UHGV virus genome: UHGV-0373029 | Length of the DNA stretch: 10,027 nt | Strand: one strand, 5' to 3' | DNA from: a virus | Part shown: in pieces, positions 1 through 10,027 of the stretch | Layout of the letters: each line of letters starts with the position of its first letter | Position numbering within the stretch: the first letter of the stretch is position 1 | The notes under the pieces: model-generated | What the model was told of the DNA's origin: nothing | The model's database searches: none | Seen by the model: only the letters and a program-made list of their open reading frames with translations | Made by a program: the position numbers and the translations under genes

Positions 1-156
1 AACAATGAAGAGTTCCATGCACCAACTTTTGAGATTGGTATCCCACTTAACACTTTAAGTGACTTAAAACATCTCACTGCAAGTGACTTTATTGGTGGTC
101 TTAACAATTACCAGCATGCAGGAAAGATTGAAGCCCCTTTGTCAGTAGGTAAATAA
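1..156 (+). CDS. 3' end of a hypothetical protein (partial, begins upstream of window)
   Basis: Frame 1 is open from base 1 to a TAA at 154-156 (51 codons, protein-like ...EEFHAPTFEIGIPLNTLSDLKHLTASDFIGGLNNYQHAGKIEAPLSVGK*), followed directly by the hairpin at 164-187. No start visible, so truncated by the window edge. Not in the ORF track because it lacks a start. Confidence 0.35.
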   Translation, partial: NNEEFHAPTFEIGIPLNTLSDLKHLTASDFIGGLNNYQHAGKIEAPLSVGK

Positions 157-163
157 AACAAAA

Positions 164-187
164 AAGGCTCCCGTAAAAAGGAGCCTT
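164..187 (-). terminator. Intrinsic (rho-independent) terminator hairpin, strongest in minus orientation
   Basis: Perfect 8-bp GC-rich stem AAGGCTCC (164-171) / GGAGCCTT (180-187) with an 8-nt loop. On the minus strand the stem is followed by TTTTTGTTTTATTT (classic U-tract); on the plus strand the downstream tract is weak (TAAACTTTACT). Sits between convergent transcription units. Confidence 0.55.
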
Positions 188-201
188 AAACTTTACTCAC
201 C

Positions 202-666
202 ATGCAAGTTTCGGAAGGTAAACAAGAAGTGTCTATCACAACAAAATTACAGCAGTTAGATAATTATTCCAAAAGTAATTATTCAGCTATTCGTGATTTA
301 CAGTCTGATATGAGGCTGCTTCAGCTAGGGATGGAGAACCAGAAAGTCCAGTTAGAGAATGTTAAGGGTGAGAACGCAAAACTTACTAAGACTCTTGATA
401 AATTCTCTGATAGTGTGAACAATCTGGCTCAATCAGTATCAGCCCTCCAAGCTATTACTGAAAAGAACACAAAGAATACTGAAAAAGCTTTTTCTAAGTT
501 ATCTACGAACTCATCATCAATAGGTGTATCTGTCTTACTTGCGAGATATCTTGCAAGCCTAAAGAACACTTTCTCAATCATGTATTCACTTAGAAGGGAT
601 AAAATGAGTTTCCAGAAGAAGCTACCTAGATTTTTTAGAAGAATTGCTAGGATTGTAGGCATTTAA
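202..666 (+). CDS. Hypothetical protein: N-terminal coiled-coil-like region, C-terminal hydrophobic segment and basic tail
   Basis: 154-codon ORF, very unlikely by chance in AT-rich DNA. Residues 1-100 are Q/L/K/E/N-rich with heptad-like spacing, then a hydrophobic stretch IGVSVLLARYLASL and a basic tail RRDKMSFQKKLPRFFRRIARIVGI. Weak point: no Shine-Dalgarno at useful spacing before ATG 202 (AAGGAG lies 18 nt upstream, inside the hairpin). A 77-aa antisense ORF overlaps it. Confidence 0.5.
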   Translation: MQVSEGKQEVSITTKLQQLDNYSKSNYSAIRDLQSDMRLLQLGMENQKVQLENVKGENAKLTKTLDKFSDSVNNLAQSVSALQAITEKNTKNTEKAFSKLSTNSSSIGVSVLLARYLASLKNTFSIMYSLRRDKMSFQKKLPRFFRRIARIVGI

Positions 667-741
667 TCACCTCATCAGCCAAGATGGTGAGAATACCCAT
701 AAAGAATATTAACACCATCTTAACAATCAGTCAACAAGGGA

Positions 742-3111
742 TTAAGCAGTCCTTACCCAAGCCATTAACTTGTAGAACTGGTTAGTGACGCTAAATGCTG
801 AACCAGAACCAGTACCACCTGTGTTACCGCTAACTGTGTGGCTGTGAGCACCAATACCAACAGTGTGCGAGTGGTTGCCAGTTGTGTTGGTTACACCTGT
901 CCAAGTTCTTGACGCGTGGAAATCAGCAGCAGCACCGTAAGTGAAGTTAGAGCCTGTGAAGCCATGTGAAGCCTGAGAACTACCCATCTGAAACGCACCG
1001 CTCGCAGTGTAGAATGCACTGTTATCACTTCTGAACCAACCAACCACACCAGAAATTTCCATGTTACCTCTATTGTGAGCATGGTTGCCAGTCGTATTTG
1101 TCGTCTTAGTACCATAATCAAATGATGAAGTGGTAGCAGAGAAACTATGCGTGTGTGAAGGTAAGTTACCAACAGATAACGTTACAGAATCTGAACCACC
1201 AGTTGTAGCAACATCTGAACCGTTTGCTGCTGCAATTCTAATAGTTCTGCCAACACCATTATTCAGGTACGTCCAAGTTAGACCAGGAAGTGCTGTATTA
1301 GGGTTAACATTACTGTTAAACCACGTTACAATACCTACTGGATAGATTTTATTCAGGTCTGTAGAGTCACTAATTGCTTCTGCAATCTTCTGGTCAGTCT
1401 CTGCTTTAGTGTATGCACCAATTTCTGAAGGGGTTGGTTTATCTTGGTCTGTATAGATTTTAGCCCAAGCATTCTCAAAACCATACTTATCTCGTGCTGT
1501 CCTGTAAAAAATACCACCATTCTTGTAGATAAACTTAAACTGTGCAGTTGGTGTTGAGCCACCACCGATAAACATCTGATAAACTAGTTGTGATGCACCC
1601 CCAGTTTTCATTGTAACATTATACAGACCAGTTCTAGCATTCCAAGCAATACCATCCTCATCACCAACCTCTGTACCACCGCCAGAAGAGACAGCAAGCA
1701 TGTACCTAGAGTTTGCGACAGATTGCGTATAATATCTGGCATCTAAGTTAGAGAAATCAGAAGGTTGAATCTGTCCAGCTAGAGTTAGTGTTTTGTTGAT
1801 ACTTGCAGATGAGTTACCTAAAACTAACTGAGTTCCAGAAAAACTGTTATTTAGGGTTACATCATTAGTATCTGCCCCACCAACACCCACCCACCATCTT
1901 GATACATTAGCAGTGTCCATACCACGGATATACAATGGTCTGTTCTGAGTAGAGTTTTTCACAATTAGAGTTTCATCATCTGCAACAATTTTCTGTACAC
2001 CATTAAAAGTGTTTTGTGCATTAGTTCTTGCAATCGTACTTAATGTTGCTGCCGGAATATATCTAGAGTCAATGTTAGCCCAATCTGAAGGTTGAACTTG
2101 ACCACCAATTTGAACTGTTTTACTCATAGTAATGGTGTTACCTAGTGAGATTTGTGTTTTTGCTAGATAGTTATAGATGTTTACAATGTTTTCATCACCA
2201 TCGTTACCAATGTACCACTTATTAGCCCCATCTGATTTTCTTGCTTGGATATACAAAGCCGCAGTTGTGTCTACATTTTGCAGAGTGATGGCATTAGCAT
2301 TCTTCTTAATAACAAAATTAGTGAAGGTATTAGAGCCACTAAAAGTGTTATTACCAGTTAACTGTGCAAATCTCTGATTAGCAACTGTCTGAGTAAAGTA
2401 TCTAGCATCTAAGTTAGAGAAATCTGAAGGTTGGACTTGACCAGTGATTCTAAGTGACTTATTAAATGCTGCTGTTGCATCAAGGGTTAACATTGCACCA
2501 GTAGCATGATTGTACAAATATACATTAGTACTGTTTGCATTTCCCTGTCCAACATACCAAGTTTGCTGGTTATTAGAATCTCTGCCTTGAATATATGAAG
2601 CACCTGCATTGGTTGCCTTCTTAAGAGTTAACTGCTCACCATCAGTTACAATTGCTTGCCTAATGCTGAAGTTATTTGTGACAGCAAGCCTTGCATATCT
2701 TGCATCATTCTCTTCATTAGTTCTCATACCAAGTTCATTAGGGCTTGGTTTATTCAAAGTATGATAAACAGTTGCCGACCTTGTGGCATCTGCAATAGTG
2801 AGTTTAAGACCATTTGAGTTAATTTTAAAAGTCTTTAAAACATCCCCAATAGTAATCTCAGAAGAATCTGTAGGGTCAAAGATGGCCTTACCACCGTAAA
2901 GTAACTTGACAATACCTAAATCCCCAACCATAGTACTACCAGCAATCTGAACAAACCTTTCTAGTTTGAAGGAAGCTAAGAAGTCTTGATACGTCATTCT
3001 ACGGTCTTCATCACCCAGCATTTCAGGTCTTTTCTTAACTCTGATGTGTAATAGGTCTTCTGAACGAATTGTGTCGATTGAGTTTAATTGACTCAATTTG
3101 TAATCTGCCAT
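742..3111 (-). CDS. Long tail fibre protein (P2 gpH-like shaft with three ~110-aa repeats; collar-like C-terminal tip with HxH motifs)
   Basis: 789-aa ORF. Three internal repeats carry GQ(V/I)QPSD(F/W)(S/A)N(L/I)D(A/S)RY at residues 224-238, 337-351 and 447-461. C-terminal ~200 aa has a collar-like motif (YPVGIVTWFNSN...SVTLSVGNLPSHTHS), then a Gly/Ser/Thr-rich region with HTH, HAH, HSH, HSH and a ...AWVRTA end shared with the 391-aa fibre. SD-like AAGAGGA precedes the ATG. Confidence 0.9.
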   Translation of the reverse strand: MADYKLSQLNSIDTIRSEDLLHIRVKKRPEMLGDEDRRMTYQDFLASFKLERFVQIAGSTMVGDLGIVKLLYGGKAIFDPTDSSEITIGDVLKTFKINSNGLKLTIADATRSATVYHTLNKPSPNELGMRTNEENDARYARLAVTNNFSIRQAIVTDGEQLTLKKATNAGASYIQGRDSNNQQTWYVGQGNANSTNVYLYNHATGAMLTLDATAAFNKSLRITGQVQPSDFSNLDARYFTQTVANQRFAQLTGNNTFSGSNTFTNFVIKKNANAITLQNVDTTAALYIQARKSDGANKWYIGNDGDENIVNIYNYLAKTQISLGNTITMSKTVQIGGQVQPSDWANIDSRYIPAATLSTIARTNAQNTFNGVQKIVADDETLIVKNSTQNRPLYIRGMDTANVSRWWVGVGGADTNDVTLNNSFSGTQLVLGNSSASINKTLTLAGQIQPSDFSNLDARYYTQSVANSRYMLAVSSGGGTEVGDEDGIAWNARTGLYNVTMKTGGASQLVYQMFIGGGSTPTAQFKFIYKNGGIFYRTARDKYGFENAWAKIYTDQDKPTPSEIGAYTKAETDQKIAEAISDSTDLNKIYPVGIVTWFNSNVNPNTALPGLTWTYLNNGVGRTIRIAAANGSDVATTGGSDSVTLSVGNLPSHTHSFSATTSSFDYGTKTTNTTGNHAHNRGNMEISGVVGWFRSDNSAFYTASGAFQMGSSQASHGFTGSNFTYGAAADFHASRTWTGVTNTTGNHSHTVGIGAHSHTVSGNTGGTGSGSAFSVTNQFYKLMAWVRTA
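1702..2598 (-). repeat. Three in-frame tandem repeat units (~330 bp each) inside the long tail-fibre gene
   Basis: Protein repeats at residues ~172-470. At DNA level, 1733-1790 and 2399-2456 share near-identical stretches (e.g. ATCTAAGTTAGAGAAATC then GAAGGTTG); the middle copy around 2071-2115 is more diverged (CAATCTGAAGGTTGAACTTGACCACC). Confidence 0.8.
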
Positions 3112-3130
3112 TATAAATTTTCCTCTTAAA

Positions 3131-3148
3131 AGGGGCTACAAAGCCCCT
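3131..3148 (-). promoter_or_regulatory. Intergenic stem-loop between the two tail-fibre genes (possible attenuator or mRNA processing/stability element)
   Basis: In the only sizeable intergenic gap of the operon (3112-3157): 7-bp GC-rich stem AGGGGCT (3131-3137) / AGCCCCT (3142-3148), 4-nt loop. On the minus strand it is followed by TTT and then the SD AAGAGGA of the 789-aa gene. The U-tract is short, so not a confident full terminator. Confidence 0.3.
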
Positions 3149-3157
3149 GTAAAGAAA

Positions 3158-4333
3158 TTAAGCTGTTCTCTGCCATACATATACGACAAAAGATGGCTGC
3201 TCAACACTGAAAGCTTGACCACCACCAACAGAACCAGATGTTCCTGAGTGTGTATGTTCAGAGCTAGAGACAGTAACAGCACCCGTATGACTGTGTGAAC
3301 CAATATTAACAGTGTGGCTATGAGCACCAATTGCAACAGTATGGTTATGAGCACCAGATGATGCAGTTGTGCCTGAGAAGCTATGGGTGTGAGCACCTGC
3401 TAAATCAGTATACGTATTATTATTAACCCCAGCATAAGCAGATGCAGTAATAGCATCCCCCCCACTTCTATCATTACCTCTCAGTGGTACTCTATGGTTA
3501 TGGTTACCATCATTACTTGTCGTGCCGCTAAACGTGTGAGTGTGAGCACCAGCACTATTAGTCGTTTTTGTACCGTAATCAAAAGTTGATGTACTTTTTG
3601 AACCATAATCAAAACTAGAGATAGATACGCTTGCAGAGTGTGTGTGACCACCACCTGTTAAATAGATAGAGTGGGTGTGTGCTGGTAAATTATTATTTGT
3701 TAATGCTACAGTCTGAGAACCGAACGTTGAACCAACAGGTCTAGCTTCTGTATCATAACCAACAAGCGCCCTACCTTTAGAAACCAACTCCCAAGTACCT
3801 CCACAAAGCAAGTAAGTGGATGGGTTAGCAGAGTTAACAGACAGATGAATAGTCCCCACTGGATATGATGCTTGGATAGCTTTGTATAGATTATTCACTG
3901 CTCTCGCGGTAGCATATTTATCAGCATCTTCATTGTATAAGTTGGATGTTGTCCAGTTCTGAACATTACTTAACCCTACCTGTGCTTTCGTTGTATTGTG
4001 TGGGTTACTTTTGTCGTCGATATGTCTCTGAATTAAACTGTTCACTTCATCTGACGACATAATCTGTAGATTTGCTCTTGCCTCAGCAACATCTACAATG
4101 TCTGACAAGTTATTAGCTGCGACCAATTGGAGTGAGTTAATAACATTATCAAGACCAACTTGCGATTTAGTTACACCATGAGGGTTATTCCTCAAAGATG
4201 TGTGAGGTGCTAACAACTGTTCAAGCGTACATCTTTTATCCTCAACACCTTGCTTAAGATGGAAGATATCACTCAAATCAATTGGTAAGGCCGCTTGTGG
4301 CAAGGCACTAATTTGAATTTCACCTACTGCCAT
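3158..4333 (-). CDS. Tail fibre / receptor-binding protein (two phage fibre repeats, collar-like domain, His-x-His-rich tip)
   Basis: 391-aa ORF with SD AGGAG 8 nt before the ATG. Two copies of NPH(G/N)(V/T)TK(S/A)QVGL(D/S)NV (residues ~50-64 and ~110-124). Collar-like motif YPVGTIHLSVNS...LLCGGTWELV...SQTVALTNNNLPAHTHS. C-terminal 180 aa is Gly/Ser/Thr-rich with nine HxH motifs and the SFDYG(S/T)K(S/T)T motif twice, ending ...VWQRTA. Confidence 0.9.
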   Translation of the reverse strand: MAVGEIQISALPQAALPIDLSDIFHLKQGVEDKRCTLEQLLAPHTSLRNNPHGVTKSQVGLDNVINSLQLVAANNLSDIVDVAEARANLQIMSSDEVNSLIQRHIDDKSNPHNTTKAQVGLSNVQNWTTSNLYNEDADKYATARAVNNLYKAIQASYPVGTIHLSVNSANPSTYLLCGGTWELVSKGRALVGYDTEARPVGSTFGSQTVALTNNNLPAHTHSIYLTGGGHTHSASVSISSFDYGSKSTSTFDYGTKTTNSAGAHTHTFSGTTSNDGNHNHRVPLRGNDRSGGDAITASAYAGVNNNTYTDLAGAHTHSFSGTTASSGAHNHTVAIGAHSHTVNIGSHSHTGAVTVSSSEHTHSGTSGSVGGGQAFSVEQPSFVVYVWQRTA

Positions 4334-4335
4334 TA

Positions 4336-4638
4336 TTAAGCTCCTACATATTCATATGTGTAAAGGTTTCTTGTGCTTGTTGATGCAGTCCCTGTCTCAG
4401 ACTTAATTAGATTCCAGCCATTAGCCACTAAATCTGGTTGCTCAGTTGCATATGAGCGAACTTCACCAACAGTGCCGTTTACTTTATTCAGCAGGTAGTT
4501 GATAATATAGTTGAACCACTGTCTACCCATAGGCTCACCCTTTAAAAGACCTGTCTCTTGAATTTCCGGTGGTGGTAAAACTTTTAACTGATTACCATCA
4601 GTATCAACTTCATTTGTAGACCAATTTAAAACTGCCAT
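4336..4638 (-). CDS. Small tail-fibre-associated protein (resembles a fibre N-terminal attachment region; possibly a fissioned fibre N-terminus)
   Basis: 100-aa ORF; its start overlaps the stop of the upstream gene (TAATG at 4636-4640) and its stop lies 2 nt before the 391-aa fibre ATG. Sequence [27 protein letters not shown] resembles, from memory, the LPxP...TGL region at the N-terminus of P2 gpH-type fibres. Function is inferred. Confidence 0.7.
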
Positions 4639-5492
4639 TAAGAATTTCCTTCTTGTTGTGATTTATCTTTTCTGCCTTTGACAATTTGTGCAACCTCAGC
4701 CATGATTCCGTATGCACCACCTGCAACAGCTTCTTTACCAACGATGAAATATCCACTATTATTAGACCTATCTACAGTCATGTAATCATCACTCTGTGAG
4801 TTTGCTGTTCTGTCAACCTTAAAGTAACCATCAATAACACCAGCATCTGCAAGACTCCCTACTAGGTTGGACTCCAGAGAGCCACCAGTGTTATTTGTAA
4901 CAAGACCCCTGTTAGCATCAGTTACGAACCAGTTCTCTTTATCATCAACAATAGCAAGTGCTGAATCAGCAACCTCTACAGGTGTCCAAGCAGTCCCCTT
5001 TAAAGTAACATCTCTTAAGATAACAGCAGAACCAGTTGTTGTTGCAGAAATCTTTGATAGCGTGTATGCAGCATCAAGAACGTTTTTTCTGGTGTTAATA
5101 CGGATAACGATACCACCAGTCTTAGGAGTAATATGCTCAAAAATCTGAGAGAAAGTTGCACCATATAGTGTCATAATTGCTTTTTGCAAGAATGTTGGAG
5201 TAGTGTCAGAGCGTCTTAGGAAGATTTGGATATAAAGCATAGCTCTATATGTTTCATCATCAGCACCTAGAGGTCTAGGAACTTTAATCAGTGAGCCAAT
5301 ATTATCAAGTTGTTGGCCTACTGACGTCCTAATATTTCTCTCTGTGTGCATCTGCCAGCAAACATCCTCTAATGTTTGTAACTCATCAGTGATTGCTTTC
5401 AAGATACTTGTGTAGATAAACTTATCTTTAAACTGTGTTACAGTTCGTTCATCAAGTGTTTTGTAATAAACACTATCAATCTTTTCAAACAT
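4638..5492 (-). CDS. Baseplate wedge protein, gpI / Mu gp48-like (putative)
   Basis: 284-aa ORF directly after the J-like gene and before the fibre genes, which is the conserved gpI/gp48 slot. Two-nt gap from the upstream stop. Functional call is by synteny; coding status is solid. Confidence 0.8.
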
Positions 5493-5494
5493 TA

Positions 5495-6963
5495 TTACTC
5501 CTTAGTGATGGTATACTGGCTACTTTCCCAAACAGTATATTGGTCACCGTCAACAGTAATTCTTCCTGTAGTATATTGTCCGTCACTAGGTGGAACTGAT
5601 TGACTGTTTGATAATGCTACTTTGACTTCATTAATCTCAATACCTTTAATTACGTCATAGATATGTCCATAGATTCTGTTAGGGATAACATCATTACCAA
5701 CCTTAAGAGTTCTTCCGTAGGCATTAATACCTTGTACAATACTGTCTCTGATATCCTCTTCAGGGATTGTCAAGCTTTCTTCATCATATAGTGAGTAAGA
5801 CACCTTAACAAATGCGTATTTTGGTGTTGGTCTGCTGAAATAAATATTATGTGCCAAACCACCTAAATCGTGGGCTGTACCAAAAATTGAGCCATAAGCC
5901 CTAATACCAGCAGGCTTTGTATCCCAGATTGCCTGAGCTACATTATCATTTTGACCACCAACTACAACAATCTTAAAAGATTTTGGTGGAAGACCTTCTG
6001 AGTTTGTCTCTTCAGTATCATTTTCAACACCTGAAGCATCTGAGACACCTTGAACTCTTTTAACAGCAGCTACAATTGCATCCAAAGTTCCTACACCAGT
6101 AACTGCTAAGGACTCTAAATATCTCTGTCTAAGTTCTGTGTCAGTTTCTTCATTTCTACCAGTTGTTAAGTCATACCTGTTATAAATACTGTCAAGACCA
6201 TCAACAGTTGTCTCAATCTCAATAAGTGTACCAGCCAAAGCAGGGGTAGCACCCACCTCTTCAGCTACTACATCTGAAATAGTTGTAATTTTTGTAAAGG
6301 TCAGAAATGTTGTCGCAGTGACAACCATAGGGTTTGTTCTGGCAATGATATCACCCTCATCTTTATAGACTCTCAATGATGCTCCATCATTAATGACTTC
6401 TGCCTTTGCTACAATACCACCATTAATAGCTTCTGCTAATTTTGTTAGAAGTGTGGTGATTGTGTCTGATGAGGTTGGTTTATATGAGAAAATGACGTTA
6501 TCAATAATAATAACATAATCTGCATCAGTTCGTAAAGAGTTAACTTCAAGGACAGCTTCAACACAATATGATGGGGTTAGGGTAATGTTGTTAACTGGAT
6601 AAAAGATATTTCCGGCAGTACTTCTTAATCTTGTTGTTGAAGGAATGGTAGCACCAGTCGTTCCAGTAAACTCTACCTGACCTCTTGTTGCCTGAGCAAC
6701 ATATCTATATACAGCATTTAAAGCTGTAATATCATCAAGGTTAAAGCCTTCGGCCTTGTCAATTGTTCCACCGTCATAGACTTCTGATAGAATCTCATGG
6801 GTATCTGCTAAAGACCTTGCAATTGAAGCTAGGAAGAGTCCTAATTGACTATCTTCAGAAACGTCAAGGTTTGGTGAAATATCTCTAAGAAGTCTTGATT
6901 TGATATTATCAAAAATCTCCTGATATCTTAGAGTTTGTAATCCTGTTGTAGTTAGTCCTGCCA

Positions 6964-6964
<1 letters not shown>
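5495..6964 (-). CDS. Baseplate J-like protein (gpJ / Mu gp47 / T4 gp6 family, putative)
   Basis: 489-aa ORF whose start overlaps the stop of the gp25-like gene (TAATG). Size and position between the gp25-like and gpI-like genes fit the conserved W-J-I order. Not confirmed by search. Confidence 0.85.

Positions 6965-10027
<3,063 letters not shown>

Follow-up and report, generated by a model that had tools for sequence, protein, structure and literature searches.

Overlapping reading frames beside a Felixounavirus tail fibre gene as the probable scar of an inversion-deletion in a two-gene cassette

The two overlapping open reading frames (ORFs) that follow the tail fibre gene in the DNA analyzed here, one of 154 codons on the plus strand (202-666) and one of 77 codons on the minus strand (429-662), are very probably not a dual-coding pair but the scar of a 288-base inversion and a 94-base deletion in an ordinary two-gene lysis-type cassette. 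This estimate covers the reading as a whole, that is, a conserved Felixounavirus cassette damaged by a 288-nt flip and a 94-nt loss. The frames lie in a 10,027-nt stretch of DNA from the virus genome UHGV-0373029 (the window), which is Felixounavirus (FelixO1-like myovirus) sequence, between the minus-strand tail fibre gene upstream and the 3' end of the plus-strand thymidylate synthase gene, thyA. A sequence-only reading had placed both frames, the GAGGTGA ribosome-binding site and the minus-oriented hairpin at 164-187 correctly, and it had stressed that the choice of coding strand matters here. It does: the small ORF on the minus strand is the one that holds real expression signals.

The canonical cassette and its rearrangement

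In 35 of 35 fetched relatives (33 scored by tblastn, and two, L037 and L038, by their called genes) the interval between the tail fibre gene and thyA contains a gene for a 65-aa protein followed by a gene for a 123-aa protein, both on the minus strand. The first product carries Pfam PF26925 (Phage_PM2_Gpl). The second is a coiled-coil protein with one transmembrane (TM) segment that is often labelled "holin", and its gene shares a 4-nt overlap, ATGA, with the 65-aa gene, which suggests translational coupling. In this normal layout, expression on the minus strand would run from a sigma70-like promoter through the 65-aa and then the 123-aa gene to a terminator shared with thyA. The 123-aa gene is under strong purifying selection in all relatives: its variable sites number 16, 13 and 87 at codon positions 1, 2 and 3, respectively, 73 codon columns vary only synonymously while 20 change the amino acid, and every other frame has stops. 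Variable sites in the 65-aa gene number 8, 5 and 38, and its Shine-Dalgarno sequence (SD), ATG and promoter are conserved among the relatives. Across 20 distinct relatives the elements of the control region are conserved, and its inverted repeat is invariant.

The hairpin at 164-187 is the sole terminator-like site within this region, and a scan of positions 1-3200 returned one further site, at 1417-1438 on the plus strand. Folding energies of the hairpin are -14.3 kcal/mol for the minus strand and -13.5 kcal/mol for the plus strand, and the record of phage ASO1B annotates it as a terminator on both strands. Its loop occurs in both orientations among the relatives and is flipped in about 40% of them.

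Comparison of the window with the relatives locates the damage (Table 1). In a blastn alignment with the relative L001, window positions 3-197 and 483-800 are collinear, positions 198-485 are inverted, and 94 nt are absent. L037 and L038, which carry exactly the same 789-aa tail fibre protein as the window, return the same inverted/collinear pattern at 100% identity. All 288 nt of the inverted fragment match L037 6724-7011 exactly, in inverted orientation, and identity to L001 982..695 is 95%. Lost with the 94 deleted nucleotides are the 65-aa gene's final 5 codons and its stop, as well as the SD and codons 1-27 of the 123-aa gene, which include the TM segment. The overlap of the two ORFs thus results from the rearrangement and not from chance, each ORF starting within a genuine gene fragment and ending in sequence antisense to the other fragment. 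Taken together, these comparisons establish the rearrangement, its breakpoints and the coding strand in the relatives.

Table 1. Features of the window and of the rearranged locus
Feature	Position	Strand	Observation
thyA, 3' end (last 51 codons and stop)	1-155	+	Translation matches the thymidylate synthase of relatives and phrog_160
Intrinsic terminator hairpin	164-187	-	T-run on minus strand only; common to the convergent thyA and cassette units
Inversion junction J2, blunt	197..198		Flank ...AAACTTTACT meets inverted CACCATG...; from blastn against L001 and L037 and junction sequences
Inverted fragment, codons 29-123 of the 123-aa gene (phrog_4038)	198-485	+	Minus strand in all relatives
Neo-C-terminus SVFFVFFSVIAWRADTD and stop	429-482	-	17 aa; antisense of the inverted fragment
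Inversion/deletion junction J1	481..487		5-nt microhomology AAAAG/CTTTT inside the palindrome AAAAGCTTTT; 94 nt missing
Junction sequences in the window (slash, junction)			CTTTACT/CACCATGCAAG and ACTGAAAA/AGCTTTTTC
Deleted segment	L037 6630-6723 (94 nt)		AAGGGGGAGAATAAATGAAG...GTATAC
Genuine small gene, codons 1-60	483-662	-	PM2 gp l (P18)-like; Pfam PF26925, phrog_402
Read-through tail of the plus ORF (59 aa)	487-666	+	Antisense to the small gene; not conserved coding sequence
Intergenic control region	663-741	-	SD GAGGTGA at 667-673; sigma70-like promoter; inverted repeat; kept in relatives
Inverted repeat AAGATGGTG/CACCATCTT	681-695 / 707-721		Hairpin -31.9 kcal/mol, z -6.7
Sigma70-like promoter TTGACT-17-TAATAT with TG	734..706	-	Conserved in relatives
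789-aa gp37-like tail fibre gene	742-3111	-	Pfam gp37_trimer and gp37_C, phrog_4277; directly upstream of the cassette
Second, independent inverted junction (fold-back)	9528/9529 (region 9404-10027)		Perfect 125-nt inverted repeat 9404-9528 / 9903-10027 with a 374-nt loop

A segment that lies directly past tail fibre genes, is inverted here and borders a terminator loop that flips among relatives recalls the programmed switches of the Mu G or P1 C segments and their Gin and Cin invertases. We give such a switch next to no probability. A repeat search of positions 100-800 found no inverted-repeat pair at the ends of the segment (197/198 and 485/486), the best pairs near these ends being imperfect, misplaced and 11-17 nt long. 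The inversion comes with the 94-nt deletion and breaks both reading frames, and no invertase is annotated near the locus in the relatives. The inverted order was found in none of the 35 fetched relatives, all of which show a single orientation, and none of 289 matching phage records showed a collinear match over 80% or more of the query.

Fate of the two reading frames

The plus ORF had been taken for an accessory gene. Its start, ATG 202, is Met29 of the 123-aa protein, and its residues 1-95 are residues 29-123 of that protein (phrog_4038 profile match to positions 29-123), a part of a minus-strand gene in all relatives that has been inverted here with loss of TM segment, SD and stop. The 120 homologues listed for the ORF are 123-124 aa long (119 of them 123 aa) and align to residues 1-95 only, at 61-62% query coverage; among the matches listed, none was a homologue of residues 96-154. 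In relatives the frame of this tail is present only as an unannotated 46-aa GTG ORF, and it stays open as the wobble-matched antisense frame of the small gene. The "hydrophobic segment and basic tail" ascribed to the plus ORF are likewise antisense of that gene. The canonical 123-aa protein has a single hydrophobic segment, at residues 12-28 (KD 1.91); this is lost from the 154-aa product, in which no 17-residue stretch lies at or above 1.6. We find no purine-rich SD in the sequence before the ORF (CTTTACTCACC), in agreement with the earlier view that it has no usable ribosome-binding site, and the nearest GGAG lies 19 nt upstream, within the terminator stem. The flipped fragment would thus start by accident at Met29 and, having no stop of its own, read through the antisense of the small gene to give 154 aa. 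Devoid of promoter, SD and TM segment, and lying antisense within the promoter-to-terminator unit, the plus ORF is most likely neither expressed nor functional, and the cassette would have lost function. Counting against such a loss, SD-independent translation of the plus ORF at a low level from thyA read-through is conceivable, since the hairpin has no T-run on the plus strand.

That 202-666 is instead a genuine accessory gene of the plus strand, whether alone or overlapped by a true antisense gene for a small membrane protein, is highly improbable. Points in its favour are the length and openness of the two ORFs, an antisense frame of the small gene that has no stop in any relative, and near-equal synonymous counts (26/14 vs 30/10). 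However, this antisense frame is the wobble-matched one, in which openness is expected, and it is the protein motif of the sense strand that distant homologues conserve. A plus-strand gene is further contradicted by the opposite strand of residues 1-95 in the 35 relatives and the missing collinear match in the 289 records, by residues 96-154, which lack a homologue and have only the 46-aa GTG ORF as a counterpart elsewhere, and by the absence of SD and promoter. We also rejected a true antisense overlapping pair, as the overlap is absent in the relatives and both residues 96-154 of the plus frame and residues 61-77 of the minus frame are without homologues.

The minus ORF starts at an ATG preceded by GAGGTGA (TCACCTC on the plus strand) and a 4-nt spacer. 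It matches phrog_402 (E 1e-20), its homologues carry PF26925, and it is 100% identical to the canonical small protein over 60 aa. The small gene would keep promoter, SD and ATG start along with 60 of its 65 codons and then run into the antisense of the flipped piece, which would supply a 17-residue hydrophobic tail in place of the canonical ends KGENK, KGDNK or KGEK (...NLEKAFKGENK). The 77-aa product is probably still made. A holin-like topology with two TM segments had been proposed for it and does not hold, because the second hydrophobic segment (AFSVFFVFFSVIAW) is unique to this sequence, lies in the 17-aa tail and is antisense of the inverted fragment; a hydropathy peak of 1.68 at residues 56-72 is seen in the window version only. 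The suspicion that the Phe/Leu richness of this frame could simply be antisense to Lys/Glu codons was justified for its C-terminal 17 residues, the other 60 being those of the genuine gene.

Homology and conservation side with the minus strand, on which the 65-aa and 123-aa genes are conserved with a synonymous bias, and the matches listed for the 154-aa ORF include no full-length homologue. We found no record of either chimeric protein (154 or 77 aa). The main value of the analysis lies in this correction: annotation from the sequence by itself would yield a spurious 154-aa "accessory protein" and perhaps a two-TM "holin-like" 77-aa protein, neither of which exists as such in this phage group.

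Origin of the rearrangement

As to how the rearranged sequence arose, we infer, with a modest preference, that it is a chimeric or defective molecule, picked up close to the tip of a contig, rather than a viable phage genome; an artefact of sequencing or assembly may lie behind the scramble. L037 and L038 are two assemblies of a strain that is 100% identical over 6629 nt, and both have the canonical order. The window differs from L037 by only two mismatches, at positions 100 and 135, with none in the 6.9 kb beyond position 197, and the inverted fragment shows no sequence decay. At the other end of the window, the fold-back at 9528/9529 truncates a Dit-like 265-aa tail gene, and its repeat ends at the window end. 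This second event destroys an essential tail gene, so the whole contig is not a viable genome. Inversion and fold-back each lie within about 500 nt of a window end.

Inversion-with-deletion chimeras and fold-back contig ends are a known class of artefact, produced for instance in multiple displacement amplification. Like amplification or sequencing chimeras, the window has inverted junctions near both contig ends, with jumps of 382 and 376 nt and 0-5 nt of microhomology, and its right-hand junction is a perfect fold-back. Unlike independent chimeric reads, the two junctions of the left-hand event share one breakpoint, within about 5 nt (L037 7006-7012), and enclose a cleanly flipped segment. 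The shared breakpoint fits a single cut, flip and rejoining in real DNA and is unlikely to come from two independent chimeric reads, which argues against an artefact, as does the terminator loop beside the breakpoint: it is flipped in natural relatives, so small inversions occur here in vivo. Microhomology of 5 and 0 nt likewise speaks against an artefact: a de Bruijn-graph misjoin would need much longer stretches, so reads spanning both junctions must exist.

Could the inversion-deletion be a genuine heritable variant of a viable phage, and hence a natural knock-out of the 123-aa "holin" gene? If so, the phage could do without the 123-aa protein or would have another holin besides it, and the gp-l-like protein would carry a new hydrophobic C-terminal tail. 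We consider this unlikely, given the canonical order in the two assemblies of the same strain, the purifying selection on the 123-aa gene in all relatives and the broken tail gene in the same window. Hundreds of genomes and several large collections yielded no second example, and nothing real came out of scans for the junctions in IMG/VR, JGI metagenomes and GTDB genomes. In its favour are the balanced geometry, the shared breakpoint and a microhomology typical of illegitimate recombination in vivo, the natural hairpin-loop flips at the adjacent terminator, the ORFs from 742 to 9324, all of which are otherwise intact, and a holin assignment that is itself only predicted (PMC3185647, PMC6486253), so that its loss might be tolerated. 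We see only a slim chance that a real inversion-deletion in a progeny-forming phage has produced a naturally occurring null allele of the 123-aa holin candidate, which is universally conserved in FelixO1-like phages. If it has, the 123-aa protein would not be an essential holin, or the tailed gp-l-like protein would substitute for it, and the hairpin-proximal end of the cassette would be a hotspot for small inversions. The rearrangement, if real in a viable phage, would provide a ready-made knock-out for testing the holin assignment.

The cassette and known lysis systems

The records inspected label the product of the small gene that follows the Felixounavirus tail fibre genes "hypothetical protein". 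In the identical strain the canonical 65-aa protein carries a precomputed PF26925 label, as do 22 homologues. The protein aligns with PM2 gp l ungapped over 41 aa with a Smith-Waterman score of 80, about 14 sd above shuffled sequences (21.7 +/- 4.1, maximum 47 in 5000). BLASTP of the 65-aa protein against PM2 gp l reported no alignment, and the homology is based on the shuffle test, the Pfam label and a family alignment. Members of the family are 58-78 aa long and conserve an E26/F34/T44/D49/D50 motif; the shared motif, ..TE..I...F....A..LA.KT.T..DDE.., is common to 19 distant clusters and PM2 gp l. Of the five distant homologues examined, three are encoded just 2 nt past an endolysin gene (Peptidase_M15_4, Peptidase_M15_3, Phage_lysozyme), and one is followed, with a 4-nt overlap as in Felix, by a gene for a one-TM protein. 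Judged by similarity and lysis neighbourhood, the 65-aa protein belongs to PF26925, and the earlier suggestion that the slot past the tail fibre genes may house lysis genes gains from both. In PM2, disruption of the outer membrane requires P18, the holin being P17 (Krupovic et al. 2007, as cited in PMC9502842). By analogy, the Felixounavirus cassette may act in lysis; membership of the PM2 gp l/P18 family and endolysin linkage elsewhere strengthen the case for a lysis module that includes the one-TM neighbour.

The 123-aa protein, with its N-terminal TM segment and coiled coil, is a holin candidate whose label comes from annotation alone. The annotation of phrog_4038 is "unknown function", the phage Mushroom record calls the protein hypothetical, and none of the holin models in Pfam or NCBIfam matched the canonical protein at E <= 10. 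Holin function in this group consists of predictions only (PMC3185647, PMC4392139, PMC6486253, PMC7925395): Felix O1 has five candidates, gp79 among them (PMC3185647), and for phage Meda "A holin was not identified" (PMC6486253). The canonical protein has one TM segment, as a class III holin would; the window copy does not, and with this segment deleted it would be unable to act as any membrane protein.

T4 holin T (class III; one TM segment, N-in/C-out) is among the closest known systems. Like it, the canonical 123-aa protein combines a single TM segment at its N terminus with a larger soluble domain at its C terminus, and just as the T4 gene follows genes 37-38, the 123-aa gene comes right after the tail fibre genes, at a distance from the endolysin (PMC3185647; PMC4392139). 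Unlike holin T, the 123-aa protein is shorter, has no holin-family sequence match, and its periplasmic part would be a coiled coil.

As in PM2, the gp l-like protein is paired with a short one-TM protein whose C-terminal part is helical. Compared with the PM2 gp k/gp l pair the order of the genes is reversed, the l-like gene coming first in Felixounavirus, and the partner is 123 aa long, compared with 53 aa for gp k, to which it shows no sequence similarity. The N terminus of the Felix protein is more hydrophobic than that of PM2 gp l (KD 1.56 vs 1.16), and the phage of the window, unlike PM2, is a tailed myovirus that has an endolysin of its own and annotated spanins at other loci (PMC7925395).

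The nearest known system is the gp78/gp79-type cassette of Felixounavirus itself (phrog_402 and phrog_4038; for example Seyj1-1 vBSeyj11_84/_83, Mushroom gp57/gp56 and wV8 gp086). The window locus occupies the same place between the distal tail fibre gene and thyA, has the same promoter region, SD and terminator, and, with a nucleotide identity of 95-100%, retains 60 of the 65 small-gene codons along with the second gene's codons 29-123. It differs from this cassette in that the 3' three-quarters of the second gene are inverted, the TM-encoding 5' end and SD of that gene are gone, and the small gene bears a novel 17-aa tail.

Organization of the tail fiber-thyA interval

Megablast identified a Felixounavirus (FelixO1-like myovirus) as the source of the 10,027-nt window, with matches to ∼290 phage records for positions 1-3200 and ∼256 for 3200-10027, nearly all of them Escherichia/Salmonella/Shigella/Citrobacter Felixounavirus; identity is highest (∼99%) in the baseplate region. 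A strain identical to that of the window is contained in SRR11412986/SAMN14445460. The tail fiber gene is mosaic compared with its relatives (megablast coverage of 1-3200 is just 65-82%, in 3-5 pieces) and has internal repeats that are ∼83% identical (e.g. 1724-1778 versus 2390-2444). SAMN14445460 is the sole sample in which the exact fiber protein was found.

Features of the window around the rearranged locus, with junction sequences
Feature	Position	Strand	Sequence or remark
Thymidylate synthase (thyA), 3' end	1-155	plus	
Hairpin terminator	164-187		T-run on minus strand only
Junction J2	197/198		AAACTTTACT / CACCATGCAAG
Plus ORF, 154 aa	202-666	plus	
Minus ORF, 77 aa	429-662	minus	antisense within plus ORF
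Junction J1	∼481-487		AATACTGAAAA / AGCTTTTTCTAAG
gp37-like tail fiber, 789 aa	742-3111	minus	
Baseplate genes	beyond tail fiber	minus	
Canonical junctions, for comparison			GAAAAAGCTTTT / AAGGGGGAG; GTATAC / CACCATG; CTGAAAAG / TAAAGTTT

In the annotated relatives that we inspected (Seyj1-1, ASO1B, and pEP20), the tail fiber-thyA interval holds two genes, both on the tail-fiber strand. The first (the small gene) encodes 65 aa (MPTILAILL...NLEKAFKGENK); the second, which shares the overlap ATGA with the first, encodes a 123-aa protein (MKWLEEAFKNNIGAIVVGIFSVIGMYTTMQVS...TEKNTKNTEK) that some records call 'holin' and others 'hypothetical'. This canonical order is found in 35/35 fetched relatives of the locus, in 33 by tblastn and by called genes in L037 and L038, two assemblies of a strain 100% identical to the window over 6.6 kb.

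The sequence-only reading had reported two overlapping ORFs on opposite strands at this locus, and both are present. Residues 1-95 of the plus ORF match positions 29-123 of the 123-position PHROG profile phrog_4038 (E = 4.6e-50), and residues 1-60 of the minus ORF correspond to the 65-aa protein (phrog_402, E = 1e-20); part of the second gene thus lies on the wrong strand in the window. Plus ORF homologues among the matches listed (at least 120) are all 123-124 aa long (all but one 123) and cover just 61-62% of the query, and homologue searches with plus ORF residues 96-154 and minus ORF residues 61-77 found no homologues anywhere. The plus ORF can hence not be upheld as a genuine gene, its first 95 residues being residues 29-123 of a protein that relatives encode on the opposite strand. 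Hundreds of genomes already contain the cassette, with annotation and family assignment, and the overlap is a one-off scar.

Two sequence features of the small gene vary among relatives. A G5-G7 homopolymer (AAGGGGGAG; L004, L008, and other relatives) is the Shine-Dalgarno sequence (SD) of the 123-aa gene and lies within the last small-gene codons. Its length differs among relatives, yielding small proteins of 64, 65, 73, or 74 aa (e.g. the versions P0121 and P0122, with tails ...KGGEINEVARGGF); it is deleted in the window, where it would fall at ∼486. A 20-nt near-perfect palindrome, CTTGCGAGATATCTTGCAAG, at 538-557 has the center GATACC rather than GATATC in most relatives. It causes ARYLAS to be read on both strands and is probably incidental.

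Breakpoints and origin of the rearrangement

When compared with the relative L001 by blastn, window positions 3-197 are collinear with 501-695, 198-485 match 982..695 in inverted orientation, and 483-800 are collinear with 1077-1394, whereas L001 positions 983-1076 (94 nt) are missing. L037, which has an identical tail fiber, matches the inverted piece at 100% identity across 288 nt and the body at 100.000% across 6629 nt. With the deleted 94 nt (AAGGGGGAGAATAAATGAAG...GGGATGTATAC), the small gene loses its stop codon and the five codons before it, and the second gene loses its SD and codons 1-27, which form the TM segment. J1 has a microhomology of 5 nt (CTTTT/AAAAG) within the palindrome AAAAGCTTTT, and J2 is blunt. 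The two junctions have one breakpoint in common within ∼5 nt; it lies beside the stop codon, with the terminator stem 10 nt away. We rejected a programmed invertase switch, because a repeat search found no inverted repeats flanking the inverted segment.

The terminator is oriented in the minus sense, as originally proposed. Among L001-L033, L037, and L038 its hairpin exists in two versions, one the exact reverse complement of the other, i.e. with the loop flipped: read in gene sense, the loop is TTTT(T)ACG-type in 21 loci and CGTAAAAA in 14. This site, 10 nt away from a breakpoint of the rearrangement, is naturally polymorphic for a small inversion.

None of 289 phage records matches the locus collinearly, and each of those listed splits into the flanks on one strand and the middle as a second place. 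Exact-match scans covered both junctions in IMG/VR, and a single pattern for each in JGI metagenomes and GTDB genomes, and returned no true match; the lone metagenome match (L034) has just 25 nt in common and is due to chance. Both chimeric proteins are absent by exact look-up among 153 billion gene calls, and no match was found in E. coli complete genomes and plasmids.

We lean toward a molecule that is chimeric or defective, or else a tip artifact, as the source of the rearrangement. In two assemblies of the same strain, an 86.6-kb ENA scaffold and a 42.7-kb Logan contig, the locus has its canonical form, which also argues against a viable variant, and the inverted piece shows zero divergence from L037. 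The left tip contains 2 mismatches to L037 in the last 135 nt versus none in the 6.9 kb beyond 197. At the opposite end, the window is collinear with relatives down to a second inverted junction (9528/9529), then skips forward by 376 nt and runs back in reverse. The resulting fold-back, a perfect 125-nt inverted repeat (9404-9528/9903-10027) with a 374-nt loop, stops precisely where the window does. The essential Dit-like 265-aa tail gene is truncated by it, with just a 47-aa ORF (9324-9467) remaining; this too counts for an artifact or defective molecule and speaks against viability. Both anomalies lie within ∼500 nt of the window ends, and their jump lengths are alike (382 and 376 nt). On the other hand, three points favor a real molecule: the left-event junctions share a breakpoint, as one event of cutting, flipping, and rejoining would produce; a graph misjoin would require longer microhomologies than those seen; and the adjoining terminator loop is naturally flipped among relatives. 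A genuine, viable, and heritable variant nevertheless appears improbable to us, and we assign what likelihood is left to a real but minor defective sub-population.

The two tip mismatches, at positions 100 and 135 (C in the window, A in L037), are the sole differences from L037/L038. That at position 100 changes a conserved thyA Ile to Leu (IGGI/LNNYQ). They suggest tip errors or a second haplotype.

Coding strand and consequences for the two ORFs

Variable sites in the 123-aa gene (31 distinct copies) are distributed 16/13/87 over codon positions 1/2/3, with 73 synonymous-only versus 20 amino acid-changing codon columns and stops in all five other frames. For the small gene (21 distinct copies; variable sites 8/5/38) we count 30 synonymous-only versus 10 amino acid-changing columns, but its antisense frame, which forms the plus ORF tail, is open everywhere and gives 26 versus 14. 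As the antisense frame is wobble-matched, this test is weak alone. The minus ORF has the strong start signals noted in the sequence-only reading (SD GAGGTGA and ATG, with a spacer that we measure as 4 nt), and the plus ORF is indeed without an SD. SD, ATG, and an upstream promoter-like TTGACT-17-TAATAT are kept across 20 distinct relatives. HMMER, run in full against 1.84 billion representatives, yielded 19 clusters of 58-78 aa proteins related to the small protein (identity 31-48%), with the common motif LL..L.TE.MI...FFK.A..LA.KT.T..DDE. An antisense artifact would not preserve such a motif in distant homologues. At the level of sequence, the start signals and promoter, the distant clusters, and their motif settle the small gene's sense (minus) frame as the coding one.

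Upstream of the small gene, the intergenic region (663-741, minus) is highly conserved. TTGACT-17-TAATAT, with a TG extension, lies at 734..706, inside an inverted repeat that is invariant (AAGATGGTG...CACCATCTT; 707-721/681-695), and the RNA of 663-741 folds to -31.9 kcal/mol (z -6.7). This region may act as an operator covering the -10 element, or as a processing/stability hairpin at the 3' end of tail-fiber transcripts.

In the window, the small gene retains its predicted promoter, SD, and 60 codons, with KGENK replaced by SVFFVFFSVIAWRADTD. This new tail provides the minus ORF with its sole 17-residue hydrophobic window of at least 1.6 (aa 56-72); hydropathy peaks at 1.56 in the canonical 65-aa protein and at 1.16 in gp l of the corticovirus PM2. 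The rearrangement thus created, as a by-product, the two-TM holin topology ascribed to the minus ORF. The plus ORF begins by accident at Met29, with TM segment, SD, and stop lost. It lies antisense within the unit bounded by the promoter (734..706) and the terminator (187..164), and the hydrophobic segment ascribed to it is not seen at a threshold of at least 1.6. Judging from these features, we regard it as a probable non-functional relic. The original observation is thus confirmed and its interpretation partly supported: the small minus ORF represents a real lysis-family gene, but neither the plus ORF nor the second TM segment holds up.

Relation to known lysis proteins

The 65-aa protein of the identical strain bears Pfam PF26925, 'Phage_PM2_Gpl'. 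In our Pfam and NCBIfam search with the window ORFs and canonical proteins, the larger protein gave just weak coiled-coil noise; the small one had no match, because PF26925 was missing from the models searched. Smith-Waterman alignment of the 65-aa protein with PM2 gp l (genome NC_000867) is gap-free over 41 residues with a BLOSUM62 score of 80 (shuffles 21.7 ± 4.1, maximum 47 in 5000). BLASTP aligned neither the 65-aa protein to gp l nor the 123-aa protein to gp k, which we take to be P18 and P17, respectively. PMC9502842, with reference to Krupovic et al. 2007, describes P17 as a one-TM holin and P18 as needed for outer-membrane disruption.

The canonical 123-aa protein has one TM segment (aa 12-28, KD 1.91), followed by ∼95 residues weakly matching coiled-coil families only. 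Felix O1 gp79 is one of five holin candidates (PMC3185647), and gp79 is named holin in vB_SflM_004 (PMC7925395); for phage Meda 'A holin was not identified' (PMC6486253), and the phage Mushroom record lists the 123-aa protein as 'hypothetical'. Its holin status is a prediction only. We rejected an i-spanin identity, since in vB_SflM_004 the spanin annotation falls on other genes (gp28/gp29; PMC7925395) and the matches to PHROG spanins are coiled-coil noise (E 0.03-0.17).

Taken together, we infer that the canonical cassette is a small predicted lysis module, consisting of a P18-like factor and a one-TM holin candidate with their own promoter and terminator. Among five contigs read that carry distant family members, three have the gene 2 nt downstream of an endolysin gene (Peptidase_M15_4, Peptidase_M15_3, and Phage_lysozyme), and one has it within an SU10-like structural module. 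In the fifth, it lies after the gene of a 1020-aa protein and overlaps by 4 nt the next gene, which encodes an 82-aa one-TM protein. The Felix cassette resembles this distant contig in having the same pairing of the small gene with the gene of a one-TM protein.

Follow-up and report, generated by a model that had tools for sequence, protein, structure and literature searches.

The stretch of DNA analysed here (10,027 nucleotides, referred to as the window) is assigned by nucleotide comparison to Felixounavirus, as a Felix-O1-like E. coli phage. It matches 277 phage records at up to 97.6% identity, and the E. coli phages PHB11, JN01, KEP1 and EC6 are 94-98% identical to it. Two open reading frames encode tail fibres, with the sizes and coordinates that an earlier, sequence-only reading had given them:

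3158..4333, minus strand: short tail fibre gene (391 aa plus stop), an open reading frame orthologous to Bas63 gp26 and Sf14 gp52
742..3111, minus strand: long tail fibre gene (789 aa plus stop), an open reading frame orthologous to Bas63 gp27 and Sf14 gp53

The short fibre is 79% identical to gp26 of Bas63 (Escherichia phage JohannRWettstein) and matches phrog_2097 (tail fiber) at 5.5e-138. The long fibre is 65% identical to Bas63 gp27, and its match to phrog_4277 spans the full length (1370 bits). The N-termini, collars and C-termini of the Bas63 proteins are near-identical to those of the window's fibres. The genes lie downstream of the baseplate wedge genes and a 100-aa gene, as in Bas63, and the same order is seen in 29 loci and in the annotations of the EC6, pEP20 and Bas63 records. 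Sf14 (gp52/gp53) and VpaE1 (gp74/gp75), which like Bas63 belong to the same genus or subfamily, agree with the window in gene order, N-termini, collars and C-termini. None of the window's open reading frames matches a chaperone family and no gp38-like gene adjoins the fibre genes within the window; Mu-type fibre chaperones are reported to be absent from Sf14 (PMC11821841). Folding of the T4 gp37-type tip relies on its own chaperones, gp38 and gp57A. Also located downstream are a conserved gene broken by a 288-nt inversion and a 94-nt deletion, and two small genes of phrog_402 and phrog_4038, families without known function.

When the two fibres were compared with each other by BLASTP, short-fibre residues 157-342 aligned with long-fibre residues 590-760 (34% identity, E 3e-13), and no alignment better than E 2.5 was obtained for the rest of the proteins. 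The proposal of homologous C-terminal modules on different shafts is thus upheld, the similarity being confined to the C-terminal region, and the motifs on which it was founded, YPVG...NLP(A/S)HTHS, SFDYG(S/T)K and a W(Q/V)RTA end, are all found. The N-termini, described as unrelated, are so at the ordinary sequence level, but one short motif, I..sD..H...G-ED-[KR]-R-[CM]-T...LA, is common to both. Their alignment by hhalign has P 0.0055 over 27 columns with a probability of just 6.6%, and the cryo-EM study of Bas63 reports that the two fibres have a baseplate-binding domain conserved in structure (PMC12609058). Ahead of its tip, the long fibre comprises the following region:

1351..3111, minus strand: baseplate-binding N-terminus of the long fibre together with its shaft (aa 1-587), with gp37_trimer repeats in three copies and, at aa 471-577, a phage Mu S-like domain

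The Pfam matches in this shaft are three copies of PF20744 (5e-69) and PF12604 (1e-19), and the long fibre matches the Mu tail fibre S structure (PDB 8JU3) at E 1.3e-23.

The tip of the short fibre is divided as follows:

3683..3871, minus strand: collar, first half (aa 155-217, YPVG...NNNLPA), matching Gp10_C and aligning to the T4 gp37 D10 collar in 2XGF
3494..3682, minus strand: needle, ascending strand (aa 218-280), aligned with T4 883-931, with spacing as in T4
3395..3493, minus strand: head or hairpin turn (aa 281-313), a putative receptor-contacting cassette, aligned with T4 tip subdomain 932-959
3245..3394, minus strand: needle, descending strand (aa 314-363), with HxH at 315, 329, 338, 347 and 360, aligned with T4 966-998
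3161..3244, minus strand: predicted return to the collar at the C-terminus (aa 364-391, ...QAFSVEQPSFVVYVWQRTA), corresponding to T4 D10 1010-1026 (...NIAFNYIVRLA; PMC6957217)

The ascending strand carries HxH motifs at 219, 230, 264 and 278 together with two SFDYG(S/T)K repeats. Within the genus, mean identity is 82% for the collar and just 29% for the head, which is the region equivalent to the T4 gp37 tip subdomain 932-959 (PMC6957217); the C-terminal return is 81% conserved and the frame around the head as a whole 81-90%. The tip of the long fibre has the same order of parts:

1159..1350, minus strand: collar, first half (aa 588-651), just under the Gp10_C cut-off, with PF21939 found on homologues
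1075..1158, minus strand: needle, ascending strand (aa 652-679), with HxH at 653 and 677 and one SFDYGTK repeat, aligning with T4 883/915
877..1074, minus strand: enlarged head cassette (aa 680-745, NRGNMEISG...FRSD...FYTASGAF...ASRTWTG), variable in the genus and also present on prophage fibres
832..876, minus strand: needle, descending strand (aa 746-760, GNHSHTVGIGAHSHTV), with HxH at 747 and 756, aligning with T4 980/989
745..831, minus strand: predicted return to the collar at the C-terminus (aa 761-789, ...SAFSVTNQFYKLMAWVRTA), which aligns with the C-terminal ends of the short fibre and of T4 gp37

The long fibre collar is 37% identical to that of the short fibre. Within the genus the collar is 90% and the C-terminal return 95% conserved, and the mean identity of the head is 23%. 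An AlphaFold model of the long-fibre tip as a monomer has a mean pLDDT of 65.5, with the collar and C-terminal strands at 79-90 and the head, below 55, not resolved. Foldseek gave no significant match with this monomer model, in which the head is poorly predicted.

We assessed the relationship of both tips to structurally characterized fibre tips. Residues 146-362 of the short fibre match chain residues 18-227 in the T4 gp37 tip crystal structure (PDB 2XGF) at E 7.5e-27. The corresponding match of long-fibre residues 647-768 is modest (E 1.4e-5) and covers the needle alone, not the head; for a profile built from long-fibre tips with four HxH motifs, 2XGF was the sole match in the PDB (E 1.6e-4). 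Against Pfam Gp10_C (PF21939; gathering threshold 27 bits), the short fibre scores 68.9 bits as a whole protein and 74.2 as a tip, and the long fibre 24.3-25.8 bits, just below the cut-off, with precomputed PF21939 matches on nearly all full-length homologues of the long fibre. The 14-residue His-containing repeat of Phage_fiber (PF03335; threshold 20 bits) is matched above threshold by the long fibre tip (23.1 bits, three stretches) and below it by the short fibre tip (15.7 bits, four stretches). Neither tip matches the T4 gp12-type Collar model (PF07484) at E <= 10, and neither fibre matches the T4 gp12 chains in the PDB at E <= 1. Thus, the expected tail-collar similarity is to Gp10_C but not to PF07484, and the likeness drawn to both T4 gp37 and T4 gp12 stands for gp37 (2XGF), and for gp10, but not for the zinc site of gp12. 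The fold family of the collar is the same in T4 gp12 and in the C-terminal domain of T4 gp10, and the short fibre collar has matches of E 5e-6 to 2e-5 to 2FKK and 5HX2, both structures of the gp10 C-terminus. T4 gp12 differs from the window's tips in its single metal site, a zinc bound by HxH, and its different head, and T4 gp10 in being without an HxH needle.

The count of nine HxH motifs in the short fibre (residues 219, 230, 264, 278, 315, 329, 338, 347 and 360) and four in the long fibre (653, 677, 747 and 756) proved exact. Both exceed the maximum in 5000 residue shuffles (short fibre, mean 1.4, maximum 6; long fibre, mean 0.19, maximum 3). In T4 gp37, the D10 collar (811-881 and 1010-1026) is followed outwards by the D11 needle with seven iron atoms (PMC6957217), and the HxH motifs are at 883, 915 and 929 on one strand and 966, 980, 989 and 998 on the other. 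Short-fibre motifs 230, 264, 278 / 315, 329, 338, 347 reproduce this spacing (34,14|14,9,9 versus 32,14|14,9,9 in T4), with 219 and 360 as extra motifs, and long-fibre motifs 653, 677 / 747, 756 correspond to T4 883, 915 / 980, 989. In both fibres, HxH motifs therefore occupy T4 iron-ligand positions on both strands. All four motifs of the long fibre and seven of the short fibre's nine retain both histidines in each of the 26 other genus sequences; the distal ascending motifs of the short fibre are kept in 19/26 (264) and 22/26 (278). In an alignment of 66 distant homologues with a mean column identity of 26%, the HxH columns of the long fibre vary little or not at all.

The likeness to T4 gp37 (2XGF, D10/D11) extends to the SFDYGTK and GIGAHxHTV motifs and to HxH motifs that occur on both strands and are spaced as in T4. 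The alignment has ...AFSV...W(Q/V)RTA of the fibres opposite ...IAFNYIVRLA of T4; as in T4, the collar is predicted to be interrupted by a hairpin needle and the C-terminus to return to it, a topology published for the Bas63 orthologues (PMC12609058). The differences are that the window's collar is nearer the Gp10_C model than PF07484 Collar, that T4 has seven motifs rather than nine or four, and that the window's tips belong to fibres made of one protein and joined directly to a simple Mu-like baseplate, whereas T4 has a four-protein long fibre. The shared gp37-like tip is already known for the genus, from publications in 2015 and 2025: both fibre C-termini have been described as homologous to the T4 adhesin (PMC4690856), and a collar, HxH needle and head architecture was derived for Bas63 gp26 and gp27 from cryo-EM density and AlphaFold (PMC12609058). 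The fibres of Bas63 have seven and six HxH motifs compared with nine and four in the window, and different needle and head alleles; the window's long fibre has a very short needle and a head of 66 aa, an allele common to wV8, HY02 and EC6/PHB11-type O157 phages.

The homology to 2XGF, the Gp10_C matches and the published work on Bas63 gp26 and gp27 together support the proposal of metal-stabilised gp37-type receptor-binding tips on two shafts. We consider it highly probable that both proteins are Felixounavirus baseplate fibres that end in a receptor-binding tip of the T4 gp37 type; for both tips, we infer from the correspondence with T4 that metal is bound, which metal it is and how the trimer is arranged. 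Each fibre would be a homotrimer whose baseplate-binding N-terminus and shaft are its own. The collar domain, with the fold of T4 gp10/gp11/gp12, would be interrupted by a long hairpin, in which the chain extends along the needle, turns in a small head and comes back. Its final ~28 residues would then complete the collar, which would be why the two proteins share the ...W(Q/V)RTA end. In the trimer, the three copies of each HxH would meet on the threefold axis and form an octahedral site of six histidines. Every such site in T4 contains an iron ion and is essential. The short fibre would combine the T4 spacing of seven motifs with one additional collar-proximal motif per strand, for nine predicted sites in all, and would have a 33-aa head, and the long fibre would have four sites (T4 883, 915, 980 and 989), its distal stem and tip being replaced by the 66-aa head.

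The DNA of the two tips was also compared, because short, nearly identical stretches had been proposed to provide homology for tip exchange. The two best blocks, found by blastn, were these:

3307..3343 versus 831-867, no strand assigned: downstream border motif of the exchangeable cassette, 32/37 nt, encoding H-x-H-T-V-x-I-G-A-H-S-H-T-V (repeat families D2 and D4)
3556..3592 versus 1095-1131, no strand assigned: upstream border motif of the exchangeable cassette, 30/37 nt, encoding SFDYGTKTTN (repeat families D5 and D7)

The core is 19/20 nt (3312-3331 versus 836-855, encoding IGAHSHT). The longest perfect match is 12 nt (TTTGATTATGGT, 3602-3613 versus 1111-1122, at the FDYG repeat copy next to the 30/37-nt block), a length reached by codon-shuffled controls in 99 of 300 trials. 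The similar stretches are present, but their near-identity was overstated and the positions given for them were shifted by about 9 nt. Comparison with relatives gives good support for tip exchange; the identities within this genome are, on their own, too short to serve as evidence of it. The fibre tips of relatives are mosaics of cassettes, whose borders coincide with the HxHxVxIGAHxHTV-type motif. The same head is found on both fibres of one relative (L011), in which a 200-nt block is common to the short and long fibre at 91% and 30 codons (90 nt) are 100% identical; two others (L007 and L026) have the same shared block. The long fibre of a fourth (L027) carries the T4 gp37 head, with 93% identity to T4 gp37 over 287 nt. 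The distal needle and head together act as an exchangeable cassette, flanked by the conserved SFDYGTK and HxHxVxIGAHxHTV motifs.

The two tips of this phage could instead be independent acquisitions from a large common enterobacterial phage and prophage tip pool, rather than products of exchange between its own genes, and their similarity would then stem from that pool alone. We give this possibility a substantial chance, somewhat short of even. The collars are just 37% identical, the heads are unrelated in this genome, and both tips have hundreds of relatives among other phage groups and prophages. Enterobacterial prophage fibres with Gp10_C or Collar and Phage_fiber repeats (Citrobacter, E. 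coli, Erwinia, Photorhabdus and Providencia) have the same collar-needle-head module on other N-terminal shafts (PF03406 and PF12571). The window's long-fibre head itself occurs on E. coli and Citrobacter prophage fibres (P0107, P0112, P0116 and P0117), whose collar and C-terminus are of the T4 type (PF07484, ...NIAFNYIVRLA) rather than the Felixounavirus type. However, the 90 nt of complete identity in L011 show direct exchange between the two fibre genes in relatives, although none of recent date is visible for the window's own pair, and acquisition from a pool is an evolutionary rather than a functional alternative, compatible with gp37-type receptor-binding tips on both fibres.

It is unlikely that the short fibre tip is structural or regulatory, docking on the tail sheath until triggering, and that the long fibre alone sets host range. 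The head of the short fibre lies against the sheath in the Bas63 virion (PMC12609058), which makes a role besides receptor binding conceivable. However, a sheath-docking surface would be expected to co-vary with the nearly invariant sheath, and hypervariability of the head within a conserved frame is a pattern usual for diversification driven by the host. Short and long fibres, in addition, use one and the same head cassette interchangeably, and relatives need two surface structures (bioRxiv 10.64898/2026.07.23.740414). Less likely still is that the HxH repeats owe their conservation mainly to a role as recombination motifs or as beta-structure repeats without metal, or that they bind a metal other than iron. 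In favour of this, cassette borders fall at the HxH-containing GxHxHxVxIGAHxHTV, T-even phages provide documented cases of exchange within conserved adhesin motifs or close to them (Tetart et al. 1996 and 1998, cited in PMC3157838), and the identity of the metal is beyond the reach of sequence. Against it, the histidines are invariant at the protein level even where the DNA has diverged to ~50-70%, the T4 iron sites are matched in HxH spacing, T4 cannot do without its iron-binding histidines (alanine substitution of H929 or H931 is lethal; PMC6957217), and the longest exact DNA match does not exceed the control level, so that selection is on protein, not DNA.

With gp37-type tips on both fibres, the unrelated heads suggest that the phage probably reads two different surface structures. 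TP11 and TP15, close relatives of which TP15 is 93% identical to the window at the nucleotide level, need both the group-4 capsule and the LPS core GlcIII (bioRxiv 10.64898/2026.07.23.740414). This dual requirement is consistent with the two specificities that the heads would confer.

The window matched 277 phage records by megablast, nearly all of them from Felixounavirus. The closest records (93-98% identity) are the E. coli phages PHB11, JN01, pEP20, KEP1 and EC6 together with O157 typing phages. All long open reading frames (ORFs) lie on the minus strand and form a myophage baseplate-and-fibre module, which runs from a Pam3 gp18-like plug through a hub, a gp138-type spike, wedge proteins (Baseplate_J), a DUF2612-like protein and a 100-aa protein to fibres of 391 aa (short fibre, 3158-4333) and 789 aa (long fibre, 742-3111). 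The same gene order is found in the annotated EC6, pEP20 and Bas63 records and in 29 IMG/VR loci. Against Bas63, the 391-aa protein has 79% identity with the short tail fibre gp26 and the 789-aa protein 65% with the long tail fibre gp27, with the differences concentrated in the tips. The long-fibre gene is split into two overlapping ORFs in EC6 (L002, 9382-11752; 541+259 aa) and in a second locus, L028 (9380-11723; 453+311 aa), probably by frameshifts or by errors in sequencing; incomplete long fibres are also noted for EC6 and Si3 in the Bas63 paper (PMC12609058).

Several neighbouring features were recorded alongside the fibres. The 207-aa central spike (7383-8006, minus strand) carries H188-x-H190 near its C-terminus, within residues 188-191; these residue numbers are the same as those of the HxH, a probable iron site of the puncturing apex, reported for Bas63 and Sf14. 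Downstream of the long fibre, a 288-nt segment at 198-485 runs in the opposite orientation to its counterpart in all 286 related Felixounavirus records, to which it is otherwise 98-99.7% identical, and 94 nt next to it are deleted. Together these changes disrupt a conserved 123-aa gene (phrog_4038), whose product has an N-terminal transmembrane segment and a coiled coil and is called a holin in some annotations, extend the small gene next to it (65 to 77 aa) and give rise to a 154-aa ORF on the plus strand at 202-666. A search for flanking inverted repeats turned up none above 8-9 nt, and the inversion may be a genuine rearrangement or an error of assembly. At 164-187, a perfect 8-bp stem (AAGGCTCC N8 GGAGCCTT) with A and T runs at its flanks lies between the 3' end of a plus-strand thymidylate synthase gene, which extends past the left edge of the window, and the end of the minus-strand fibre operon, and looks like a bidirectional terminator.

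BLASTP aligned short-fibre residues 157-342 with long-fibre residues 590-760 at 34% identity (E 3e-13), bearing out the sequence-only reading that the two C-terminal modules are homologous; no alignment of the rest of the two proteins was better than E 2.5. The nine HxH motifs of the short fibre and four of the long fibre are exact counts and exceed the maxima of 6 and 3 in residue-shuffled sequences (means 1.4 and 0.19, respectively), and the YPVG...NLP(A/S)HTHS, SFDYG(S/T)K and W(Q/V)RTA motifs were likewise found as described. The N-termini of the two fibres have only a short motif around ED(K/R)R(C/M)T in common; profile comparison of the two N-termini (hhalign) gave P 0.0055 but a probability of just 6.6%. 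For Bas63, a cryo-EM study reports structurally conserved baseplate-binding domains in both fibres (PMC12609058). The short-fibre shaft contains NPH(G/N)(V/T)TK(S/A)QVGL(D/S)NV twice, at residues 50-64 and 110-124, and residues about 40-150 are matched by many PHROG tail-protein families.

Searches of structure and domain databases were used to place the tips. Short-fibre residues 146-362 matched the iron-containing crystal structure of the T4 gp37 receptor-binding tip (2XGF, E 7.5e-27), and the short-fibre collar matched T4 gp10 C-terminal structures at about 1e-5. Long-fibre residues 647-768 also matched 2XGF (E 1.4e-5), which was the sole PDB match of a profile built from four-HxH long-fibre tips alone (E 1.6e-4), and residues 471-577 matched the phage Mu tail fibre S (8JU3, 1.3e-23). 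Pfam Gp10_C scored 69-74 bits in the short fibre and 24-26 bits in the long fibre (threshold 27), and the Phage_fiber repeat scored 23.1 bits in the long-fibre tip (threshold 20). Neither tip matched PF07484 'Collar' even at E <= 10, and T4 gp12 matched neither fibre in PDB searches; membership of the gp12 or 'tail collar' PF07484 family was rejected on these results. Thus, the tip belongs with gp37 and gp10 and not with the gp12 zinc site. The likeness to gp37 drawn from sequence alone stood, with gp10 added, but a relationship to the gp12 zinc site or to PF07484 did not. A monomer AlphaFold model of the long-fibre tip, made from a 66-sequence alignment, had a mean pLDDT of 65.5 (collar about 85-90, head <55). 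Foldseek found nothing in the PDB at E <= 0.001 with this low-confidence-head model, the top hits being weak ones to a gp10-like baseplate protein and the Bizionia C24 fibre tip.

The T4 tip provides a domain map for both fibres. Its collar, D10, comprises residues 811-881 and 1010-1026, and the needle, D11, is inserted in D10, consists of a stem (882-931 and 960-1009) and a tip (932-959), and as a whole holds seven iron atoms; changing H929 or H931 to alanine is lethal (PMC6957217). The HxH motifs of T4 gp37 lie at 883, 915 and 929 before the needle tip and at 966, 980, 989 and 998 after it.

Tip features of the two fibres (protein residues; both genes on the minus strand), with extents from the homology map
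Short fibre, 219, 230, 264, 278 and, after the head, 315, 329, 338, 347, 360: HxH motifs
Short fibre, 281-313: head (33 aa)
Short fibre, 364-391: predicted C-terminal return
Long fibre, 653, 677 and, after the head, 747, 756: HxH motifs
Long fibre, 680-745: head (66 aa)
Long fibre, 761-789: predicted return to the collar

The HxH spacing of the short fibre (34 and 14 before the head; 14, 9 and 9 after it) reproduces that of T4 gp37 (32 and 14; 14, 9 and 9), with one additional collar-proximal HxH on each strand, giving nine predicted metal sites. The four HxH motifs of the long fibre correspond to T4 883, 915, 980 and 989, and its larger head stands in place of the T4 distal stem and tip. The extreme C-termini are alike in both fibres and in T4 (...IAFNYIVRLA), which the predicted return of the chain to the collar would explain. 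That the tips bind metal, which metal this is and how the trimer is arranged are predictions based on homology to T4 and on the published Bas63 models.

We compared each fibre of the window with 26 other distinct sequences from the genus. Both histidines were kept in all 26 for seven of the nine short-fibre HxH motifs and for all four in the long fibre; the remaining two, the distal ascending pairs H264/H266 and H278/H280 of the short fibre, were kept in 19/26 and 22/26. Mean identity to the window was 82-95% in the collars, 66-84% in the stems and only 29% (short) and 23% (long) in the heads. The number of HxH motifs across the genus is 7 or 9 in the short fibre and 4, 6 or 7 in the long fibre. 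Distant homologues of the long-fibre tip, aligned in the set of 66 sequences with a mean column identity of 26%, show no or almost no variation in the HxH columns. This is the pattern that would be expected of a structural metal-binding scaffold bearing a fast-evolving binding surface.

It had also been proposed that tips are exchanged, on the grounds that DNA stretches of the two window genes are nearly identical. Such stretches are real, with a core of 19/20 nt (3312-3331 versus 836-855) and best blocks of 32/37 nt (3307-3343 versus 831-867) and 30/37 nt (3556-3592 versus 1095-1131). However, they are small: the longest perfect match is 12 nt, a length reached in 99 of 300 codon-shuffled controls, and within-genome DNA identity was rejected as support for recombination. 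The two heads in the window are unrelated (20-46% nucleotide identity), and recent exchange is thus not visible there.

The proposal is nevertheless right in substance, on the evidence of other genomes. In the 87,603-bp contig L011, the short-fibre and long-fibre genes share a 200-nt block at 91% identity, within which 30 consecutive codons are 100% identical at the nucleotide level, and the flanking collars are at 45-60%; this perfect identity points to recent exchange between the two fibre genes. Loci L007 and L026 share the same block at about 80%. All three, with tips at about 9.0-11.8 kb of each locus, carry one head cassette on both fibres (...VGG(H/R)YGGDSIGGKQRVQ.SGT.Q...), that is, 3/28 Felixounavirus genomes. 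The presence of one head on both fibres of a phage is a comparative finding of modest weight, made outside the window. Head exchange between the two fibres of one phage goes without mention in the genus literature examined, and neither PMC12609058 nor PMC8300805 contains the word 'recombination'.

Heads are also shared with other phages. In loci L014 and L027, the long-fibre head and distal stem match T4 gene 37 (L033) over 287 nt at 88% and 93%; judged by sequence, adhesin segments have been exchanged horizontally between Felixounavirus and Tequatrovirus, in agreement with the 54% identity to the T4 adhesin reported for VpaE1 (PMC4690856). The 66-aa long-fibre head of the window is found in the E. 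coli/Citrobacter prophage fibres P0107, P0112, P0116 and P0117, where collar and C-terminus are of the T4 gp37 type (PF07484; ...NIAFNYIVRLA), so this head works on a third kind of frame. The borders in all exchange cases are an SFDYGTK motif and a GxHxHxVxIGAHxHTV motif, exactly where the two window genes keep 81-86% DNA identity. That exchange takes place at conserved motifs of adhesins, or close to them, is an established idea in work on T-even phages (Tetart et al. 1996 and 1998, cited through PMC3157838).

Because the heads of the two fibres differ, they likely confer two specificities, as the sequence-only reading had suggested. The Felixounavirus O157 typing phages TP11 and TP15, the latter 93% identical to the window at the nucleotide level, need both the group-4 capsule and the GlcIII that terminates the R3 LPS core (bioRxiv 10.64898/2026.07.23.740414). 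The PhageMaP Bas63 preprint yielded nothing on the fibres. A tentative reading, which as a whole we consider possible but rather doubtful, is that distal needle and head form a plug-in cassette that moves between a phage's own two fibres and between phages, and that the long-fibre allele of the window, with four predicted metal sites and the 66-aa head, would bind a surface structure associated with O157, for instance the group-4 capsule, and the nine-site short fibre the LPS core. The plug-in cassette is supported by the three same-head genomes, by T4 gp37 heads elsewhere and by the occurrence of the window's head in E. coli prophage fibres.

The tip architecture itself is already known. C-termini homologous to the T4 gp37 adhesin were reported for both Felix-O1-like fibre proteins of VpaE1 in 2015 (PMC4690856), gp10-C-like and gp37-like parts for gp52 and gp53 of Sf14 in 2025 (PMC11821841), and a gp37-like tip of collar, HxH needle and head on both fibres of Bas63, with 7 and 6 HxH motifs and high variability mapped to the tips, also in 2025 (PMC12609058). 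What the window adds is one more allele pair only, in which the HxH motifs number 9 and 4 and the long-fibre head is enlarged.

These fibres set the host choice of Felix-O1-like phages, including E. coli O157:H7 and Salmonella, and are therefore relevant to phage typing as well as to biocontrol and therapy. It is the comparison between genomes that carries the practical value. The cassette borders are fixed, at SFDYGTK upstream and HxHxVxIGAHxHTV downstream, and the cassette works on at least three frames, namely the Felixounavirus short fibre, the long fibre and T4-type/prophage fibres. These fixed borders offer a rational cut-and-paste site for retargeting Felix-O1-like phages.

Follow-up and report, generated by a model that had tools for sequence, protein, structure and literature searches.

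The long tail fibre of Escherichia phage JohannRWettstein (Bas63), the product of gp27, has been solved by cryo-EM (Sci Adv 2025; PMC12609058). A 630 Å fibre, repeated beta domains joined by helix-turn connectors, and domains that resemble the pyramid domain of T7 gp17 have been described (PMC12609058, PMC11821841), and the Bas63 fibre ends in a receptor-binding tip with HxH repeats (PMC12609058). The repeat number is invariant within the genus according to the same paper, which offers tolerance of missense changes in the cores as its first possible explanation for the variability of the rod, followed by lateral contact with the host and by recognition of the rod as a target of phage defence (PMC12609058). 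The gp53 protein of Shigella phage Sf14 has likewise been compared to the T7 gp17 pyramid domain (PMC11821841).

Here, we analysed a fibre gene in a 10,027-nt stretch of the virus genome UHGV-0373029, which we refer to as the window. The product of the minus-strand ORF 742-3111 belongs, by full-length similarity to phrog_4277, to the Felixounavirus long tail fibres (780 profile positions covering residues 1-789; E = 0, 1370.6 bits in a profile search). The fibre region is 94-98% identical to Felixounavirus genomes at the nucleotide level, and the 120 closest homologues of the protein show 71-100% identity at a query coverage of 60-100%. A comparison of the window ORFs with the annotated phages VSe102, PHB11, DE17, JN01 and Bas63 showed that the gene order is kept (baseplate wedge genes, short fibre, long fibre, small-protein and holin genes, and thymidylate synthase). 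Bas63 gp27, the orthologue at the same genomic position, shares the gp37_C domain, the HxH tip and, at matching coordinates, the three PF20744 units, but in the unit cores the two fibres have just 38-55% identity. An earlier annotation, made from the letters alone (the sequence-only reading), had described a shaft repeat in a long fibre, which agrees with the orthology to gp27, where the repeated beta domains make up the rod. The layout of the gene is as follows.

742-3111, minus strand: long tail fibre gene, 789 aa (orthologue of Bas63 gp27 and the Felix O1 tail fibre)
2698-3111, minus strand: N-terminal baseplate-binding region, aa 1-138, conserved and outside the sequence repeat
2371-2697, minus strand: repeat unit 1, aa 139-247, delimited by the unit-HMM envelope (PF20744 E = 2.6e-24, 85.5 bits)
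2032-2370, minus strand: repeat unit 2, aa 248-360 (PF20744 E = 2.1e-14, 53.8 bits)
1705-2031, minus strand: repeat unit 3, aa 361-469 (PF20744 E = 1.3e-32, 112.1 bits)
1360-1686, minus strand: PF12604 gp37_C domain, aa 476-584 (Pfam E = 1.2e-19)
745-1353, minus strand: receptor-binding tip with HxH repeats, aa 587-789 (T4 gp37 needle-like; Gp10_C)

The N-terminal region is 91% identical to that of Bas63 gp27 and approximately 90-100% identical to relatives at the nucleotide level, and alignment against shuffles revealed no similarity between this region and the repeat units (z about 1). The gp37_C domain resembles the tail fibre S' of phage Mu (8ju3, E = 1.3e-23), and the tip matches 2xgf (E = 1.4e-5), whereas its Gp10_C match is weak and lies under the curated cut-off. 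In pairwise local alignments against shuffles, no part of the remaining fibre protein matched the units.

The three in-frame tandem units of the sequence-only reading were confirmed, with inter-unit local alignment scores of 152-246 compared to 31-32 ± 5-6 in shuffles (z = 20-40). Self-BLASTP of the fibre returned the diagonal only, and pairwise local alignments with shuffles were used instead. The array had been placed at 1702-2598; it spans 1705-2697, with unit 1 beginning approximately 100 nt past position 2598. GQ(V/I)QPSD is present in every unit, as had been noted, starting at aa 224, 337 and 446. The accompanying YIQ(G/A)R segment occurs at aa 173, 287 and 394, but the third copy reads YIRGM, so that the consensus has to be widened to YI(Q/R)(G/A)(R/M). 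Units 1 and 3 share 48% of their amino acids, units 1 and 2 share 35%, and units 2 and 3 share 32%; unit 2 is the most divergent copy and carries a 5-aa insertion. Nucleotide identity over whole units is 51-55%, and identity at codon third positions is 37-43%, which is close to random. Because synonymous sites between the copies are saturated, the triplication must be ancient.

In the whole protein, PF20744 (gp37_trimer) was found three times (E = 5.2e-69, 228.8 bits; gathering threshold 21.7), and each isolated unit spans the model nearly end to end with 54-112 bits, compared to the cut-off of 21.7. By this profile similarity, each unit corresponds to one PF20744 copy, and each would fold as a trimer. 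Among the best 150 matches to the unit profile, 114 have one copy and 24 have two, and at least three tandem copies occur only in Ounavirinae-like long fibres among these 150 listed matches. A profile of all three units matched 4a0t (E = 1.1e-6) and 7boz (T7 gp17 residues 372-441; E = 1.6e-6) in the PDB, and the units are, as judged from such profile matches, related to the pyramid domain of T7 gp17 (4A0T/4A0U, residues about 371-447). In T7 gp17, a single pyramid-domain copy sits beside the tip domain, whereas three copies form a rod in the Felixounavirus fibre. Foldseek comparison of a three-unit monomer model with the PDB found 4a0t/4a0u with a probability of 0.97-1.0, but with E-values of 0.014-0.038 and target TM-scores of 0.34-0.37; nothing was found in the PDB at E ≤ 1e-3, and single-layer sheets of OspA ranked first. 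We count this result as weak support for the T7 gp17 relationship.

The AF2 monomer model is mediocre (mean pLDDT 69.9, pTM 0.32), with pLDDT values of 76-92 in the cores and below 50 in the linkers. It predicts 5-7 strands per unit, followed by short helices at PSDF and ARY (residues 228-231 and 236-238 in unit 1, and equivalent places in units 2 and 3). Beta domains that alternate with short helix-turn connectors, the rod type of T4 gp34, are seen in this model, in agreement with what was described for Bas63 (PMC12609058). The analogy with the gp34 rod is taken from the Bas63 paper (PMC12609058); the PDB matches of the protein (E ≤ 1) and of the unit profile (E ≤ 10) contained no chain of T4 gp34 (5NXH/4UXE). 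Of the five beta domains counted in the Bas63 paper (PMC12609058), only three are repeated in sequence.

The units are separated from one another and from the gp37_C domain by short linkers, two of which share an exact direct repeat.

2341-2445, minus strand: junction J1, aa 223-257, TGQVQPSDFSNLDARYFTQTVANQRFAQLTGNNTF, linker between units 1 and 2, with identity switch points on either side
2017-2103, minus strand: junction J2, aa 337-365, GQVQPSDWANIDSRYIPAATLSTIARTNA, linker between units 2 and 3
1729-1779, minus strand: junction J3, aa 445-461, AGQIQPSDFSNLDARYY, linker between unit 3 and the gp37_C domain
2405-2424, plus strand: J1 copy of the exact 20-nt direct repeat, which encodes DFSNLDA on the minus strand
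1739-1758, plus strand: J3 copy of the exact 20-nt direct repeat

The repeat at the DNA level is confined to the junction motif GQxQPSD(F/W)xN(L/I)D(A/S)RY. The string quoted in the earlier annotation as recurring about 666 bp apart, GCATCTAAGTTAGAGAAATC, is exact at 1739-1758 and 2405-2424 with a spacing of 666 nt. This 20-mer had no match in 200 shuffles, and codon shuffling of the fibre gene (200 shuffles) gave self-matches of at most 15 nt. The closeness of copies 1 and 3 at the nucleotide level therefore holds at the junction (73% over 86 nt, with 20 nt exact) but not over whole units. Third-position identity is 0.64-0.88 at J1 compared to 0.38-0.55 in the cores, and 0.59-0.88 over all junctions compared to 0.26-0.55 in most core blocks. 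Because the synonymous conservation of the junctions is not above that of the conserved N-terminal region, it is by itself no proof of selection on the DNA. Across genomes, the nucleotide identity of J1 to J3 (0.87-0.89) equals that of orthologous J1 copies (0.89). A test for concerted evolution of J1 and J3 within genomes gave an identity of 0.887 for same-genome and 0.866 for different-genome pairs, a gap too small to support gene conversion within a genome. Efficient RecA-type exchange needs approximately 23-27 bp, and the exact J1/J3 match of only 20 nt is at or below this length; in some relatives, exact inter-unit matches reach 43-49 nt.

Exactly three units were found in all 120 of the closest proteins, in Bas63 and in 22 IMG/VR fibre loci. 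In 248 of 257 phage records, among them Felix O1, Moogle, Sf13 and SUSP2, the match to aa 1-480 is a single colinear stretch without any change in length. Syntenic distant relatives on metagenomic contigs, with baseplate proteins that are 65-84% identical to those of the window, have five (L001/P0121) or four units (L032/P0122). Within each of these fibres, the units share only 36-59% identity, so that they are old as well. When the 5-unit P0121 fibre was searched by tblastn in the phage collection, its best full-length matches were 49% identical and no cultured phage carried a comparable fibre over the full length; fibres with four or five units are therefore known from metagenomic contigs alone. 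Copy number has thus changed over long evolutionary time, and the sequence-only reading, which had seen in the direct repeats a means of altering shaft length by recombination, is supported for deep time but not for any ongoing variation. The high nucleotide identity between copies that is expected of a copy-number-variable tandem repeat was not found, and the risk of assembly collapse that had been raised is not credible at 51-55% identity and a longest shared word of 20 nt. Three units are probably kept because the retracted fibre has to match its docking position on the sheath in length.

Among close relatives, it is the version of the unit at each position that varies, as judged from the alignments, and not the number of units. 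Across 126 proteins, we distinguished 33 types of unit, which make up 44 architectures; positions 1, 2 and 3 have about 6, 5 and 5 main types, respectively, and these occur in nearly all combinations. Compared to VSe102, the core of unit 1 in the window is 33-60% identical at the nucleotide level, whereas unit 2 is 87-100% identical; compared to PHB11, aa 1-250 are about 100% identical in the nucleotide profile and the cores of units 2 and 3 are 30-70% identical. In nucleotide alignments, identity switches at aa ~222 and ~257, which flank J1, and likewise at J2 and J3. This clustering of switch points is partly forced: the junctions are conserved in all pairs, so that tracts seem to end there. 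A breakpoint profile based on jumps in protein identity was confounded by conservation, since every border between variable and conserved sequence scores, and it was kept for qualitative use only and superseded by the nucleotide profiles and alignments. Cassettes also occur across positions, as unit 1 of L015 and unit 3 of L025 share 85% of amino acids, 89% of nucleotides and 86% of third positions, and Bas63 unit 1 groups with the position-3 alleles of relatives (66% identity to unit 3 of the window compared to 55% to unit 1). Conserved DNA linkers thus surround deeply diverged segments whose alleles assort independently among relatives, which is the pattern of mosaic exchange. The junction DNA is more likely a crossover site for swapping unit alleles between phages, a role that the sequence-only reading missed.

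We consider it probable that the fibre rod is an ancient, fixed array of three domains whose core cassettes are exchanged at conserved junctions. The rod consists of three tandem beta-rich trimerisation domains of ~110 aa (PF20744), each ending in GQxQPSD(F/W)xN(L/I)D(A/S)RY as a short helix-and-turn connector to the next domain, and the number three is constant in all cultured Ounavirinae that match the fibre region. The junction DNA is as conserved as the genome backbone, from phage to phage and also from one position to another, and the cores in between are deeply diverged alleles. When phages co-infect a cell, homologous recombination in the junctions would exchange their core cassettes, now and then out of register so that a cassette passes between positions 1 and 3, and 4- and 5-unit fibres would be a rare outcome in more distant lineages. 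The data show the repeat and its family, the fixed copy number, the reassorting alleles and the switch points at the junctions, whereas a trimeric fold of each unit, a constraint on fibre length and the use of the junctions as crossover substrate are inferred.

That the direct repeats actively generate shaft-length polymorphism by unequal recombination and endanger assembly is, in our judgement, very improbable. Such polymorphism would fit the exact 20-nt repeat at a distance of 666 nt, the exact inter-unit matches of up to 49 nt in relatives, the existence of 4- and 5-unit orthologues and the near-identical cassettes at positions 1 and 3 of different phages; however, the units are only 51-55% identical in nucleotides, those of the 4- and 5-unit fibres are only 36-59% identical and hence old, and modern assembly cannot collapse on a shared 20-nt word. 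No member of the genus or of the cultured Ounavirinae departs from three units, in agreement with the Bas63 paper (PMC12609058). A vertical structural triplication, in which the cores tolerate missense changes, junction DNA remains similar through amino acid constraint and recombination plays no special role, is unlikely too, if slightly less so. It was proposed for Bas63 (PMC12609058) and accounts for the invariant junction residues and for a junction third-position identity no higher than that of the N-terminal region, but discrete, reassorting allele classes are not expected from gradual mutation. Within single pairwise comparisons, identity drops abruptly from ~100% to 30-60% of nucleotides at unit borders, the unit types occur in nearly all combinations, and one cassette is 89% identical in nucleotides at different positions in two phages.

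Diversifying selection on rod domains that touch the host surface variably or are targets of phage defence might keep many alleles in circulation, which we regard as a possible but doubtful explanation of the variability. Each position has many deeply diverged alleles, next to an N-terminal region and junctions that are ~90-100% identical, and the related regions of the T7 gp17 and Mu S fibres belong to receptor-binding proteins, but the units lie proximal to the canonical receptor-binding tip. Such selection could act alongside cassette exchange and would be a reason for exchange to be favoured. We suggest only tentatively the combined claim that the ~50-105-nt junctions act as recombination sites and that the reassorted alleles are kept by selection through host-surface contact or defence recognition.

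The cassette exchange favoured here resembles what is known from T-even phages. Tétart, Desplats and Krisch (1998, J Mol Biol 282:543) reportedly described mosaicism of the T-even gp37/gp38 adhesins, with recombination between conserved motifs. In both cases, short conserved motifs lie between hypervariable segments and are the apparent places of exchange among related phages. In T-even phages, however, the adhesin itself is exchanged and the linkers are His or Gly-rich boxes, whereas in the window fibre whole rod domains proximal to the tip would be exchanged and the linkers are inter-domain connectors.

For Bas63, the repeat architecture has been published before; the PF20744 domain and its arrangement are known, and the genus is well sampled. 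The Bas63 paper omits recombination, and cassette exchange is a modest addition to the published architecture and a testable alternative to the explanations of rod variability given there. It corrects the expectation of a variable shaft: fibre length is conserved, and the alleles at the three rod positions vary and are probably exchanged at the conserved junctions. Whole-gene fibre identity misleads comparisons of host-range determinants in Felixounavirus, and the junction motifs offer natural in-frame splice points for fibre engineering. If the tentative combination of reassortment and selection holds true, it would account for the variability of beta-helix regions 2-5 that was described as 'unexpected' in Bas63, and the rod, besides the tip, would be a determinant of infection outcome.

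A plus-strand ORF within the repeat (2177-2377, 66 aa) was rejected as spurious, as it is unsupported and antisense to a strongly supported gene. Elsewhere in the window, an inversion lies at 198-486, and the holin region is rearranged relative to the annotated relatives.

The window belongs to a Felix O1-like myophage (Felixounavirus, Ounavirinae) and comprises the baseplate and tail-fibre module; its nucleotide identity to the Escherichia phages KEP1, PHB11, JN01 and others is 94-98%, and 277 phage records matched it in total. Because the 789-aa ORF listed below matches the tail-fibre family phrog_4277 across its entire length and is placed after the baseplate wedge genes and a 391-aa short fibre, the same order as in annotated relatives and in Escherichia phage JohannRWettstein (Bas63), its product is the long tail fibre, orthologous to Bas63 gp27.

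Features of the long tail fibre
742-3111, minus strand: long fibre ORF, 789 aa
2371-2697, minus strand: repeat unit u1, aa 139-247
2032-2370, minus strand: repeat unit u2, aa 248-360
1705-2031, minus strand: repeat unit u3, aa 361-469
aa 476-584, downstream of the units: PF12604 (gp37_C), resembling the phage Mu S' fibre 8ju3 (E = 1.3e-23)
C-terminal to gp37_C: HxH-rich tip, resembling the T4 gp37 needle 2xgf

Local alignment of the units with one another gave scores of 152-246 versus 31-32 ± 5-6 for shuffles (z = 20-40), confirming the in-frame triplication; no other part of the long fibre was similar to the units. The motifs quoted in the sequence-only reading, which rightly spoke of a shaft repeat, are present. 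The span it proposed was 1702-2598, but the array starts at 2697. GQ(V/I)QPSD begins at aa 224, 337 and 446 and YI(Q/R)(G/A)(R/M) at aa 173, 287 and 394; the motif expected in each copy, YIQ(G/A)R, is present, but the third copy reads YIRGM. Amino acid identity is 48% for u1/u3, 35% for u1/u2 and 32% for u2/u3. The supposed closeness of the copies at the nucleotide level holds for the exact 20-mer GCATCTAAGTTAGAGAAATC, which occurs at 1739-1758 and 2405-2424 (spacing of 666 nt; 0 matches in 200 shuffles, and a longest repeat of at most 15 nt in 200 codon-shuffled genes), but not for entire units, which share 51-55% nucleotide identity, the similarity being limited to the junction motif (86 nt at 73% identity). 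Because synonymous sites between units are saturated (third-codon-position identity of 37-43%), the triplication is old. The suggested risk of assembly collapse was not supported.

The whole protein has three Pfam matches to PF20744 (gp37_trimer; E = 5.2e-69) and each isolated unit has one (54-112 bits). A profile built from the three units matched residues 372-441 of T7 gp17 (E about 1e-6), which correspond to the pyramid domain. In an AlphaFold2 monomer model of aa 118-480 (mean pLDDT 69.9; cores 76-92, linkers <50), each unit consists of 5-7 beta strands, after which the PSDF and ARY residues of the conserved motif form short helices. A Foldseek comparison of this model with the PDB gave T7 gp17 at a probability of 0.97-1.0 and E = 0.014, which is weakly supportive, and no match with E <= 1e-3; searches with the protein and the unit profile found no sequence similarity to gp34. 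The Sf14 orthologue has been compared with Mu fibres and with the pyramid of T7 gp17 (PMC11821841), and five beta domains were counted in the Bas63 fibre, with regions 2-5 variable (PMC12609058). Three of these five domains are sequence repeats, and the variable regions fit u1-u3 plus the gp37_C region. The architecture is already described and is built from a known Pfam domain.

Exactly three units were present in 120 of the 120 closest database proteins, in Bas63 and in 22 IMG/VR fibres, and aa 1-480 formed a single colinear match of unchanged length in 248 of 257 phage records, including Felix O1, Moogle, Michonne, Sf13, Sf19 and SUSP2. None of the Felixounavirus and cultured Ounavirinae sequences checked had another number of units, and AlphaFold3 models of all Felixounavirus fibres likewise gave an unvarying repeat number (PMC12609058). 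When the search with the unit profile was widened to 1.84 billion representative proteins, the best 150 matches held one copy in 114 proteins, two in 24, three in 4, four in 1 (P0122) and five in 1 (P0121, whose 1015 aa equal 789 plus two units). P0121 and P0122 are encoded on syntenic Ounavirinae-like metagenomic contigs (L001 and L032, respectively) whose baseplate proteins share 65-84% identity with their counterparts in the window, and the phage collection searched contained no cultured phage closely resembling P0121. Within P0121 and P0122 the units share just 36-59% identity, so these expansions, too, are old. The proposal that unequal recombination changes the shaft length is thus borne out in deep time only, by these four- and five-unit fibres, but not among the close relatives checked, which all have three units.

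The five-unit gene (PF20744) spans 10001-13048 of L001 and the four-unit gene 5911-8706 of L032, where the gene call is 30 codons late, the true start being MAEYNLSQL at about nt 5911. Unit 4 of L001 most resembles an allele found at position 1 in Felixounavirus (VSe102 u1, 64%); for its unit 3 the nearest unit is unit 5, and vice versa (59% aa, 69% nt).

When all units of 126 fibres were clustered at about 65% identity, 33 types resulted, of which about six are common at position 1 and about five each at positions 2 and 3. The types form 44 architectures, and the main types occur in nearly all combinations. Relative to VSe102, the nucleotide identity of the window is about 90% in the N-terminal region, drops to 33-60% in the u1 core and rises again to 87-100% in u2; relative to PHB11, it is about 100% over aa 1-250 and only 30-70% in the u2 and u3 cores. 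In nucleotide alignments, VSe102 and JN01 are diverged from the window as far as aa ~222 and match it almost completely from TGQVQPSD on; in PHB11, DE17 and KEP1 the identical stretch extends to aa ~257 (NNTF), with divergence beyond. Identity switch points flank the u1/u2 junction (J1) on both sides, and explicit alignments gave the same pattern at u2/u3 (J2) and u3/gp37_C (J3), although some clustering of switch points beside conserved blocks is unavoidable. Among 26 non-redundant fibre genes, third-position identity was 0.59-0.88 at the junctions, comparable to the conserved N-terminal region, versus 0.26-0.55 in most core blocks.

Judging from the alleles themselves, cassettes also move between positions: u1 of locus L015 and u3 of locus L025 share 85% amino acid, 89% nucleotide and 86% third-position identity, PHB11 u3 and L010 u1 are 75% and 80% identical, and Bas63 u1 clusters with alleles at position 3 in other relatives. 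The J1-to-J3 nucleotide identity is 0.87-0.89 versus 0.89 for J1-to-J1 across phages, and the exact inter-unit match reaches 43-49 nt in some relatives.

The DNA-level repeat is a conserved inter-domain connector, and its most likely role in evolution is that of a homologous crossover site for swapping rod-domain alleles between related phages. In-register exchange of alleles at the junctions would be the usual case, exchange between positions 1 and 3 an occasional one, and net gain of units rare. In T-even phages, gp37/gp38 adhesin segments are reportedly exchanged between conserved motifs (as attributed to Tétart et al. 1998); segment exchange between conserved motifs would be common to both systems, whereas the exchanged parts here are rod domains and not the adhesin. 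The Bas63 study termed the rod-domain variability unexpected and gave three explanations, with recombination in none (PMC12609058); the pattern of cassette exchange adds a modest, testable new detail.

In a subset of Felixounavirus long fibres (P0029, P0040, P0081, P0085 and others, 848-849 aa; JN01, KEP1), the three units are kept and the gp37_C region is replaced by a longer, unrelated segment (about 60% query coverage, PF12604 match absent), so the region after u3 is an exchangeable module too. The long and short fibre genes also have DNA repeats in common (831-867 and 3280-3343, 76-91% identity), and a tandem 27-nt repeat lies at 3308-3361. The shared repeats code for the GAHSHTV-type HxH motifs in the T4 gp37-like needle tips of both fibres and are possibly another substrate for exchange between these genes.

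Outside the fibre genes, the segment 198-486 has the opposite orientation to that in every relative examined (VSe102, KEP1, DE17 and JN01; 93-98% identity in reverse), with borders near 195-198 and 483-490, the right one at the palindromic AAAAGCTTTT. About 95 nt of the relatives' sequence is absent, comprising holin codons 1-27 (including the hydrophobic segment) and the 3′ end of a 64-aa neighbour gene; holin residues 28-123 are now encoded by part of the plus-strand ORF 202-666, and this small neighbour gene (429-662, minus strand) has a changed C-terminus. Among 286 matching phage records, none covered both borders and none covered at least 80% of 120-600 in one place; the inversion appears to be an assembly error or else a genuine rearrangement that would disrupt the annotated holin. 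A candidate transcription terminator, an inverted repeat with 15-nt arms (87% complementary) and an 11-nt loop, lies at 681-721, just 3′ of the long-fibre stop (742-744, minus strand).

Follow-up and report, generated by a model that had tools for sequence, protein, structure and literature searches.

The closest described baseplate is that of Bas63 (Escherichia phage JohannRWettstein, PDB 9NDY), for which a cryo-EM reconstruction identified the wedge parts as wedge 1 (gp24), wedge 2 (gp23, 489 residues), a spacer, and a long tail fibre (LTF) platform (gp25), and where a trimer of this platform located on domain 2 (D2) of wedge 1 is where the LTF, gp27, attaches (PMC12609058). The short tail fibre (STF), gp26, is taken by wedge 2, with its N-terminus on wedge 2A D2 and with density that allows backbone assessment (PMC12609058). 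The baseplate-binding domains of the fibres were reported to be structurally conserved; LTF occupancy was variable, at the platform site, and the platform showed the worst local resolution, being modelled as a C-alpha trace with a platform-LTF interface that “cannot be interpreted” (PMC12609058). A second arrangement is present in phages with phiTE/rV5/phi92-type fibres, where the fibre gene is located directly 3′ of the DUF2612 wedge 1 gene (phi92, phiTE, rV5, and Aeromonas, Vibrio and Proteus phages), and where the N-terminal region of the phiTE STF binds wedge 1 (PDB 9CUY chain c).

Layout of the baseplate and fibre genes

The DNA that we analysed, referred to here as the window, is a stretch of 10,027 nucleotides from the virus genome UHGV-0373029. 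A phage, PHB11, is 99.8% identical to the window, and by its sequence the window is the tail module of a Felixounavirus; it has a putative inversion at 198-485. Listed in the direction of transcription, its relevant features are:

5495..6964, minus strand: wedge 2 protein, Baseplate_J family, 489 aa (Pfam Baseplate_J, E = 8.2e-16)
4638..5492, minus strand: wedge 1 protein (the “gpI-like” gene), 284 aa (PDB 9ndy_J “Wedge protein 1 (gp024)”, E = 1.6e-158)
4336..4638, minus strand: LTF platform, the 100-aa gene, Bas63 gp25 orthologue (ORF, 9ndy_S and phrog_4141)
4474..4638, minus strand: N-module of the platform, residues 1-55 (W6..D12..K19..PP..E25..), predicted wedge-1-binding joint (conservation and hhalign)
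4339..4473, minus strand: C-module of the platform, residues 56-100 (VGEVRSY..QPDLV..GW.LI...LYTYEYVGA), putative needle-less collar-like fibre socket (hhalign)
4341..4344, minus strand: GGAG ribosome-binding site of the 391-aa fibre gene (GGAGCT TAA TA ATG, read from the sequence)
3158..4333, minus strand: short tail fibre, 391 aa, Bas63 gp26 orthologue (bas63_0026 and Gp10_C)
3128..3148, minus strand: terminator-like hairpin AGGGGCT-TTGT-AGCCCCT + TTT, located after the short-fibre stop and ahead of the long-fibre ATG (sequence)
742..3111, minus strand: long tail fibre, 789 aa, Bas63 gp27 orthologue (bas63_0027 and gp37 domains)

This order of wedge 2, wedge 1, platform, short fibre and long fibre is that of Bas63, with identical gene sizes and with the 2-nt spacer kept. 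The 284-aa wedge 1 protein matched the baseplate protein family phrog_4017 in PHROG, with a weak match to DUF2612 in Pfam, and is the probable binding partner of the 100-aa platform. The junctions on both sides of the platform gene are as given in the original prediction, i.e., a separate 100-aa gene just upstream of the 391-aa fibre gene and coupled to the gpI-like gene. The platform ORF runs from an ATG at 4638-4636 to a TAA at 4338-4336; the TAA of the wedge 1 gene (4640-4638) and the platform ATG overlap by one base (TAATG), and the platform TAA is followed by TA and then by the ATG of the 391-aa fibre gene (4333-4331). The GGAG of the fibre gene, at 4344-4341, is located within the final codons of the platform gene. 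The site equivalent to the 3128..3148 hairpin is annotated in phage wV8 as a rho-independent terminator; a consensus terminator scan did not call this hairpin in the window because its T-run is short.

Identity and conservation of the 100-aa gene

The 100-aa protein is 88% identical over its full length to Bas63 gp25, also of 100 aa (PDB 9NDY chain S), and matched the PDB entry 9ndy_S, “LTF platform protein (gp025)”, over residues 1-100 of 100 (E = 7e-59). It also matched phrog_4141, the family of Bas63 gp25, from end to end (1-100/100, E = 7.8e-61), while a Pfam search of the protein gave no matches. By these comparisons the gene is the orthologue of the Bas63 gp25 LTF platform, the function of which is already published; the 12 substitutions between the two proteins are mainly conservative, and we see nothing substantive in them, the difference between the two loci being in the receptor-binding tips of the downstream fibres. 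The platform family is present in 302 phage records, including Felixounavirus, Mooglevirus, Suspvirus, Kolesnikvirus, and Pectobacterium and Yersinia phages, with the order wedge 2, wedge 1, a protein of about 100 aa, and fibres kept across them. The full-length phrog_4141 match, these 302 records and the solved homologue mean that the 100-aa ORF is a real gene and not a chance ORF. Nearly all of the approximately 300 related records carry the label “hypothetical protein” for this gene, which can now be corrected to LTF platform; our results do not overturn the current understanding of these baseplates.

The original prediction had also raised fission of a gene and a nonsense mutation within a fibre gene; in either case, or if the TAA at 4336-4338 were a sequencing error, the 100-aa ORF would be the detached N-terminus of the 391-aa fibre. 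The tight TAA TA ATG spacing is in keeping with a recent fission, as is the match of the 391-aa protein to phrog_2097, which begins only at profile position 205. However, no match of the platform to phrog_2097 was obtained even with the limit at E ≤ 10; the N-terminal domain of the 391-aa fibre is its own, complete and conserved across genera; and, with a 2-nt spacer, the two ORFs are in different frames in the window, so that removal of the stop codon would not fuse them. The platform is its own gene in every relative examined: it is a stand-alone ORF of 99-117 aa in about 300 phage genomes, with 33 of 33 close homologues being 99-115 aa, and is located between wedge 1 and the fibres in Bas63, wV8, PHB11, and Erwinia, Yersinia and Pectobacterium phages, as well as, likewise syntenic, in distant metagenomic contigs. 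A separate 100-residue chain is moreover observed in the Bas63 virion. We therefore regard a split of the fibre gene as effectively excluded.

A small protein adjoining fibre genes could instead be a fibre assembly factor or chaperone that is not kept in the virion, and in the related phage Sf14 mass spectrometry of the particles did not find the syntenic protein, gp51, to which the label “Homolog of T4 gp11?” had been given. A 100-aa protein gives few tryptic peptides, however, so that this negative result is weak evidence, and the Bas63 baseplate map includes a model of the orthologue, with six platform chains per asymmetric unit of PDB 9NDY. In addition, P2 gpG and the “tail fiber assembly protein” of phiTE and phi92 are encoded downstream of their fibre, whereas the platform gene is upstream, and the N-module has its homologue in a structural domain of fibres. 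A non-structural role is thus very unlikely, although less so than a split gene.

Fibres and their docking sites

Both fibres of the window have counterparts in Bas63. The 391-aa fibre is 73% identical overall to bas63_0026, rising to about 95% over the first 150 aa, and carries a Gp10_C tip at 154-390 (Pfam). The 789-aa fibre and bas63_0027 are 62% identical overall and almost the same over the N-terminal 150 aa; the fibre contains three gp37_trimer domains and a gp37_C domain (Pfam). The N-terminus of the 789-aa fibre had been described as unrelated, but our profile-profile comparison demonstrated that the N-termini of the two fibre types are homologous (hhalign probability 95%, E = 3.7e-8), in keeping with the structural conservation of the baseplate-binding domains in Bas63.

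Our best explanation as a whole, based on orthology with Bas63 and to which we give a probability of about 0.8, is that the platform joins wedge 1 to the 789-aa long fibre, with the 391-aa fibre binding wedge 2 through its own N-terminal domain. On this view, the 100-aa ORF encodes a structural part of the virion, the long-tail-fibre platform of the Felix O1-like myophages (Ounavirinae), translated within the baseplate operon and coupled to the wedge 1 gene, with three copies assembling into a small trimer on the outer edge of every one of the six wedges. Residues 1-55 would form an intertwined joint, as in phiTE/rV5/phi92-type fibres, that anchors this trimer to wedge 1 domain 2, and residues 56-100 would form a small, needle-less beta domain of the gp10/gp11/gp12/gp37 “collar” type, providing the surface on which the N-terminal baseplate-binding domain of the 789-aa fibre docks, while the 391-aa short fibre would bypass the platform and attach directly to wedge 2. 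Two AlphaFold2 monomer runs of the platform with different alignments gave low-confidence models (pLDDT 65 and 68), as expected for an intertwined trimer, and Foldseek searches with these models against PDB (twice) and BFVD retrieved Bas63 or close homologues only.

The earlier proposal of an independent adaptor that docks a fibre onto the wedge therefore holds with respect to the adaptor, since the Bas63 orthologue is located on wedge 1 D2, but the fibre that it named was the 391-aa one. Docking of this adjacent fibre on wedge 1 by the platform, with tight coupling of the translation of the two genes, has several observations in its favour: the platform and 391-aa fibre genes adjoin, with the ribosome-binding site of the latter inside the former; the terminator-like hairpin parts this pair from the 789-aa gene; and the homologous N-terminal binding domains of both fibres mean that either could, in principle, fit the socket. 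The platform-fibre interface in Bas63 is also poorly resolved, and the choice of docked fibre rests on this low-resolution density. Against this, the Bas63 reconstruction places the STF N-terminus on D2 of wedge 2A, and it is the binding domain of the LTF that it places on the platform, and the variable LTF occupancy concerns the platform site. We consider docking of the 391-aa fibre improbable, if not as improbable as a non-structural role. The type of fibre N-terminus was rejected as a docking clue, being uninformative, as the two types occur alongside the platform in each genus examined. For re-targeting Felix O1-type phages, docking of the 789-aa fibre on the platform would mean that the long fibre sits on a separate 100-aa adaptor and the short fibre directly in wedge 2.

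Two modules of the platform and their ancestry

The N-module is the most conserved part of the platform family, and profile comparison demonstrated clear homology of platform residues 1-55 with the N-terminal part by which phiTE/rV5/phi92-type fibres bind wedge 1. Against the N-terminus of the phiTE STF, rV5 and phi92 gp147 fibres, hhalign gave 97.8% (E = 6.6e-13), with a second comparison to N-termini of this type giving 96.7% (E = 3.6e-10); a PDB hmmsearch matched the profile to residues 2-69 of 9cuy_c (E = 0.0066), and a reciprocal tblastn with phiTE STF residues 1-69 found the Erwinia platform gene (E = 6e-4 to 2e-3). Platform and phiTE/rV5/phi92 gp147-type fibres also share a gene position right after wedge 1, and wedge 1 as the partner in the virion. 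In those phages, however, the domain is the N-terminal part of a true fibre, 234-554 aa in length (with coiled coil, Collar and Ig domains), and a fibre assembly gene follows, whereas the window platform has just 45 residues past the N-module and would carry another fibre rather than bind a receptor. The fibre shaft and receptor-binding part that follow the N-module are absent from the platform, which is therefore not a fibre, and what the two have in common is the attachment domain alone. The original prediction of an attachment domain of the fibre N-terminal type with a gene to itself is thus borne out through the phiTE/rV5/phi92 family but not through P2 gpH, the type of fibre to which the resemblance had been assigned: apart from a 12-residue look-alike, LPVPDAGQTGLI, identical to the platform at 6 of 12 positions and not significant, the P2 gpH N-terminal domain (Pfam DUF3751) showed no significant similarity (BLASTP E = 0.10, hhalign 0.2%, no Pfam DUF3751 match at E ≤ 1). 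The profile search against fibre N-terminal families that had been proposed accordingly found nothing in Pfam, and succeeded with the phiTE/rV5/phi92 N-termini.

The C-module appears to resemble, at the level of its profile, a gp10/gp37-type collar without a needle. In comparison with hand-cut constructs of gp10_C-type collars from which the needle was excised, hhalign gave 89.8% (E = 1.8e-6, 45 columns), with a score of 29.1 compared to 8.0 ± 1.7 in 200 column shuffles (maximum 14.5); the uncut collar head segment alone gave E = 6.7e-5. The C-module and the T4 gp10 C-terminal domain/gp11/gp12/gp37 collar (PF21939, PF07484) share the P-[VI]-G-x-[VI] ... P ... G-[ST]-W ... Y-x-[RK]-T-A pattern and its order, but the C-module has no needle or head insertion, is below Pfam thresholds, and is significant only against the needle-excised constructs. 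The window protein did not match Gp10_C or Collar at the Pfam curated threshold, and among 30 members of the platform family one matched Gp10_C (E = 0.036) and one Collar (E = 0.16). Weak matches of the C-module were found to the collar start of the 391-aa fibre, to T4 gp10 and to the C-terminus of T4 gp11, and the C-module HMM searched against uncut fibres had its best matches at the collar start in several of them, with poor scores. No resemblance was found between the C-module and wedge 2, which likewise receives a fibre N-terminus of this type. T4 gp10 and gp11 hold another fibre, gp12, by modules of this collar type, and a fibre socket would work on the same principle. From these comparisons we infer the partners assigned to the two modules and the collar ancestry of the C-module. 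An adaptor made of a fibre's wedge-binding head and a needle-less collar would be a simple way for baseplates to acquire an additional fibre, and suggests which approximately 55 residues to keep when engineering the wedge-1 port.

On these profile matches, the platform looks like a tail fibre reduced to a stub. It is possible, at somewhat less than even odds, that an ancestral short fibre, which would have been attached to wedge 1 like those of phiTE, rV5 and phi92, lost its shaft and needle, with the joint and needle-less collar being re-used as the socket for a second fibre, and that the platform is not a relative of T4 gp9. The Bas63 authors noted “topological similarity ... on a smaller scale” to T4 gp9 (PMC12609058), which works like the platform: it too is a trimer on the outside of the wedge, to which the long fibre attaches. 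The platform could accordingly be a miniaturised true homologue of gp9. T4 gp9, however, has 288 aa in three domains compared to the 100 aa of the platform, and a sequence relationship is undetectable (family profile against T4 gp9, hhalign 0.2%); Foldseek with the low-confidence platform models did not retrieve gp9, and both halves of the platform have better-supported relatives, the fibre N-termini (97.8%) and the collar module (89.8%). We thus see analogy rather than demonstrated homology, and judge common descent with gp9 unlikely, though slightly less so than docking of the 391-aa fibre.

If the platform does derive from a reduced short fibre, wedge 1 would offer a conserved and exchangeable “fibre port” in several myophage subfamilies, and joining one fibre to another would be a general role of collar-type domains (cf. 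T4 gp10/gp11 holding gp12). A word-indexed search with the N-module profile returned only proteins of about 100 aa, and an exhaustive profile search was needed to find fused forms. One match, of 794 aa with a repeated KNWFNYE motif (P0061), was treated as a chance match. A fibre-like protein of 683 aa (P0051) ends in the same C-module as the platform, and, in a metagenomic protein of 231 aa (P0058), the N-module of the platform precedes an entire Gp10_C tip, i.e., a collar and needle; this protein may represent an intermediate form between a short fibre on wedge 1 and the platform.

A conserved platform gene in the baseplate operon

Every gene of the window is on the minus strand, and together they constitute a myophage baseplate-fibre module, of which the 100-aa gene, the platform gene, is a conserved member.

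Genes of the baseplate-fibre module, from the most upstream to the most downstream gene listed
8983-9324, minus strand, Pam3 gp18-like plug
8006-8983, minus strand, hub
7383-8006, minus strand, spike
6964-7383, minus strand, wedge subunit, 139 aa
5495-6964, minus strand, Baseplate_J protein, 489 aa
4638-5492, minus strand, 284-aa protein, wedge 1 (PDB 9ndy_J, E = 1.6e-158)
4336-4638, minus strand, 100-aa ORF (platform)
3158-4333, minus strand, 391-aa fibre (short fibre)
742-3111, minus strand, 789-aa fibre (long fibre)

Over 3000-5600 the sequence shares 99.8% identity with Escherichia phage PHB11 and 94-98% with wV8-type Felixounavirus genomes. The gene junctions are those of the original prediction: the TAA of the 284-aa gene overlaps the ATG of the 100-aa ORF (TAATG, 4640-4636), and the 3′ end of the ORF reads GGAGCT TAA TA ATG, so that its last codons hold the ribosome-binding site of the 391-aa fibre, while the 2-nt spacer places the two ORFs in different frames.

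The function of the 100-aa protein is already published. It matches PHROG 4141 (function “unknown”) end to end (E = 7.8e-61), and among solved structures it matches the 100-residue chain S of PDB 9NDY, “LTF platform protein (gp025)” (88% identity, E = 7e-59), part of the Escherichia phage JohannRWettstein (Bas63) baseplate. The wedge components of Bas63 are wedge 1 (gp24), wedge 2 (gp23), the spacer (gp19) and the LTF platform (gp25); its 430 Å short fibre, gp26, attaches to wedge 2A domain 2, and its 630 Å long fibre is gp27 (PMC12609058). Gene order and sizes in the Bas63 locus are as in the window (489, 285, 100, 382 and 784 aa), as is the 2-nt spacer, and the 391-aa and 789-aa proteins are the orthologues of gp26 (73% identity) and gp27 (62% identity), each nearly identical over the N-terminal 150 residues. 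The platform orthologue in Bas63 is trimeric and sits on wedge 1 D2, at the site of long-fibre attachment. The suggestion that the 100-aa protein is an adaptor docking a fibre onto the wedge is therefore correct, but the fibre served is the second (789 aa) and not the adjacent 391-aa protein. Almost all related genome records label the platform gene “hypothetical protein”, and in the Bas63 record the gene of the short fibre (bas63_0026) is named “long tail fiber protein”, in conflict with the structural paper (PMC12609058).

It had also been proposed that the ORF is a fibre gene split by a nonsense mutation or by fission. Used as a tblastn query, the 100-aa protein matched 302 phage records (coverage ≥80% in 301), with identity down to 45-50%; they belong to Felixounavirus, Mooglevirus, Suspvirus, Kolesnikvirus (Erwinia), and Pectobacterium, Yersinia and Hafnia phages. 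For example, in Erwinia phiEa21-4, Yersinia P778 and Pectobacterium Wc4-1 the platform is a separate gene of 109-117 aa that follows wedge 1 and precedes the first fibre; the spacers are 3, 3 and 11 nt, respectively. All 33 homologues in a collection of 5.8 billion proteins are 99-115 aa long, and the gene is separate wherever synteny was inspected. Three distant metagenomic contigs keep the order (~490, ~290 and ~107 aa, then fibres), and the N-terminal domain that the 391-aa fibre itself possesses is kept as far out as these contigs. Even at E ≤ 10, the fibre family phrog_2097 gave no match to the platform. Stand-alone conservation, the fibre's own N-terminal domain, the lack of a phrog_2097 match and the frame difference together exclude a nonsense split or recent fission.

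The two modules of the platform and their ancestry

The central idea of the original prediction, a fibre-type N-terminal attachment domain encoded as its own gene, is borne out by residues 1-55 (the N-module). A PDB profile search gave a hit in the phiTE “Short tail fiber” (9CUY chain c; residues 2-69, E = 0.0066), a region that binds wedge 1 in phiTE. As a tblastn query this segment retrieved tail-fibre N-termini in 434 phage records, including rV5, phi92 gp147, GAP31, and Vibrio, Aeromonas and Proteus phages, with the platform gene of Erwinia Kolesnikviruses at its weak end. Profile-profile comparison by hhalign aligned the N-module with the phiTE/rV5/phi92-type fibre N-termini at 97.8% (E = 6.6e-13), and at 96.7% when the platform side was limited to the close Ounavirinae-type alignment. 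In 7 of 7 such phages checked, a ~495-aa wedge 2 gene and a ~210-aa DUF2612 wedge 1 gene are followed directly by the fibre gene. Profile homology and this shared genomic position identify the N-module as the domain by which a fibre family attaches to wedge 1. The family originally named was a different one: the likeness to P2 gpH is a 12-residue match with 6 identities (E = 0.10; hhalign probability 0.2%), which does not count as evidence.

A profile search run exhaustively over 1.84 billion representatives yielded 28 relatives, most of 80-165 aa and a few longer. One, the 231-aa metagenomic mini-fibre P0058 (contig L019, 159-854), begins with ~60 platform-type residues (hhalign 97.4%) and has after them a complete collar-needle tip of the Gp10_C type (Pfam E = 2.7e-19); the gene 3′ of it encodes a protein with a fibre-type (baseplate-binding-type) N-terminus. 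In the phiTE fibre the N-module is succeeded by a coiled coil, which leads to a Pfam Collar domain.

The C-terminal half (residues 56-100, the C-module) is variable across the wider family and retains the pattern [PT]-[VI]-G-x-[VI] ... P ... G-(T)-W ... Y-E-[RK]-T-A, which resembles the collar in tips of the gp10/gp12/gp37 type; the C-terminal ends of the two window fibres read ...VWQRTA and ...WVRTA. Matches to uncut proteins were weak but correctly placed: the 391-aa fibre at 154-185, the start of Pfam Gp10_C (E = 0.009), T4 gp10 (E = 0.003) and the T4 gp11 C-terminus GTWNLLG...FYHFERTA (E = 0.024). Against a profile of seven collars with the needle excised by hand, the C-module aligned over its full length (89.8%, E = 1.8e-6, score 29.1; 200 column shuffles, mean 8.0 ± 1.7, maximum 14.5), and the uncut collar “head” segment by itself gave E = 6.7e-5; reversed sequences gave no signal. 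The C-module is thus likely, on these hand-cut constructs, to be a needle-less collar. It also forms (~55% identity) the last 50 residues of P0051, a 683-aa fibre-like protein on a podophage-like contig with an SU10-type adaptor (L018, 3338-5389), and so behaves as a mobile domain. In P0058 and P0051 each module of the platform is found apart from the other.

The Bas63 authors consider the platform homologous to gp9, with “topological similarity ... on a smaller scale” (PMC12609058). We found no sequence support for T4 gp9 by hhalign (probability 0.2%), both AlphaFold2 monomer models were poor (pLDDT 65-68), and Foldseek with these low-confidence models retrieved only Bas63 and close relatives. 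We therefore treat gp9 as a functional analogue, with origin from a fibre stub the better-supported ancestry. The new element, a modest one, is the composition of the platform: a fibre's wedge-1 joint combined with a probable needle-less collar. In the Sf14 paper the syntenic gp51, which synteny and the Mooglevirus tblastn matches suggest is the platform orthologue, is labelled “Homolog of T4 gp11?” and was undetected by mass spectrometry.

Fibre docking and flanking features

By homology to the phiTE fibre, the N-module would form the wedge-1 joint, and the C-module trimer would be the surface receiving the N-terminal baseplate-binding domain of the 789-aa fibre. The N-terminal domains of the two window fibres (~50 codons each) gave no match by BLASTP and are homologous by hhalign (95%, E = 3.7e-8), sharing the motif ...D-x-[LF]-[LH]-[ILV]-K ... 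[ED]-D-x-[RK]-x-T, which suggests that the phage fits one plug type into two different sockets: the short fibre into wedge 2 D2, the long fibre into the platform. Some doubt attaches to which fibre sits on the platform, since this interface in Bas63 is at low resolution. The Kolesnikvirus phiEa21-4 has one platform gene, two proteins that both begin with the long-fibre-type N-terminal domain (gp70, 502 aa, and gp71, 244 aa; L001, 6498-8006 and 8016-8750) and then a large tail-spike-like gp72; gp70 and gp71 may alternate on, or branch from, the platform.

A GC-rich hairpin, AGGGGCT TTGT AGCCCCT, followed by TTT (3128-3148, minus strand), separates the stop of the short fibre (3158) from the ATG of the long fibre (3111); its equivalent in wV8 is annotated as a rho-independent terminator. 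If it is a terminator, transcription of the baseplate would include the platform and short fibre, and the long fibre would be transcribed only through read-through or from a separate start. Such an arrangement might be related to the sub-stoichiometric long-fibre occupancy in Bas63 (PMC12609058).

Downstream of the fibres, 198-485 (~288 bp) is an inversion when compared with PHB11, with wV8 and with all of the 289 related phage records that were found; not one of these is collinear over 100-760. The junctions lie near 197/198 and 485/486, the right one lacking ~94 nt present in PHB11 (L023, 590-683), and no long inverted repeats flank the segment. The inversion may be a genuine rearrangement, an assembly artefact or edited sequence. 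The conserved 123-aa gene phrog_4038, which lies downstream of the fibres, has lost its first ~28 codons, the remainder now lying on the plus strand inside a chimeric 154-aa ORF (202-666), and the 65-aa gene labelled “holin” in relatives has a different C-terminus, as a 77-aa ORF (429-662, minus strand).
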